A DNA stretch of 64,000 nucleotides from Candidatus Poribacteria bacterium (GTDB lineage Bacteria > Poribacteria > WGA-4E > WGA-3G): assembly GCA_963663765.2 (NCBI GenBank), contig CAXXUA010000005.1, positions 1,184,001 through 1,248,000 of the forward strand, given 5' to 3'. Both the position numbers and the translations under genes were made by a program. Of the stretch, positions 1-64,000 are shown one piece after another. How positions within the stretch are numbered: position 1 is the first letter of the stretch; the number at the start of each line of letters is the position of its first letter. The notes under the pieces were generated by a model that saw only the letters and a program-made list of their open reading frames with translations, searched no databases and was not told where the DNA came from.

Positions 1-175
1 ACAGCATCGCGTGTCCGGTAAATCGGGGTTAGAAACCCCTCCTACAATTTATGAGATAGGTTGTAGATACATCTGCACATTTTATAGTAGATTCTGATAT
101 AAATTACAAACTTAACGAGTTTGAGCAACCTTCGGTCGCGAAATTCACCATAGTTATTGAATTTTATTCCTTAGA

Positions 176-511
176 TTATGTAAAAGCATTACGTGCAGCT
201 TCCTCAGAATCATATACTTCTAAAATAGATGTTAGTCTTGTAACTTCCAAAATATTACAAACGGCTTTCTGTGGATTCAATAGTACTAATTTCCCACCAG
301 ATCTTTGTACTACTTGAAAAGCCATTATGATGACACCGAGTGCAGTACTGTCAAGGAGTGGGACGTTCTTTAAATCAATAATCAGTTTGTTATTTCCATT
401 TTGCAGTTGCTGTTCAATTTCTTTATGAAATTGTGCTACTGTGTTACCAATTATCTTGCCTTGAACGTGGACAAATACGGTATCCTCCGCCTCCAATATA
501 ATATCAAACAT
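176..511 (-). CDS. STAS-domain anti-sigma factor antagonist
   Basis: 111 aa with IIDLKNVPLLDSTALGVI (phosphorylatable DS motif) and GGKLVLLNP, typical of SpoIIAA/RsbV. Confidence 0.9.
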   Translation of the reverse strand: MFDIILEAEDTVFVHVQGKIIGNTVAQFHKEIEQQLQNGNNKLIIDLKNVPLLDSTALGVIIMAFQVVQRSGGKLVLLNPQKAVCNILEVTRLTSILEVYDSEEAARNAFT

Positions 512-610
512 TTTATATTACTCCTTCACATTATAACTGCTATTGATTAATTCTAAGAAAAAGTAAATTGTATTTTTGAACGATCACTGTGTATATTAAG
601 TTTAGAAACA

Positions 611-1270
611 TTAATTATTTACTTTTCGTAAAGCTACAAAACTACGATCAAGTTTTTCAATTCCACCTGCATAAATACGTTCAATTTCTGCTCCAAATGT
701 ATTCAATGTTTTTCTACTATGTTCTATCTCTGTCTCTATGTTACTGGATTTGTAAGCAATCCATCGACCCGTTGGATTAAGCAAAGGCAAACAATATGCA
801 ACTGAATCCTTTAAAGAAGCGACATATCTGGTTAAGACCCAATCATAGGTGTTAATATTTTCCTTATCGGCTGCACAACTCTCAGCACGTTTTACCAAGA
901 TATTTGGAGAAGAATCAAATGCTAATTGTGAAACAGCATATTTTAGGAATGCAACTTTTTTTTGAGAGACCTCTACAAGCGTTAGAATGATTCTTGGATT
1001 GTATATCTTTAGAACTAAACCTGGAAAACCTGCCCCTGTACCAATGTCTATTATTTTTTGTCCTGATTCTATCTTAAAATGTTCAAGTACACTAATAGAA
1101 TCAAGGAAATGTTTATATATTATCTCGTCGTCATCGTGCAGGGAAGTTAGGTTCATGTGAGAATTCCACCGTTTCAATTCAGACCAATACAGAGTAAGTT
1201 GTTCTAATTGTTCAGTTATAAGTGGAAATCCATGACGGTTGAAAACTGCTTTTAATTTTTCGCGGAACAT
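611..1270 (-). CDS. rsmG: 16S rRNA m7G527 methyltransferase
   Basis: WNxxMNLT, HFLDS and DIGTGAGFPG motifs; directly downstream of mnmG. Confidence 0.95.
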   Translation of the reverse strand: MFREKLKAVFNRHGFPLITEQLEQLTLYWSELKRWNSHMNLTSLHDDDEIIYKHFLDSISVLEHFKIESGQKIIDIGTGAGFPGLVLKIYNPRIILTLVEVSQKKVAFLKYAVSQLAFDSSPNILVKRAESCAADKENINTYDWVLTRYVASLKDSVAYCLPLLNPTGRWIAYKSSNIETEIEHSRKTLNTFGAEIERIYAGGIEKLDRSFVALRKVNN

Positions 1271-1280
1271 TGCTATCTAA

Positions 1281-3164
1281 CTAATGTTTATATTGATGTA
1301 GTATTACCATTAGTATTGAGATGTCTGCTGGAGACACCCCGGGCAGCCGTGATGCTTGTCCAATGGATGCGGGTCGAATTTTTTCAAGTTTTTCACGTGC
1401 TTCCGTCTTTAATCCATGCACATCAATATAGTTAAATGTCTCAGGAATTCTTAGATTTTCTAATTTTTTAAATTGATGAATTTGCCGTTGCTGTCTTTGA
1501 ATATATCCATCATACTTTATTTGTATTTCAACTTGTTCTTTCACAGGATCAGGCAGGTCCTCATCTGGCGGAGAAAGGCATGCAATATGCTCATAGCTAA
1601 GTTCGGGTCGTTTTAGTAGGTCTGACAATAAAGTTGGTTGTTTGAGTTTTCCTGTTTCAGCAATTTTGGCAAGTCTATCAACAGTTCCTATATTTGGTGT
1701 CAATCGTGTTTCATCTAATCTTTTCAGTTCTTTCTGAATATATGTAGACTTCTGCTGGTATCTTTCATAAGTTTCATCATCAATGAGTCCAATCTTTCTT
1801 CCAATCTCAGTGAGACGTAGATCGGCATTGTCTTCTCTTAGTGCCAACCGATATTCTGCCCGAGAAGTAAACATTCGGTAAGGTTCACGGATGTCTAAAG
1901 TAACCAAGTCGTCAATGAGAACTGCGATATATGCTTGTGATCGATCAAGTATTAGGGATTCTTGACTTTTCACACTTAAAGCAGCATTAATTCCTGCAAT
2001 TAGTCCTTGTGCTGCGGCTTCTTCATATCCTGTCGTTCCGTTGAGTTGTCCAGCAAAATAGAGGCAAGGTACTGCTTTCGTTTCAAGAGTAGGTAGAAGT
2101 TGAGTTGCAGGTGCAAAATCATACTCAACTGCATAACCAAACCGCATAATCTCAGCGTTTTCTAATCCACAGATGCTATGTACCATATCTACTTGCACAT
2201 CTTCGGGTAGACTGGCAGAGATGCCGTTAAGGTAAATCTCTTCGGTATCCATACCTTCTGGTTCTACAAAAACTTGGTGTTCTTTTTTATCTGCAAAACG
2301 GACGACTTTGTCCTCAATAGAAGGACAATAACGCGGTCCGATGCCAACAATGCGACCACTGTACATCGCGGAACGGTGAAGATTATCTTTTATTATGTGA
2401 TGCGTTTTTTCGTTTGTGTAGGTAAGATAGCACGGCACTTGTGGTTGTGTAATTCTTTCAGTTGAAAAAGAGAAGGGAAGTGGGTTATCATCACCCGGTT
2501 GGATTTCCATTTGTGTTATGTCAATAGTGTGTGCATTGACACGCGGTGGTGTACCAGTTTTTAGTCTACCAATTTCAAATCCGAGGTTTAGAAAACTTTC
2601 AGAAAGTTTCTCGGCGGCAGATTCACCTGCTCTACCAGCACTATAGGATACATCACCGATATGTACTATACCTCTTAAAAAAGTGCCAGTCGTGAGGATG
2701 ACACTTTCTCCATAATATGCCGTTTGTGTTTGGCTTTTTATTCCAACACATTGTCCATTCTCGGTTAGTAATTCTTCAACCATAACTTGCTTGATGTCAA
2801 GTTTTTCTTGTTTCTCTAACACACGTTTCATTTCATCTTGGTATGCTTTTTTATCTGCTTGTGCGCGACTAGAACGTACTGCTGGTCCCTTTTTTGTGTT
2901 TAATCGGCGGAATTGGATACCTGTCTTGTCAATGTTCTTTGCCATTTCACCACCAAGTGCATCTATCTCTTTGACCAAATGTCCTTTTGCCAACCCACCT
3001 ATAGCAGGATTGCAAGACATTTTCGCTATAGTGTCCAAGTTGATGGTGACGATGAGCGTTTCACATCCCATGCGTGCAGCAGCAAGAGCTGCTTCACATC
3101 CTGCATGGCCTGCACCGACTACTATGACATCGTAATGCTTGTGATACTTATTCATGACGTTCAC
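1281..3164 (-). CDS. mnmG: tRNA U34 carboxymethylaminomethyl modification enzyme (start may be ATG at 3155)
   Basis: GAGHAGCEAA, MSCNPAIGG, GPRYCPSIEDK and AGQLNGTTGYEEAAAQG motifs. Confidence 0.98.
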   Translation of the reverse strand: MNVMNKYHKHYDVIVVGAGHAGCEAALAAARMGCETLIVTINLDTIAKMSCNPAIGGLAKGHLVKEIDALGGEMAKNIDKTGIQFRRLNTKKGPAVRSSRAQADKKAYQDEMKRVLEKQEKLDIKQVMVEELLTENGQCVGIKSQTQTAYYGESVILTTGTFLRGIVHIGDVSYSAGRAGESAAEKLSESFLNLGFEIGRLKTGTPPRVNAHTIDITQMEIQPGDDNPLPFSFSTERITQPQVPCYLTYTNEKTHHIIKDNLHRSAMYSGRIVGIGPRYCPSIEDKVVRFADKKEHQVFVEPEGMDTEEIYLNGISASLPEDVQVDMVHSICGLENAEIMRFGYAVEYDFAPATQLLPTLETKAVPCLYFAGQLNGTTGYEEAAAQGLIAGINAALSVKSQESLILDRSQAYIAVLIDDLVTLDIREPYRMFTSRAEYRLALREDNADLRLTEIGRKIGLIDDETYERYQQKSTYIQKELKRLDETRLTPNIGTVDRLAKIAETGKLKQPTLLSDLLKRPELSYEHIACLSPPDEDLPDPVKEQVEIQIKYDGYIQRQQRQIHQFKKLENLRIPETFNYIDVHGLKTEAREKLEKIRPASIGQASRLPGVSPADISILMVILHQYKH

Positions 3165-3196
3165 ACATTTCTCTCAGTTGAAATTAATAGCAACAA

Positions 3197-4156
3197 CTAT
3201 AATCCTTCGTAAATGATGTTGAGGACGAGTTTACCTACAATTTCTAAACTCTTAGGACTACATTTATCTACTGTATCCTCAAGAGTATGCCAGTAAGGAT
3301 AATCAAAGTCAATGATATTCACCATAGGTATCCCTGCTTTGATCAGAGGAACATGGTCATCCAAGATTGCCAGACCTAATTTATGTTGAAAAGGGGCTAA
3401 TCCGAGTTTCTCTGCCCGTTTCCAGATAGCAGACGCATAATCTGGGTTTGCATTCCAAGAGTATCTTTCAATAGGTATTTGTAAATCCTTGTCACCTATC
3501 ATATCCAAGAGTATACCGTAGTTAGGTTTCCATTTTCCCATATTCTTTGCGAAAAACTTTGAACCAAGAAACATCTGATCAACTGTTTTGCCATAATCCT
3601 CACCATCAAACAGTATTACAACAATACGGCGGGGTGGTGGCGTCTCCTTTAAGATACGCGCAATTTCAAGCAAGACTGCTACACCTGAAGCACCGTCATT
3701 CGCTCCTACTATTGGTTGTCGTTGATTATCCACATCTGCGTCTTTGTCAGCACACGGACGTGTATCCCAATGTGCAGCGAGCAGCAGTGTTTCCTTATGC
3801 ACATTGCCAAATTCAGCTATTATATTGTTCATTTTTAGTGTTTTTTTCTTGGGAGGATCGTCAATCGTATCAACTTCAGCGGTAAAGGGTTGGAGTTTTA
3901 CTGAAGTTGAATACTTTTTGAATTCTGCGAAAAGATAATCTTTGGTTTTCACGTGTGCGTCTGAACCAGGGGGACGCGGACCAAATTCGCACTGTTTTTT
4001 CAAATGTTCAAATGCACGGTTTGCATCAAATTCCAGTGGTGTTTGCTTTGAAGGTTTGTTCGTTTGTTCAGCATTAGTTAATGTCGTAATTCCACAACAT
4101 AAACTAAAAATTAGAAACGATATTGGCAGGATTTTTACAGTCAGCACATTTTTCAT
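3197..4156 (-). CDS. M28 family peptidase / glutaminyl-cyclase-like secreted protein
   Basis: Signal peptide; AHWDTR, GANDGASGVA, FDGED, LDMIG, DDHVP and YWHT zinc-ligand motifs. Confidence 0.88.
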   Translation of the reverse strand: MKNVLTVKILPISFLIFSLCCGITTLTNAEQTNKPSKQTPLEFDANRAFEHLKKQCEFGPRPPGSDAHVKTKDYLFAEFKKYSTSVKLQPFTAEVDTIDDPPKKKTLKMNNIIAEFGNVHKETLLLAAHWDTRPCADKDADVDNQRQPIVGANDGASGVAVLLEIARILKETPPPRRIVVILFDGEDYGKTVDQMFLGSKFFAKNMGKWKPNYGILLDMIGDKDLQIPIERYSWNANPDYASAIWKRAEKLGLAPFQHKLGLAILDDHVPLIKAGIPMVNIIDFDYPYWHTLEDTVDKCSPKSLEIVGKLVLNIIYEGL

Positions 4157-4181
4157 TTTGCTTATTTCCTATAAGATATGC

Positions 4182-4781
4182 CTACATTGCCCGTCTACCT
4201 TCCAAAGCCTTCGCAAGTGTTACTTCATCAATATACTCTAAATCTCCTCCAACAGGAATACCGTAAGCGATTCGTGTTACATTGACCTGAAATTTTTCAA
4301 GCTGCTGCGTTAGGAATAGTGCTGTTGCTTGTCCTTCTGTATCCCAATTTGTAGCGAGAATTACCTCTTTGACAGAACCATTGTGTACTCGCTCAAAGAG
4401 AGATTCCATCCGTAGCGAATCTGGACCAACTCCATCTAATGGTGACAGTACACCACCAAGGACATGATATAAACCTTTATGGATTTCTGTGCGCTCAATT
4501 GCCCACAGGTCGTCAGGTTGTTCAACAACACAGATGATCTGTGTGTCACGCCTTGGATTTGAACATATCTGACACGGGTTAATATCTGTAATAGTACCAC
4601 ATATCCTGCAATCTGACAAGTTTTTTTTAACTTCCAGAATCGCTTCTGCAATCTGGTTGGTCTCTATATCCGGTAAAGTCAACATAAAAAAAGCTAAACG
4701 TTGTGCGGTTTTAGGACCAACAGTGGGAAGTTTTTGGAGCTGCATAATCAAACGCTCCAAAGGTACTGGATAACCTTTCAT
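4182..4781 (-). CDS. recR: Recombination mediator RecR
   Basis: LPTVGPKTAQRL HhH, C4 zinc finger and TOPRIM; probable start ATG at 4781. Confidence 0.96.
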   Translation of the reverse strand: MKGYPVPLERLIMQLQKLPTVGPKTAQRLAFFMLTLPDIETNQIAEAILEVKKNLSDCRICGTITDINPCQICSNPRRDTQIICVVEQPDDLWAIERTEIHKGLYHVLGGVLSPLDGVGPDSLRMESLFERVHNGSVKEVILATNWDTEGQATALFLTQQLEKFQVNVTRIAYGIPVGGDLEYIDEVTLAKALEGRRAM

Positions 4782-4794
4782 GTTTTGCCTACTT

Positions 4795-5103
4795 CTACGG
4801 TAGTCCTGGTATCTTAAAACCACCAGTGAGTTTGCTCATCTCATCAGACATCAATTCTTGTGATTCTTGCAGTGCTTGATTTACAGCCGCCACGACTAAA
4901 TCTTCAAGCATTTCAGTGTCGTCTGGATCTACAACTTCGGGGACAATGCGAAGTGAAACGAGTTCTTGTTGTCCATTAACAACAGCAGTAACCATACCAC
5001 CACCGACTGTTGCTTCTACAGTCTGGTTGGCAAGTTCTTCCCGAATTTCCAGCATACGTTTTTGCATCTGCTGTGCCTGTTTCATCAAGTCATTCATTTT
5101 CAT
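4795..5103 (-). CDS. ybaB: YbaB/EbfC nucleoid-associated protein
   Basis: MKQAQQMQ...GGGMV...LEDLVVAAVN; dnaX-ybaB-recR synteny. Confidence 0.95.
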   Translation of the reverse strand: MKMNDLMKQAQQMQKRMLEIREELANQTVEATVGGGMVTAVVNGQQELVSLRIVPEVVDPDDTEMLEDLVVAAVNQALQESQELMSDEMSKLTGGFKIPGLP

Positions 5104-5177
5104 AATAACAAAACGTTCCAGAACTCAATAGAGAACTGGATATCTCCTTAAATTATACAAAGTTAAGCGTTGTTTGA

Positions 5178-6950
5178 CTAAATATTAGTTTCTAAAATTC
5201 TCGCATCAAATTCGTCAAGTACAGATCGTATCTCTTTGTCTTCCTCCGCTTGACGTTTGCGCATGAGGGGTGTTGTAGCTTCTTCTACCTCGGGTGTTTC
5301 AGTAATAATGTCTGGTTGTGTGCTTTCTACTGATATCATATATTCAATATTAAAATGTTTTTTTGTCTTCTCTGTAAATTGTCGTTTGACGTATTGTTTT
5401 ACTTCTTCATCCACTAAAGAAAAACTTCCCTGTGAACATGTGATTTTAATCTGATCTTTCCCCTCTAACGTTGCGATAGCTCCTACAAAAGCACCTAAAG
5501 CAAGATAACGTGGTAGACTTGTTTTTACTTGTTCCCATATCTCTGTAATGTTTTCTGAGTTCAGTTCTATCGGGGATTGATCTTGTTCAACAGTTGTTTC
5601 TGAGATGTCGGTTTCTCGTTCAGCTGGAATAGATGATTCAGATGCAGATTCTGACTCTTGTGGTTCAGGTAAGTTACTCAAGTCTTCAATGGGTGGTCTT
5701 ACTTCAATTGGGGGTATTTTAGGAGAATTTGGAATGGCATCCCGTGAAGTAACTTGAGATACTTCATTTGAACTACCAATCTTCTGCTCAATAGCAATCA
5801 ATTTGTTGAGAAGTTCATGTAGTTCAATTGAATCATGAATGGAATGAATTTGTATCAATGCACTTTCAAGTTGTAATTGAGCAAAACCGTATTCTTTGAT
5901 TTCTCGGTTTGCATGCATCAGGATCTTAATGATACGTGTCAATCGTTCAACTGAGACTTTTTCAGCTTTTGCTTTTAGAGCGGCGATTTCAGACTTTGGA
6001 CTCTGGATGTGATCATCAAGTTGGTTATCAATAGCAAGGATGCGCAGATCACGAAAATATGCAATAAGTTGTTGAAGACATTTCGTTATATCCATTCCTT
6101 GAATGGATAGTTGATTCAACGTTGAAAGTCCTTCGGTTAAGTTGCGATCTGTTATTGCCTCCGTAAGGCGATTAAGCAGTGAACTTGAACCAAGACCGAG
6201 TGTCTCCTCTACATTTTCAAGGGTTAACTGATTTCCCGCTGATGTGACCAAACGTTCAAGAAGGTTTTCTGCATCACGAAGACACCCCTCTGATTGACGT
6301 GTAATCAGCGGCAATACGTCACTATCCAAAGTAATATCTTCGTCGTCAGCTATTAGCTGCAGACGTGATATGATTTGTTCAGGAGTGAGATGGCGAAAAT
6401 CAAAGTCTTGACATCGGGAGATGATCGTTTTTGGAATCTGTGAGTGTTCTGTTGTCGCCATGATGAAGATGACATGATGTGGCGGTTCTTCAAGTGTTTT
6501 AAGTAGTGCGTTAAATCCCTCTGTTGTGAGCATGTGCACTTCATCAATAATATAGATTTTGTATCTATAAGCTGCAGGTGAAAGTTTTACGTTCTCGCGA
6601 AGGTCACGAATAGTATCAATTCCACGATTTGAGGCAGCATCCATCTCTATAACATCAAACGATGAACCTTGTGTAATCGTCTGACAAGCATCACATTTGT
6701 TGCATGGTTCTCCACTTTTTACAGGTCCTAAGTCTGTTTCTTCTGTGGAATTAAGGCAGTTCACTGCTTTTGCAAATAGGCGCGCGACCGTTGTTTTTCC
6801 TGTACCCCTTGGTCCCCAAAAAAGGTATGCATGGCCAAGACGTTCTGATCGAATTTGGTTCTGTAACGTAGCAGTCACATGTTCCTGTCCTACAACATCT
6901 TGAAAATACTGAGGGCGCCATTTCTGCGCAAAAACTTCATAAGACATCAA
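5178..6950 (-). CDS. dnaX: DNA polymerase III subunit gamma/tau
   Basis: KWRPQ, GPRGTGKTT, DAASNRG, IIDEVHML, LLKTLEEPP and SRC motifs. Confidence 0.97.
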   Translation of the reverse strand: MMSYEVFAQKWRPQYFQDVVGQEHVTATLQNQIRSERLGHAYLFWGPRGTGKTTVARLFAKAVNCLNSTEETDLGPVKSGEPCNKCDACQTITQGSSFDVIEMDAASNRGIDTIRDLRENVKLSPAAYRYKIYIIDEVHMLTTEGFNALLKTLEEPPHHVIFIMATTEHSQIPKTIISRCQDFDFRHLTPEQIISRLQLIADDEDITLDSDVLPLITRQSEGCLRDAENLLERLVTSAGNQLTLENVEETLGLGSSSLLNRLTEAITDRNLTEGLSTLNQLSIQGMDITKCLQQLIAYFRDLRILAIDNQLDDHIQSPKSEIAALKAKAEKVSVERLTRIIKILMHANREIKEYGFAQLQLESALIQIHSIHDSIELHELLNKLIAIEQKIGSSNEVSQVTSRDAIPNSPKIPPIEVRPPIEDLSNLPEPQESESASESSIPAERETDISETTVEQDQSPIELNSENITEIWEQVKTSLPRYLALGAFVGAIATLEGKDQIKITCSQGSFSLVDEEVKQYVKRQFTEKTKKHFNIEYMISVESTQPDIITETPEVEEATTPLMRKRQAEEDKEIRSVLDEFDARILETNI

Positions 6951-7070
6951 TACTTCCTTAGACAGGTTAATATGTTTACTCGTAACATCTAATAGAAAAG
7001 AATATATTACAGAAATAAGATTACAAGTAACACAGACTTACTTGCGCAACTCAATAATAGAATACAGAAT

Positions 7071-7287
7071 CTACGACTTGTGCTAGTTATCTGATAGTTT
7101 TGTTGGTTTTAACAAGTGCCAATATTCTGTAGGAGCGATCTCCGAATCGCGATCTATTATTGTCGGGAATCGGAGTTCCATCCTACATTTTAGACTGACA
7201 TCCGCCTGAAATTAACGGAATTTAAACATAAATGTGACGGATATGTGAAATATAGACATACTAAATGTTAACTAGCACAAGTCGTAG
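7071..7287. mobile_element. MITE with 19-bp perfect TIRs enclosing a REP-like hairpin
   Basis: CTACGACTTGTGCTAGTTA (7071) / TAACTAGCACAAGTCGTAG (7287); AGAATCTA on both flanks, so the exact end and TSD length are ambiguous; internal GTAGG...CCTAC hairpin 7128-7187. Confidence 0.75.
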
Positions 7288-7320
7288 AATCTATAATTAT
7301 CTACTCAATAGAAAAAATAT

Positions 7321-7590
7321 GGCTATGCACCCAGCGTTGACAAGTATTTCCGGGCGTTTCCCATGTCGTTAACTCAAACCAGGCTACCTTGCGTCACACG
7401 AGAAGACTTATCTGCCGCTGCTTCCTTCCAGACCTGACGGAGTTCAACAAGTTCTCGTTGCTCAAGACCCAATTCTCAACGTTACGTGCATGGGACAGTC
7501 CCCACAAAGACAGGCCGCATTCTGGGAATTCCGTTCTGCTATAGCGGATTGCAGATACAGGGCACCGCTACCTCCCCACCTAGCATAGCC
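7321..7590 (-). ncRNA. ffs: Large (Bacillus-type, Alu-domain-containing) SRP RNA
   Basis: Minus strand begins GGCTATGCTAGGTGGGGAGGTAGCGGTGCCCTGT..., contains helix-8 TCAGGTCTGGAAGGAAGCAGC, has complementary 5'/3' ends, and lies upstream of dnaX. Confidence 0.92.
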
Positions 7591-7676
7591 AAGATGTAAA
7601 ATTATTCTTCGGATATACAGAATACCGGTAGGACCTAAATACATGGTATTTTACAACCGATATTACACAATAATAC

Positions 7677-7768
7677 TGGCGGAGAGAGTGGGATTCGAAC
7701 CCACGGTACTGCAAAACAGCACACATGATTTCCAGTCATGCCAGTTCAACCAACTCCTGCATCTCTCC
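7677..7768 (-). tRNA. tRNA-Ser(GGA)
   Basis: Cloverleaf with CATGA-CT-GGA-AA-TCATG anticodon arm, long variable arm, encoded CCA. Confidence 0.95.
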
Positions 7769-7783
7769 GAAAAGTGCTTATTA

Positions 7784-7856
7784 TGGAGCAGACGGGATTT
7801 GAACCCGTGACCTCATCCGTGCGAGGGATGCGCTCTCCCAACTGAGCTACTGCCCC
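7784..7856 (-). tRNA. tRNA-Ala(CGC)
   Basis: GGGGCAG/CTGCTCC acceptor stem with G3:U70; CATCC-CT-CGC-AC-GGATG anticodon arm. Confidence 0.95.
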
Positions 7857-7887
7857 AAAATCTTGGTATATTCAAAAGAAAATCTGA

Positions 7888-7972
7888 CGGAGAGAGTGGG
7901 ATTCGAACCCACGGTGACTTGCGCCACAACAGTTTTCGAGACTGTCCAGTTCAACCGCTCCTGCATCTCTCC
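7888..7972 (-). tRNA. tRNA-Ser(CGA)
   Basis: ACAGT-CT-CGA-AA-ACTGT anticodon arm, long variable arm. Confidence 0.95.
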
Positions 7973-8023
7973 TAATGAAAATATCAACTGGAATCTTCAT
8001 TATAATTATGTTATTCTTCAATT

Positions 8024-8515
8024 TTAACGAAGACTTCTAAAATATGCTTTCAATAGTGCACTACTATCCTCAGCACACACACCACTAACCAATTCAACTT
8101 GATGATTCAAACGTTCATCTTGAACAATATTATAGAGTGAACCTGCTGCACCAGCTTTCGGATCAGTCGCTGCATAAACAACCTTTGGTATTCGAGCAAG
8201 CACTATCGTTCCCGCACACATAGCACAAGGTTCCAGCGTAACATATAAAGTTGTGTTTGTTAATCGCCAATTCCCTACAGTGTGCGCTGCTGCCTGTATC
8301 ACAAGCATTTCAGCATGTGCAATCGGATTACCTGAAAGTTCTCTACAATTGTGAGCACCAGCCAAACATTCGTCACCTTTAACAAGAACCGCACCAACAG
8401 GAACTTCTCCTTTATCACTTGCTTCTCTAGCAAAATTAAGCGCCTGCTCCATCCAGTACATATCATTATCAGAGAATTGACCGACAGGATAAACGTTTGA
8501 CACTGTTTTATTCAA
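8024..8515 (-). CDS. tadA: tRNA adenosine(34) deaminase
   Basis: GEVPVGAV, HAE and TLEPCAMC motifs; adjacent to tRNA-Arg(ACG). Confidence 0.95.
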   Translation of the reverse strand: MNKTVSNVYPVGQFSDNDMYWMEQALNFAREASDKGEVPVGAVLVKGDECLAGAHNCRELSGNPIAHAEMLVIQAAAHTVGNWRLTNTTLYVTLEPCAMCAGTIVLARIPKVVYAATDPKAGAAGSLYNIVQDERLNHQVELVSGVCAEDSSALLKAYFRSLR

Positions 8516-8544
8516 ATGAAACTCAGGTAATGAAAAACCAAAAA

Positions 8545-8618
8545 AGCGCCTGAGAGGATTCGAACCCCCGGCCTTCTGATCCGTAGTCAGATGCTCTAAT
8601 CCACTGAGCTACAGGCGC
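8545..8618 (-). tRNA. tRNA-Arg(ACG)
   Basis: GCGCCTG/CAGGCGC acceptor stem; TCTGA-CT-ACG-GA-TCAGA anticodon arm; CCA not encoded. Confidence 0.95.
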
Positions 8619-8794
8619 ATCATTTATAACTTATCTCATAATGGTAGGAAGGGATTCTAACCCTGATTTACCAGACACACGTTCCTGTGAAATTGAACAA
8701 AATCGCATTTGTGAGATATGCTGTACAGAATATTGTTATTGATAGTGAAATATACACTATCCAATCTTTTACACAATACAGAAAAATACAAAAA

Positions 8795-8879
8795 CGGAGA
8801 GGGTGGGATTCGAACCCACGATGACTTGCGCCATAACTGCTTAGCAGGCAGTCCAGTTCAACCACTCCTGCACCTCTCC
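8795..8879 (-). tRNA. tRNA-Ser(GCT)
   Basis: ACTGC-CT-GCT-AA-GCAGT anticodon arm, long variable arm. Confidence 0.95.
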
Positions 8880-8886
8880 AAGATAA

Positions 8887-8974
8887 TGGCGGTGGGAGTA
8901 GGATTCGAACCCACGGTGACTTGCGCCACAACGGTTTTCAAGACCGCCGCTTTCGTCCACTCAGCCATCCCACC
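8887..8974 (-). tRNA. tRNA-Ser(TGA)
   Basis: GCGGT-CT-TGA-AA-ACCGT anticodon arm, long variable arm, encoded CCA. Confidence 0.95.
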
Positions 8975-9176
8975 AATTTCATAAAGAACCGACTTTAATT
9001 ATATCATATTATTCATCACATTGTCAAGAGAATTGTAGTGTGTGTAAAATTTTTGTCATAGTGTTATCTGAATTGTTGGATTTCTCAGCATCACCAAATC
9101 TGCGGTATGATGTATGAGAAAATGCGTAAGTCCTGTTTATCATGGGAGTTTATACAAATAATTCTACATTCTGCGT

Positions 9177-9240
9177 TGTAAGAGCGACCTTGTGGTCGTG
9201 ACCGATTAGTATTTATCACGACCACAAGGTCGCTCTTACA
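9177..9240. repeat. REP/REPIN-like inverted repeat with 25-bp perfect arms
   Basis: TGTAAGAGCGACCTTGTGGTCGTGA-N14-TCACGACCACAAGGTCGCTCTTACA; related to copies at 7128, 15412, 19960 and 42356. Confidence 0.8.
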
Positions 9241-9500
9241 GAAGAAGTGTATAATCATTTCAATAATTCACCGTATATTTATTAGAAATGGAATAAGATA
9301 GGATGTACAGAGTTAAACTGTTACAATGCGACTATTTAATACTCAGACATATAATATACAATACCTTCGCCAATAATACAGGGTTATTTAGTTTTAAGAG
9401 TTTTCTGTTATTGAGATTTACTGAAAGTTAATACCCAGGTTCGGTTTCCTAACCGAACTTTCTGCATCAGTTTTAGATTATTGAAAAATGAACATCGCTC

Positions 9501-9958
9501 TTTAGTCCCGTAGGGACGATATGTTTATAGAAAACGAATACCATCCACAGTTCTTTAGTCCCGTAGGGACGATATGTTTATAGAAAACGAATACCATCCA
9601 CAGTTCTTTAGTCCCGTAGGGACGATATGTTTATAGAAAACGAATACCATCCACAGTTCTTTAGTGGTTGACTCGCTAAGTTTTTGTATTTTGAATTCAC
9701 TAAATCCACCCCCTTTATCCCCCGCAAGCGAGAGGAAGGGACTATTGGGTTTATTCCGTCCGTTCTCTACATGATAAATGTTTAGCGAGTGAACCATTTA
9801 GTCCCGTAGGGACGATATGTTTATAGAAAACGAATACCATCCACAGTTCTTTAGTCCCGTAGGGACGATATGTTTATTCTTCTATGTCGTTCCTACGGAA
9901 CTCAATTGGGGTGGAAAACATTTTCTATAAACATATCGTCCCTACGGGACTAAAGAAC
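9501..9958. repeat. 53-bp tandem REP-like array followed by inverted copies
   Basis: Identical unit TTTAGTCCCGTAGGGACGATATGTTTATAGAAAACGAATACCATCCACAGTTC at 9501, 9554, 9607 and 9797, partial unit at 9850, inverted copies near 9882 and 9921-9958. Confidence 0.9.
9665..9796. mobile_element. 132-bp MITE inserted into the 53-bp array
   Basis: TIRs TGGTTGACTCGCTAA / TTAGCGAGTGAACCA (14/15); 5-bp duplication TTTAG at 9660-9664 and 9797-9801. Confidence 0.85.
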
Positions 9959-10244
9959 TGGACAAGATGGTACCCCATAAAATTAACGACATAGCAAAAT
10001 AATATCAAAAATATTGAAAACTAAAAAACCCTGTCCAATAATAGACATTCTGCCAGATTGTGTGGGTAACTTTAGCACATTCTGACAGATTGTGCATATA
10101 AATTATTCTGACAGATTGCTGATATAGTCATTTCTATTGTCAATTTAGACGCTATGATAAATAAAAATACTTCAACGAAAACCTGAAGTTATTTTTATTT
10201 ATGTAATCCTAACAATATCACAGAGCAATGGTAGATCAACACTA

Positions 10245-11121
10245 GAGCGTATCTCATAAATATTAAATGGTTTGATTTTTTCTTTTAATTTCTCATCATC
10301 TCTGCTAAACTTTATCTATTTCTACTATAAGTAAGGGGATGATTTGAATGGAACTTAGTGATAAGGAATGGGAAATTATTGAACCCCTAATGCCAGAACC
10401 ACCATCGGATAAACCGGGGAGACCTTGGCGTGGTAACAGAGAAGTGTTAGATGGGATACTGTGGGTGTTGCGAACAGGAGCTCCCTGGCGGGATTTACCA
10501 GAAAAGTATCCACCCTATCAAACCTGTCATCGTCGTTTTCAGCAATGGTCATCGGATGGAACGCTTGAAAAAGTTCAAATGGTACTCACAGAAATGCTTG
10601 AAAAACGAAAAAAAATAAATATGAGTGAGTGTTGTATTGATGCGAAATTCGTTCCTGCCAAGAAAGGAGGCATTTGTGTTGGTCCAACGAAGTGCGGCAA
10701 AGGGACAAAACTGGTAGCGATTACAGAAAAGTCTGGTAGACCTGTGAGTGTTCTGATTACAAAGGCTTCTTGTCATGAAGTGCGCTTGGTTGAACCGGCA
10801 TTGGATGCGTGTTGGACATCCGAAAACCCCGCAGTGTTGATTGGGGACAAAGCTTATGACTCTGATCCTTTAGATGCTTCTTTGAGGGAACGTGGTATTG
10901 AAATGGTAGCACCTCATAAAAAGAATCGTAAAAAACAGGCTACACAGGATGGTCGGCGTTTACGACGGTATAAGCGTCGTTTCAAAGTAGAAAGATTTTT
11001 CAGTTGGTTAGAGGATTATCGGCGTTTAGTTGTTCGTTGGGAATACTACGCTGAAAATTATTTAGGTTTTGTACTTCTTGCTTGCATACGTATGTCACTA
11101 AAATATTTATGAGATACGCTC
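10245..11121 (+). mobile_element. IS5-family insertion sequence (IS427-like), apparently intact
   Basis: 20-bp perfect TIR GAGCGTATCTCATAAATATT, TA on both flanks, single transposase ORF inside. Confidence 0.92.
10348..11112 (+). CDS. IS5-family DDE transposase
   Basis: WVLRTGAPWRDLP, CIDA, GDKAYDS and RFKVERFFSWL motifs. Confidence 0.95.
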   Translation: MELSDKEWEIIEPLMPEPPSDKPGRPWRGNREVLDGILWVLRTGAPWRDLPEKYPPYQTCHRRFQQWSSDGTLEKVQMVLTEMLEKRKKINMSECCIDAKFVPAKKGGICVGPTKCGKGTKLVAITEKSGRPVSVLITKASCHEVRLVEPALDACWTSENPAVLIGDKAYDSDPLDASLRERGIEMVAPHKKNRKKQATQDGRRLRRYKRRFKVERFFSWLEDYRRLVVRWEYYAENYLGFVLLACIRMSLKYL

Positions 11122-11642
11122 TATATACTCATTCAATTGAAACACTCAAAAATGGCGAAGGTATTGATAATATATAATAATTATTTAATATATGTATATA
11201 CTATTATTATATATTATGTCATGTTATTATCATTCTGCAGAATATTCTTACATAAAAACATACAATATTATGAGTAAGTTGTTGAAAAAACAATTGCCTT
11301 AAAATATGATAGTCATCAATGATATAATAACTTAAAAGCATACACAACAATTGTCTGTTCTCTTTTTCAATTTTACATTTTTTGAGATTCTAATGGTAAA
11401 ACCTGTTAGTTTATGTTATAGTATTATCATTTATGGACATAATACACTTTTTATATGATTATAATTATATTTATCGTCTCATAAAGAATACTAATGTATA
11501 GAATTTATATTATCAGGACTTACGCAAAAAACCGGAAGGCGTACTTTGTAAGCACTCCAACCGTGTAAGAACTATGTTATTACCGAATTAATAAAATAAA
11601 CTTCATCAAAAGTATGCAAGAATTAGTCTATTTGTTAAACCT

Positions 11643-14600
11643 ATGAATACATTATCTGACATTATTGAAAGATGTCATAAACGACATTTAAAACCTTTGC
11701 GGCAACGTAGAACGGTAATGCATAACAAAAAAGGTACACGTCAGTATACAGTGTATTGTGCGCATAAGAGTCCGATACCACTCTCTGATCTTGAACAAGC
11801 AAATATATCCTTCATGCCTATTGGACGCGCCCCACATCACGATCATGGACCTTGGGATTTTAATGGTAGTCGCTTTTTGAAACGTCAGCAGAATAATGAT
11901 TGGACCACAGATCAATGGAAAACATCTTGGGGCATTCAAGTCTATACAGGTTATCCATCTGAATATAACAACGCAAATTGGCATGATCTATTATTCTGTT
12001 TTGATGCTATTTGTAAGAAGCCTGATGCTGTGGAAGCATGCATTACCGGTTTAATTAACGCAACAACAAACCCACTCTTGACTATTACTGCGTCTGGAGG
12101 TTTGCGTTTTTCTTGTAGAATTACTGATTATCTACATCCAAATTATGAAGAGGAACGATTTTATATCTATAAACATACTCCTACATCTGATGATCCTTAC
12201 AGATGCGAAGTATACTTGGAGATTCTTGGTGAAAAGGGTTATAGCTGCTGGGATGCACGCTATGAAATTATCCTTGGAAACATTTTGAATCCACCAGTGA
12301 TGAACTTAGATGTATTGCATGCTCATATTGATACTCTTCGTAATGAACTACATCGTCCAATACCCCCTCAGAAAGTCACTATTAAACCTATTTTACTCTC
12401 AGTGAATGATTTACCTGATTCATTAGGATCACAAAAGTTAGATCTTGCAAAAGAAGCATTATTAAAACGTGGATTTATCTATTCTAAGCATGAAAAAAGT
12501 GTTTTCTCATGGTACCGTAAAATAGATGGTATGGATACAGTTCTGGTTTCCCTTTGGGAAGAAGATGGTGCTGTTTGGATACGCGCTTCAAAACCTAAAG
12601 TCGGATTACCAACAGAAGCAACGCATATTACTGATGTTTGGGTTGACACTGGAATTAAACCAAAAGTATCTGATAAATTAAGAGCAGTACGTGATGGAAA
12701 ATTAAGTCCATTAGCATTAAAAAGACCAAAAACTATATTACATCTGTCAAAAAAGAACAAAAGAGTTTATGAAACGCAGCAAGAGCAACTCAAAAGAATT
12801 CAAAATGTTTTTCAGAAAAATGCCCCCATTCAAGGTCTTATCGCAAATAGAGCCATACGTAAAAGGTACTTAGTTGAACACTTTGCTACAAATAATGATG
12901 TAATCTGCTTAGTTTACCCAAATTTAACTAAAGCAGATGCAGCATCAAAATACCTTCAAGAAAACTGTACGCAGTCTATTGGTTTCTGGAAACCTCGGAG
13001 ATATCAATGGGAACAAGTGAAAGATATTCCAGTTAAGGTGCGAATGGCAAAACCGTTTCAGCATGGAAATGTATGTGAAGATTCAGACCGCTGCTTAGCT
13101 CTTGAGAGAAAAGGTGGCGATCCAATCAAAAGTATATGTCCACAGTGTCAAGTCTATGCAAAATGCAAGGAAAAAGGATATTTAGCACAGACTAAAACTA
13201 TAAAAAGTAAAGATATACAAATTTTGCCCTTGGATCAAGTCTGTTTAGATCCTTACTATAAAGAATCTATGGACAAAATATTTACCGAATCAGAACAAAT
13301 TGAAAAAAATGAAGGCAAAAAAGGATTACAAAAACTATTTGTTATTGAAGATGTAGACATAGAAAGTTTATTTCCAAAATACAATTTTGATATAAAAGTC
13401 TTGGTTGAGTGGAGTTTGAATTGGGATGGACATATTTTAGGTAACTTTGCGAAAGCCTTGTTGAACGTACTAAAATTACCGAATGAAACAGATGGGGATT
13501 CTATAAAACGAGTACGCGCAACGCTCAAAGTGTTTAACACACATGAACAAGAACTAATCTATCAAATGTGTCACATTAATCTAAATGTTAATGTCATTCC
13601 AAAAGGGGTTGTTGATGCTGAAAGCGGAAAAGAATTAGCACATTACACCGTTTTATTTGAAAGTGGAACATCAGCATATATTCCACTGAACAAAGATGCC
13701 GCAGCATTACTTGAGAAAAGAAACATTCCTTATCTTGAATTGTATAATTCTGCAATAAGCCAAAACATGAAAATCCCTCTAACAATGGAAAAAGCAATCA
13801 GGTTAGGTGCTCTAAGTGTAGATACATTAGAAAGTATTGATACTTTTCCAACGGTATGTGAGAATCCAAAATGGACAATTTGGCATCAGCTTAAGTGTTT
13901 TTTTAATTACTATCGCCGTGATGATGACATACCAATAGAGTGGGATGAGGAACATATTAGTTTCAGATTACCACCCATGCTTCATTCAAGTATAAAACGA
14001 CTTTTACTCTCATCCATTAAAATTCGAAAAAAGTATATTCAAGCTGCGTTTCCAAATGATACAATTATTACTACTCACATAAAACCGACAGAATGGTGTT
14101 CCGGACATCGAGTTTTCCAACTACGGTCAGGTTATATTACTTTTCAAAACTTAGTTGAATACGATACAAATATAGACAAGATAAGACCAACAAGCACTGG
14201 TAGACAGTTTATTTACAGTATTCGATCTGAAATAGACAGAGATACTAACAAAAAACACGCAATTTTTACGTTCAAAAGACTTACGGATTGGATGTCTGAT
14301 ATTTCAGAACAGGAAAACGTATGTCTTGTGAATTCCTTTGCAGAAACAGTAACATCTATAGATGAACAGATTGAAGAAGCAGATATAATTTGGATTATTG
14401 GTATTCCAATCTTTGGACATAGTAACATTTGGCAAAAAGCAAAATTGTTGTACGGTAAGGACACTGAACCCCTTTCGTATGGAATTGATTTAGATGATGT
14501 TTCTTATAAAGACAAACGCGTTCAATATCTATTTGAACAATCTGTAATTAGTTTCTTCACACATGTTCTTGATCATGCGAAATTAACCCAACTTACAAAC

Positions 14601-15041
14601 AAAACAATAGTAATTGGAACAAGTTTTTACATACCAGATGTCACTGATCGACCTGAAACACAATTATTTGATTGGGAAGATTTGGAAGTTGCTGGTGGTT
14701 TGCATAAACTCACTGAATCAATCCAAACACGACAACGTTATGAAGAAGAAAGTAATAACATATCCACCGAAACCAGTCGGATTGAAATAGAACGTATCTT
14801 TGGATGTTCCCCAAGACAAGCGAACCGTATATTGAACAAACTACGTGGTGGAATTATCCCACGTGTTACATTCAGAGAGCAGATATTATCCCTGCTTGCA
14901 GATGGTGAAAAAAGAACTGCAGAAATTGTTGACTCAATTGATGGACATCCTAAAGCAATTAATTCCGAACTTACACGATTAGTCAAATCCGGTGTTATAC
15001 TCAAAGTACGACATGGTGTGTATAGAAAATCTGTAACTTAA
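11643..15041 (+). CDS. Large hypothetical protein (degenerate Prim-Pol-like / Cys cluster / helicase-like / HTH); paralog of 33067-36495
   Basis: Open 1132-aa ORF, collinear with the 1142-aa ORF; C-terminal winged-helix pattern REQILSLL...ELTRLVKSGVILKVRHGVY; product name is inferred. Confidence 0.75.
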   Translation: MNTLSDIIERCHKRHLKPLRQRRTVMHNKKGTRQYTVYCAHKSPIPLSDLEQANISFMPIGRAPHHDHGPWDFNGSRFLKRQQNNDWTTDQWKTSWGIQVYTGYPSEYNNANWHDLLFCFDAICKKPDAVEACITGLINATTNPLLTITASGGLRFSCRITDYLHPNYEEERFYIYKHTPTSDDPYRCEVYLEILGEKGYSCWDARYEIILGNILNPPVMNLDVLHAHIDTLRNELHRPIPPQKVTIKPILLSVNDLPDSLGSQKLDLAKEALLKRGFIYSKHEKSVFSWYRKIDGMDTVLVSLWEEDGAVWIRASKPKVGLPTEATHITDVWVDTGIKPKVSDKLRAVRDGKLSPLALKRPKTILHLSKKNKRVYETQQEQLKRIQNVFQKNAPIQGLIANRAIRKRYLVEHFATNNDVICLVYPNLTKADAASKYLQENCTQSIGFWKPRRYQWEQVKDIPVKVRMAKPFQHGNVCEDSDRCLALERKGGDPIKSICPQCQVYAKCKEKGYLAQTKTIKSKDIQILPLDQVCLDPYYKESMDKIFTESEQIEKNEGKKGLQKLFVIEDVDIESLFPKYNFDIKVLVEWSLNWDGHILGNFAKALLNVLKLPNETDGDSIKRVRATLKVFNTHEQELIYQMCHINLNVNVIPKGVVDAESGKELAHYTVLFESGTSAYIPLNKDAAALLEKRNIPYLELYNSAISQNMKIPLTMEKAIRLGALSVDTLESIDTFPTVCENPKWTIWHQLKCFFNYYRRDDDIPIEWDEEHISFRLPPMLHSSIKRLLLSSIKIRKKYIQAAFPNDTIITTHIKPTEWCSGHRVFQLRSGYITFQNLVEYDTNIDKIRPTSTGRQFIYSIRSEIDRDTNKKHAIFTFKRLTDWMSDISEQENVCLVNSFAETVTSIDEQIEEADIIWIIGIPIFGHSNIWQKAKLLYGKDTEPLSYGIDLDDVSYKDKRVQYLFEQSVISFFTHVLDHAKLTQLTNKTIVIGTSFYIPDVTDRPETQLFDWEDLEVAGGLHKLTESIQTRQRYEEESNNISTETSRIEIERIFGCSPRQANRILNKLRGGIIPRVTFREQILSLLADGEKRTAEIVDSIDGHPKAINSELTRLVKSGVILKVRHGVYRKSVT

Positions 15042-15059
15042 CACCTTCAAGATGTACTT

Positions 15060-15375
15060 GTGATACTCACGACGCCTAAAGTCGTGTGCTTCTTTGAAAC
15101 ACATAACTCTCCTCTGTGTGATTCCTGCTTCCGTCTCTCGTGCCTCTATCCTGAACTGCGTGAGGTCTTATTCGGACTCCACAAGCGTTTATGCTCTCTG
15201 TCTATCATACAGCGAGGGTTCTTAGGTTGATTGCAGCATTTATGTCTCTATCTATTTGATAGTCGCATTGACTGCAATGATAAGTTCTCTCTGATAGCGT
15301 CAAATCATCTTTCTTGTGTCTACAACGACTACAAGTTTTGCTTGAAGCATAGAATTTCGGTGCTTGTAATACCAT
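15060..15375 (-). pseudogene. tnpB: IS200/IS605 TnpB 3' remnant with right end / omegaRNA region
   Basis: FYASSKTCSRC...YHCSQC...DRDINAAINL (Zn ribbon plus RuvC-III), then a subterminal hairpin CACGACTTTAGGCGTCGTG and TCAC end motif at 15063-15060 on the minus strand. Confidence 0.85.
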
Positions 15376-15388
15376 TCTCATGTGATAA

Positions 15389-15504
15389 TGTCTCATTAGC
15401 AGCGGAAATCTGGTAGGAGCGACCTCCCGGTCGCGACCGGGAGGTCGCTCCTACCGAAGAGAGTAACCCCCTGCCAGTAAACAGTAGAATTCCTTAATGA
15501 GACA
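15389..15504. mobile_element. Small MITE-like element enclosing a 44-bp perfect palindrome
   Basis: TGTCTCATTA / TAATGAGACA ends; GGTAGGAGCGACCTCCCGGTCG-CGACCGGGAGGTCGCTCCTACC at 15412-15455; no clear TSD. Confidence 0.6.
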
Positions 15505-15765
15505 AGATTTATTTGAATTGGTATAATATCATCGGGAAAGAGATGGAACACGAAACTCTGAACCGAAGTGAACAATGGGAAGCAGGTGAACTTCATACGG
15601 ACACATTTGAATATATCTGAATAACTTCTGTTGGGAAATAGTCCCTTGTTTATCTTTTATAGAATTCATCTAAATAAATATCTGGCGAGATTTTTAATTC
15701 CAAAACGGTTAATTCCCAATAACTTTACACACCCTCCGATTCAGAACGTAAATCTAACCTATGAT

Positions 15766-16728
15766 TTAATGCTTCTCTTCCTGCTGAATAGCACGAATCA
15801 ATGCTTCACTCATACGGTCGCGGAGTACCTGTTGTCTTTCGTCTGACCATTCATAGAAACCTGTCCCGGATTTCACACCGAGTTGCCCCGTATCTACCAT
15901 TTCTTGCAGAAGTGGATTAATTTTGGACGAACTGTTCAAGTCTTTGTAGAGTTCCTCAAAAGCAGCAAGAACTAAATCCCAACCTGCAAGCTCAAATACT
16001 TCAAATGGACCTGCAACACTAAGTCGTCTACCGAAACTGTTTCGCACAACGAGGTCAACTGTCTCAGCACTCGCGATGCCCTGTTCCACGATAGAAAATG
16101 CTTCGCGGATAAGGGCTGCTTGTAGTCTCGGTCCCACAAAACCGAGTGCCTCTTTTTCAATAATCGCTGGCGTTTTACCAATAGATGTCAAAAGATCGAA
16201 CGTCACAGACACAGTTTCATCAGATGTAGCAGGACTGCGAATTAGTTCTACGAGAGGAATCAGATATGGCGGGTTAAAATAGTGCGTGTTAAGTATTTTA
16301 TCCGTACGTTTCACGTTAGCACCGATCTGACTTGGCATCAATGCGGTTGTATTGCTGGCTAAGATTGTATGAGGTAGGCACAAGGTGTCTAATTTCGCAA
16401 AAATCTGTTGTTTTAGCTGCAAATTCTCGGATACTGCTTCAACGACATAATCTGCCGTTTCTGCTGCTGCACTGAGATCGGTAGTGGTTTGAATACCTTG
16501 TAGTATATCAGGGATGCTCCCCTTTTCAATGAGTTCGTTTTCAGCAAGCAGTGTTAGGTTTTTGCTAATCTGTGCGCGTGCATTATTGAGTTGTTCTTCG
16601 GTTATATCGTGAAGACAGACATTATAACCTGCACATGCAAATTCTTGTGCAATGCCGTGTCCCATGAGTCCTGCACCGATGACAGCAATGTTTGCGATCT
16701 TGTTGGTTGTGTTCTCTGACAATTTCAT
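15766..16728 (-). CDS. 3-hydroxyacyl-CoA dehydrogenase family protein
   Basis: GAGLMGHGIA, EAVSENL, ASNT and HYFNPP motifs. Confidence 0.92.
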   Translation of the reverse strand: MKLSENTTNKIANIAVIGAGLMGHGIAQEFACAGYNVCLHDITEEQLNNARAQISKNLTLLAENELIEKGSIPDILQGIQTTTDLSAAAETADYVVEAVSENLQLKQQIFAKLDTLCLPHTILASNTTALMPSQIGANVKRTDKILNTHYFNPPYLIPLVELIRSPATSDETVSVTFDLLTSIGKTPAIIEKEALGFVGPRLQAALIREAFSIVEQGIASAETVDLVVRNSFGRRLSVAGPFEVFELAGWDLVLAAFEELYKDLNSSSKINPLLQEMVDTGQLGVKSGTGFYEWSDERQQVLRDRMSEALIRAIQQEEKH

Positions 16729-17405
16729 GCTCCAATCACGATTGTAAATTCCCCGCGGGGTTCAGTCCTTTGAAATTTCTCAAGTGCTTCGCTGATGTTG
16801 CCACGGAATATCTCTTCAAAGTGTTTGGTAAGTTCACGTGCAATGACTATATCGCGTTCTCCCATAACCTCAAGCGCATCTTCAAGGAAACGGCAGAGTC
16901 GGTGTGGAGATTCAAAGAGTATCAACGTACGTTCTTCATTTGCCAGTTGTGCTAATTGCCGTTTCCGCTTACCCGACTTTGGCGAAAGGAATCCTTCAAA
17001 TGTGAAGTTATGTAGGGGCAAACCTGAGATAGAAGCTGCAGTGAGGACTGCTGAAGCCCCCGGTATTGGTACGATGGTTATGTCTTGAGCAATGCATTCC
17101 CGTAGCAGCGGATATCCCGGATCGGAGATTATGGGAGTGCCAGCATCCGAAACAAGTGCAATGGACTCACCATCCTTCAGTCTTGAAACGATCTTTTCGG
17201 TCTTCGTCTGTTGGTTTCCTTCAAAATAACTTGTGAGTGGCGTTTTGATTTCGTAATGTGTGAGGAGTCTGCGTGTCTTACGGGTGTCTTCAGCGGCGAT
17301 CAGGTCTACCTCTTTTAGGATACGTAAGGCACGGAGTGTGATGTCTTCTAAATTCCCTATCGGTGTGCTGACAAGGTATAGGGTGCCGGGTTCGGTGTTT
17401 TGCAT
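16725..17405 (-). CDS. rsmI: 16S rRNA Cm1402 2'-O-methyltransferase
   Basis: STPIGNLEDIT, AEDTR, SDAGTPIISDPG and FESPHR motifs. Confidence 0.96.
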   Translation of the reverse strand: MQNTEPGTLYLVSTPIGNLEDITLRALRILKEVDLIAAEDTRKTRRLLTHYEIKTPLTSYFEGNQQTKTEKIVSRLKDGESIALVSDAGTPIISDPGYPLLRECIAQDITIVPIPGASAVLTAASISGLPLHNFTFEGFLSPKSGKRKRQLAQLANEERTLILFESPHRLCRFLEDALEVMGERDIVIARELTKHFEEIFRGNISEALEKFQRTEPRGEFTIVIGA

Positions 17406-17520
17406 TGATTTTGTCAACTAACAGTGTTAACCTGTAACAATTAGTACTGAAACAACGTCTACAACGTAACTATTTAACATACCAAAAGTATTCTTAACTA
17501 TCTTGGTAACGCAGTTCACC

Positions 17521-19422
17521 CTACTTGCTTTGTTTAGGTGTAAGTTTCCAATGGAGAATAGTTCCATCCCGATTCCCACTTACTAATGTGTTACCATCCG
17601 GACTATACACAACGATTGTGCGGTAAGGTGAATTTCCCTTGAAGGTGTGCAAGACCACACCAGAGGTTACATCCCACAAACGGATAGTATCACCAAAACT
17701 CCCACTTGCGAGTGTTTTTCCATCAGGACTGAATGATACACATCCAACCCAACCCTTATGTCCGTTGAGAGTTCGCAAATGCCCTCCTGATTCGGCATCC
17801 CACAAACGAATGGTTTGATCCCAACTTCCGCTTGCGATTACTTTACCATCTGGATTGAACGATACACTTTCGACCGTTCTCTTATGTCCTTTGAGGGTCC
17901 GCAAGTGTGAACCGGTGACTACATTCCACAAGCGAATAGTTTTGTCCTCACTTCCACTTGCAAGGGATTTGCCATTTGGACTAAACAAAACGCTATAGAC
18001 TTTAGATTTATGATCCGCAAAAGTACGCAAATGTGCACCAGAGACCACATCCCATAGACGGATAGTTTTGTCATAACTTCCACTTGCGAGCGTCTTACCA
18101 TCAGGACTAAATGACACACTAACCACGGCATTCGTATGTCCGATAAAAGTGCGTAAATGTGCGCCAGAAACAGCATCCCACAGGCAAATAGTTTTGTCCT
18201 GACTCCCACTTACGAGGGTTTTCCCATCCGGACTGAAGGATACACTTTCAACAGGATACTCATGTCCCTTGAAAGTGCGTAAGTGTTGGCTGGATTTGGC
18301 ATCCCACAAATGAATGCTGTTGTCAAAATAACCTCCATACCCTCCTGCAATTGTGTTGCCATCCGGACTGAAAGATACACTATGGAGACGACTCGTATGT
18401 CCGGTGATAGTACGTATATGACTACCGGAAGTTATATCCCAAAATCGGATGGTTTGATCCCAACTTCCGCTTGCGAGGGTTTTACCATCAGAACTGAACG
18501 ATATGCTTCGGATCACACCCGTATGTCCCTTGAAAGTGCGTAAGTGCGCCCCAGATGCTACATCCCACATACGGATGGTTCGATCCCAACATCCACTTGC
18601 CAGTGTTTTACCATCAGGACTGAACGATATGCTTTCGACATTATCTTTATGCCCTTTGAGAATACGTAGGTGATCACCGGGTTCAACATTCCACAATCGG
18701 ACGACACCTCCCTTACTACTGCTTGCGAGGGTTTTACCATCAGGACTGAAGGATACACTTGTAACACCAGAATTATGGCTTCTGAGGATTTTTTGTCTTT
18801 TGAATGTCCACAAATGCGCGCCAGAAAATACATCCCATAGGTGGATGAAACCGTCTTCATCTCCACTTGCAAGTATACTACCATCTGGACTAAATGATAC
18901 GGTTGTAATTTTACCTTTATGTTTCATGAAAGTGTGCAAACGTTCACCGGATTCGGCATCCAACAGATTAACAACATTGTCACTACCCCCATTTAACCCT
19001 CCAATTGCCAGGACTTTACCATCAGGACGATATATAATTGTATAGCCAGAATGTGTTGTAAGTATTCGTAGATGTGAACCCGTTGCGACATCCCACAGAC
19101 GGACGTTGAGTCTACTCACACCCGCAAGTGTCTTCCCATCAGGACTGAATGATATGCTATTGACACGTGCTGTATTTCCGATGAGGAGGTTCAGTTCTTT
19201 TCCATTCTTGGCATCATATAACCAAATACCTATTTCACTCGCAACAGCCAGCAGTGTTCCATCTGGTGAATACTTAATCTCTTCTATCGTGCTTTTACCG
19301 AGGCGAGCTGTTGCGCCTTCGGGTAGTTTCCACTTTATGTAGTCTTGTGCAAAAGTGGATGGTAGGATAAACGCTGAAAAAATTAGTAGCGTCAAAACAA
19401 TTGAAACTAATGTTGTTTTCAT
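17521..19422 (-). CDS. Secreted WD40-repeat protein
   Basis: Signal peptide followed by about 14 GH...SVSFSPDGKTLASGS.D.TIRLWD repeats. Confidence 0.95.
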   Translation of the reverse strand: MKTTLVSIVLTLLIFSAFILPSTFAQDYIKWKLPEGATARLGKSTIEEIKYSPDGTLLAVASEIGIWLYDAKNGKELNLLIGNTARVNSISFSPDGKTLAGVSRLNVRLWDVATGSHLRILTTHSGYTIIYRPDGKVLAIGGLNGGSDNVVNLLDAESGERLHTFMKHKGKITTVSFSPDGSILASGDEDGFIHLWDVFSGAHLWTFKRQKILRSHNSGVTSVSFSPDGKTLASSSKGGVVRLWNVEPGDHLRILKGHKDNVESISFSPDGKTLASGCWDRTIRMWDVASGAHLRTFKGHTGVIRSISFSSDGKTLASGSWDQTIRFWDITSGSHIRTITGHTSRLHSVSFSPDGNTIAGGYGGYFDNSIHLWDAKSSQHLRTFKGHEYPVESVSFSPDGKTLVSGSQDKTICLWDAVSGAHLRTFIGHTNAVVSVSFSPDGKTLASGSYDKTIRLWDVVSGAHLRTFADHKSKVYSVLFSPNGKSLASGSEDKTIRLWNVVTGSHLRTLKGHKRTVESVSFNPDGKVIASGSWDQTIRLWDAESGGHLRTLNGHKGWVGCVSFSPDGKTLASGSFGDTIRLWDVTSGVVLHTFKGNSPYRTIVVYSPDGNTLVSGNRDGTILHWKLTPKQSK

Positions 19423-19474
19423 TATGTTGCCTTATATCTATTTCAGAAAATAACTGCTATTGTTGATAATAACA

Positions 19475-19807
19475 TAGGGTTATTTAGTTTTAAGAGTTTT
19501 CTGGTATTGAGATTTACTGAAAGTTAATACCCAAGTGCGCTTTCCTAACCGCACTTTATGCATCAATTTTAGATTATTGAAACATAAACATTGTTCTTTA
19601 GTCCCGTAGGGACGATATGTTTATAGAAAACGAGTACCCCGCCCAGTTCTTTAGTCCCGACAAATGCGCCAAATCAACGGTATGAATGCCATTAAGGCAT
19701 TCCCCGTGTGGCATTTGGCGGGACTAAAAACCTATAAATGATGACAACACATAAAATTAACGACATAGCAAAACATTATCAAAAATATTGAAAACTGAAT
19801 AACCCTG
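19475..19807. mobile_element. Second, shorter copy of the CAGGG-ended non-autonomous element
   Basis: TAGGGTTATTTAGTTTT / AAAACTGAATAACCCTG; perfect 9-bp duplication ATAATAACA; contains one array-type unit. Confidence 0.85.
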
Positions 19808-19959
19808 ATAATAACATATCACACTTGTGTTGTCAAATTTTATGAAAGTTCCAAAATTAGCCAATTGACGCGATGTGTTTTATTTGGAAACTTATTCCTC
19901 AATTTTCAAGGAAATGTTTTATTTTATTGTGGATTTTACAATTACCTTGACAGTTTGTT

Positions 19960-20025
19960 TGTAGGAGGGAACTCCGGTTCCCGACCATACATACCCATAG
20001 TCGCGATTCGGAGATCGCTCCTACA
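19960..20025. repeat. REP-like inverted repeat
   Basis: TGTAGGAGGGAACTCCGGTTCCCGA...TCGCGATTCGGAGATCGCTCCTACA. Confidence 0.7.
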
Positions 20026-20145
20026 GAAGATGTGTAAACTTATTTTTGGATTTCACTATAAAGAGGCCCGTTTAATCATGATTCATTGTGCCTCGGACAT
20101 TCATAGCCGTATTTTGTAGAGGGGTCACTTTGTTCTGATTATCAC

Positions 20146-21195
20146 CTACCAATCCTCATCGTGGTGGTGCTCTTGCAGAGGCGGTCTCACCGGGACATCT
20201 GGTTCTGGACGTTGGTCCAACCACCACGCAAACACGACAACCATACACACAAGCACAATTGCACTAATTGCCATCGGTATACCCACAGTCTTTTCACCAT
20301 CGTCAAGGCGTTCTGCTTGCATACGTATCCTGAAAAGTGCAATAACACCAGACAAAACAGAAATAGCAGCCAACACAAAGTTAGCCTGCCACGGGACACG
20401 GAGAAGGAGGGTGATGAGTGAAATCACAACACATGTCATACTGAATAACGCATACGGGTCATAAGGTAATGTGTCTGTTTCCTCCAATTCGGAAGAATCG
20501 GTGTGTTGACGGGGTGGAACAGGTATTGGTGCATCATCTTGATAAGTCATCTCAATAAGACGTATGAATTCCGCTAACAGTTTCTCCCGTTGAATCCAGT
20601 CAAAGAGTTCTGGATATTCATGGCGAAGCAAAATAGTAAATTCTTGACGTTGCGCGCTGTAATCGGTAAATTCTTCCCAGTCACGTTCCGCAACAGTAGT
20701 GTATGGTTCAGGACCCACGCGGAGTTCATACCCATGTCCAGTAACATAAACAACACTACCGATGTCATCGCGTTGTGCCAGAGTCGTTTCTCCTGAGACA
20801 GTCACCCCAGATTCATCTTCATCCACTACAGCTGCCATGTCACGTTGCTTGAGTGCTTTTGCTGCAGCTTCAGATTGCTTTGTTATCTCGTTATCAGCAA
20901 TAGCCACGTCAATACGACTTACCAATTCCAATGCTGTGACCTCATATTCTGGTGCAACAAACAAAGCAGTTTTCCCTTCTTTTTTCACTGGCAAAGGACG
21001 ACATCGAATCTGTTGTGCCCCCAAAGTCGCTTGAATCAACTTAACTTCCCACTCGTCACTTGTTCGGTAAATCTCAATCCAATTAGAAGTATCTCCGACC
21101 TCTTCATTTATGAATTCAGAAACCTGATTCAATCTTCCTTGACTTATCTGTGATCCTTGTCGAGGATTACGTTGTTTTCCTCTTTCCCTATCCAT
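20146..21195 (-). CDS. Hypothetical membrane protein with DUF2007-like N-terminal domain
   Basis: WIEIYRTSDEWEVKLIQATL...I pattern; three hydrophobic segments at the C-terminus. Confidence 0.7.
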   Translation of the reverse strand: MDRERGKQRNPRQGSQISQGRLNQVSEFINEEVGDTSNWIEIYRTSDEWEVKLIQATLGAQQIRCRPLPVKKEGKTALFVAPEYEVTALELVSRIDVAIADNEITKQSEAAAKALKQRDMAAVVDEDESGVTVSGETTLAQRDDIGSVVYVTGHGYELRVGPEPYTTVAERDWEEFTDYSAQRQEFTILLRHEYPELFDWIQREKLLAEFIRLIEMTYQDDAPIPVPPRQHTDSSELEETDTLPYDPYALFSMTCVVISLITLLLRVPWQANFVLAAISVLSGVIALFRIRMQAERLDDGEKTVGIPMAISAIVLVCMVVVFAWWLDQRPEPDVPVRPPLQEHHHDEDW

Positions 21196-21263
21196 AGCAA
21201 ATCCTATACCAAAGTTTTGATGTTAACATTCCGTGGGATATGAAAAATGCATTAATTATCAAG

Positions 21264-21295
21264 TTATCCACATGTTATCAACATTCTGTCAATAA
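21264..21295. promoter_or_regulatory. DnaA-box cluster
   Basis: TTATCCACA (21264, perfect), TTATCAACA (21275) and inverted TGTCAATAA (21287). Confidence 0.5.
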
Positions 21296-21305
21296 CCGAA
21301 GTACA

Positions 21306-21737
21306 TCAATCTATTGGCTGTTGTATTTTGATGGAACGGATGTTTTCATCTTCCCACGTAATGTGAATTTTAATACAGGTATCGGGCAATCCATCTGCCA
21401 TCCGTTCAGCCCACTCAATAATGCAGATACCATTTCCCTCAATATACTCACTTAACCCAAGGTCTGCTATCTCGGTAGCTGTTTCAAGTCTATATAAATC
21501 TATGTGGTAAATGGGAATCTTCCCATTATATTCGTTGATGAGAATATAAGAAGGACTACTGACAACTTCATCTGGTGCAAGACCAACACCGCCTGCAATG
21601 CCCTGTGTTAAGCATGTCTTTCCTGTGCCGAGATCACCAATCAATGCAATAACGTCACCGGGTTGTAACGTTTTGCCAAGTTTCTCTCCGAGAGCTTGTG
21701 TCTCCTCAGGGCTCTCTGTCCGAAATACCTTTTCCAT
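21306..21737 (-). CDS. tsaE: tRNA t6A biosynthesis ATPase
   Basis: GDLGTGKT, SPSY, HIDLYRL and IIEW motifs; start overlaps the upstream stop (TAATG). Confidence 0.95.
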   Translation of the reverse strand: MEKVFRTESPEETQALGEKLGKTLQPGDVIALIGDLGTGKTCLTQGIAGGVGLAPDEVVSSPSYILINEYNGKIPIYHIDLYRLETATEIADLGLSEYIEGNGICIIEWAERMADGLPDTCIKIHITWEDENIRSIKIQQPID

Positions 21738-23266
21738 TATGCTCCTGCTGCACACCTTAATATATCCTCTTGCGTCAACTTTTCGTTCACAAATTCACCT
21801 GTAATTCTACCTTCATGTAACACCAAAACTCTATCGCTCATTCCCAAAATCTCTGGCAACTCTGAAGATACCAAAACAATAGCAACACCCGCGTCAGCAA
21901 GTTGAGCGGCTAAGGCATGTATTTCTGCTTTTGCCCCCACATCAATCCCACGTGTCGGTTCATCAAGAAAAAGCACTTTCGGACGCGTCATTAGCCATTT
22001 TCCTAAAACGACCTTCTGCTGATTACCACCACTCAACTGTCTCACTGGTACATCAAGCGAAGATGCTTTAATACGCAGTGTATCCACTGAATGCGCACTT
22101 TTCTTATACTCCACTCTTTTGTTGATCACACCGTATGATGTAATCTCACCAGATTCACCGAGACTCGCAAGCGTCATATTCTGGGAAACATCTTTTTCCA
22201 AAATGAGTCCATACCGTTTCCTGTCTTCACTGACCAATGCTATTCCTTGTCGTATCGCATCACGTGGCGAACGAATCTGTAACGCTTTGCCATCTCTATA
22301 AACTTTGCCACTCCACCGACCTGAATATGCACCAAAGATTGTGTTTATCAATTCTGTTCTACCTGCCCCCATCAGTCCCGCGATCCCAAGGATTTCTCCG
22401 CGTCGCACCTCAAAACTGATGTTCTCAAGTTGGGGTGGTTCGGATGGATAGGTAGATAACTCTTCAACTTGTAAAGCAGGTACTGTTTCTGCAGGTGATT
22501 GCACAAAGTGTTCACGTGTCGGAAAAAGGGTTGTCAACTCACGGCCGACCATTTGTGAAATCAGTATATCTTCGGTGCAATCATCTAATGTTTGCGTTGC
22601 CACCGTCTTGCCATCACGTAGCACGGTCACGCGATCAGCAATCTGAAATACTTCTTTGAGCTTGTGTGTAATATAGATGCAGGCAACACCATTATTTCGG
22701 AGCTGCATCAAAATATTATGCAGTATATCAACTTCACTTTTTGTCAATGCTGCTGTTGGTTCGTCAAGCACAAGCAACCGTGCATCACGAGATAACGCTT
22801 TAGCAATCTCAACAAGCTGCTGCTGTCCAATACCGAGTTGATGGACTTGACCCCGTAACGGAATTTCCAACCCAAACTGTGACAACAACTCTCCCGCATC
22901 CCGATATAAACTCGATTTGTCAATTATACCGAAACGTAAAGGTTCTCTACCTAAATAGATATTCTCAGCAACCGTCATCTCAGGAATCAGTGCCAATTCC
23001 TGATGGATTACGGCAATACCAGCGTGTTCTGCATCACGGACGTTACGAAAACGTTGTTCAGCATCGTTGATACGTAACTGTCCCGCATAAGTGCCGAACG
23101 GATGCACCGCACCGAGTATCTTTATCAACGTTGATTTGCCTGCACCATTCTCACCACAAAGTGCGTGTATTTCTCCAGAACGCACCTCAAAATTCACGTC
23201 ATCTAATGCACGCACACCAGGAAAATCTTTCGTGATAGCCTGCATGCTGAGAAGTGGCATTGCCAT
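21737..23266 (-). CDS. Sugar ABC transporter ATP-binding protein (XylG/RbsA type)
   Basis: GENGAGKST, LDEPT, LSGGNQQKV and DEPTRGIDVGAK; two NBDs. Confidence 0.93.
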   Translation of the reverse strand: MAMPLLSMQAITKDFPGVRALDDVNFEVRSGEIHALCGENGAGKSTLIKILGAVHPFGTYAGQLRINDAEQRFRNVRDAEHAGIAVIHQELALIPEMTVAENIYLGREPLRFGIIDKSSLYRDAGELLSQFGLEIPLRGQVHQLGIGQQQLVEIAKALSRDARLLVLDEPTAALTKSEVDILHNILMQLRNNGVACIYITHKLKEVFQIADRVTVLRDGKTVATQTLDDCTEDILISQMVGRELTTLFPTREHFVQSPAETVPALQVEELSTYPSEPPQLENISFEVRRGEILGIAGLMGAGRTELINTIFGAYSGRWSGKVYRDGKALQIRSPRDAIRQGIALVSEDRKRYGLILEKDVSQNMTLASLGESGEITSYGVINKRVEYKKSAHSVDTLRIKASSLDVPVRQLSGGNQQKVVLGKWLMTRPKVLFLDEPTRGIDVGAKAEIHALAAQLADAGVAIVLVSSELPEILGMSDRVLVLHEGRITGEFVNEKLTQEDILRCAAGA

Positions 23267-23350
23267 TTCGTTGATACCCCGATACCAATATTTCCGTTAT
23301 TATAGCAGAAATAGGTGTGGTCCTCAAGATTTTTGTCTTTTACTATACAC

Positions 23351-23515
23351 CAGAGACATTCAATTGTCACAAAACATCTTTGTTGGAGGGGTTTCCTACC
23401 CCGAATTTTCATGCTGGGTATCTGAAATCCAAATCAACGCTGAATGCTCTTTTGGCATTCAGCGGGGTTGGAAACCCCTCCAACAATAACGAAATTCGAC
23501 AATTGAATACCTCTG
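23351..23515. mobile_element. MITE with CAGAG..ATTCAATTGTC TIRs carrying a paired REP
   Basis: CAGAGACATTCAATTGTC / GACAATTGAATACCTCTG; flanks TACTATACAC / TACCATACAC; second copy at 59543-59674. Confidence 0.8.
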
Positions 23516-23590
23516 TACCATACACGCGTGCTCATCTTGACTTTTCCGCTCTCTTCATATATAATACCTTTATGATACAAAAATGTGTAT

Positions 23591-23711
23591 CAGTACTTAC
23601 GCAGTGCCTTTTTTGATAGTGCCCTTAATAAGGGATTTAGGGGTTAAAACCACTGAAATAGCAACTTTTCATACAGAATTTGTCTGTTTTCAACCAAGTT
23701 GCGTAAGTATA
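23591..23711. mobile_element. Degenerate MITE of the ACTTACGCA-ended family
   Basis: CAGTACTTACGCA ... TGCGTAAGTA, immediately upstream of the methylase gene. Confidence 0.55.
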
Positions 23712-23754
23712 ACTCTTTATTACTAAAAAACACCATTAGGAGTGATGTTCTAAA

Positions 23755-25155
23755 ATGTTAACCAAAGCCGACATTGAACATGAGAAATTAAATCAAGAAT
23801 CTTCGTTTTTCAGAACATCCCTTGCACCGACCAATGAGGAGCAACTCCTGCTTTTCACGTTGAAACACCTCGGAAAACTACCTGAAGGGTTTGATGGACA
23901 ATTGCTTGTACCTTTATTGGAACACCTTAATCCGAAAATCCGTTGTCTGGCTATAAAGAATGTAGGCAAATTAAAAGATGAACGTTATTTAAAGAAACTT
24001 ATAAAATTTGCTAAAAACGAGAAAGACACATTTGCACGTCGCGAGGCAGTTTCAGCAATAGGTAGACTCAAATCGGAAAATGCAATTCCAATTTTGACCC
24101 AGTTTATCGTAGACACTGATCCAAAAGTTGTCATGCAAGCATTGCGCGGATTACTTTACTTCAAAGAGCATCATGATGTAAAAACAACATTAACAACCCT
24201 TTCTGAACATCCCAATGAATTGATCAAGGAACAAATTAACCGAGAATTACATTCACATGACCAACCACGTGCATCTAAAATGCAAAATCACCCTACAAGT
24301 CTAAACACGCTAAGAAACGTGATGGTTTGTGCCGATGTTCAGGATGTACTAAAGGTAATTCCTGACGAATCTGTTCATTTAACATTTACCTCACCACCTT
24401 ATTATAACGCACGCGACTATACCATTTTTCCGAGTTATGAAGCATATCTCGATTTTTTGACTGCAGTATTTAAGGAGACACATCGCATTACTAAAGAAGG
24501 AAGGTTTTTTGTCTTGAACACCTCACCTGTGATTGTTCCACGTATTAGTCGCGCACATTCCAGCAAGCGATATGCAATTCCTTATGACATTCACCCCCGA
24601 CTCACCGAAATCGGGTGGGAGTTTATTGACGACATTGTATGGATGAAGCCGGAATACGCTGCAAAAAACAGAAATGGCGGATTTTTCCAGCATCGTAAAC
24701 CCCTTGGGTATAAGACCAATTCAGTTACTGAATGCGTCATGGTGTATCGCAAAAAAACTGATAAATTGATTGACTGGAATATCCGACAGTATGACGACGA
24801 GACTATTACCGCAAGCAAAGTTATGGGTGATTATGAGAAAACGAATGTCTGGCAAATCAATCCTGCTACTGACAAAGTGCACCCCGCAGTTTTTCCACCT
24901 GAATTAGCTGCGCGCGTTGTTCAGTTCTATTCGTTTGAAGAGGATCTCGTTTTTGATCCATTCGGTGGTAGTGGAACTGTAGGACAGGTCGTCCTTGCTC
25001 AAGACAGATATTATTTCCTCTGTGAGAAAGAAGCGGAATATGTTGAACGGGCAAAACAGATACTTGAAACATCATTATTCTCGGGTGTAAATCCAAGATT
25101 CCTTACACTAAATGAATTGCATGCAGAAATTGCGGTGGAGGTACCCAACCTGTGA
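23755..25155 (+). CDS. Beta-class DNA (probably N4-cytosine) methyltransferase with N-terminal HEAT-like repeats
   Basis: TSPPY precedes HPAVFP and DPFGGSGT; N-terminal ~165 aa of HEAT-like repeats (IRCLAIKNVGKL, ARREAVSAIGRL, VVMQALRGL). Confidence 0.88.
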   Translation: MLTKADIEHEKLNQESSFFRTSLAPTNEEQLLLFTLKHLGKLPEGFDGQLLVPLLEHLNPKIRCLAIKNVGKLKDERYLKKLIKFAKNEKDTFARREAVSAIGRLKSENAIPILTQFIVDTDPKVVMQALRGLLYFKEHHDVKTTLTTLSEHPNELIKEQINRELHSHDQPRASKMQNHPTSLNTLRNVMVCADVQDVLKVIPDESVHLTFTSPPYYNARDYTIFPSYEAYLDFLTAVFKETHRITKEGRFFVLNTSPVIVPRISRAHSSKRYAIPYDIHPRLTEIGWEFIDDIVWMKPEYAAKNRNGGFFQHRKPLGYKTNSVTECVMVYRKKTDKLIDWNIRQYDDETITASKVMGDYEKTNVWQINPATDKVHPAVFPPELAARVVQFYSFEEDLVFDPFGGSGTVGQVVLAQDRYYFLCEKEAEYVERAKQILETSLFSGVNPRFLTLNELHAEIAVEVPNL

Positions 25156-26144
25156 CTATTACGGGGGCAGTAATCAAAAATATCATTCAAAGACTTCTTA
25201 CAGGAGAGGATCACCGTTCCGAAATTCTTGCGTTAATTAATGCGGAGTTTTTGCAATATGCCGTTGATTTTTTTAAACGCGTTGCTTGTGCTAAGTTAGA
25301 TAACAAAACTGTGACGGTTGACTGGTACAAAAAGGAATTCCTCAATTCAGATTCATTTTCACCACAAGATGTCGCTATACATTCGGGATTAAATATGAAA
25401 ACTATTACAAATACATACAATTCAGCAAGCAAAAAAATTGTCTTAGAAGCATCTCTAAAACATTATGACACTCTCTATCAAGCCATTAACAGTTTAACTG
25501 AACAGGATGAACTTGATGTGTCTCTCACTATAAATTTTCGCGATGTCAGTGTTGACTTGAACATCAATGAGAGTTTAATCGTTATTAACACACTGGCAGT
25601 CAAACGATCTGCACTCCGTGGAGCATATTGGAGCACATCGGGAAAATAGGTGGAAAAACCTTTAATGGTAACACTCTGTGCACTTTTTCAAGTTCCCATA
25701 AAATGTTATGATCAGAAGAATCTCCCAGAATCGGAACGCGAATCAGATTTCTATCTGTTTGATGAAACTGGAAAGGATTATCCCTGTGAGGTTAAGTTAA
25801 TGGGTAAAGGCAATCCCGAAAGTGCAGATGCCGTATTTGCGCGCGGTGGACGCGTTCTTGTAGCAAATAAACTTTCTGATACCAACAAACAACAGATGAA
25901 TAGAAATAATATCCTTTGGGTGGAACTTCAAACTAAAAACGGATATAAGCGTTTTGAACAAGTCCTGACATCTTTATCAATTCCGTGCCAACCTTTTACT
26001 GGTGATCTACAAGATGCTTTAGAAAAAATCTTTGCCATTATTCTTTCTGATGATGTTCAAGATTCTGTGACCCCAGAATTGCATTTACAAGAAAATTTGT
26101 TTAGTAAAAATACCGATTCAGACGTACTAATTGTATTCGACTGA
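25152..26144 (+). pseudogene. CfrBI-like type II restriction endonuclease interrupted by an in-frame TAG (25647-25649)
   Basis: One reading frame ...INTLAVKRSALRGAYWSTSGK*VEKPLM...ESDF...CEVKLMGKGNPESADA; GTGA overlap with the methylase stop. Confidence 0.82.
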
Positions 26145-26385
26145 AAACCTAAGGTATTGGTTTTCAAGTTTCTTTAGTGCAATTCATAAAACTGACAAAC
26201 ATAGTTACAGAAGATCCCTCAATACACAAGCCATTACAACCCATCTTGACAAACAGTATTAGAACGCGTATTTCTGATTACACAAAAACGATTTTCTATT
26301 AACGAATGTAAACTTTTCTTGACGTAAAATGTATAATATAATATAATAATAGAAAGATATTTGCATTTATGGAGAATACATTACC

Positions 26386-27225
26386 ATGGCTGAAGAAAAA
26401 AACAATGAAATCGTTCATGTAGCGACAGAAGTAGATGACATTGACCAAATTGACGATCAAGCAATTGTTGAACTGATGACAGGCCAAACGATTCAAGACT
26501 ACGTCTACTCTTTCAGACAAGGGGGACGTGTTGTTGAAGGATTAACGTTAGCAGGGATTAATGAAGCAGCGAACCGTCGTGGTGGCATTCAAGTAGACGA
26601 ACTCAATTATGAAGAACAAGATAACTCCTGGATTGCGACTGTCAAAGCAGTAGATACGATTACAGGTAATTCTCGTTGGGGGGCGTATGAGCAACCGAAA
26701 ATGAACGGTAGTCGTCCCGACCCCTACGCGTTCACAAAAGCAGTACACAAAGCACAAAGGAACGCTATCAAACAATTACTACCAGTTCCTGTGATACGCG
26801 AAGTCCTTAACTACTACTTACATAGAAAAGCAGGAGGGACCAACCCCCGTCAACTACCACAACCACAAAAAGCTAACGATAATATCACGAACGCACAAAA
26901 AGCCGCATTCGCAATTGCTAACAAACTTGCAGAACCACTAAAAAAGAAAGGTATTGAAAAAGAAGGTCTTTGGACTTATATCAAACGCAAATACAACGTT
27001 GAATCCCGAAACGACATGACAGAACAGCAATGGACACAACTCTCAGCTGAACTCAAAGCAGCAGAAACTGCGTCAAATCTATTTGATGAACTGTGTAAAC
27101 GTATTCAGCAATTAACTGCAGCAACCGAAGAAAGTGAAGTACCAACCGTGAAGGAAACTGAAGATACTGAAACCGAATATAAAACTGAGACTAAAGATAA
27201 GGAAGCAGATAAAGCACCTTTTTAG
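26386..27225 (+). CDS. Hypothetical protein resembling phage single-strand annealing proteins
   Basis: RBS GGAGA; A.VKAVD..TG.SRWGA and FTKAVHKAQRNAIKQLLP blocks; acidic tail ending PF. Confidence 0.65.
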   Translation: MAEEKNNEIVHVATEVDDIDQIDDQAIVELMTGQTIQDYVYSFRQGGRVVEGLTLAGINEAANRRGGIQVDELNYEEQDNSWIATVKAVDTITGNSRWGAYEQPKMNGSRPDPYAFTKAVHKAQRNAIKQLLPVPVIREVLNYYLHRKAGGTNPRQLPQPQKANDNITNAQKAAFAIANKLAEPLKKKGIEKEGLWTYIKRKYNVESRNDMTEQQWTQLSAELKAAETASNLFDELCKRIQQLTAATEESEVPTVKETEDTETEYKTETKDKEADKAPF

Positions 27226-27259
27226 TCCTATTTTTGAAATTATTGAAAAGGAGTTCATA

Positions 27260-28051
27260 ATGAAAAAATTATTTATAACTATCGCTGTGATTAGTATGTT
27301 TATAGGTATTCCGCTACAGAGTGACGCTAACCCAACGAATGGATTAGTCCTACATCTGAGTTTTGATGAGAATACTATACAAGGCGATACCGTAATGGAC
27401 CAGTCAGGAAATAACAATCATGGAACGATTAACGGTGACGCACTGACCGTTACAGGAAAGCATGGGGAAGCGTTGGAATTTGACGGTGTGGATGACTTTG
27501 TTGAAGTTCCATTGGTAGATTCTGTTACCTTTTCCACTGGTGATTCCCTCACTGTTCAGGTGTGGGTGAAAACAGACGACGAACCACCAAGAAATGATGG
27601 AATTGTTGGCAACTATAGACCAAGCACGAATGCACTATGGTTATTATCTATCAGTGGTGACAACGCAGCACTCCGCGGTCAAATGGGTTTTAGCGTCCGG
27701 GATCAGGCTCGCACCAGTGCTGGAGTCCGGTCTGAGAACTTCCTGAATGATGGCGCATGGCATGTCCTTGCTGGGGTCCGAGACCAAGACGCAAAAAAAC
27801 TACGGTTCTATGTAGATAATGAATTAATTGAGGAAGTTGATGATAATACACAAGACATCAACAGCGGACAGTCAATCTGGATTGGTGAGCATCTAAACCG
27901 ATTTTACAAGGGATTAATTGATGAAGTAAAAATCTGGAATATCGCTCTGACCGCTGCAGAAATTGACCAATCAGGACAGGTGCCATCCTCCGTTGATGCA
28001 ACTGAAAAACTCACAACCACATGGGGAAACATCAAGGCAACACTACAATAA
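27260..28051 (+). CDS. Secreted LamG (concanavalin-like) domain protein
   Basis: Signal peptide; SFDE, DQSGNNNHG, GEALEFDG, WHVLAGV and FYKGLIDEVKIWN; C-terminal VDATEKLTTTWGNIK. Confidence 0.9.
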   Translation: MKKLFITIAVISMFIGIPLQSDANPTNGLVLHLSFDENTIQGDTVMDQSGNNNHGTINGDALTVTGKHGEALEFDGVDDFVEVPLVDSVTFSTGDSLTVQVWVKTDDEPPRNDGIVGNYRPSTNALWLLSISGDNAALRGQMGFSVRDQARTSAGVRSENFLNDGAWHVLAGVRDQDAKKLRFYVDNELIEEVDDNTQDINSGQSIWIGEHLNRFYKGLIDEVKIWNIALTAAEIDQSGQVPSSVDATEKLTTTWGNIKATLQ

Positions 28052-28101
28052 AACCATGGGCAGTGCCTTGTAAATTCAAAGTTTATCCGCATAATTTAGT
28101 C

Positions 28102-28130
28102 GCGGGACATTCGTGTCCCGCCTTTGTTTT
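28102..28130 (+). terminator. Putative intrinsic terminator
   Basis: GCGGGACA-TTCG-TGTCCCGC followed by CTTTGTTTT, downstream of the LamG gene. Confidence 0.55.
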
Positions 28131-28330
28131 CTAAATTGGTCTACAACACATACCGAAAAACTGCTATAAATCTAACAACCTACTTTCTTAGTGGTTCTTT
28201 CGGCAATTAATTTTAGCATAAAATAAAAGTCCAATGCTGAAGAACCCAGTAGTCATCCGTTTAAGTAGGAGATCATCAATGGAAACATATAATAAATACA
28301 TAGCAAGAAAACCACTTAGAGAGAAATCTA

Positions 28331-29038
28331 ATGAATGTATTGATTACCTCCGGACGTTCTGAATTAACACACAAATTAGCAACTACCATCTCTGAATCGC
28401 ATACGATACGACTAACAGAAATTGAACCTGTTGATACCGACTTTGAATTCATTCAGAGTGAGTTAGGACACGACGAATCAACGAATGACTTGGTGAAAGG
28501 CATAGACACAATTGTCCACATTGCTGAAATACCACCTACCCTCTTAGCAAAAGCTTGTGTACCAGAGAGTTTTGAGATTGACTATCAAACACGCTGTACC
28601 TATAACTTATTGATGGCGGCATCCACAGAGGGTGTGAAACACTTTATCTATACCAGTACACTCCGATTGTTTGAACACCACGATGAAGATTGGACCGTCA
28701 AAGAGAATTGGAGACCGCGTCCCAGTACAGATAGTTTTGTACTCTCAAAACACCTCGGAGAGTTTACGTGTCGTGAATTCGCACGAGAGGGAAAAATAAA
28801 TGTAACATGTCTCCGCCTCGGTGTTATTACTACGGCTGAAGAAGCAGCAAATGCGGAGTTCAACTCTATGTGGCTCGAAATGAATGATGCAGTTGCAGCA
28901 TTCCATGGTGCGCTTAATGCACCATCAAGATGGGGTATTTTTCATGTTCAGTCAGAATTCCCTGGTTCCCGTTTCACTATAGGCAAAGCAAAGGGACACC
29001 TGAAATTCAATCCACAATTTGTCCCACCAGAAAAATAA
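28331..29038 (+). CDS. NAD-dependent epimerase/dehydratase family protein (atypical motifs)
   Basis: MNVLITSG, DTIVHIA, YTST; FVLSK in place of YxxxK. Confidence 0.75.
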   Translation: MNVLITSGRSELTHKLATTISESHTIRLTEIEPVDTDFEFIQSELGHDESTNDLVKGIDTIVHIAEIPPTLLAKACVPESFEIDYQTRCTYNLLMAASTEGVKHFIYTSTLRLFEHHDEDWTVKENWRPRPSTDSFVLSKHLGEFTCREFAREGKINVTCLRLGVITTAEEAANAEFNSMWLEMNDAVAAFHGALNAPSRWGIFHVQSEFPGSRFTIGKAKGHLKFNPQFVPPEK

Positions 29039-29080
29039 CAGACACAGCATGTGCTAAACACAAACACTAAGGAAATAACA

Positions 29081-29806
29081 ATGAAAGTTCTTATTTTAGG
29101 CGGTAACGGGTTTCTCGGACCACACGTAGTTAAAGCACTGGCACCTTACTACACCCTGCGCGTAACGGATATCAACGATATTGAAACTAAGCATGAATCC
29201 ATGCATGTTGACGTTGGTTCATTAGAACAGGTGTTGAAAGCAGCTAAAGGGATGGATACTATTATAAACTGTTCAGTGCTTCGTCATGACCGCCAGTTAG
29301 CATTTGATGTGAGTACACGTGGAGCTTATAATACGATGCGTGCTGCTGTTGAACACGGAATCCGCCGCGTCATCAACACCGGTCCACACTTCACCATCCA
29401 AGGCGATGCCTACACCAGTTGGGATTACGAGATTAACCCTGATGTACCACCCAAAACAAGCACAGGTCTTTATCCACTAACTAAAGGACTAGGACAGGAA
29501 ATCTGTAAAGTCTTTACTGAACATTATGATATTTATGTCCTCTGCTACCTTTTTCTTAGTTTTCAGGAACTCAATTATGAGAAAGAAGGCACTGATCTCA
29601 ACCCATTTTCCGTCAGTTGGCGTGATGCAAGTGAGGCGTTTCGATTAGGATTAGAAATTGATTTGGAAGCTTTGCCATCAAGGTGTGAGATTTTCAACAT
29701 CTTTGCTGACTTGCCGCATCAGCAGTTCTCAAATGTCAAAACAAAACGAATTTTAGGATTTAATCCCCAGGATAATTTTGAGTGGATGTGGCATAAGAAA
29801 AAGTGA
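29081..29806 (+). CDS. NAD-dependent epimerase/dehydratase (uronate-dehydrogenase-like)
   Basis: GGNGFLG and YPLTK motifs; ATG at 29081 with AAGGA RBS. Confidence 0.85.
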   Translation: MKVLILGGNGFLGPHVVKALAPYYTLRVTDINDIETKHESMHVDVGSLEQVLKAAKGMDTIINCSVLRHDRQLAFDVSTRGAYNTMRAAVEHGIRRVINTGPHFTIQGDAYTSWDYEINPDVPPKTSTGLYPLTKGLGQEICKVFTEHYDIYVLCYLFLSFQELNYEKEGTDLNPFSVSWRDASEAFRLGLEIDLEALPSRCEIFNIFADLPHQQFSNVKTKRILGFNPQDNFEWMWHKKK

Positions 29807-29911
29807 TTTCTGCCTGAGTTTTCTTCATATTCTCATCATTTGCATTTACACAAAAATCTATGTTAAACTCATCAAAAACTGATGTGAAACATAACTTCAG
29901 GTGGAGAAGAA

Positions 29912-30208
29912 ATGGCAAGCATAGAAAACCCACCTGAACTTACGGTTGATCATCTACTATAAAATGTCAAAAAGTTATAACCCAGTGAAATTAGATGAAT
30001 TCACATAAAAATTAACAGCGTGACAGGAACGAATAGACATATCTATAGACGAGGAACTTGATCCTAATGCCTCAGATTGGGTTAAAAGCGGAGAATGATG
30101 TCCTCTTAACGAGTTACGCAAACGCAAAGCATGTGTGTTGGAAAGCGCACAAAAGAATTTGTAACTCCAATGAATACTCTCGCAACTTTGACTAACGGAT
30201 TGATTTAA
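29912..30208 (+). pseudogene. Possible decayed small ORF
   Basis: GGAGA RBS, then ATG MASIENPPELTVDHLL followed by stops and frameshifts in otherwise coding-like sequence. Confidence 0.35.
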
Positions 30209-30224
30209 CCAACAACGATTAACA

Positions 30225-30998
30225 ATGAACACTAAGCTTTTTGCACACCGCGGCGGTATGGCGCGCGCCCCCGAAAATACACTCGCCTCCTTTAAACAAG
30301 CACTCGCAGACGGTGCTGATGGATTTGAATGTGATGTCTGCCTTACGCAAGATAAGCAACCTGTGTTGATCCACGTTGGTTTCAACCGAACCGATATTCG
30401 CAAAGCTACTGGATGTCAAACACCTCTCAATCAACTAAAATGGGTAGATGTCCAGCAAATAAAAATGGTAAACTCAGACCAACCTATAGCACACCTTGAT
30501 GACGCACTCAGATTTGCAAAAGAAAACCAATTCCACTGTTTTATTGAACCAAAGACCGACGCCCCCGAAATTCTTCCAATTATCATAGAAAGGCTACATC
30601 ACTTTGATATCGTTCACCTCGTTAATATACTCACCTTTTACCTGCACAAACAATTACTTGTTGATGCCAAAAAATTAGAGCCAAGACTCCACACGAGTGC
30701 AATCTTGATTAACCCATTGACAAACTACCTTAAGGCTGCGAAAAATATCAATGCAAATCGTATCATTCTCGGTTGGAACAAAATTAATCATTTTGGGATC
30801 TACAATTCATTAACGCGTTCCGTTCCACGACAAGTGAAGGAACTTCGTGAAAATAATATCGTTGTTGAAGCAGGATTTATTATGACTGACCAAGATGTGA
30901 ACTGGGCAATAAAAAACGGTATTGAAGGGTTGTGGGTAGATGATGTACCTCACATCAGAAACTATGTTAAACAGATTAAAAAGAAAACCGGAACATAG
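30225..30998 (+). CDS. Glycerophosphodiester phosphodiesterase family protein
   Basis: AHRG, PENT, GFECDV, LIH and IEPK motifs. Confidence 0.9.
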   Translation: MNTKLFAHRGGMARAPENTLASFKQALADGADGFECDVCLTQDKQPVLIHVGFNRTDIRKATGCQTPLNQLKWVDVQQIKMVNSDQPIAHLDDALRFAKENQFHCFIEPKTDAPEILPIIIERLHHFDIVHLVNILTFYLHKQLLVDAKKLEPRLHTSAILINPLTNYLKAAKNINANRIILGWNKINHFGIYNSLTRSVPRQVKELRENNIVVEAGFIMTDQDVNWAIKNGIEGLWVDDVPHIRNYVKQIKKKTGT

Positions 30999-31006
30999 TA
31001 CATAAA

Positions 31007-32299
31007 ATGAATGTCACTGTCTGTAACCCTTTACTCAGAACTCCCCTCTCCCTTATTGTTGACGATTCGTGTCCTGTAATCAATCTCACTTATTATTGGA
31101 TACAGCAAAGGCACGCATGGAAAGCACGACACCAACCGAACACCCCTCCGGATCGTTGGGAAGGTGATGCAGCACAACACAAAAATATGCCACAAACAAT
31201 TCCCGCAGATTTCGCATGGGAGTGGGCAGAATGGTGTTGGGAAAACGGAGTCAAAGGAAAATTTAGCCTTATTCCATATCCCGCTGGAATGGGACGCGTT
31301 GATGAAGGATTCCCAGATTTCCCAAAATACGAATATCAGTCGTGGCTGCGAATATATCGAGAAATTATCTGGCCAAACTTCGATTTAACGCCTGAGATGT
31401 TGACACATACCGCTATTGTTGATCTGAAAACACTCACACTAACTGAGGAATGGGAACAAGTTGAATGGGTCAACCCTCCTATAGATAATAGATTAACAGA
31501 CTATATCATCACCGCTATGGAGATGCTCAATAATGTAGGCATTCCGTGTGAAGGCGTAACAAGTCCGGGAGCATTCGGTAAACGACAAGAAGCAGCGTAT
31601 GCAAAAGCTGTGTTAACAGCATCTCAGGAGGTTAATAACGATCCGCGCCCCTTCTATTTCCTATGGCTGAAACGTGATGAACTCCCAGATGTACCTATCT
31701 GGTACGCTGAAAAGGAAAAAGGAATCGCTATCGCAAGTATCGTTTCATGTGCTGGAGATTGGTTTGGTGGATGGACTGGTTACGATTTGGGTAATGCGGA
31801 TCGGTTCATCACGGAAGATTTACAACATGGACGATTGCCAACAATTCTTAAACAGGAACTGCCATGTGTAATTGTTGGACATTGGCCCGGTTTTTATTTT
31901 AACGGAGAAAAATATGGATTTGATGTCCTGAAAACCGTCAAAGCAAGATTAGATGATTACGACCCCGATGGAACAAAAACACTTTGGATGAAAACTTCAG
32001 AAATTGGACGCTATTGGATGGCACGCGAACTTACTGATATTACACTCATAAAAGAAAAACAACAGATTAACCTCTCCACACAATTCCCAACCGCAGACTT
32101 CACATTATCCATTGATGCACCTATACAGAATATACAAGGCAACGGTTGCCAACTCCGCGAAGTATATTCGCGCCGCGATTTTCAGAAAAATACCTTTATC
32201 TGTGAAGGTAAACATACATTCGTTGCTATTGATCTGGAAACCGGAAAAACAGAATTATCCCTAACGCTAAAGGATGTATCCGACACTCCGCACTTCTGA
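31007..32299 (+). CDS. Hypothetical protein, possibly deacetylase/GH57-like barrel
   Basis: 430-aa ORF with LIVDD, EMLTH, GVTSPG and VGHW; fold is inferred. Confidence 0.65.
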   Translation: MNVTVCNPLLRTPLSLIVDDSCPVINLTYYWIQQRHAWKARHQPNTPPDRWEGDAAQHKNMPQTIPADFAWEWAEWCWENGVKGKFSLIPYPAGMGRVDEGFPDFPKYEYQSWLRIYREIIWPNFDLTPEMLTHTAIVDLKTLTLTEEWEQVEWVNPPIDNRLTDYIITAMEMLNNVGIPCEGVTSPGAFGKRQEAAYAKAVLTASQEVNNDPRPFYFLWLKRDELPDVPIWYAEKEKGIAIASIVSCAGDWFGGWTGYDLGNADRFITEDLQHGRLPTILKQELPCVIVGHWPGFYFNGEKYGFDVLKTVKARLDDYDPDGTKTLWMKTSEIGRYWMARELTDITLIKEKQQINLSTQFPTADFTLSIDAPIQNIQGNGCQLREVYSRRDFQKNTFICEGKHTFVAIDLETGKTELSLTLKDVSDTPHF

Positions 32300-32502
32300 T
32301 TTGCGTTTTTCGATAATAATTTGATAAACCCGCGTGGAGACTATATTTAGCAAACAATTTCAATTTAAAATGATAAAATAACAAGTTCGGTTTTGTCTCA
32401 AAATATAGAACTCAAAATCACCATTATTTTGTGCGAATCCTTGTGTGATACGGGTTTATCCCAATATTATAAAAATGTATTAAAACAAGTGCGGAGTGTA
32501 GG
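32280..32502. mobile_element. 223-bp MITE inserted at the stop codon of the upstream gene
   Basis: CCGACACTCCGCACTT / AAGTGCGGAGTGTAGG (15/16); 6-bp duplication ATGTAT. Confidence 0.82.
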
Positions 32503-33066
32503 ATGTATAAAAACTGAGAACCAAATTATACTATGTTCTCAGTATATAAATTCATGTTGACATGCAACTGAAAATAAAGTAATATATAGACGTATATATT
32601 TTATCAACATAATTCTATACAACTTTATTATTTACGTTTTCACTGATCTGTCTCAACAGTCAATGCTATCTGAAACTATTCTCATCTACTACCGAAAAAC
32701 AACCATTTTACACTATTTTGTCTGTTATCTCATAGATTCTTGCACTGACACAACTAATTTTAAATATATAATACATAAATATATAATAATTATTTACTTT
32801 TTTATTGACTTATTATTTATTATATGGCATAATATCTAATACTGTGCTGAAAATTCTCTTTATTATGGTGAAGTTTGAAAATATTTAGACGTATTCACAC
32901 TAAGCGCTGAGATAGATGAAATACTAAACCACTCAAAACTTCAGTAATTGCCACATTCTGTTACCATCAGTTTACGTGTTCTATACGGACTCTTAAATAA
33001 AATTCGCACTTCAATCAATTGAGTTTTTAAAAGTTCATAATATCAACAAAATATTTTTCTTATCTT

Positions 33067-36000
33067 ATGAAACGTCTAAAAAAACTTATAGCACGATGCC
33101 ATGAAAGGCATATAAATCAACTTCAACAACGAAAAACATCAGTAGCACCTGCCGTATACAATATAGGTATCCCTTACGAATATACTGTTCACTACTCACA
33201 TGGACGTTCTGTTAAACTCCAAGAACTTGAAGAAGCGAACATCTCCTTCTCACCAATTGGACGTGCCCATGAAAACAACCCAGACCTAAGATCGTATACC
33301 GGCAAACGAGATAATCAACTTTCAAAAACACAAACAATAGGAAGTTGGGAACCGCACCGATGGCGAAAATCATGGGGAATTCAGGTGTACACTGGCATCC
33401 CCTCTGAACGCTACGGCACACAATGGCACGATGTCAATATCAGATATGAGGCTATTTGTGATGCGCCAGATACTGTCTTCACATGTATTGAAGCACTAAC
33501 AAATGCTGTCGTGAACCCACTATTGACAATAACAAAATCTGGTAGTATACGACTTTCATTCAGAGTCCCGGATTACTTACATCCACATGAGGAAAAAGAA
33601 AGACTATATATCTATAGACATACACCTACAACAGATGATCCAGACCAAAACACCTTATACGTTGAAATTTTAGGTGAGAAAGGATATAGTCGTTGGGATG
33701 CGCGTTATGAAATCTTACTTGGAGATCTATTAGACCCACCCATTATTTCAAAAGACCTTCTCTTTGCTCCTATTGATATACTACGCGATCTACTCCATGA
33801 ACCATCCAAAGAAAAACAAGGAGCATCCAAACCAAATAAGATCAATGTTAAAGGGGTATATAATCAACCACCACTTACTCTTGGTTCACGTAGACTTGAT
33901 CTCGCCAAAGAAGCGTTTTTAAAACGTGGTTATACCTACATTCAACAAAATAATGATTTTCACCACTGGACACTGCATGACACAATTGATCGCAACAAAC
34001 ATATCACGCTATGGGATCGTAACGGGACTGTGTGGGTCCGCGCTGCTGCTCCCGGTTTTGGATTGCCAATTGAAACAACACCCATAACAGACATCTGGAA
34101 AGATACAGGTATCCTGCCACAAATTCCAACGGCTGTAATGCCATCATCCCATAATGTTCTTGCTGTTCGACAAGGTGAAATCAGTCCATTGGCGATAAAA
34201 CGTCCTATTCCTATACTCTCTAAGGAAGATCACACTGAAAATAAAATCCCAGACCTTATTCAAAACACTACCGAATTACAGGATCTCTATAATAGCGAAG
34301 CACGTATTCTTGGATTGAAAACGGATGTGGACACAGTAGAAAATAGTCATATAGAATCTTATCTGCCAAAGGATTGCGCAATATGTCTCAACGCACAAAC
34401 ACCTAAACGCGCAAAAAAAATAGAACAAGATTTAAAGGAACAAAACGTCCCATCATATACGCAATGGAAACCACGAAAATATCTGTGGGAACAAGTAAAA
34501 GAGATACCCATCAACGATAGAATCGCAGAACCTTTCAAACACGGAAATGTTTGTATTGACGCAGAACGGTGCGATGCATTGATAGAAAAAGGAGGAGAAC
34601 CGAATGAAACTATCTGCCCGCAATGCCCCGTTCATAAAGAGTGCAAACAACACGGATACTTGTCCCAAATTACCACATTACAAAACTCAAACATTCAGGT
34701 TTTAGCGTTTCCCTATCTGTTTTTCAGTCCACAATATAATACACTTGCAGAAGAAATTCTTAAACCGATCCACAATACTCACCGATTTTGTATTGTAGAT
34801 GCAACAAAACACCCCAATTTGTTTCTTAAGCATAGACTTGCAATTGAGATGTTGAAAGAATGGAGTGAAGATTGGAAAGACGAACCGTTAGGCAACTTTT
34901 CAAGTTTACTACTAATTGCTTTACAAGTTAAAGGTAGGTTTGATGACGAATCTGTCGGTAGAATCCGCTCAGTGCTCCAAGCATTTCAACCACAAGAAGA
35001 AGTTATTTGTAAACAAATGTGTCAAGTAAATATACCCTGCAAAGTTGTTGAACGTGGTTATGTTGATCCTGACACTGGCAAAGAACTGTCTCAATTTACG
35101 ATAGTTTTTGACACAGGACATGATGCATACATTCCTATAGATGACAGGGCAGAAAATACTCTTAAGGCACTGAATCTCCCTTTTTTACAGCTGCAATCTT
35201 TTGAAGTTAACAAAAAAATAAAAGTACCTATGCAGATGGCACAAGCAATCCAGTTAGGTGCTTTGAATATAGAAACCGTTGAGAAAATTAAGAACTTCCC
35301 AACAGTTTGCTCAAATCCAAGTTGGACAGTTTGGCATCAACTCAAAAGTTTCTATAGATATTTCAAGCAAGATGAAGATGCACGAGTAATGTGGGATAAA
35401 AAGGTGTTTGAGTACCAAATTCCCCCTGTGCTGCACCCAAATATCAAACGCCTATTAGTAATATCAAAAAATTTGTCAGAACAGTATCTCAGTAGGATTT
35501 TCCCCGGTGAGGTCGTTGAGGTAAAACACCTTGATCAAACTCAGTGGACTCAAGGTAACAAGTTTTTCCAGATTCGGACAGGTATTTATCCTCAAGAAAC
35601 AATTTTAGATTACAACGAAAATTGGGATGTAATCGGGTTTAGTGAAACAGGCAACAGATTTTTTACCGGTGTTTTGAAAGAAATTGAAAAAGACCCAACC
35701 ATATCACATGCAATCATCACATATTCAGCAGCAATCAAACAACTAACAGAAATCATAAATAGAGAAAATGTCTATTTCCTACAGCATCCTATAGATAACA
35801 CTAAATACAACAACATTCTTGAAAAAACACAAGTCACATGGATCATCGGTGCACCTGAAATACCACAAGGACGTATATGGCGAACAGCACAAACCCAGTT
35901 CGGAAGTGACGAGATCGCTCTTAAATATGAGAAAGATACGGAGACCGGTCTCTATATTGACGAAAGGATGCAGCATATTTATGAACAGAATATTACTGAA

Positions 36001-36495
36001 GTGCTCAGACAAACTTTGGCTAATTTGCAGTTGGACAGATTAACAGGAAAAACGGTGATACTGTTAAGTGGTTTGGCTGTACCAAGTATCACCTATAATG
36101 CAGAAACACTCCTTTTTGACTGGGAGGATTTTGAAGTGGCAGATGGTCTTAATAAACTACCGGAAGTGATCGCGACCCGACAACAATTTGAAAAAGATCG
36201 ATATAACCTGACAGCAAAATCCAGCAGACAAGAGGTGGAAAGAGTCTTAGGTTGTTCGCCAAGACAAGCAAACCGTGTATTACAAAAGTTTCGTGGAGGT
36301 GCACGTTTACGTGTGCCTTTCCGTGATCAAATCCTATCTCTCCTTACAGATGGTAATAAAAAGACCTCCGAACTCGTTTATGCTATTGAAGGCAACCCAG
36401 AAGCAGTTAAGAATGAACTAAAACGCCTCATAGATAGAGGCGAAATCGTTCGTGTTCAACGTGGATTGTATGCTTCCACAAAAGATAGCACTTAA
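33067..36495 (+). CDS. Large hypothetical protein, paralog of 11643-15041
   Basis: 1142-aa ORF sharing WGIQVYTG, EILGEKGY..WDARYEI, the Cys cluster, LFDWED.EVA, GCSPRQANR and the C-terminal winged helix. Confidence 0.75.
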   Translation: MKRLKKLIARCHERHINQLQQRKTSVAPAVYNIGIPYEYTVHYSHGRSVKLQELEEANISFSPIGRAHENNPDLRSYTGKRDNQLSKTQTIGSWEPHRWRKSWGIQVYTGIPSERYGTQWHDVNIRYEAICDAPDTVFTCIEALTNAVVNPLLTITKSGSIRLSFRVPDYLHPHEEKERLYIYRHTPTTDDPDQNTLYVEILGEKGYSRWDARYEILLGDLLDPPIISKDLLFAPIDILRDLLHEPSKEKQGASKPNKINVKGVYNQPPLTLGSRRLDLAKEAFLKRGYTYIQQNNDFHHWTLHDTIDRNKHITLWDRNGTVWVRAAAPGFGLPIETTPITDIWKDTGILPQIPTAVMPSSHNVLAVRQGEISPLAIKRPIPILSKEDHTENKIPDLIQNTTELQDLYNSEARILGLKTDVDTVENSHIESYLPKDCAICLNAQTPKRAKKIEQDLKEQNVPSYTQWKPRKYLWEQVKEIPINDRIAEPFKHGNVCIDAERCDALIEKGGEPNETICPQCPVHKECKQHGYLSQITTLQNSNIQVLAFPYLFFSPQYNTLAEEILKPIHNTHRFCIVDATKHPNLFLKHRLAIEMLKEWSEDWKDEPLGNFSSLLLIALQVKGRFDDESVGRIRSVLQAFQPQEEVICKQMCQVNIPCKVVERGYVDPDTGKELSQFTIVFDTGHDAYIPIDDRAENTLKALNLPFLQLQSFEVNKKIKVPMQMAQAIQLGALNIETVEKIKNFPTVCSNPSWTVWHQLKSFYRYFKQDEDARVMWDKKVFEYQIPPVLHPNIKRLLVISKNLSEQYLSRIFPGEVVEVKHLDQTQWTQGNKFFQIRTGIYPQETILDYNENWDVIGFSETGNRFFTGVLKEIEKDPTISHAIITYSAAIKQLTEIINRENVYFLQHPIDNTKYNNILEKTQVTWIIGAPEIPQGRIWRTAQTQFGSDEIALKYEKDTETGLYIDERMQHIYEQNITEVLRQTLANLQLDRLTGKTVILLSGLAVPSITYNAETLLFDWEDFEVADGLNKLPEVIATRQQFEKDRYNLTAKSSRQEVERVLGCSPRQANRVLQKFRGGARLRVPFRDQILSLLTDGNKKTSELVYAIEGNPEAVKNELKRLIDRGEIVRVQRGLYASTKDST

Positions 36496-36589
36496 CTGAT
36501 TTTCGGGATTGCAGAGTTTTCTAATAACATCGTGAGTTGATAATAAGTATATGAACTTCATTTTGCTAGAGATAATATACTAATTGCCC

Positions 36590-36662
36590 CGGTAGGTTCG
36601 GTTTCTAACCAATGCAGAATACGCGTATGGTATTCTGCATTGGTTAGAAACCGAACCTACCG
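36590..36662. repeat. Perfect 33-bp-arm inverted repeat (REP-like)
   Basis: CGGTAGGTTCGGTTTCTAACCAATGCAGAATAC-N7-reverse complement. Confidence 0.85.
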
Positions 36663-37200
36663 TCGTGTACAAGTAATTATAGATTTCACTATAATAAATT
36701 ATTCTTCATACGGCATTCCCCGGGATTATTAGATTATCAAGATTTTTCTCATCAAATCCTATTCCAAAAAAGAGCACAAACGCATATAAAAAACCCTTGA
36801 TGAGGTAAATCCTGAAAAACTGGTAATCTTGAAAATCCTGGTTCAGACAATAAACAAGAATACCACAAAAATCCCTATATATATCAACAATCTTAACTCA
36901 TAATTAACTACCATAACCATAGACTCTTAAAACTGAATAACCCTGCTAAACGCGCATTTGGCTTTGATTCACTCCCCACGAAAAACACTAACACTTTTTT
37001 CTTTAATTGACGCCTGTGGTGCGGTTTCCTAACCAATGTAGAATACCACACACACAGGGAATGCCTAAATGGCATTCATACTGTTTTTTTTGGTGCTTTG
37101 TAAGCGCGCTGGTATGTCAAAACCCAATGGATATCTATTGGAATTCCCAATAAACAGACACCCAAAAAACTACAAACCCAATCAAAAATCACATATAATA

Positions 37201-37335
37201 CAGGACTTACGCAGTTTTCATGATTTGATGAAAAATTATGACGAAAATGGTGTAATTTTCAGCATTTTTTCGGTTTCCAGCGCGCTTACAAAGCGCGCTT
37301 ACAAAGCGCGCCTACCGTTGGGTGCGTAAGTCCTG
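37201..37335. mobile_element. MITE with CAGGACTTACGCA TIRs
   Basis: 13-bp perfect TIR with TAATA on both flanks; the body is the reverse complement of the 53811-54022 copy; solo ends at 9123, 11514 and 37485. Confidence 0.85.
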
Positions 37336-37341
37336 TAATAT

Positions 37342-37483
37342 CATAAGCGTCAATTTAAGGATTTTCACGTATTGTGGGAGGGGTTTTCAACCCCGAATTT
37401 ATGCGCTTTTCCTCTCAAATCGAGGTTGAAAAACCCTCCCACAAGAAAAATGACAACAATATTTTCTTAAATTGACGCCTATG
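37342..37483. mobile_element. MITE with CATA.GCGTCAATTTAAG TIRs carrying a paired REP
   Basis: CATAAGCGTCAATTTAAG / CTTAAATTGACGCCTATG around TTGTGGGAGGGGTTTTCAACC...GGTTGAAAACCCTCCCACAA. Confidence 0.75.
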
Positions 37484-37779
37484 GTGCGTAAGTCCTGTAA
37501 TATATACAAATCAATAGCAAACAATAAAAACACTTGGAAAAACCAACACCCAAACACAAATAAAAAACCGTACCAATAACTGAAATTAATTTTGCCAAAA
37601 AACACAACAAAAACCCCAATAAAGCCTTATATATATACTGGACACATTACATGTTTACAAAACCGTACCACAAACCGAAAAAATCGTACCGTACGGTACG
37701 ATTTTAATAGTAAAATCCATAATTACTTGGACACGACGGTAAGTTCGGTTTCCTAACCGAACCTGTATAAAATCGTGTG

Positions 37780-37863
37780 TTTAGGAAACCGAACCTACCA
37801 CACTTGGGTATTTACTTTCAGTCATATCAATTAATGGATAATTCTTAAAACTGAAAAACCCTG
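37780..37863 (-). mobile_element. Inverted left end of the CAGGG-ended element
   Basis: Aligns to the reverse complement of 9379-9460, ending CTTAAAACTGAAAAACCCTG; another solo end finishes at 36945. Confidence 0.65.
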
Positions 37864-37949
37864 AAAAAAAATACAAAAATTCTGGACAAACAACCCATAG
37901 CATGCTATGTTAAACATCATATATCTCATACATATAACCGAGAGGAGAA

Positions 37950-39506
37950 ATGATGGCTAACGAAAACTTCACATCAAAGGTACCGCACTATACCTTCGCG
38001 GAAACGTTGGAAGAACAGGAAGAACAACTAAAGACAAACCCTCTAATGGAGCGACTCATCGCATATCGGAAGACTTACGAAGGCGATCCACATCGGCCCA
38101 TATACCACTATATCAACCCAGAAGCCATGCTAAACGACCCAAACGGACTCTGTTTTTGGCAAGGACGATGGCATCTTTTCTATCAAGCATATCCACCAGA
38201 AGATACACGACAGCACTGGGGACACGCTGTTAGCGATGACCTTATCCACTGGCGCGACCTGCCCTATGCAATATACCCTAACCCAGAACGATGCTGTTTC
38301 TCAGGCTCAACTCTCGCTGAAGAAGACCGCGTCATTGCTATGTATCACGGCACTGTTGTCGGCAACATGGTTGCAGTCTCAAGCGACCCACTCCTTCTGA
38401 ACTGGGAAAAAGTTACAGGTAAAGCAGTAATTCCATCAAGACACGCCGACGGTACGAATCCTGTCTATCGTGTTTTTGACCCGTGTATTTGGAAGAAAGA
38501 TGACATGTATTATTCGCTATCTGGTGGCACTTTACCACACGGTCCAGGTGGGAAACCCGTTCGCGCTAACTTCTTGCTCCGCTCTGCAGACTTGGCAAAC
38601 TGGGTCTACCTACACCCCTTTGTTGAGGATGACCAATACACACTCGTCGGAGATGACGGAGCATGTCCATACTTTTGGCCCATCGGTGACAGACACATGC
38701 TACTCTTTTTCAGCCACATGAGCGGCGGACAATACCTACTCGGTGATTACGACAAAGCACGCGACAAGTTCGTTGTGACCGCAGGTGCAAAGAATAACTT
38801 CGGTGCAGCAGCCCCCGCAGGAGTCCACGCGCCTTCTGCAACACCTGATGGAGAAGGCGGACTCATCGTTATATACAACATGAACCCAGCAAAACCAACG
38901 AAAGGCTGGAATCAGATTATGACCTTACCGCGCCGTCTCACGCTTGTCTCAAGAGATGAAATCGGTGTAGAACCCGCAGGTGATATTGAATCGTTGAGAT
39001 ATGACCATCAACATGTCAATGCAATGACCCTCCCCGCAAACGAAGAAATTGTATTTGACAACATAAAGGGTAACGCAATGGAACTTGAGCTTGAAGTTGA
39101 TGTCAAAGGTGCGCCTATGTTTGAAATGAACGTATTTCGTTCTCCGAATAAGGAAGAGTTCACACGTATCGCCTTCTTTAGGGAACGTGGTTTACGTAAC
39201 CTCACAGGAAGGAATGTGCGCGATAGCCTACTCACGATTGATTCGTCCTATTCATCTGTCGCACCCGATGTGCGTTCACGAGCACCCGAAACGGGAGCTG
39301 TTCCAATTATGGGAGACGAAACCCTGAAATTGCGAGTGTTCGTGGACAAAAGTGTCGTTGAAGTCTTTGCAAATGGACGGCAATGTGTCGCAATGCGTGT
39401 CTATCCCGACAGAGAAGATAGCGTTGGCGTATCATTGCGGTCTCAAGGACAAGAAAGCCAACTCATAACGTTAGATGCGTGGCAGATGCAAAACATCTAT
39501 ACATAA
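37950..39506 (+). CDS. Glycoside hydrolase family 32 protein
   Basis: NDPNG, WHLFYQ, WGHAVS, FSGS and FDP motifs; C-terminal DKSVVEVF beta-sandwich. Confidence 0.92.
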   Translation: MMANENFTSKVPHYTFAETLEEQEEQLKTNPLMERLIAYRKTYEGDPHRPIYHYINPEAMLNDPNGLCFWQGRWHLFYQAYPPEDTRQHWGHAVSDDLIHWRDLPYAIYPNPERCCFSGSTLAEEDRVIAMYHGTVVGNMVAVSSDPLLLNWEKVTGKAVIPSRHADGTNPVYRVFDPCIWKKDDMYYSLSGGTLPHGPGGKPVRANFLLRSADLANWVYLHPFVEDDQYTLVGDDGACPYFWPIGDRHMLLFFSHMSGGQYLLGDYDKARDKFVVTAGAKNNFGAAAPAGVHAPSATPDGEGGLIVIYNMNPAKPTKGWNQIMTLPRRLTLVSRDEIGVEPAGDIESLRYDHQHVNAMTLPANEEIVFDNIKGNAMELELEVDVKGAPMFEMNVFRSPNKEEFTRIAFFRERGLRNLTGRNVRDSLLTIDSSYSSVAPDVRSRAPETGAVPIMGDETLKLRVFVDKSVVEVFANGRQCVAMRVYPDREDSVGVSLRSQGQESQLITLDAWQMQNIYT

Positions 39507-39537
39507 TATGTCTATTGTAGGAGGGGTTTTCAACTCT

Positions 39538-39676
39538 ATAGGTGTAAACTAAAAAAATAATGTTGTCCTTTCTCTTGTGGGAGGAGTTTTCAACCCCGAT
39601 TGTCCGCTATTCCCATTGTGAATTCGGGGTTGAAAACCCCTCCCACAAGAAGGTTTGTCCTTAAGTTCACACCTAT
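39538..39676. mobile_element. MITE related to 37342-37483, carrying a paired REP
   Basis: ATAGGTGTAAACT / AGTTCACACCTAT around TCTTGTGGGAGGAGTTTTCAACCCCGA...TCGGGGTTGAAAACCCCTCCCACAAGA; additional REP halves on both flanks. Confidence 0.7.
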
Positions 39677-39731
39677 GTGGGAGGAGTTTTCAACCCCGAT
39701 GGTTTACGGATTATTATCAAAGGAGAAAAAA

Positions 39732-40706
39732 ATGCCAAAAGAATTAGTCGCAATTGCCCCACGGCAACCCGTCCTAAGAGAATATGAAGACGGACCCGTC
39801 CCCGCCGACAGCGTCCGTGTCCAAATTGAATTCGGTGCACCCAAACGCGGTACCGAGATGACACTATACTATGGATACCGAGGTGCAGGATTTCCACACG
39901 GACTCGGGAACATGTGCATCGGGAAAATCGTTGAAATCGGGGACAATGTCGAAGGATTTGAAATCGGGGAACGCGTCGCATCACACGGACATCTCAAAGA
40001 GACACACACATGGAATGCTGCACGTCTGCTCAAAATGCCAGACCGGATGACATGGAAAGAGGCAGTTTGTTATGACCCCGCACACTTCGCCTTATCCTCC
40101 ATCCGTGATGGACAAGTGCGTGTCGGAGACCGCGTTGCTGTTTTCGGTCTTGGTGCAATCGGTTTGATGACACAGCAGTTCGCAAAAGAAGCTGGGGCAG
40201 ATTTCATCGCATGTGTCGACCCCATAGAAAAACGCCGCGTCGTCGCTGAAAAAACTGGGGCAGATCTCGTTTTAGATCCAACCGCCTGCAATGTCGGTGA
40301 GGTGCTGCATGAGGTAAGTGGTGGTTTAGGATTTGATGTCGCCATCGAAACAAGCGCAAATTACAAAGCACTTGACGATGCAATACGCAGTATCGCATTT
40401 GAAGCCACTGTGGTCGTCGCAGGTTGGGCAAAAGAATGCAAAGGTGGATTAGACCTCGGTGCAGTCGCACACATGAACATCCCAAATCTTATCTTTGCAC
40501 GGGCAAACAGCGACCCCAACCGTGACCATCCCCGATGGAACTTCGCACGCATCCGAAACACATGCTGGCAATGGCTCACAGACGGCAGATTTAACTGCGA
40601 AAATATTGTTGATCCAGTAGTCCCATTTCAAGACTCAGTCGAGGCTTACATTGAGATGGACAACCATCCCGAACGCAGTGTCAAATTAGGTGTCTCTTTC
40701 CAGTAA
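39732..40706 (+). CDS. Medium-chain (zinc-type) alcohol dehydrogenase family protein
   Basis: VFGLGAIG NAD-binding motif and GroES-like N-terminus; ATG at 39732 after AAAGGAG. Confidence 0.88.
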   Translation: MPKELVAIAPRQPVLREYEDGPVPADSVRVQIEFGAPKRGTEMTLYYGYRGAGFPHGLGNMCIGKIVEIGDNVEGFEIGERVASHGHLKETHTWNAARLLKMPDRMTWKEAVCYDPAHFALSSIRDGQVRVGDRVAVFGLGAIGLMTQQFAKEAGADFIACVDPIEKRRVVAEKTGADLVLDPTACNVGEVLHEVSGGLGFDVAIETSANYKALDDAIRSIAFEATVVVAGWAKECKGGLDLGAVAHMNIPNLIFARANSDPNRDHPRWNFARIRNTCWQWLTDGRFNCENIVDPVVPFQDSVEAYIEMDNHPERSVKLGVSFQ

Positions 40707-41048
40707 ATGACAAAACTATTCATCAAACACGTTTCAATGCAAAATAAATTCGTCATTACGATAGAAAAATGGTATAATTAAATTATCAGTACGAACTCCT
40801 ACTGCATACTTTACTACCTAAAATAGACCACAGGTATATTCCTTTCTACAACATTTCTATTCTAACCCAATTTTTACCTTTCAGGGAAGCTGCGCGCTTG
40901 AACTGCTGTGTGTTATGAAATGTTGCTGACGTAACACCGTCTATTAGGAATACCCAGGTTCAAATGATTAAATATAGACCATTCTACTCAAAAGATATGA
41001 GATACCAAAATCCAATAACAAATTCGGCACAACACAAAAAGGAGAGAA

Positions 41049-42095
41049 ATGAAAATTGGGTTTGTCGTTAATGACATTAATACTGAACAGCCAATATACA
41101 CAACAACCCGAATGTCAATGCAAGCAACGAACATGGGACACGAAGCATGGATAATATCTGTAGGAGACCTCTCTTACGACCCAGACGAGTATATCAGAGC
41201 AATGGCACGGATGGCACCGCGCCGCAATTACAAATCACACACAACCTATTTCAAAGAACTACAGAGTGATCAGGCAAAAGTTGAACGTATCACCATTGAC
41301 GAATTGGATATCCTTTTACTTCGCAACAACCCCGCAGATGATGCGATTAATAGACCTTGGGCACAAAATGCTGGACTCATTTTCGGAAGAGTTGCAATGC
41401 GACACGGTGTCATCGTTCTCAACGACCCAAATGGACTCGCAAAAGCACCCAACAAGATGTACTTTCAAGATTTCCCTGAAGAAGTCCGACCAAAAACCCT
41501 TATCACAAGATGTCATACTGAAATAAAAACATTTGCTAAAGAACAAGGTGGAACCATCGTCCTCAAACCGCTTCATGGTTCTGGTGGCAATAATGTATTC
41601 CTTGTTAGACCTGATGACCTGCCAAACCTAAATCAAATGATAGATGCAGTCAGCCGAGATGGGTTTGTCATTGCACAAGAATATCTGACTGAAGCAGCAG
41701 ACGGGGACATGCGATTGTTTGTGCTCAACGGTAAACCGTTGCGATACCGAGGCAAGTATGCAGCCTTTCGTCGTGTCCGTATTGATGGTGATATGAGAAG
41801 TAATATTCACGCAGGTGGTGAAGTTCAACAGGCTGAAATTACACACACTGCATTAGAACTCGTGGAAATGGTACGGCCAAAGTTAGTGCAAGATGGCATG
41901 TTCTTTGCCGGATTAGACATCGTAGGAAACAAACTAATGGAAATTAATGTGTTCAGTCCCGGTGGGTTAGGCAGTGCACAGAAGTTTGAGAAGGTCAATT
42001 TCAATGTTGCTGTCATTGAAGCTCTTGAGAAAAAAGTACAGTATATGAAATACTATCGCCGTAACTTTGACAACGTAGAGATGGCGGTATTGTAA
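41049..42095 (+). CDS. gshB: Glutathione synthetase-like ATP-grasp ligase
   Basis: LRNNP, NKMY, VLKPLHGSGG, QEYL, GDMR, RSNIHAGG and EINVFSPGG motifs. Confidence 0.8.
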   Translation: MKIGFVVNDINTEQPIYTTTRMSMQATNMGHEAWIISVGDLSYDPDEYIRAMARMAPRRNYKSHTTYFKELQSDQAKVERITIDELDILLLRNNPADDAINRPWAQNAGLIFGRVAMRHGVIVLNDPNGLAKAPNKMYFQDFPEEVRPKTLITRCHTEIKTFAKEQGGTIVLKPLHGSGGNNVFLVRPDDLPNLNQMIDAVSRDGFVIAQEYLTEAADGDMRLFVLNGKPLRYRGKYAAFRRVRIDGDMRSNIHAGGEVQQAEITHTALELVEMVRPKLVQDGMFFAGLDIVGNKLMEINVFSPGGLGSAQKFEKVNFNVAVIEALEKKVQYMKYYRRNFDNVEMAVL

Positions 42096-42355
42096 ATTCA
42101 CCACTTTGAAACCGTCATTACTGAAGAATTTGCCTTCTGTTTCGCGCTACTGCGTCTCAAAGGTGCTACGGACTCAACCGGCAATCTAATCGCTATTCCA
42201 TACCCCTTCACTTTTCTGGTTGTTTCTGCACAAAATCGTGCAGTCATCTTCCTATTTGATCCTTTACGGGCAATTTATGGTGAAATTTGAAAATTAGTTT
42301 ACATTTCTACAATTTACCATATTGGTTGTCATGTCCGTATTCTATTCTCATATTT

Positions 42356-42550
42356 GGTAGGAGCGACCTCCTGGTCGCGAATGTTTTGATACATGGTCTC
42401 CATACGGTCGCGACCAGGAGGTCGCTCCTACCCACGCGGGGAACGGTCGCGACCAGGAGGTCGCTTCCTACCCACGCAGGGAACGGTCACGAACAGGAGG
42501 TCGCTCCTACCCACGCAGGGAACGGTCGTGACCAAGTGGTCGCTCCTACC
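42356..42550. repeat. REP array: one forward copy plus four ~39-bp tandem inverted copies
   Basis: GGTAGGAGCGACCTCCTGGTCGCGA, then ACGGTCGCGACCAGGAGGTCGCTCCTACC-type units at 42404, 42443, 42483 and 42522. Confidence 0.85.
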
Positions 42551-42713
42551 TGTGCAAGTGTGTAATTAATTCCATAATTTACCACAAACATGAAGTATTA
42601 TATTTTGTAGGTATGTTTAACGGATTTGGCACTGGCACAGAAATTGCGCATACAGTAGCATAACCCCAACAACATCAAAATCAAAATTGTCATTACAGAG
42701 GAGAGATAAAACA

Positions 42714-43928
42714 GTGCGAAAAGTCTTTGCTAAATTGAGTTATGCTTTTATCATTATTATGCTAACTGCCGTTATTAACATGGGTTGTAGTTTGAGCGTT
42801 CTTGAACAGCGTCAGAAAACGGTTGCTCCTGAAAAACCACAAGAAAGCATTTTCACTGTTGTAAACACTACAGATGTAAAAAAACCTACAATCGTGAGTT
42901 CTATACGTCTACCCTTTCGCGTTAGTCAAAACAACACTATTGCCCTTTCAGGCAAGCATGCTTATATTACTACTAAACATCACTTACATGTAATTGATGT
43001 TTCTAACCTGCAACAGCCCTCATACATGACATCAATCATATTCCCTGATGAAATTGGTAAGGTACGCGTATCCAAACATCAGGTTTTTGTAGCAAGTCGT
43101 CAAAAGATTTATCTTGTAGACGTATCCAAACTGCCTAATCCTGTGATTCAATCCGTGGTGAGTCTACACCATTCAAATGTAATAAGAGAATTCGATATCC
43201 ATGAATCTTTTTTATATGTTTTGGACATCAATGCTTATTTTCACATTTATTCTATAATTGATGGGAATGCCCAATTCGTTGAGACTGTTGAGATCAAATC
43301 TCCTTCCTCGTTAGTGGGAGTTAGAGCAAAAGGAGCAGCAGTAGAACAGATTTTACTGGAGCATAGAACTTCTACCGACCCCGGTTGGGAGCAGCTTTCA
43401 AATAGAACCGACCTCTTAGAAATAAGTGGTAGATATGAGAAGGTTCGAATTTCCAAGGATTATCTGATATACGCAAGTCATAGATATCCAAATCGCGATA
43501 TTACGATTGTCTGGGGAAAGAACCAATACCGCCCTAATATGTGGGAGTGGCTTGAACACTACAACATAGGGGTGAACTATCTCGCGCATCTATACTTAAC
43601 AGGAAAAAAGAAACTTGCACGTGGTAAACCGACAGAGGCTTACATTGAACATTCAAACAGGATCCAGTTCATCGCGCAAGACCAATGGTCTGAGACAATT
43701 GACTTTAAAGACAATCATTTGTTGGGACCAATTACAGATTTTCAAATATCTCGGAAATTGCTTTACGTAGCAAACGCAAAAGGTGTCCTTTCTATTATCC
43801 ATCTTGATGCGCAAGAAAGGCATCGTTTCATATCTGCTACAACACTTCAGGATCAACACCCGATTAGCATTGCTGTTGATGAAGATTACGTCTATATATT
43901 AGCTGCACCGGAAGATTCACAAAGATGA
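42714..43928 (+). CDS. Putative lipoprotein with LVIVD-like repeats
   Basis: GTG start after GAGGAG; hydrophobic leader ending NMGC; LHVIDVSN and IYLVDVS repeats. Confidence 0.7.
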   Translation: MRKVFAKLSYAFIIIMLTAVINMGCSLSVLEQRQKTVAPEKPQESIFTVVNTTDVKKPTIVSSIRLPFRVSQNNTIALSGKHAYITTKHHLHVIDVSNLQQPSYMTSIIFPDEIGKVRVSKHQVFVASRQKIYLVDVSKLPNPVIQSVVSLHHSNVIREFDIHESFLYVLDINAYFHIYSIIDGNAQFVETVEIKSPSSLVGVRAKGAAVEQILLEHRTSTDPGWEQLSNRTDLLEISGRYEKVRISKDYLIYASHRYPNRDITIVWGKNQYRPNMWEWLEHYNIGVNYLAHLYLTGKKKLARGKPTEAYIEHSNRIQFIAQDQWSETIDFKDNHLLGPITDFQISRKLLYVANAKGVLSIIHLDAQERHRFISATTLQDQHPISIAVDEDYVYILAAPEDSQR

Positions 43929-43962
43929 ACTCTTTACGACACCAAACGTAGTTATTTTGGTA

Positions 43963-46900
43963 TTACGCGGCATTCTGAATTGCGGTATTGATTGTCAAAT
44001 CATCAAATGGTCGTCCATCTTTGTCTGTGATGCGTAGGTAAAATCCCCATCCCCCCATCTCATTACACACCTTAACGAGGATACTGTTTTCGCCAGGTTT
44101 GAGTGTCACGGGAATAGTGTATGTATCAACTATTGCCATAAAGGCTTTTGTATGGGAAAATACTTCTTTCCCATTTAACCATACTTTTCCTTGGTCATCA
44201 CTATCAAATCTGAATTGGACTTCGCGTTCATCAGGTGAGGTAACGGTGGCAAAAGCATAAGATATCTGCCAGTCAGCATCCTTTTCTCCAAGATGGATAT
44301 ACCCATCTAATTCCGCATCGGTAAACTTTTTCCAACGCACTAGTCCATTCAGTCCATCATGTTTTGCACTCAAATCAATCTCTGTCCTGACTTCGGGGAT
44401 GTATGCTGCATCAAATCCAACACCGTTGACATTATCAAATGGACCAAGCACCATCCATGCGTCTTCAGTAACAAAACCTGTTTTTTGTATATACCCATCT
44501 GCCTTCTCAAGATTACCATGATCCCAATAGTATTCTGCTAATTCGAAATGTGTATCTAACAAAAGTCTTAGACTAAAGTGATCGTTTGGGTCAAGTTCAG
44601 CAGCTATGTCCTCAATTTTTTGAATATGCTCATCTACTTTATCAAACATCTCACTATCGTGATAATAGCCTGCTATACTAAGGTAGACATTTACTTGAAG
44701 CGATAAGCGTTCTGAGGATAGGTCTGAAGCTACGGAGTCAATCTGCTGAAAATGTACATCTGCCTTTTCAAGCATATCATTATCGTGATAGAATTTTGCC
44801 AAAACTAAGTGTGCATTCAATTGGATACTTAAACTATCATTAAAATACTCGATTAATTCATTCAGCATATTGACATATCTCTCTTTGTCATGAACGTCTT
44901 TGCCTGCTTTGCCAATTCTTGTGAACAACTTACGATGAAAACTTGGGTGTGTAGTAACATCCCGATCTCCTGGGTGGTCTGCAGCGGTTAGGTATTTCAT
45001 AAATTCTTCAAGTGCCTCATCAAACCATTCATTTGCCAGATATACCTCGCCTTTCCACAACATATATTCTGAAGTTTTTGGTTTTTGTGGGGAATGTTCA
45101 AGGAATTGCAGCACATTTTCTGTGGGTTTTTCTTCAACAGGAAGGTTTTGCTCAGATGTATTTTCTGCGTCCTTTCCGCGTGCACTTGATAGCACTTTGT
45201 CCCAATCCCAAAGAAGAATGTTACCACCACCGACACTCATAAGCGTTTTATTATCAGGAGAAAATTTCAAATCCTTTATAGATTCTGAATCTCCGTCAAG
45301 CGAAGAAAACTTCTCACCTGTAGCAACATCCCATAATTGAATGCCTCCATCATCAAGACTTCTAAGTAGCACGTTATCACCTGGTGAAAAAACCAATATA
45401 TCGTCATATACGTATCCTGTCGCGGAAACTTCCTTAAAATGGGGTATGTTTGAACTTCCCAATATACGAATTCTTTCTCCGCTTCCCACGGCAATTAGCG
45501 AACCATCTGAAGAAAATGCAAAAGTTGTGATAGGCTCCTGATAATTTTCATCAATTGGCGGTTGTTCTTCAAAAAAAGAAGATAATTCAATTCCTGTTTC
45601 CACATCCCAAAGCTGAACAAGTCCTCCTTTTGTTCCACTGACAATCTTTTTCCCATCAGGTGAAAATTCAAAAGCATTGAGCTCAGGAGTATGTGTAATG
45701 GTATCATCATCGGGTTCTTCGGCTATAATAATCGTACCCTCTTCACCTATTTCCATATTCAATAAGCGGATCGTATTCCCACCACTACATGCTGCGGTTT
45801 TCCCATTAGGTGAAAATTTCGTTAGATATGAATTGGGAAATGTTTCCAATTCACGTCCTGTTCTTACATCAGTCAAGCGAAGTACATATTCACCAAAGTT
45901 TGGGTTTGACGGATCGTTCTGTATGCCATCATTTGCGAGTATTGTTCCATCAGGTGATAACACAAGGTTTCTCCACGTACGCCAATATAAAGGTTCCTCA
46001 AGCGTTGCTTTAGTTACTAAAGTCGTTTTTTGTGAGTTTTTCAGATCCCAATTGGTGATGATACCTTCATTCGAAACACTCGTCAACTTAGATCCACCAT
46101 CAAAAAAGGAAGCGGTACTTATCCACAGATGTCCTACAATTTTGGACGTCAGTGCTTTCCTCATTTCAATATCCCAGAATTGAACAGTACCATCCGCACT
46201 CCTACTTGCAAGTATGTTACCGTCAGGGGAAAATGTTAATTGCTCAACATTGCTGAGATGTCCAGTAAAAGTTGCAATCAGTTCACCATTCATTGTATTC
46301 CACAATTTCACAGTGCTATCTTCACTTCCACATGCAAGTAGTAATCCATCTGAAGAAAATGCCAATGTAGATGGTCTATCATACCCCTGGTCTTTCATAG
46401 GATTATGTACGATATCTTTACCATTTCCCCTTGACATAAACCACATATTACTATCTTTTGTAGGCGTTTGTATGACAATCAATTCTTCACCTGATGTTGT
46501 GTCCCATATTTGTATGGTTGTGTCAAGGTTACCTGTTGCGAGTCGTGTACCATCAAGAGAAAATTCCATAGTAATTGCATGGTTTGTTCGCGTGAAATAG
46601 TCTGGCATATTAACTTTCTTACCCATTTTCCTGAGTGTGGATAATTTCTCACCTGTAGTCGTATTCCACAACTCAAGTCTACCATCACCGCTTCCAATAG
46701 CGATTTTATCATCTGTCAAAGCACATTCATTAGGATGTATATAAGTGGCTTCTTTTTGCAATTTTATCTCTGTGTTCTTTCCAGTCTCAACATCCAACCT
46801 GCAAATCTTGTCTCCTGAGTCACTGAGATAAACTAATGTTTTGCTATCATTTGAGAACCGCAACACATTCGTGTCAGGTAAATCATCTTGTAGCGGTACT

Positions 46901-47166
46901 TCACGTTGCGTAGCGATTTCCCACAGTTGGAATTGTTCTCCACCTTTTGCGAGAAAGCGACCATCTGGTGAGAATGCAAGAGATCCGCGCCGTCCTGTAA
47001 ATAAGGACACCTCTTTACCTGTTTTCACATCGTAAAACCAGACACCAGTAGGGCAGCTCACCGCGAGTTGTGTGCCGTCTGGTGAAAACTGCATTGCCCA
47101 AATGCTCCCCTTGCCTAAACGGGCTTCCGCCTTTTCCGGAAGATTCCATTGTGGATAATTTTCCAT
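43963..47166 (-). CDS. WD40-repeat protein with TPR-like helices and a C-terminal PA14/carbohydrate-binding-like domain
   Basis: AFSPDG/LWD repeats, helical repeats, then WMVLGPF...SDDQGKVWLNG...ILVKV. Confidence 0.85.
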   Translation of the reverse strand: MENYPQWNLPEKAEARLGKGSIWAMQFSPDGTQLAVSCPTGVWFYDVKTGKEVSLFTGRRGSLAFSPDGRFLAKGGEQFQLWEIATQREVPLQDDLPDTNVLRFSNDSKTLVYLSDSGDKICRLDVETGKNTEIKLQKEATYIHPNECALTDDKIAIGSGDGRLELWNTTTGEKLSTLRKMGKKVNMPDYFTRTNHAITMEFSLDGTRLATGNLDTTIQIWDTTSGEELIVIQTPTKDSNMWFMSRGNGKDIVHNPMKDQGYDRPSTLAFSSDGLLLACGSEDSTVKLWNTMNGELIATFTGHLSNVEQLTFSPDGNILASRSADGTVQFWDIEMRKALTSKIVGHLWISTASFFDGGSKLTSVSNEGIITNWDLKNSQKTTLVTKATLEEPLYWRTWRNLVLSPDGTILANDGIQNDPSNPNFGEYVLRLTDVRTGRELETFPNSYLTKFSPNGKTAACSGGNTIRLLNMEIGEEGTIIIAEEPDDDTITHTPELNAFEFSPDGKKIVSGTKGGLVQLWDVETGIELSSFFEEQPPIDENYQEPITTFAFSSDGSLIAVGSGERIRILGSSNIPHFKEVSATGYVYDDILVFSPGDNVLLRSLDDGGIQLWDVATGEKFSSLDGDSESIKDLKFSPDNKTLMSVGGGNILLWDWDKVLSSARGKDAENTSEQNLPVEEKPTENVLQFLEHSPQKPKTSEYMLWKGEVYLANEWFDEALEEFMKYLTAADHPGDRDVTTHPSFHRKLFTRIGKAGKDVHDKERYVNMLNELIEYFNDSLSIQLNAHLVLAKFYHDNDMLEKADVHFQQIDSVASDLSSERLSLQVNVYLSIAGYYHDSEMFDKVDEHIQKIEDIAAELDPNDHFSLRLLLDTHFELAEYYWDHGNLEKADGYIQKTGFVTEDAWMVLGPFDNVNGVGFDAAYIPEVRTEIDLSAKHDGLNGLVRWKKFTDAELDGYIHLGEKDADWQISYAFATVTSPDEREVQFRFDSDDQGKVWLNGKEVFSHTKAFMAIVDTYTIPVTLKPGENSILVKVCNEMGGWGFYLRITDKDGRPFDDLTINTAIQNAA

Positions 47167-47201
47167 TTTATTCTCCTTATCTTTTCTTGTAGTACGTCAT
47201 T

Positions 47202-50200
47202 TTACTTGACAATCTGAATTGTACCCATAGAGGCAACAGCGGACTTTGTCGGATCGTACATCGCTTCTGCAGAGACAGGTGGCACTGTAAATGTGCCTTC
47301 TGTTACCGCACGGAGTGCGTAATAGAATCTCTCTTGTCGTCTCAGTTGGAATGTACCGTAAAAGACAAGGCGATCATCCCGAATGTCAACATAACTGGGT
47401 CTATACCCTTTCCTATTCGCCGTAGATGCACCTTCGCGAGTCACCAAACGCGGATTTTCAATCTCAAAACCGGCAGGCAACATATCAACAACTGCTACGT
47501 TTGCAAGATTACTTGTGAGTGCTTCCACAGTGATCTCAGCAATGACTAATTCACCTTGTTTAAAGTTGTTTTTGACTCTGGAACCGTCGGGGGTAAGATA
47601 ACGACGTGTGAGCTGCAACTCGCGTCCATATTCCTCAATGTAGGAATCCCTGCTAATACCAAACGCTTCCCAATAATAGTAGCACGTGCCTTCACCTTTG
47701 ACCGTAATATCTATCTTTTCACCATCCCAATCGGAACCGGTGTGTCTTGCACTCGTTGAATCAAAGTTGGCAAAATGTGCTCCATTTCGTGTCAGGGTTC
47801 CCGTATATTTTTGGTTAGGACGTTTATTCAGGAACTTACCGAGAGCCAACAAAGCGAACGCATTTTCCTGGGTATTTGTCCATCGTTGTCCTTTTGCTGC
47901 TGCCTCGGTTAGACTTTCGACGAGTTTTGTGATAGCTGGATGGTCCTCCTTGATTTCCACCAACACATCCAAAATGATGGCTTGTGCGCGAATAGAGGAG
48001 TCAAAATTCCGTCCCGAATCTCGTGTTTCCTTGTCATCCAAAACTATCTCTTCAGGCAGCATTGACAGTGCGGTCTCAACATCTCCACTAAGTGCAAACG
48101 CACCGGCAAGTTGAAACTGACTATATACGTTAAGTTCGGTTAATCGGTTGTTTCTGAGGTAGTGCATCACAGATTTTTCAGGTTGATTTGCTGCTGCCAA
48201 CACATAGCAGGCATACGCTGCTCGCGCAAGGAGGTATCTATCCGATTTTTCATGTGGCACGTTGATACTTCCACCACGTCTGGCTTGTTGCCTTAGACCT
48301 TCCAGCATCCGGTTATAGACATTATCGGATACCTTGTAGCCTGCTTTCCGAGCTTCAACAAGGAAATGAGAAGCATAGACACTGCTCCAATTGTTGATGT
48401 GGGACCTGCCTTGCCAATAAGCAAAATTATGGTCAGGTAACAGCATATCTTCCAATTTTGTGATACCTGCGTTAATATACTCGTCAATCTTTCCCTCCTC
48501 AGCTAATTCGGGTTCAACGATTCGCGCAAGGTCGCTCAGGTAAAGTAGTGGGAAAACACGACTGGTTGTTTGTTCAAGACACCCGTGCGGGTACCTCACA
48601 AGATAGCGAAGTCCGTTAGCGAACCTAACAGACGGCAGCGGTGATACAGTCAGCATAAACTCAGATGTCTCTGCTCTCAGATTTGAAGGGAATATGAAAT
48701 CTGCCGGTTCACCCTCTCGGACAATACCGTGCCCCGTTTTCGTAACAGGTGGAGCGGCAGACCGAACAGGTAAACGCATAGGAGCAAATTGTATATCTTC
48801 ACCGTTGCCAGATGCAGATAGATTAAACTCCGCAATGCCAATTTCATCGTGTGTGACCACATCAAAATATAGCTGTCCCTCTTTGCCCGATGCAATCTGC
48901 ATCTGTTTTTCAAGGGAATCCTCTTTCGCAAAAACCAGATGATTTTTAGGACCATTTTCAGTTAAGAGTTGGACAGGACCAGTTCCTTTCAATTTCACAG
49001 TGAATGTCCCTGTGTTCCCAGTGCTATTATAGATAGAAACAGGAATGCGAACCTGATCCCCACCAGTGAGAAAGCGAGGGAAGGTCGGTGTTAACACAAC
49101 AGGATCACGCACCTGTATCTTTTCAGTTGCTGAACCGTAATCTACACCGGAAAATGCAACCGCCATCACCCGCAATGTACCGTTGAACTGAGGCACCTTG
49201 AAACGGACGCTGCCATTTCCTTCTACATCCGTAGTCGTTAAACCTGACCACAATGCAACTGATGATACACGCACGACGCTATCCGTGTTGAGTCTACTTT
49301 GCAATTTTGAACTGACCGTGGAGAGAGCACTTTGTCTTGCAATACCAAGTCCTCTTTCCCTTCTGCTAAACGCCAAATCCGCAACTTCACTATCAGCTTG
49401 AAGACTTTCAACTAAACGTTCCTCTCTCATCAATTGACTATGCTCAGTCACCTTCGCCATCTCTGAAATTACCACATTCATCAAATCGGCAAGGGATTCA
49501 ATCGGTTTAATGGGAAATTGGTCATCCTTTGTAATCGTGTTGTAGAACTCATACGAGATAGTGTTAAGTCTTCTCTGCTGATAAAAACGGTTGTGCGGTT
49601 GCGGCGTTTGGTAACTTGTCAATTGAAGAATACCCTCGTCAACAGCAGCGATTGCAATTCGGTAAGGTTGTCCTTTCCGTTCACCTTGCACCTTAAACTT
49701 TATTTCCACCTCACTGTTCGGTCGAATCTGTTCAGGTGTGTCCATCTCCACCGTCAATTCATGCTGTTTCGCATCAAGTTTCAGCGGAACGACACCGAAC
49801 GCACGCGCCGGCAGGTCCTTCTCTAATGATGTTGTAGATCGAATTAGCATTGCAGAGAGATAGACGTTTGGACCATAATCGTCCTGAACAGGAATCGTCA
49901 ATGTCGCAGTATCTGCATCAATCATGACCGTCTGGAAACTCAACACCTTTTCACGTTCAATTGTTAGCAATACCTTACCAGAGAAAGGTGCTTTAATAGT
50001 TAACTTCGCCTTTTCTCCAGGACGATATGCGGCTTTATCAAGTGTCATATCAAGTGTATTGGGGTTTTCCTTTGACCACGACACACCACCCCATTCCGCT
50101 ACATAGAATTGTGTTGAAACCTTTGCCCCACCCTCAACATCCTCAACTTCAACGCGATGCACCCCAAAAGCAACAGGCGTAAAACTGAAATCCGCTATCC

Positions 50201-52754
50201 CATCTTCTGATTGGACAGTATAGGATTCTAATTCCGTTACTGTCGGTTCTGATTGAGTTCTCCAGTGATGTGGTCTTTCAATTGCAGAAATTGTCACCTT
50301 CAAAGTACGCCCAGCATCAACATTACCTACTGGGTCAATGACGATATAGTTGAAGGTGGCTTCCGCATTTCGCTTTACTGTTCCTGTCTTTGTACGTTTG
50401 ATGCCAACATAATGAGAGTATGGATGGACAGTAAGTCGTTTTGAAGCAGAAACTGCACGTCCGCCAAGTTCCTGGACTGTCGTGCTGATATTGGCATTCA
50501 GCGCAGCTGGAGATTTTAGACCTTCAGGCAGCATAAACTGATACTCAACTTTTCCCTCTATGTCCGTTACTGCTGTATCCAGTTGCACTCGTTGATGACT
50601 GAAAGTACGGGTTGCGTCATAGAAATTGAATGAACGCCACTTTTCAGGTGGGTCAAAAGACGTTGTTGACAGGTAATAACTGGCACTAACATTTCTACCA
50701 ACCGCTGGCGTTCCAAACAGGTTCTCCGCATTGACCTCTAAGTTGACCTCATCTCCTAACATGAAAGTGTCTTTGTCCGCTGTTACCGACACCTTCATCC
50801 GATCAGGCACAAACTCTTCAACCTGAAAATGAGCGGTTCCAATCTGCTTTTCATCCGACCACATATTGGCAGAATACCAACCTGTTGGTGCATAAGCTGG
50901 GATTGGAATCTGGACTTCACACACACCTTCTTTATCTGTCTGCTTCTGAATTTCCCGTAGTTTTGAATTATATGGTGCCATTATGTCAATTCGTAATGGC
51001 AGAGATGCTGGTACTTCGTTGTTTTTACTACGCACAATTCCGATAAGATTGACTGTCTCTCCCGGTCGATATACACCGCGCTCTGTGTAGACAAACGCTT
51101 CATGTCCATCCGTTAGATATGCAATACCACCAGTGCTGAAACCGTATGTAGAAAGTTGGTGTCGCTGTAATTGCAGAAGTGAAAAGTCGTTGTCCTTTGT
51201 AACAGTCAACATGAATTGCGGATTATCTTTGAGCATATCTTCTTCTAAGGTGAGTTTAGTAAAACCCGCATCGTCAGTCTCTCCAGTGAGTAATGTTTTT
51301 TTATCACGATTATTTATCAGCTGAACTTTCGCTTTCTGTATAGGTTCTAAGGAATCAAGTGAATTGACCCACACCCATAGTTCTTTATTAATTCGTTTTG
51401 CAACAATACCAAGGTCTGTGATGACAACCAATTGCTCAGTATAGCCTCTCCTACCTCTGTCAGAATGAACCACAACCTTAAACATACCTGCATGTTCATC
51501 GGTCAAATAATCCTTTAGAGATAATGTCGTGGTAACCTCTTCGTTTAGACGGGGTTCTATCTTGAATTCACCTTGTTGAATCAGCATCGGTAACTTGTCA
51601 GAATATATCTTTGCAATTCCAAATCCGATCTGTTCGACGTTAGTCGTTCCTAAATTCAATTCCAATGCTCCTTTACGAGGCATGAAAAAGGATTGGTCTA
51701 TAAAACGGATTCTCGGATGCAGATCAGGTACATTGAGCCTTCGTACAAAAGTGTTTCTTAATATTGACCCGTCCGCTGAAGCCACACCGCGCTTAATGTT
51801 CAACGTATATTCGGAACGAAATTTAAAATCTGCATATATTTCTAACTGCTGATGATTGGCAGCTAACTTGAACGGCAAAGACGGTTCAATACTGATATGG
51901 TCCTGAAACATCTCAAGTGTAATAGGTGAACTAAAATTAAGTCTTATGAACGCAATACCATCTCGCTGTACATAGTTTGCACGACTAACCCGAAGTTCTT
52001 TTATATTTGCAAGCTGAATTGGCGCAGCACTCGTATCTTTAAGTCCTATTTCTGTTCCGATACACTTCAGTCCTTTACCGATTTTTACCTGCAAGAACCG
52101 CCCTTCAAGTAATGGCAAAATATCATCAAATTCTATGAGAACAGATTTCGTTGTAGGATTCTGCTTTTGAAAAACATAGGGAATTTCATCACCGCGCCCC
52201 GATAGTATCGAAAGAAACTCCTCTAAACCCGCAATGCTTACAGGATAGTTAAAGGTTACGTTCCCATAACCTTTCGCTTTCTTTAGGTCTTTATCATACC
52301 GAAATTCAATCACAGAACTTTCCACTTTAAACGGTGCAGTTGTATGGGTGAACTTACGTTTGCCTGTAACTGCTAAATCCGAAGATGGATTCAGTTTCGT
52401 AGCAATCTCAAAGTTGTATTCAACCGAAGGTGCTAAAGTGCCATCTAAGAAGATGCCAATCTGATTGTGTGCCATCCATCTCGCTTTTAATTCCAGTGAG
52501 GGTGTGGTCTTAATTGCATCTTTTGGCAGTTCTGTAAAAAGTTGGTCGTCTTCAACTATCGGTTTGGAGAGGGTTATTAGAAAATCCGCTACACCGCCGT
52601 TCTGGTCTCGCGGTGCAAACGACTTTATATTGATCTCCGTTTCTTCTGTCTCTTGTGCATTCACAACATACATTGAGAAACAAACAGCAGCGGACAGTAA
52701 AGTCGCAATAATAATGATTATGTGCTTTGGGAATATATTGGATTTCATGAGCAT
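47202..52754 (-). CDS. Bacterial alpha-2-macroglobulin
   Basis: Signal peptide; TERGVYRPGE, F.VEEF, AAVDEGIL, thioester motif YPHGCLEQ, and EAMYDP. Confidence 0.93.
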   Translation of the reverse strand: MLMKSNIFPKHIIIIIATLLSAAVCFSMYVVNAQETEETEINIKSFAPRDQNGGVADFLITLSKPIVEDDQLFTELPKDAIKTTPSLELKARWMAHNQIGIFLDGTLAPSVEYNFEIATKLNPSSDLAVTGKRKFTHTTAPFKVESSVIEFRYDKDLKKAKGYGNVTFNYPVSIAGLEEFLSILSGRGDEIPYVFQKQNPTTKSVLIEFDDILPLLEGRFLQVKIGKGLKCIGTEIGLKDTSAAPIQLANIKELRVSRANYVQRDGIAFIRLNFSSPITLEMFQDHISIEPSLPFKLAANHQQLEIYADFKFRSEYTLNIKRGVASADGSILRNTFVRRLNVPDLHPRIRFIDQSFFMPRKGALELNLGTTNVEQIGFGIAKIYSDKLPMLIQQGEFKIEPRLNEEVTTTLSLKDYLTDEHAGMFKVVVHSDRGRRGYTEQLVVITDLGIVAKRINKELWVWVNSLDSLEPIQKAKVQLINNRDKKTLLTGETDDAGFTKLTLEEDMLKDNPQFMLTVTKDNDFSLLQLQRHQLSTYGFSTGGIAYLTDGHEAFVYTERGVYRPGETVNLIGIVRSKNNEVPASLPLRIDIMAPYNSKLREIQKQTDKEGVCEVQIPIPAYAPTGWYSANMWSDEKQIGTAHFQVEEFVPDRMKVSVTADKDTFMLGDEVNLEVNAENLFGTPAVGRNVSASYYLSTTSFDPPEKWRSFNFYDATRTFSHQRVQLDTAVTDIEGKVEYQFMLPEGLKSPAALNANISTTVQELGGRAVSASKRLTVHPYSHYVGIKRTKTGTVKRNAEATFNYIVIDPVGNVDAGRTLKVTISAIERPHHWRTQSEPTVTELESYTVQSEDGIADFSFTPVAFGVHRVEVEDVEGGAKVSTQFYVAEWGGVSWSKENPNTLDMTLDKAAYRPGEKAKLTIKAPFSGKVLLTIEREKVLSFQTVMIDADTATLTIPVQDDYGPNVYLSAMLIRSTTSLEKDLPARAFGVVPLKLDAKQHELTVEMDTPEQIRPNSEVEIKFKVQGERKGQPYRIAIAAVDEGILQLTSYQTPQPHNRFYQQRRLNTISYEFYNTITKDDQFPIKPIESLADLMNVVISEMAKVTEHSQLMREERLVESLQADSEVADLAFSRRERGLGIARQSALSTVSSKLQSRLNTDSVVRVSSVALWSGLTTTDVEGNGSVRFKVPQFNGTLRVMAVAFSGVDYGSATEKIQVRDPVVLTPTFPRFLTGGDQVRIPVSIYNSTGNTGTFTVKLKGTGPVQLLTENGPKNHLVFAKEDSLEKQMQIASGKEGQLYFDVVTHDEIGIAEFNLSASGNGEDIQFAPMRLPVRSAAPPVTKTGHGIVREGEPADFIFPSNLRAETSEFMLTVSPLPSVRFANGLRYLVRYPHGCLEQTTSRVFPLLYLSDLARIVEPELAEEGKIDEYINAGITKLEDMLLPDHNFAYWQGRSHINNWSSVYASHFLVEARKAGYKVSDNVYNRMLEGLRQQARRGGSINVPHEKSDRYLLARAAYACYVLAAANQPEKSVMHYLRNNRLTELNVYSQFQLAGAFALSGDVETALSMLPEEIVLDDKETRDSGRNFDSSIRAQAIILDVLVEIKEDHPAITKLVESLTEAAAKGQRWTNTQENAFALLALGKFLNKRPNQKYTGTLTRNGAHFANFDSTSARHTGSDWDGEKIDITVKGEGTCYYYWEAFGISRDSYIEEYGRELQLTRRYLTPDGSRVKNNFKQGELVIAEITVEALTSNLANVAVVDMLPAGFEIENPRLVTREGASTANRKGYRPSYVDIRDDRLVFYGTFQLRRQERFYYALRAVTEGTFTVPPVSAEAMYDPTKSAVASMGTIQIVK

Positions 52755-52856
52755 GCCTCCTATTTTAGAGGAAATCGGGTTAACAAAATATTTATCACTA
52801 AAATGACATTTTTGGGGATTACGATTCGCTCAAACTTAATTTCAGATTTGTGTGGA

Positions 52857-53789
52857 TTAGTTGGCATCAACCTTCAAACTTCCTACCAATGACTTTATTG
52901 AACTCATGTTTACCTTCTCAAGATATGTCTGAATGCCTTTCACGACCTCTATGGATGCTTGTGGATTGACAAAGTTAGCGGTTCCGATTGCTACTGCAGA
53001 TGCCCCTGCAATGAAAAATTCCACGGCATCTGTCGCAGTCATAATACCTCCCATGCCAACAATCGGAATAGAGACATTTTTGTAAACCTCCCAAACCAAT
53101 CTCAATGCAACAGGTTTAATAGCAGGTCCGGAGAGTCCCCCTGTAATATTTGCAAGTTCCGGTTGCCGGGTATCCGCGTTGATCGCCATACCCAGTAAGG
53201 TGTTAATCGCAGAGAGTGCATCTGCTCCAGCATCTTCAATGGCACGTGCAATCACAGTAATATCCGTAACATTAGGTGATAGTTTTACCAGCACAGGTAA
53301 ACGTGTTTTCGCTCTTACTTCTTTGACAAGCTGATGTGCTAAAGTGGCATCAACACCAAAACTCATGCCACCACAATCAAGGTTCGGACAGGAGATATTC
53401 AGTTCCACACCAGCAACACCTTCAGCATCGTCAAGTTTCTCAACAACTATAAGATATTCCTCAACCGTTTTCCCACAAACATTGACAATCACAGGCACAT
53501 CAAAATCGCGTAGATAAGGTAACTTCTCCGAAATAAACCCATCTACACCTACATTTTGCAACCCAATAGCGTTGAGCATGCCAGACGGTGTTTCCATAAT
53601 GCGGTCCATCGGATTACCGGGCCACGGTACGCTTGTAACACCTTTGACAACAACCGCACCAAGTTTGTTCAGGTCAACGAAATCCGCGTATTCACTGCCA
53701 TAACCGAAGGTCCCAGATGCAGTCATCACAGGATTCCGCATCCGTATCCCGCCAATATTCACGCTGAGTGAGGTAATTTCTTCATTCAT
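52857..53789 (-). CDS. pyrD: Dihydroorotate dehydrogenase 1B catalytic subunit
   Basis: ASGTFG, NAIGLQN, ELNISCPN, VKLSPN and GGLSG motifs. Confidence 0.95.
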   Translation of the reverse strand: MNEEITSLSVNIGGIRMRNPVMTASGTFGYGSEYADFVDLNKLGAVVVKGVTSVPWPGNPMDRIMETPSGMLNAIGLQNVGVDGFISEKLPYLRDFDVPVIVNVCGKTVEEYLIVVEKLDDAEGVAGVELNISCPNLDCGGMSFGVDATLAHQLVKEVRAKTRLPVLVKLSPNVTDITVIARAIEDAGADALSAINTLLGMAINADTRQPELANITGGLSGPAIKPVALRLVWEVYKNVSIPIVGMGGIMTATDAVEFFIAGASAVAIGTANFVNPQASIEVVKGIQTYLEKVNMSSIKSLVGSLKVDAN

Positions 53790-53810
53790 TCTGATTAAAA
53801 ATGTAATTAT

Positions 53811-54022
53811 CAGGACTTACGCACACAACGGTAGGCGCGCTTTGTAAGCACGCTGGAAAACGAAAAAATGCTGAAAATTACAACATTTTCGTCATAATAT
53901 TTGAATAATCATGAAAACTGCGTAATACCAAATTAACGGAATTTATCTTTTTCCAACGGTAGGTGCGGTTTCCTAACCGCACACTTAGCAAGACGGATTA
54001 CGTTAATTGGGTATAAGTCCTG
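53811..54022. mobile_element. CAGGACTTACGCA-ended MITE with a nested insertion
   Basis: 7-bp duplication TAATTAT; right TIR split by the 53926-54013 element. Confidence 0.85.
53926..54013. mobile_element. 88-bp nested MITE
   Basis: TACCAAATTAACG / CGTTAATTGGGTA (12/13); TAA duplication; internal GTAGGTGCGGTTTCCTAACCGCAC REP. Confidence 0.8.
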
Positions 54023-54079
54023 TAATTATATTCTAAAGTTGATTCCAATAACATAACTAACGTTCAACTTACCTACGTG

Positions 54080-56422
54080 CTACTGTTTATCTTCTCTTAG
54101 ATTGCGGAGTTCTCGTTCAATCCTGAAAATGAGTTTTTGATCATTAATCTGCTTCGCGAGGTTCAATGCGGTTTGAAAATCTTGTTTCGCTTCCGCAACT
54201 TTCCCGTTCTGTTTATTCACAATTCCTTTGCTGATAGAAGCGGTTGCATAATCTGAAATAGCAGCGTTGTTGTTTCCAAGTTTTTGCATCAGATCACCGC
54301 GACTGTAATATACATCAGGATACTGAATAGTAATGGCTATTGCTCTATTATAATCCTCAAGAGCATCTTTGTGTCGTTCAAGAGCTGCTTTAGCTTTACC
54401 GCGAATATGATAAGCTGAAGCATAACGAGTATTGAGTTGTGTGACTATGTCAAGATCGAGAATAGCCTCTGTATATTGTCCAACTTCATATTTCGCACTG
54501 CCGCGATTGTAATATGCCTGGATATATTCCGGTTTTAGTTTTATGGTAGTATCAAAATCTGAGATGGCATCCACATATCGTTTTAGACTTAACTTCGCCT
54601 GTCCACGCTTATGATGAGCCAAAGCATCATCAGGTTTTAGTTCTATATAGGCATTGTAATCCATCACAGCAGCATTGTACTTATTGAGATAGTTTAGCAT
54701 GATAAATGCGCGCCTGTAGTACGGAAAAGCATAATTAGGATTTAATTTTATAGCGGTACTATGGTCCGCAATTGCGGTATCATACTGTTTTAGGTTTTCG
54801 TTCGCAATTCCACGATTATAATAATATGTTGGATTATCAGGATCAAGTTTCATGGCGATCTCATAATCTGAAATCGCAGCTTCATATTGTCTGAGTGCTA
54901 ATTTAACATTCCCGCGATTGTTGTAAGGAAAAACATAATTTGGATTTATTTTGATCGCAGTATCAAAATCTAACATCGCATCAGCGTATTGTTTCGCACT
55001 ATACTTTGCTCTGCCACGATAGTAGTAATATACAGGATTATTAGGATTTATTCTTATAGCAGCATCATAATCTAAAATGGCATCAGTATGTTGTTGGAGG
55101 AAGCGTTTTGCCTCTGCACGATACAAGTAAGTAAAAGCATCATTAGGATTTAGTTTTATCGCGGCATCATAATTTATGATCGCGTCTGCATACTGTCTGA
55201 GAAATCGCATGGCATCACCACGGTTTTTGTAAGCCTCTACATAATCGGGTTTTAGTCTTATGGCAGTGTCATAATCCGCAACCGCACCCTCTAAATCACT
55301 GAGGTATCGTTTTGTAAAACCCCTATCATTATATGCTTGCGCGAAATCAGGTTTTTGCCTGATTGCAGTATCAAAATCTGGAATTGCACTCTTGAATTGT
55401 TTTAAGCGTAACTTGGCTCTGCCACGATTATAGTAAAGCGATGGTTCATCAGGTGTTAGTTTTATTGCAACATCGTAATCAGCAATCGCTTCCTTGTATT
55501 GCTTGAGTGAGAACCTAAGATGACCACGGTTACTGTAAGCCTGCACAAAATCGGGTTTTAGTCTTATGGCATCAATATAATCCAAAAGAGCAGATGCGTT
55601 TCGTTTAAGGTTTTGCTTCGCATAGCCGCGAAAATAATATGATGCGAAGTTATCAGGATTGTAGAAAAGTGCTGTTGTCAAATCGTCAATAGATGCAGCA
55701 TAATCCCCTTGATCAAAGTGAGCTTTTCCAGATTTATAGAAAAACTCAGCGGATATATTCCCAAGTTCATGATGTTCCCACAAAGGTTTGATATGTTTTG
55801 CCCGAATTAGTAGGGCAATCAGTGACTCTGATGGAACAACAATAATACCTCCTCTCATGTTCCAAACAGGATTTAAGCCTACGCCGATCACTTCCCCAAC
55901 TTTATTTAGCACTGGACTCCCACTGTGTATCAATGGGATTTGCGTTCTTATTTCATATTGCTTTTCCGGTTGTATTCCTTGCCGACTCATGATGTCCCCC
56001 TCCGTGAACACACCTGCCGAGTCTTTTTCGTTGCATCCAGCAATATATACTTTTTTGCTTGTTGCAATAGTGCTGCTGTCACCTATCGGTAGCGGCGTTA
56101 TACCAGCTGTTGTAACGCGCAGCAGCACCAATTCACTTTTCGGGTCTATTAAAACGACGTTTTCTATCGTATAGATTTCATCTTCACCGACTAATTTCGC
56201 AGTGCCTGTCGCTGCACCTATTACTACGTCGGAATTGGTCACAATCAGTGTGTCTGAGACAAAGAACCCATTCCCGATACTGATTGGCTTATCACTGTCA
56301 TCCTTCATCTCTAAAAAGACTGTAGCATCTAACGCTTTTTCGCTAATCTTTTCGGATGATGCTGTAATGGTTGCAACGCATATTAGTAAGAATATGATAG
56401 GAATTATGGTATATCTGCGCAT
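54080..56422 (-). CDS. Secreted trypsin-like domain plus long TPR array
   Basis: Signal peptide; GNGFFV..IVTN, SGSPVLN..GEVIGV; about 15 AY.NRG TPR repeats. Confidence 0.9.
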   Translation of the reverse strand: MRRYTIIPIIFLLICVATITASSEKISEKALDATVFLEMKDDSDKPISIGNGFFVSDTLIVTNSDVVIGAATGTAKLVGEDEIYTIENVVLIDPKSELVLLRVTTAGITPLPIGDSSTIATSKKVYIAGCNEKDSAGVFTEGDIMSRQGIQPEKQYEIRTQIPLIHSGSPVLNKVGEVIGVGLNPVWNMRGGIIVVPSESLIALLIRAKHIKPLWEHHELGNISAEFFYKSGKAHFDQGDYAASIDDLTTALFYNPDNFASYYFRGYAKQNLKRNASALLDYIDAIRLKPDFVQAYSNRGHLRFSLKQYKEAIADYDVAIKLTPDEPSLYYNRGRAKLRLKQFKSAIPDFDTAIRQKPDFAQAYNDRGFTKRYLSDLEGAVADYDTAIRLKPDYVEAYKNRGDAMRFLRQYADAIINYDAAIKLNPNDAFTYLYRAEAKRFLQQHTDAILDYDAAIRINPNNPVYYYYRGRAKYSAKQYADAMLDFDTAIKINPNYVFPYNNRGNVKLALRQYEAAISDYEIAMKLDPDNPTYYYNRGIANENLKQYDTAIADHSTAIKLNPNYAFPYYRRAFIMLNYLNKYNAAVMDYNAYIELKPDDALAHHKRGQAKLSLKRYVDAISDFDTTIKLKPEYIQAYYNRGSAKYEVGQYTEAILDLDIVTQLNTRYASAYHIRGKAKAALERHKDALEDYNRAIAITIQYPDVYYSRGDLMQKLGNNNAAISDYATASISKGIVNKQNGKVAEAKQDFQTALNLAKQINDQKLIFRIERELRNLREDKQ

Positions 56423-56614
56423 AATACACCTTTATTGAATGTGAAGGATGGAACACATAAGTATATTTGTGTGCATGTGTCTTAATTATATTATGCATTG
56501 TGGTTATTTTCAAGGTTTTTATTGAGTGTATACAATTTTTGACTTCTTTGAAACAAGGTATCCAATTCACCGCCTACAATGAATTTCGCTGTTGAATGAC
56601 AAATCCTTACTACA

Positions 56615-58525
56615 TCACCAACTTAAATAAACAACGCGATAATCAAAAAACAACCCCAAAATACTTATCACAGATGCAACGATTACATCCCCAATCACCA
56701 GCCCAATAAAAAACGGGATAGCACGCCGATATAACCGAACCCCACCTGTTGAAAGTAGTATCCTTTTTACCGTCCAACTGATTAATAGCGGAAACCATAG
56801 CCCAGTAAACGTCCACCAACTTGATACAACATAGCCAACAGGATGCAGCGGAAACTGAATGAATCGCCACCGCAATAGCAGTAAACTGATAGCAAAAATA
56901 AACCCACCAGCAGTATACACCATGCCACCGATATTTGTGTCGTTAGGATTGTGTAACCATCCTGCAAGTCGATTGAATGCGGCGCGGGCATACCAAGAAC
57001 GCGCATTCTCTAAACCGACATGATACGAGAGGTGCAGATGTCCCCACGCAGCCGAAAACGCACCAACTATAATTGCAATTGCTAATACCCATAGCAGTTG
57101 CGTGGCATTAAATCGTGTTTGATGTGCAAGTTTCAATGCCTCTAATTGATGTGGCATCGGATGTGCGCGGTAAGACAAATGGTTCAACCAGAAGAATAAC
57201 GTCATCACTGACAAATTGCGATTACCAATACGACGTGTCCCGAACGCATCTGTCAAGAGCAAGTCTGGACCGGCATTGTATAGATCGTGTGCAGGCGGTC
57301 CCAACTCGGCACGAATACGAGTAATCGTAATTGACATAGCAAAATATATCACAAAAAATAACGCTGCAAACCATAAAGACATGCCAGCTTTCAGACAAAA
57401 AGCCAAAATCAAAATGAAACCTAAAACTGCACCGACCACTGCTGTTTTGTAGCGTAACGCTTCACCCGCATCACTATCAGTCGGGGAACGACTGCGAAAC
57501 AAGGTTTTCAGTACTCCCTTCACATGAGAACGTCCCATCCACAACGTCCAGAGAAATAGTGCTATCCAAACACCGCGGATCTGTGCCATCTCTCTCGGAA
57601 ATCCGATGGCACTGCGCCACCCAAAACTCTGCCCAACGATCCTTTCAAAATGCCAAAACAGGTGAAAAAACCAGCATGAAAATCCCAAATCCAACGGAAT
57701 CAGAAAGCCAATCCCGATGGCAAACGGAAAGAAACTGATGCGGAATCCCGGTCTATTCATAGCACTCCACGGACTTTCGGTAAGACGAAAACTATGATAA
57801 AGCGGAATTGACGGGAAAACAGGATTAATTTGGTGTAAACTATAGAGAAGATTCAGAAGGGCAGCAATGCTTAACCCAACAATCATCATGCGTCGATTGA
57901 AAAAACGACTTTTGCCTTGCGTGATTTCAAGTGGGAGCTGCGCAATCGGGTAGGTGAGACGTTCATGTTCCTGCCACTGCTTCCGTAACAGCACATTCAG
58001 GCAAAGCATCGTTACACCGATAACAAGGCAAAAACCCACCCAAGTAAGGGTTGGCACTAACCATGCATTCAGGTGTGCTTGAAGATAGAACGTGGATTCG
58101 CCTTCATAGAAACCGCGTAATACATCCCGATTGCTAACAACAAGCGATTCTGGAAGATGTTGATGAAAAAGTTGTGACCATTCGTTTTCAGGGGTTGCGT
58201 ACCAAAACCCATTGCCCATCAACGGTACCAGTACCTGCAGCATGTCGCGACCTGCAAAAACGGATGCTTGACACAGCATGGCATAAATTGTAAGCAACTC
58301 CGTTTGTGTCAACGCAAGTGTGGGACGTAACCGACGTAGGAACGAATTGATCGCAACGAGGATGAGCAACGTAAACAGCACATTAAACAATAACGCTAAA
58401 CTCGTGGGACGATTAGAATCCCAGATATAACTCAGGTGTAATATCCAGTAACTATTAAGCGGTATAAGAGCAATGCCAATTAACGTTGCACGTAACGTGA
58501 TAGGACTTTTCACTGGAGACTTCAT
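56615..58525 (-). CDS. Polytopic membrane protein (DUF6785 / OPT-like putative transporter)
   Basis: ELLTIY, LRKQW...ERLTYPIAQLP, RIRAELG, FPLHPVGY and PFFIGL motifs; many TM segments. Confidence 0.8.
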   Translation of the reverse strand: MKSPVKSPITLRATLIGIALIPLNSYWILHLSYIWDSNRPTSLALLFNVLFTLLILVAINSFLRRLRPTLALTQTELLTIYAMLCQASVFAGRDMLQVLVPLMGNGFWYATPENEWSQLFHQHLPESLVVSNRDVLRGFYEGESTFYLQAHLNAWLVPTLTWVGFCLVIGVTMLCLNVLLRKQWQEHERLTYPIAQLPLEITQGKSRFFNRRMMIVGLSIAALLNLLYSLHQINPVFPSIPLYHSFRLTESPWSAMNRPGFRISFFPFAIGIGFLIPLDLGFSCWFFHLFWHFERIVGQSFGWRSAIGFPREMAQIRGVWIALFLWTLWMGRSHVKGVLKTLFRSRSPTDSDAGEALRYKTAVVGAVLGFILILAFCLKAGMSLWFAALFFVIYFAMSITITRIRAELGPPAHDLYNAGPDLLLTDAFGTRRIGNRNLSVMTLFFWLNHLSYRAHPMPHQLEALKLAHQTRFNATQLLWVLAIAIIVGAFSAAWGHLHLSYHVGLENARSWYARAAFNRLAGWLHNPNDTNIGGMVYTAGGFIFAISLLLLRWRFIQFPLHPVGYVVSSWWTFTGLWFPLLISWTVKRILLSTGGVRLYRRAIPFFIGLVIGDVIVASVISILGLFFDYRVVYLSW

Positions 58526-58540
58526 AGAGAGGAAAGAAAA

Positions 58541-58753
58541 ATGGTAATGGCGGTATTCGGGTTCGTTGTCTTGATTCTGATAGGTGGTGGCGTGCTGGTT
58601 GCCCGGTTAGCAACCGTCGCAAAATCCAAAGGTGCTTGGGTATGGGGTGTCTTTATTCTTATCCTCCTTATCTGTATTCCACTTTTTCTGTTAGGTATCT
58701 GCGTATGGTTGCTGAACTTCTATAATATAGATTTTGATTTTTTTGAGAATTAA
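58541..58753 (+). CDS. Small hydrophobic protein
   Basis: 70 aa with two TM-like segments; GAGG RBS. Confidence 0.45.
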   Translation: MVMAVFGFVVLILIGGGVLVARLATVAKSKGAWVWGVFILILLICIPLFLLGICVWLLNFYNIDFDFFEN

Positions 58754-59451
58754 CCCATATTCGTTGGTGCTTCGTCTGCACTTTCTACCTTTGCAGAAGC
58801 GGGAGATTTCCCAGCTATGTAGAGAAACCAAAAGGTTAACCCAATGGCAATGACAATCCATATTATACCCCACAACTCTGTGGAAGGAAAAGTTATTTCT
58901 GATAACATCCGAGCATCTGAACGCAAATGCGACCTATCCAAAACATCACTTTTAATGTCAAGAACAGCATAGAGGCAACTTGACACACCAATTATCTTTA
59001 ATACCCATTCATTCACAATCACCGGCAAAAACATACCAAAAAGAATTAACACTGCACCAAAACCGATACCAAACAGATAAGTAAACAGATTGGAGCCAAA
59101 ACCGATAGTAATCGCTATCATTCCGATGCCGATCAACACACTCACCGATTTGCTAAAACGTGTTCTTGCTGCCAATAACAGGATAATACCACCCCATATC
59201 AAACTACCAAGGTAACCAGCAGTTAACACCCAAAACCTCGATCCGCCATAGGTATATGCATGTCCGCCTTGTTGAGGATTAACCTGAAATTCACCAAATT
59301 TGCCACCAGTGACAACACCTGCAAACCCATGACTTATTTCGTGCATAAACACAACGAAAATCTTGAGCGGATACATTACCACTGTATTCCACAATAGCGC
59401 GATACCGATAAATATTAGTAATAACGCAATATAACGTTTAAATAATTCCAT
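58750..59451 (-). CDS. M50B-like membrane metallopeptidase
   Basis: HEISH, AGYLGS and SDA motifs. Confidence 0.88.
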   Translation of the reverse strand: MELFKRYIALLLIFIGIALLWNTVVMYPLKIFVVFMHEISHGFAGVVTGGKFGEFQVNPQQGGHAYTYGGSRFWVLTAGYLGSLIWGGIILLLAARTRFSKSVSVLIGIGMIAITIGFGSNLFTYLFGIGFGAVLILFGMFLPVIVNEWVLKIIGVSSCLYAVLDIKSDVLDRSHLRSDARMLSEITFPSTELWGIIWIVIAIGLTFWFLYIAGKSPASAKVESADEAPTNMG

Positions 59452-59542
59452 TATTTTTCTCAATAATAATTCAGTAATTCGCAGACATACCGCAATAAAC
59501 GAGTTACGTCAATAATTAGGAAAGTAAGATCAATGCCAATGT

Positions 59543-59674
59543 CAGAAGCATTCAATTGTCCCTATACATCTTTGTAGGAGGGGTTTGTAACCCCGATGTG
59601 TTATGCTTGTTCTCTGAAATCGGGGTTACAAACCCCTCCCACATGAGTCCATTTCGGACAATTGAATACCTCTG
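59543..59674. mobile_element. Second ATTCAATTGTC-TIR MITE carrying a paired REP
   Basis: CAGAAGCATTCAATTGTC / GACAATTGAATACCTCTG around GTAGGAGGGGTTTGTAACCCCGAT...ATCGGGGTTACAAACCCTCCCAC. Confidence 0.8.
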
Positions 59675-59799
59675 ATACCTAATGTCAAAATGCTTGCATG
59701 TTGAATGACAATCTGCTATAGTATATCACAAGTTATGTAAATATACACGCAAAAAGTGATGGTTTACACCACAAATCACGCTTATCGGAATAAAAAGAA

Positions 59800-60906
59800 A
59801 TGAACACATTCGGTCACCTTTTTCGGATTACAACTTGGGGAGAATCGCACGGCGGAGCGGTCGGTGTAGTGATTGATGGATGTCCTCCACAGATTGACGT
59901 TGATAAAGACGCAATACAATTTGAACTCAATCGTCGGAGGCCGGGACAAAGTCATCTCACGACACCGCGGCAGGAAGAAGATGTCGTTGAAATACTCTCT
60001 GGCGTGTTTGAAGGTAAATCCCTCGGAACACCTATCTCCATGCTGGTGTGGAATAAGGACGCGCGCCCCGCTGCCTACGAACACCTGAAAGATCTATACC
60101 GTCCCTCGCACGCCGATTATACCTATCAGCAGAAATATGGGATACGCAACTGGCAGGGAGGTGGCAGGGCAAGTGCAAGAGAAACCATCGGACGCGTCGC
60201 TGCGGGGGCAATCGCAAAACAGATATTACACATACATAATAAAACGGAAACACTCGCCTATGTCAAACAAATTCATAAACTTGAAGCCACAGTGGATACA
60301 GATACGGTGACACTCCAGGATATTGAAGCAAGTCCAGTCCGATGCCCCGACCCAATCGTGAGTCCAAAAATGGCGGAACGTATCGATCAAGCACGACGCG
60401 ACCAAGACTCCCTCGGTGGCATCATAGAATCTGTTTGCCGTAACGTGCTAGTAGGTCTCGGTGAACCCGTTTTTGACAAGCTCAAAGCAGATTTAGCAAA
60501 GGCTATGATGTCTCTCCCCGCAACGATGGGATTCCAGATCGGGTCCGGATTCGGCGGTATCACGTTGACAGGTTCTGAACACAACGATGAATTCTACAAT
60601 AATTCCGGACAAATTCGCACCCGCACAAACAATTCTGGCGGCACACAGGGAGGTATTACAAACGGAGAAAATATCGTGTTCCAAGTCGCTTTCAAACCGA
60701 CAGCAACAATCGGGAAACCGCAACAGACTGTAGATAAAGATGGAAACGAGGTGACACTGCGAGCAAGCGGACGGCATGATCCGTGTGTGTTAGTCCGTGC
60801 TCCCGCTATTGTAGAAGCGATGGCAGCACTTGTACTAACAGACCATCTGCTTCGACACAAGGCAAAATCCTCAGAGATAAACCCATGGATGGACAAACAA
60901 TCATAA
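59800..60906 (+). CDS. aroC: Chorismate synthase
   Basis: [27 protein letters not shown] and GRHDPCV motifs. Confidence 0.97.
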
Positions 60907-62273
60907 CAACACACGATGTTGATGAACTGTTTATCTCTACGGTTGTTCGGTTGATTCAACGGCGTGCCTTCCCAAATCTGCGTAACATCATCGCGAAATC
61001 GCATTCAGCAGACATCGCGCGATGGTTTCCGCGCCTACGGACTGAAGAAAAAAATAACCTATCCACACTTCTAATTGAAGAAAAACGGATGGGAGAGGTC
61101 TTAAGCGAACTAAACAGTTCAGAAATCAATGAGTTTGTTACAGAAACTGAAGCGGAGGCAGTGGCAAATGTCCTGCGAACTATGGAAGCAGACGATGTCA
61201 CACGCATACTCTCTGACTTACCAGAAGAAAAGAAAGATGAACTACTTACTTTCATTGAAGGAGAAAACTCTGAAGGCATAGAACATCTCCTTGAATACGA
61301 GGAGAAAACAGCCGGGGCAATTATGTCACCGAACTACTTCGCGTTACGTGAAGAAACTACTGCAGATGAAGCTACCGAGATGATTCGCGAACTCACTGAA
61401 GTAGAAATACCACCGATCACTTTCTATGTCTATGTCGTTAACGAAGAAAATAAACTTAAAGGTGTCCTATCATTACGGCAGTTGGTGCAAACAAAACCAG
61501 ATACACCGCTCAAAAACTTAATGACAACGAACCTTTATACTGTTCACACCGACATGCCACAAGAAACAGTTGCGCGGGCAGTGGCTCGTTACAACTTACT
61601 TGCTATTCCGGTCATCAATAGTATTGGACAACTGGTCGGTATTGTGACAATTGACGATGTTGTTGATGTTATTCGGGAAGAAAATACAGAAGATATGCTA
61701 AAGATGGCAGGCACTGGTGATTTGGATATCACATCACGTTCCATCTTTAGGAACACTCGAGCCCGATTACCGTGGCTACTTGCAAGTTTTGGAGGTGGTC
61801 TACTCGCTGTCTATGTCATTGGCATTTTTGAAGAGGAATTGAAAACAATTGCAGCTTTAGCCGCATTCATTCCCATAATCATGGGAATGGGAGGAAATAT
61901 CGGAACACAATCCTCTACCATCATTGTGCGAAGTATCGCAATCGGTGAGGTAGACATAAAGGACACATGGCGAGTACTATGGCGGGAATTTAGTACAGGC
62001 GCATTACTCGGAACAGTTTACGGTGTCTTGCTCGGTGGGATTGCATACCTCTTTCCTCAATTTCGAGAGTATGCGTGGAAATTGCCAGTTGTTGTGGCAC
62101 TTGCTATCTTCGTGAACATGATGATCGCAGCTACGGTAGGCACTATCATTCCGATGTTTTTCAAACGTGTCCGTATTGACCCCGCAGTTGCAACAGGACC
62201 TTTCGTTACAACCGCTATTGACGTCATTGGTATTTTTACATACTTCTTGTTAGCAAATATTTTCCTTTTTTAG
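60885..62273 (+). CDS. mgtE: Magnesium transporter MgtE
   Basis: N domain, CBS pair, GGNIGTQ and [13 protein letters not shown] motifs; ATG at 60885. Confidence 0.95.
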
Positions 62274-62285
62274 GTTTTAGAATAA

Positions 62286-62759
62286 ATGGCAACAGCAATA
62301 GAAATCAAAGGTATTGCACCTGACAAAACCATGAAAACTTGTGCAAGACAGATTATCGTGAGTTTTTACCGCGAGATGATGTCACACAAAACAGGTGCAA
62401 TTGAAGGAGCAGATATAGAATTTGTCCACGATATGCGTGTCGCTTCCCGAAGACTGCGTGCCGCAATGGACAATTTTGCAGATTGTTTTCAAAAAGAACC
62501 TTTCAAAAAACACTATAAACAGATAAGAACTATTACACGGACAATGGGCACTGTACGTGATCTTGATGTTCTCATCGCTCGTTTTCAAAATGAGTCACAG
62601 ACACTAACAGAAACAGAACAAGTTGATATTCAAGGATTGATTGAACACCTGCAACAGCAACGAAATGAAGCACGACAACCGATGTTAGCATTGTTTACTG
62701 AACTTGATGCAAGCGATTTTGAAATAGAATTCTTGACATTCTTTAAGGTTCATGAATGA
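62286..62759 (+). CDS. CHAD-domain protein (N-terminal-half-like)
   Basis: VHDMRVASRRLRA and GTVRDLDV motifs. Confidence 0.88.
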   Translation: MATAIEIKGIAPDKTMKTCARQIIVSFYREMMSHKTGAIEGADIEFVHDMRVASRRLRAAMDNFADCFQKEPFKKHYKQIRTITRTMGTVRDLDVLIARFQNESQTLTETEQVDIQGLIEHLQQQRNEARQPMLALFTELDASDFEIEFLTFFKVHE

Positions 62760-63225
62760 AATGGCAAAACCGAAAAAAATCACGGGACTCAAGCCGAACG
62801 GTAGTTTTCATGAAAATGCCCATATAATTCTACCGCAAAAGGTTCAAGAGGTATACAGTTGGGAACAGTTTATCAGAGACCCCACGCACCGTGAAGAATT
62901 ACACAATATGCGGCTTGCGGTTAAAAGACTTCGGTACACTATGGAATTTTTCGTGATCAACTATGACAAACAATTCCACGATTTTCTTGAAACTATTATT
63001 GACTTGCAAGATATACTCGGTGACATTCATGATAACGATGTAGTGTTAGATACTCTAACTGTGTACAAAGAAAACCATGAAACTTCCGCTTTGTCCGGAA
63101 TTGAAACACTAATCGCACGCATCTGCAAAAATCGTAACGAAGATTATCAAACATTTCTCAAAAAATGGGAACAACTTTCAGAAGATAACTTCAAGCAGAA
63201 ATTACTTAAAATAATTGCGTCATAA
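62752..63225 (+). CDS. CHAD-domain protein (C-terminal-half-like)
   Basis: LHNMRLAVKRLRYTMEF and LQDILGDIHDNDV motifs. Confidence 0.88.
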   Translation: MNEMAKPKKITGLKPNGSFHENAHIILPQKVQEVYSWEQFIRDPTHREELHNMRLAVKRLRYTMEFFVINYDKQFHDFLETIIDLQDILGDIHDNDVVLDTLTVYKENHETSALSGIETLIARICKNRNEDYQTFLKKWEQLSEDNFKQKLLKIIAS

Positions 63226-63262
63226 AAAAAATCAAATATAAAAGAGAATTGGAAATACTAAA

Positions 63263-64000
63263 ATGAAACAGATAAATAAAAACACAATAGTCAACCTGTC
63301 AATACAAACGAGTATTTACTTAAGTATGTCACTTCTCCTAATCAGTTGCGGTTTTTTAGGTGGAAATAGTCAACCCGATATTGATACTATCTCCGACCAG
63401 TCACTTTATGTCGGTGAAGAAAAGCAGGTGGAATTCAACATCATTGATGATGATGCAAATGACAAACATGCTATCAAAGCCACTTCAGACAATACAAATG
63501 TTGCAATTGTCACAGTGAAGAGTACATCTCTGATTACTATCTTAGGTACAGCACCAGGAACAGCGACTATCACATTACTCGCCAGAGACAATAGTCAAGA
63601 AGATAACGCAGAATCAATGCCAATGGTGTTTGAGGTTGCCGTTAGTAAACCCTCACCTACTGTGGCTGAAGAATTAACTTTGGAAGCTCACTTTTTAGTT
63701 TCTATTAGTGAAATCATGTATGCTGCAGAAGAAAGATTCACGCCACCACAATGGATAGAATTGCATAATGACAGCACACAGACAATTAGTCTCAATGGGT
63801 GGACAGTGACGATACAGAATCAAAACACACCAGATTTGACCGAACCGGAGAATGTGAATGTTGAGTTCACCTTTCAAGATGATTTCTGGGGTGATGCACC
63901 TTTGTTACTTCCGAATGAAACTGTTTTAATAGTTACAAACGAAGCTTATGGACGCGAGAACTCTACCGACCTTTCTGAAAACCAGATCTACGACCTCAGA
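63263..64000 (+). CDS. Lipoprotein with Ig-like and lamin-tail domains (runs off the window)
   Basis: Own translation from ATG 63263: lipobox LLISC, Ig-like segment, then ISEIMY...QWIELHN...LNGW (LTD motif). Confidence 0.75.
   Translation, partial: MKQINKNTIVNLSIQTSIYLSMSLLLISCGFLGGNSQPDIDTISDQSLYVGEEKQVEFNIIDDDANDKHAIKATSDNTNVAIVTVKSTSLITILGTAPGTATITLLARDNSQEDNAESMPMVFEVAVSKPSPTVAEELTLEAHFLVSISEIMYAAEERFTPPQWIELHNDSTQTISLNGWTVTIQNQNTPDLTEPENVNVEFTFQDDFWGDAPLLLPNETVLIVTNEAYGRENSTDLSENQIYDLR

Follow-up and report, generated by a model that had tools for sequence, protein, structure and literature searches.

A catalytically degenerate paralogue of a predicted SF2 replication initiator family in sponge-associated Poribacteria

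Introduction

Within a 64,000-nucleotide stretch of a Candidatus Poribacteria genome (the window), one long open reading frame combines a replicase-like layout with what appear to be eroded catalytic motifs, which raises the question of what such a protein could be and why its frame has stayed open. The initial annotation read it as a domesticated derivative of a primase-helicase. Here we place this protein, P0001, within its family and examine which of its parts have been lost and which have been kept.

Results

An intact gene without partners

The open reading frame (Table 1) begins with ATG, encodes 1132 aa and is the only long frame at its position in the ORF listing, and all the motif strings quoted from it previously are present in the order described. 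Its DNA recurs in sequencing data: 5 runs from 2 studies contain it at a word share of 0.94-1.00. Searches with P0001 returned no match in Pfam, NCBIfam, PHROG, PADLOC or PDB sequences, with the exception of a weak one to the C-terminal winged helix. As annotated, the gene lies between an IS5 element (here an IS4/IS5-family DDE transposase ORF) and a TnpB remnant (a TNB domain), behind AT-rich DNA estimated at about 500 bp and here delimited at 530 bp. It also lacks operon partners, since no same-strand partner gene is present and no neighbour is common to the paralogues. GC content in the 600 bp upstream is 0.25 vs 0.41 for the genome; this DNA contains no iterons, its repeats being limited to two-copy repeats of 11-21 nt, and its promoter-like sites did not exceed those in shuffled sequences. 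The gene itself has the lowest GC content among the paralogues (0.355; others 0.39-0.45) and sits on a long branch, both of which are compatible with relaxed constraint.

Table 1. Positions of P0001, its sequence features and its neighbours in the window.
Feature	Position	Strand	Remark
IS4/IS5-family DDE transposase ORF	10348-11112		flanks P0001
AT-rich intergenic region (530 bp) 5' of P0001	11113..11642	.	GC about 0.25
P0001 open reading frame	11643..15041	+	Poribacteria ~1,130-aa subfamily; catalytic motifs degenerate
N-terminal conserved domain, residues 1-250	11643..12392	+	AEP/Prim-Pol-like by motif order only
Motif I-like GIQVYTG...WHDLLF, full string GIQVYTGYPSEYNNANWHDLLF, residues 97-118	11931..11996	+	D-L-L; family D-x-D/E
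Motif II-like TITASGGLRFSCR, residues 147-159 (TITASGGLRF, 147-156)	12081..12119	+	Arg family-wide
Motif III-like YLEILGEKGYSCWDARYE, residues 191-208 (LEILGEKGY, 192-200)	12213..12266	+	
Former Walker A, GLIANRAIRK, residues 398-407	12834..12863	+	TGxGK in relatives
Trp449 codon (TGG)	12987..12989	+	boundary of N-terminal part and Cys4-ATPase part
Cys cluster C478-x20-C499-x2-C502-x5-C508	13074..13166	+	between Walker A and B sites
Former Walker B, KLFVIEDVD, residues 564-572 (FVIED, 566-570)	13332..13358	+	relatives I-x-D-E; here acidic pair E-D
Former SF2 motif III, RLLLSSIKIR, residues 786-795	13998..14027	+	MSATL in relatives
Former SF2 motif VI, FFTHVLDHAKLTQLT, residues 971-985	14553..14597	+	P0001 HVLDHAKLTQ; relatives QAxGRARLNR
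C-terminal HTH (GCSPRQANRIL) and winged helix	14760..15038	+	
Terminator-like hairpin, then T-run	15068..15086	+	27 nt past P0001 stop; consensus scan only
TnpB TNB-domain remnant	15205-15396	-	flanks P0001
P0002, 1142 aa, 41% identical to P0001	33067..36495	+	about 770 bp AT-rich DNA 5'

P0001 belongs to a large and locally expanded family

At E<=1e-3, P0001 has 418 representative homologue clusters, of which 145 also pass E<=1e-30; full-length matches reach an E-value of 0, and the family comprises >1,300 members. The observation is thus far more than chance. Our literature search found no paper on this family, and none of the models in Pfam, NCBIfam, PHROG and PADLOC represents it. P0001 falls in a subfamily of about 1,130 aa that is expanded in one sponge-associated Poribacteria family (82/99 genomes). 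Rather than standing alone, P0001 is one of about 9-11 loci per genome, and among species the copy number of these 3.4-kb genes ranges from 0 to about 12. The P0001 genome holds 9 full-length copies, together with fragmentary ones, and its paralogues are 41-52% identical, with one pair at 76%. Two of the full-length copies lie in the window, so that the label "copy 1" was apt: the second, P0002, has DVN in place of D-x-D and has also lost both Walker motifs and motifs III and VI. A relative of P0001 with 79% identity, P0153 (1,131 aa), has an intact open frame and 74-88% identity in every region. No P0001 orthologue was found in 18 genomes of species of the same genus, and searches for the DNA of a close orthologue came back empty.

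A sister clade contains 16 copies with an in-frame TGA at the Trp449 column, where a conserved UGA is followed by a hairpin, and a genome with this in-frame UGA also has tRNA-Sec.

The body of P0001 derives from an SF2 ATPase

Consensus motifs and invariant columns were taken from a 64-sequence family alignment. The motifs TGxGK, IxDE, MSATL and QAxGRARLNR fall exactly on the eroded sites of P0001 (with the wider forms xETGxGKxY at Walker A and RLxIxDE at Walker B), and D957 is invariant. The alignment columns confirm that GLIANRAIRK and FVIED, the presumed Walker A and Walker B positions, are exactly these sites, and add that motifs III and VI are likewise eroded; P0001 carries none of the four SF2 signatures (Walker A, GxGK[ST]; Walker B, D-E-x-x; motif III, SAT; motif VI, QxxGRxxR). 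Many homologues do retain the DxD, GKS or DE signatures. Walker A is kept in 62/67 distant members (<40% identity) and 56/128 subfamily members, and all four scored motifs are kept in 45/67 and 28/128, respectively. All four are lost in 15 of the 128 subfamily members, including P0001. Both P0001 and P0153 have lost the full set, and their sisters P0154, P0155 and P0003 keep one or two. The subfamily tree requires at least 7 changes of Walker A state, vs about 42 with shuffled labels.

The body of P0001 (residues ~345-1130) matches P0042, P0072, P0076 and others at phmmer E-values of 1e-50 to 1e-75. Among 38 distant members, Pfam identifies DEAD in 8 (best E 1.4e-5) and ResIII in 2. A profile of intact members matches DEAH helicases in PDB sequences weakly (DHX36, E 0.0035), and the motif III site aligns, also weakly, with motif III of the DEAH helicases Prp43 and DHX36. 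This homology to motif-bearing DEAD/ResIII proteins indicates that P0001, though not an active member, descends from an SF2 ATPase. Of the proposed primase-helicase ancestry, the helicase part therefore stands, with a motor of SF2 type (DEAH-like motifs), but the primase part lacks profile support. The full-length homologues thus identify the family core as an SF2 ATPase, with intact motifs in relatives, the invariant Cys4 site and a C-terminal HTH.

The N-terminal domain resembles primases by motif order

The N-terminal domain is among the best-conserved parts of the protein (residues 96-250, 59% mean identity between P0001 and the subfamily), and E193, D204, R206 and Y207 in its motif III-like segment are nearly invariant in the family alignment. 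The reading that DLL replaces D-x-D in P0001 was borne out: the alignment consensus at the motif I-like site is D.DF.Y, D.[DE] is kept in 84/128 subfamily and 53/67 distant members, and the second acidic position is Leu in P0001, Val in P0153 and Asn in P0002 (WHDVNI). The companion claim, that a motif II His has become Arg in P0001, did not survive, as this Arg is found family-wide, even where every other motif is intact. Being common to fully intact relatives, the Arg of SGGLRF is no mark of inactivation. SGGQHFYF was found only in P0045, and BT4734-type relatives carry SPSGxGxK.

PMC5862659 gives AEP motif I as hhhDhD/E, with two acidic metal ligands, and motif II as sxH; P0001 has WHDLLF and SGGLRF at these positions and so fits neither. 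The nearly invariant YLE193 is a possible match to AEP motif III (hD/E), without structural support. The assignment of this domain to the AEPs could not be established: motif order and the occurrence of true AEP domains in distant homologues speak for it, but profile searches do not. Pfam AEP models matched 0/20 family N-terminal sequences, hhalign of the family N-terminus against BT4734-type N-termini was not significant (probability 0.5%, E 0.12), and the N-terminal profile found nothing significant among PDB sequences (best E 0.52). Distant members carry BT4734-like_N in 8/38 cases (P0076, P0098 and 6 others; best E 8.6e-23) and PriCT_2 in 4/38, along with various C-terminal HTHs, and the N-terminus of some full-length relatives is a genuine AEP primase (BT4734-like_N plus PriCT_2) in the same position. 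The Atlas offers a lead in the same direction, with Prim-Pol making up 28/30 of the nearest named clusters to the N-terminus of the homologue P0003. Nearby clusters are Prim-Pol, PriCT_1+RepB_primase and BT4734-like_N+ResIII+DEAD, one of them having BT4734-like_N in 85%, ResIII in 65% and DEAD in 20%. The N-terminus of P0001 may represent another primase-like domain that took over the BT4734-like_N position.

The Cys4 site and the predicted winged helix are retained

The five-Cys cluster described previously is present (C478-x5-C484-x14-C499-x2-C502-x5-C508), but C484 is not invariant. The other four cysteines are invariant in the 64 sequences, and each is kept in 125/127 subfamily and 68/68 distant members. 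This cluster is the best-conserved segment of the protein (63% mean identity between P0001 and the subfamily). The C-x2-C-x5-C spacing has been linked to 4Fe-4S sites of DNA enzymes, and the four cysteines with this spacing form a putative metal (Fe-S or Zn) site.

The predicted C-terminal winged helix, with its HTH-like GCSPRQANRIL, is matched weakly by Pfam AbiEi_4, which scores 21.8 bits with P0001 (E 2e-4) and 24.8 bits with P0002, both below the cut-off of 25 bits. The PADLOC AbiEi match is similarly weak (E 4e-4), and the family profile matches MarR/AdcR-type (AdcR/ZitR) winged-helix chains at E about 6e-4. Between P0001 and the subfamily, mean identity is 58% in this region, compared with 34-43% for the lobes of the former ATPase. 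The regions rank alike by entropy, and the C-terminal HTH and winged helix vary little from paralogue to paralogue (mean entropy 1.06 bits).

Purifying selection acts on degenerate copies

Degenerate copies in sister lineages of P0001 are under purifying selection, with NG86 dN/dS values of 0.10, 0.12, 0.15, 0.23 and 0.25 across all regions, and a sister lineage is syntenic in three genomes (G002, G006, G012) and partly so in two others (G000, G003). Together, these observations indicate that the degenerate copies are resident genes, rather than pseudogenes or hopping elements. The copies' flanks have no terminal sequences in common except genome-wide repeats, and no integrase or transposase partner is common to the copies; the terminal repeats, recombinase partner and near-identical copies of an active mobile element were not found. 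Duplicates at new sites do arise (G003b, dS 0.07), and P0001-type genes are most likely resident chromosomal genes that spread by occasional local duplication. The impression of a solo, intact gene from a domesticated-looking family was correct.

Discussion

We consider it probable that P0001 is a full-length, selectively kept but catalytically dead paralogue from a family derived from a one-protein mobile-element replication initiator. The ancestral protein would have comprised an N-terminal primase-like domain, followed by a CHC2 zinc motif in intact relatives, an SF2 DEAH-like ATPase/helicase with a four-Cys site between Walker A and B, and an HTH/winged helix. In intact relatives, the HTH would bind DNA, the SF2 motor would unwind it with ATP and the N-terminal domain would prime synthesis. 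P0001 has lost the Walker A lysine loop, the Walker B D-E, SF2 motifs III and VI, CHC2 and, from motif I, the second metal-binding Asp, and with these motifs gone, canonical ATP binding and hydrolysis or nucleotidyl transfer should be impossible. As its best-kept parts are the N-terminal core, Cys4 and the winged helix, P0001 is most likely a non-catalytic DNA-binding protein, and the sub-threshold winged-helix matches suggest DNA binding as the retained activity. It could regulate, block or serve as a scaffold wherever its winged helix and Cys4 recognise DNA. Descent from a mobile-element replicase is suggested by one genome (G012), in which the intact type of ~1,048 aa lies amid two CI/Cro-like repressors, a ParB-like + phage Dam methyltransferase and an M23/endolysin-like peptidase. 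Phage and plasmid records and viral contigs yielded no intact-type relative, so that the proposed origin draws on this one neighbourhood and on domain logic.

Three known systems resemble parts of this picture. The plasmid pRN1 protein ORF904 combines a prim-pol domain, a helicase and a winged helix, with a motor of SF3 type. It thus has a primase domain, an NTPase motor and a C-terminal winged helix in the same order as the P0001 family; in contrast, the family motor is SF2, no sequence similarity is detectable, and P0001 is dead and not on a plasmid. The pRN1 Primpol/PriCT-1 is mentioned in PMC5862659. Mobile-element AEPs of the all3500 family are fused to SF2-like helicases (pVOG1685/9714, UL9-like domains; Kazlauskas et al. 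2018, PMC5862659). As in the P0001 family, one polypeptide here combines a primase-type N-terminus with DNA-binding modules and a divergent SF2-like motor, which bears no more than a remote resemblance to the known SF2 families; these fusions reside in mobile elements. However, no sequence link to the all3500/UL9 models emerged for the P0001 family, in which a Cys4 insertion separates Walker A from Walker B, and P0001 itself is a multi-copy chromosomal gene product with all catalytic motifs lost. The third system comprises the BT4734-like_N plus PriCT_2 (plus ResIII/DEAD) proteins (PF08800, PF08707), whose N-terminus fronts the shared Cys4-SF2-HTH body in distant homologues of P0001, although the P0001 N-terminus itself has no PF08800 match and no significant profile similarity. 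A likeness of process only is offered by TldRs, the nuclease-dead TnpB-derived repressors, in which a mobile-element enzyme reportedly lost its catalytic residues and was kept by the host as a DNA-binding factor. They are unrelated to P0001 in family and in their RNA-guided mechanism, and a regulatory role for P0001 is a candidate.

Several other explanations have to be weighed. If P0001 were the decaying relic of an integrated element, with an open frame but no function, then the loss of every catalytic motif, the low GC content, the flanking transposase and TnpB remnant, the missing orthologues, the variable copy number and the fragmentary copies would all be expected. We nonetheless give this little credence, as a frame of 1,132 codons in 35.5% GC DNA is not expected to persist without selection, P0153 is intact as well, sister lineages that are just as degenerate show dN/dS values of 0.10-0.25, and the Cys4 site and winged helix of P0001 are intact. 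Similarly improbable is an enzyme in which only the motor is dead and non-canonical residues give the N-terminal domain a nucleotidyl-transferase or some other activity. Such an enzyme would fit the strong conservation of the N-terminal core, the retention of D115 (the first Asp), E193, D204 and R206, and the Arg shared with fully intact relatives; however, the second acidic residue of motif I, metal-coordinating in AEPs according to PMC5862659, has been replaced in P0001, P0153 and P0002, and 44/128 subfamily members lack D.[DE]. An active minimal replicon or mobile unit, made up of the gene and its AT-rich upstream DNA as rep plus origin, is very improbable. Both window copies are rep-like genes behind about 500-770 bp of AT-rich DNA, and duplicates appear at new sites, but iterons, shared terminal sequences and a shared recombinase are absent, the paralogues at 41-52% identity are old, the sister lineages are syntenic, and the motifs required for replication are dead in P0001.

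Two further readings, each rather unlikely, would give the dead copies a partner or a target. P0001 could be the non-catalytic subunit of a hetero-oligomer with an ATPase-competent paralogue, as in other ATPase complexes. Exactly one of the 9 full-length copies (L002) retains both Walker motifs (A, GAGKT; B, IIDE), and its orthologues keep Walker A in three genomes (G006, G002, G003). On the other hand, motif VI has changed even in L002 (GLTGLTR), and the only match found in genome G017 is an ATPase-dead copy (L027), so that dead copies can exist without an active partner. The dead paralogues could also form a host immunity or exclusion system, for which we see a similarly small chance. In such a system, they would be inactive but keep the surfaces with which a phage or plasmid primase-helicase recognises DNA and contacts proteins (N-terminal domain, Cys4 and winged helix), and would occupy the origins, or poison the replisomes, of invaders using the intact ~1,030-aa type, which in the same genus occurs in a prophage-like region. 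If true, this would explain the lineage-specific expansion, the swings from 0 to about 12 copies, why motifs were lost repeatedly and independently, and why selection is purifying; a variant with a separate DNA site for every paralogue is weakened by the winged helix being among the least variable regions.

With P0001 read as a selectively kept, catalytically dead paralogue, the family would show clearly, in bacteria, how a large replication enzyme became a family of pseudo-enzymes kept by selection. Intact, half-decayed and fully dead members coexist, and the steps of domestication should therefore be readable. The sister clade with UGA and hairpin, in a genome with tRNA-Sec, points to possible recoding at a domain boundary. 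Judged by its motifs, the family also adds a previously undescribed SF2 motor, in which a Cys4 site lies between Walker A and Walker B and which is fused to domains of primase type.

The P0001 gene and its surroundings

P0001, the 1132-aa protein under study, contains all of the motif strings quoted in the initial annotation, in the order given there, and its cysteine spacing is exactly as reported (C478-x5-C484-x14-C499-x2-C502-x5-C508). The gene is flanked, as described, by an insertion sequence transposase and a TnpB remnant, beyond which lie housekeeping genes (a 3-hydroxyacyl-CoA dehydrogenase and a TP_methylase-family protein). The 530-bp intergenic stretch before it is indeed very AT-rich, with a GC content of 0.25 over 600 bp upstream compared with 0.355 for the gene and 0.41 for the genome. 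An Rfam scan gave no match that attained the gathering score.

Coordinates of P0001, its neighbors and family copies discussed in the text
Feature	Location	Strand	Remarks
IS4/IS5-family DDE transposase ORF	window 10348-11112	+	DUF4096 + DDE_Tnp_1; looks intact; upstream of P0001
P0001 (copy 1)	window 11643-15041	+	uninterrupted ORF; ATG start
TnpB/Cas12f TNB zinc-finger domain remnant	window 15205-15396	-	63 aa; downstream of P0001
Near-perfect palindrome	window 15413-15460		~44 nt, GC-rich; GGTAGGAGCGACCTCCCGGTCGCGACCGGGAGGTCGCTCCTACC
WD40-repeat protein	window 17521-19422	-	633 aa; 2.5 kb downstream of P0001
P0002 (second family copy)	window 33067-36495		41% identical to P0001 along entire length
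L004 (copy with in-frame TGA)	G000:C5:1801545-1804916	-	other TGA copies are L013-L018 and L050-L058, in 13 same-genus genomes
L033 (intact member)	G010:C71, 397-5578	-	~1,028 aa

Two neighboring features recur elsewhere. Paralogues of the WD40 protein in the window (33-52% identical to it) adjoin family copies L002 and L009, and WD40 genes are also found beside a motif-retaining relative in genome G010 and beside Walker-A-keeping copies in G002 and G006, a proximity that could be coincidental, the genome being WD40-rich. The half-site of the palindrome has 917 matches at 310 loci genome-wide, so we regard it as a REP-like dispersed repeat; this number of loci rules it out as a feature specific to the family, and its closeness to 5 of the 11 family loci is not clearly above chance.

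The family combines a primase-type N-terminus with an SF2 motor

Scans of P0001 and P0002 against Pfam, NCBIfam, PHROGs and PADLOC returned only a sub-threshold winged helix in the last ~50 residues (Pfam AbiEi_4, 21.8 and 24.8 bits, respectively, against a cut-off of 25). Searches of PDB sequences gave no match below E 0.1 with the single protein, wHTH chains only with the family profile, and weak matches to DEAH, UvrB, XPD and WhiB with a profile of intact members from among the distant relatives; in the weak matches to DEAH helicases (DHX36, E 0.0035; Prp43, about 0.01), the similarity ran through motifs I and III. Literature searches turned up no paper on the family, and the supplements of PMC5862659 may list related architectures.

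An exhaustive phmmer search recovered 145 representative clusters at E<=1e-30, a number that rises to 418 at E<=1e-3, and a word-indexed search recovered 1305 proteins, all named ones being hypothetical proteins of Candidatus Poribacteria. Alignment of 64 sequences bears out the erosion of Walker positions proposed initially: the consensus has a complete SF2 motif set precisely where P0001 is eroded, at Walker A (xETGxGKxY versus GLIANRAIRK in P0001), Walker B (RLxIxDE versus LFVIED), motif III (MSATL versus LSSIKI) and motif VI (QAxGRARLNR versus HVLDHAKLTQ). Invariance is confined to columns C478, C499, C502, C508 and D957, with the four cysteines sitting between Walker A and Walker B. When 38 distant members were scanned individually for known domains, Pfam DEAD was found in 8 (best E 1.4e-5), ResIII in 2, the AEP primase domain BT4734-like_N in 8 (best E 8.6e-23) and PriCT_2 in 4, and most had a C-terminal HTH of some kind. 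Taken together, the consensus SF2 motifs, the Pfam domains of relatives and the weak DEAH matches show a family layout in which a primase-type N-terminus is followed by an SF2 ATPase that carries a Cys4 insertion, and then by an HTH.

The N-terminal domain has an AEP-like motif order

The initial annotation read the N-terminus of P0001 as an AEP (Prim-Pol) domain, a reading that is supported by motif order but not by profile similarity to AEP families, and that we consider plausible but unproven. The family order runs from G-x-x-x-T-G through D-x-D and S-G-G-x-[RH] to an acidic residue within a YLE that resembles a beta-strand, and this fits the AEP motif scheme as quoted in PMC5862659. The relative P0045 has SGGQHFYF at the position of SGGLRF, and distant homologues carry a bona fide AEP domain plus PriCT_2 where P0001 has its N-terminal domain. 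In a protein-language-model search with residues 1-345 of the homologue P0003, Prim-Pol PF09250 accounted for 28 of the 30 named clusters that lay nearest, which we treat as a lead only. Profile comparisons were negative throughout: hhalign of the N-terminal domain profile against BT4734-type N-termini gave a non-significant probability of 0.5%, no AEP model in Pfam matched any of 20 N-terminal sequences even at E<=10, the N-terminal profile found no chain among PDB sequences, and none of 14 shorter proteins sharing this domain (relatives of the N-terminus of P0034, an intact-type member) has a Pfam annotation. The proposal that His has eroded to Arg in SGGLRF does not stand, as Arg is common to relatives with all other motifs intact.

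Catalytic motifs decay stepwise within the subfamily

Homologues with intact motif sets do exist. We compared 67 full-length members less than 40% identical to P0001 with 128 members at least 40% identical to it, the latter forming a ~1,130-aa Poribacteria subfamily. All four scored motifs are kept in 45 of the 67 distant members, of which 62 keep Walker A, 64 keep Walker B and 60 keep motif VI. In the subfamily the full set is kept in 28 of the 128 members, with Walker A found in 56 of them, motif VI in 54, Walker B in 75 and the N-terminal D.[DE] in 84 of the 128; 15 subfamily members, P0001 among them, have lost all four. A CHC2 zinc motif, which 41 of 68 distant members carry, is deleted in 127 of 127 subfamily members. 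In a FastTree phylogeny, the subfamily shows at least 7 changes of Walker A state, compared with about 42 when labels are shuffled. The clade containing P0001 (support 1.0) shows stepwise decay: D-x-D and Walker B both survive in P0155, Walker B survives in P0154 and P0003, and P0001 and P0153 retain none of the motifs.

Mean identity between P0001 and the subfamily peaks in three regions, namely the Cys4 module (63%), the N-terminal core (59%) and the HTH/wHTH (58%), and is lowest in the former ATPase parts (34-43%); column entropies over 27 genus copies rank the regions in the same way. Because hypervariability is not seen in the wHTH, it is unlikely that every paralogue recognizes a DNA site of its own.

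Degenerate copies are numerous and under selection

The genome containing the window (6.35 Mb, 15 contigs) has 13 family matches at 11 loci. Eight of the loci are uninterrupted ORFs of 1071-1144 aa, a ninth has one TGA in frame, and two are fragmentary. Any two copies are 41-52% identical, except for one pair at 76%; no copy keeps D-x-D, and none is of the intact ~1,030-aa type. A match at E<=1e-10 was found in 86 of 150 further genomes of the phylum, almost all of them in one family, f1. By family, these are 82 of 99 genomes in f1 (33 of 37 in genus g1 and 48 of 57 in genus g9), 3 of 26 in f3, 1 of 2 in f6 and none of the remaining 23, and within the genus the number of matches ranges from 0 to 12 per genome.

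Several features of arrangement were also observed. In the window's genome, G000, a stretch of about 110 kb on contig C6 contains four family loci; L005, L009 and L011, on C6 and C3, adjoin giant ORFs (over 2,300 to over 2,600 aa, mutually 49-66% identical); and a ~31-nt unit in tandem arrays is common to the 800 bp upstream of L003, L004 and L007 on C6 and C5. Adjacent tandem pairs of family genes occur in several sister-genus genomes (e.g. G084, G064, G120, G129).

For pairs of degenerate copies, NG86 dN/dS comes out at 0.10 (L013/L014), 0.12, 0.15, 0.23 and 0.25, with every region below 0.4, and one very recent pair gives 0.37 at a dS of 0.07. One degenerate lineage occupies the same neighborhood in G002, G006 and G012, where flanking ORFs are 85-99% identical; a single flank of this lineage is common to G000 and G003, the latter also holding a recent duplicate at a new site. 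Across the 11 loci of the window's genome, no neighbor gene within 8 kb is common to all, and the flanks share no terminal sequences except genome-wide repeats. The degenerate copies are neither pseudogenes nor hopping elements.

As for P0001 itself, no orthologue was found in 18 same-genus genomes (best match 49%, no neighbors in common) and no relative among metagenome contigs, while genome contigs yielded only 6 Poribacteria MAG loci at 31-47% identity. P0153, a metagenomic relative, is 79% identical to P0001.

An intact member in a neighborhood suggestive of a mobile element

In G012, a genome of the same genus, an intact ~1,048-aa type lies among two CI/Cro-like repressors, a ParB-like + phage Dam methyltransferase and an M23/endolysin-like peptidase, and fusions of AEP domains to remote SF2-like helicases have been described in mobile elements (PMC5862659, section 17). 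From these two observations we infer a mobile-element origin for the family, and leave it at that strength because tblastn with P0034 gave no match in phage or plasmid records and neither P0034 nor P0001 had a relative among viral contigs. In G010 an intact type, L033, is found beside SIR2_2 and NACHT genes: 3.4 kb separate it from SIR2_2 and a 1,354-aa NACHT/STAND NTPase, which together resemble a defence locus.

A conserved in-frame TGA in a sister clade

Outside the window, 16 family copies from 14 genomes of the genus carry a single in-frame TGA at the column of Trp449 of P0001. All 16 share the context CGC TGA AAA CC and, 12 nt after the TGA, an identical 17-nt stretch folding into a 7-bp hairpin (about -9 to -10.6 kcal/mol). 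In the equivalent 6-nt pairing, 5-6 of 6 positions match in 16 of 16 TGA copies versus 1 of 20 non-TGA copies encoding the same peptide. The first seven copies form one clade (65-94% amino acid identity). Purifying selection acts on both halves, with omega values of 0.12-0.22 upstream and 0.03-0.17 downstream of the TGA in three inter-genome pairs (L013/L014, L013/L015, L013/L016). Just 9 of the 16 have an ATG four codons downstream, which speaks against reinitiation. The window's genome encodes tRNA-Sec and uses TGA elsewhere as stop. Lying at the primase-like/motor boundary, this TGA looks like a candidate site of programmed read-through or of the insertion of selenocysteine.

P0001 as a probable descendant of a replication initiator

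Judging from their domains, the intact relatives would have the equipment of a one-protein replication initiator: a part that recognizes DNA, a motor driven by ATP and a domain of the primase type. That P0001 descends from such an initiator and is catalytically dead appears very probable from sequence comparison. Four readings of what it does now appear less likely than the one favored below. It might be the obligate partner of an ATPase-competent paralogue; among copies in its genome, Walker A (GAGKT) and Walker B (IIDE) are kept in L002 only, on contig C15. It might have residual activity in its N-terminal domain, a region that ranks among the best conserved. A relic would be compatible with the loss of all scored motifs; the intact frames of both P0001 and P0153, together with the sister lineages, suggest instead that selection is acting on the P0001 lineage. 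Finally, P0001 might belong to a live mini-replicon; on the idea of iterons or an origin, the AT-rich upstream regions contain just two-copy short repeats, and promoter-like sites upstream show no excess (21 versus 19.4 +/- 4.4 in shuffles).

P0001 lacks the residues needed to bind and hydrolyze ATP, and one putative metal ligand is missing from its N-terminal motif. It retains its N-terminal core, the cysteines of the putative metal site and the predicted DNA-binding end, in a frame evidently maintained by selection. This combination of lost and kept parts leads us to favor, with moderate confidence, the reading in which P0001 would be a non-enzymatic DNA-binding descendant of a one-protein replication initiator.
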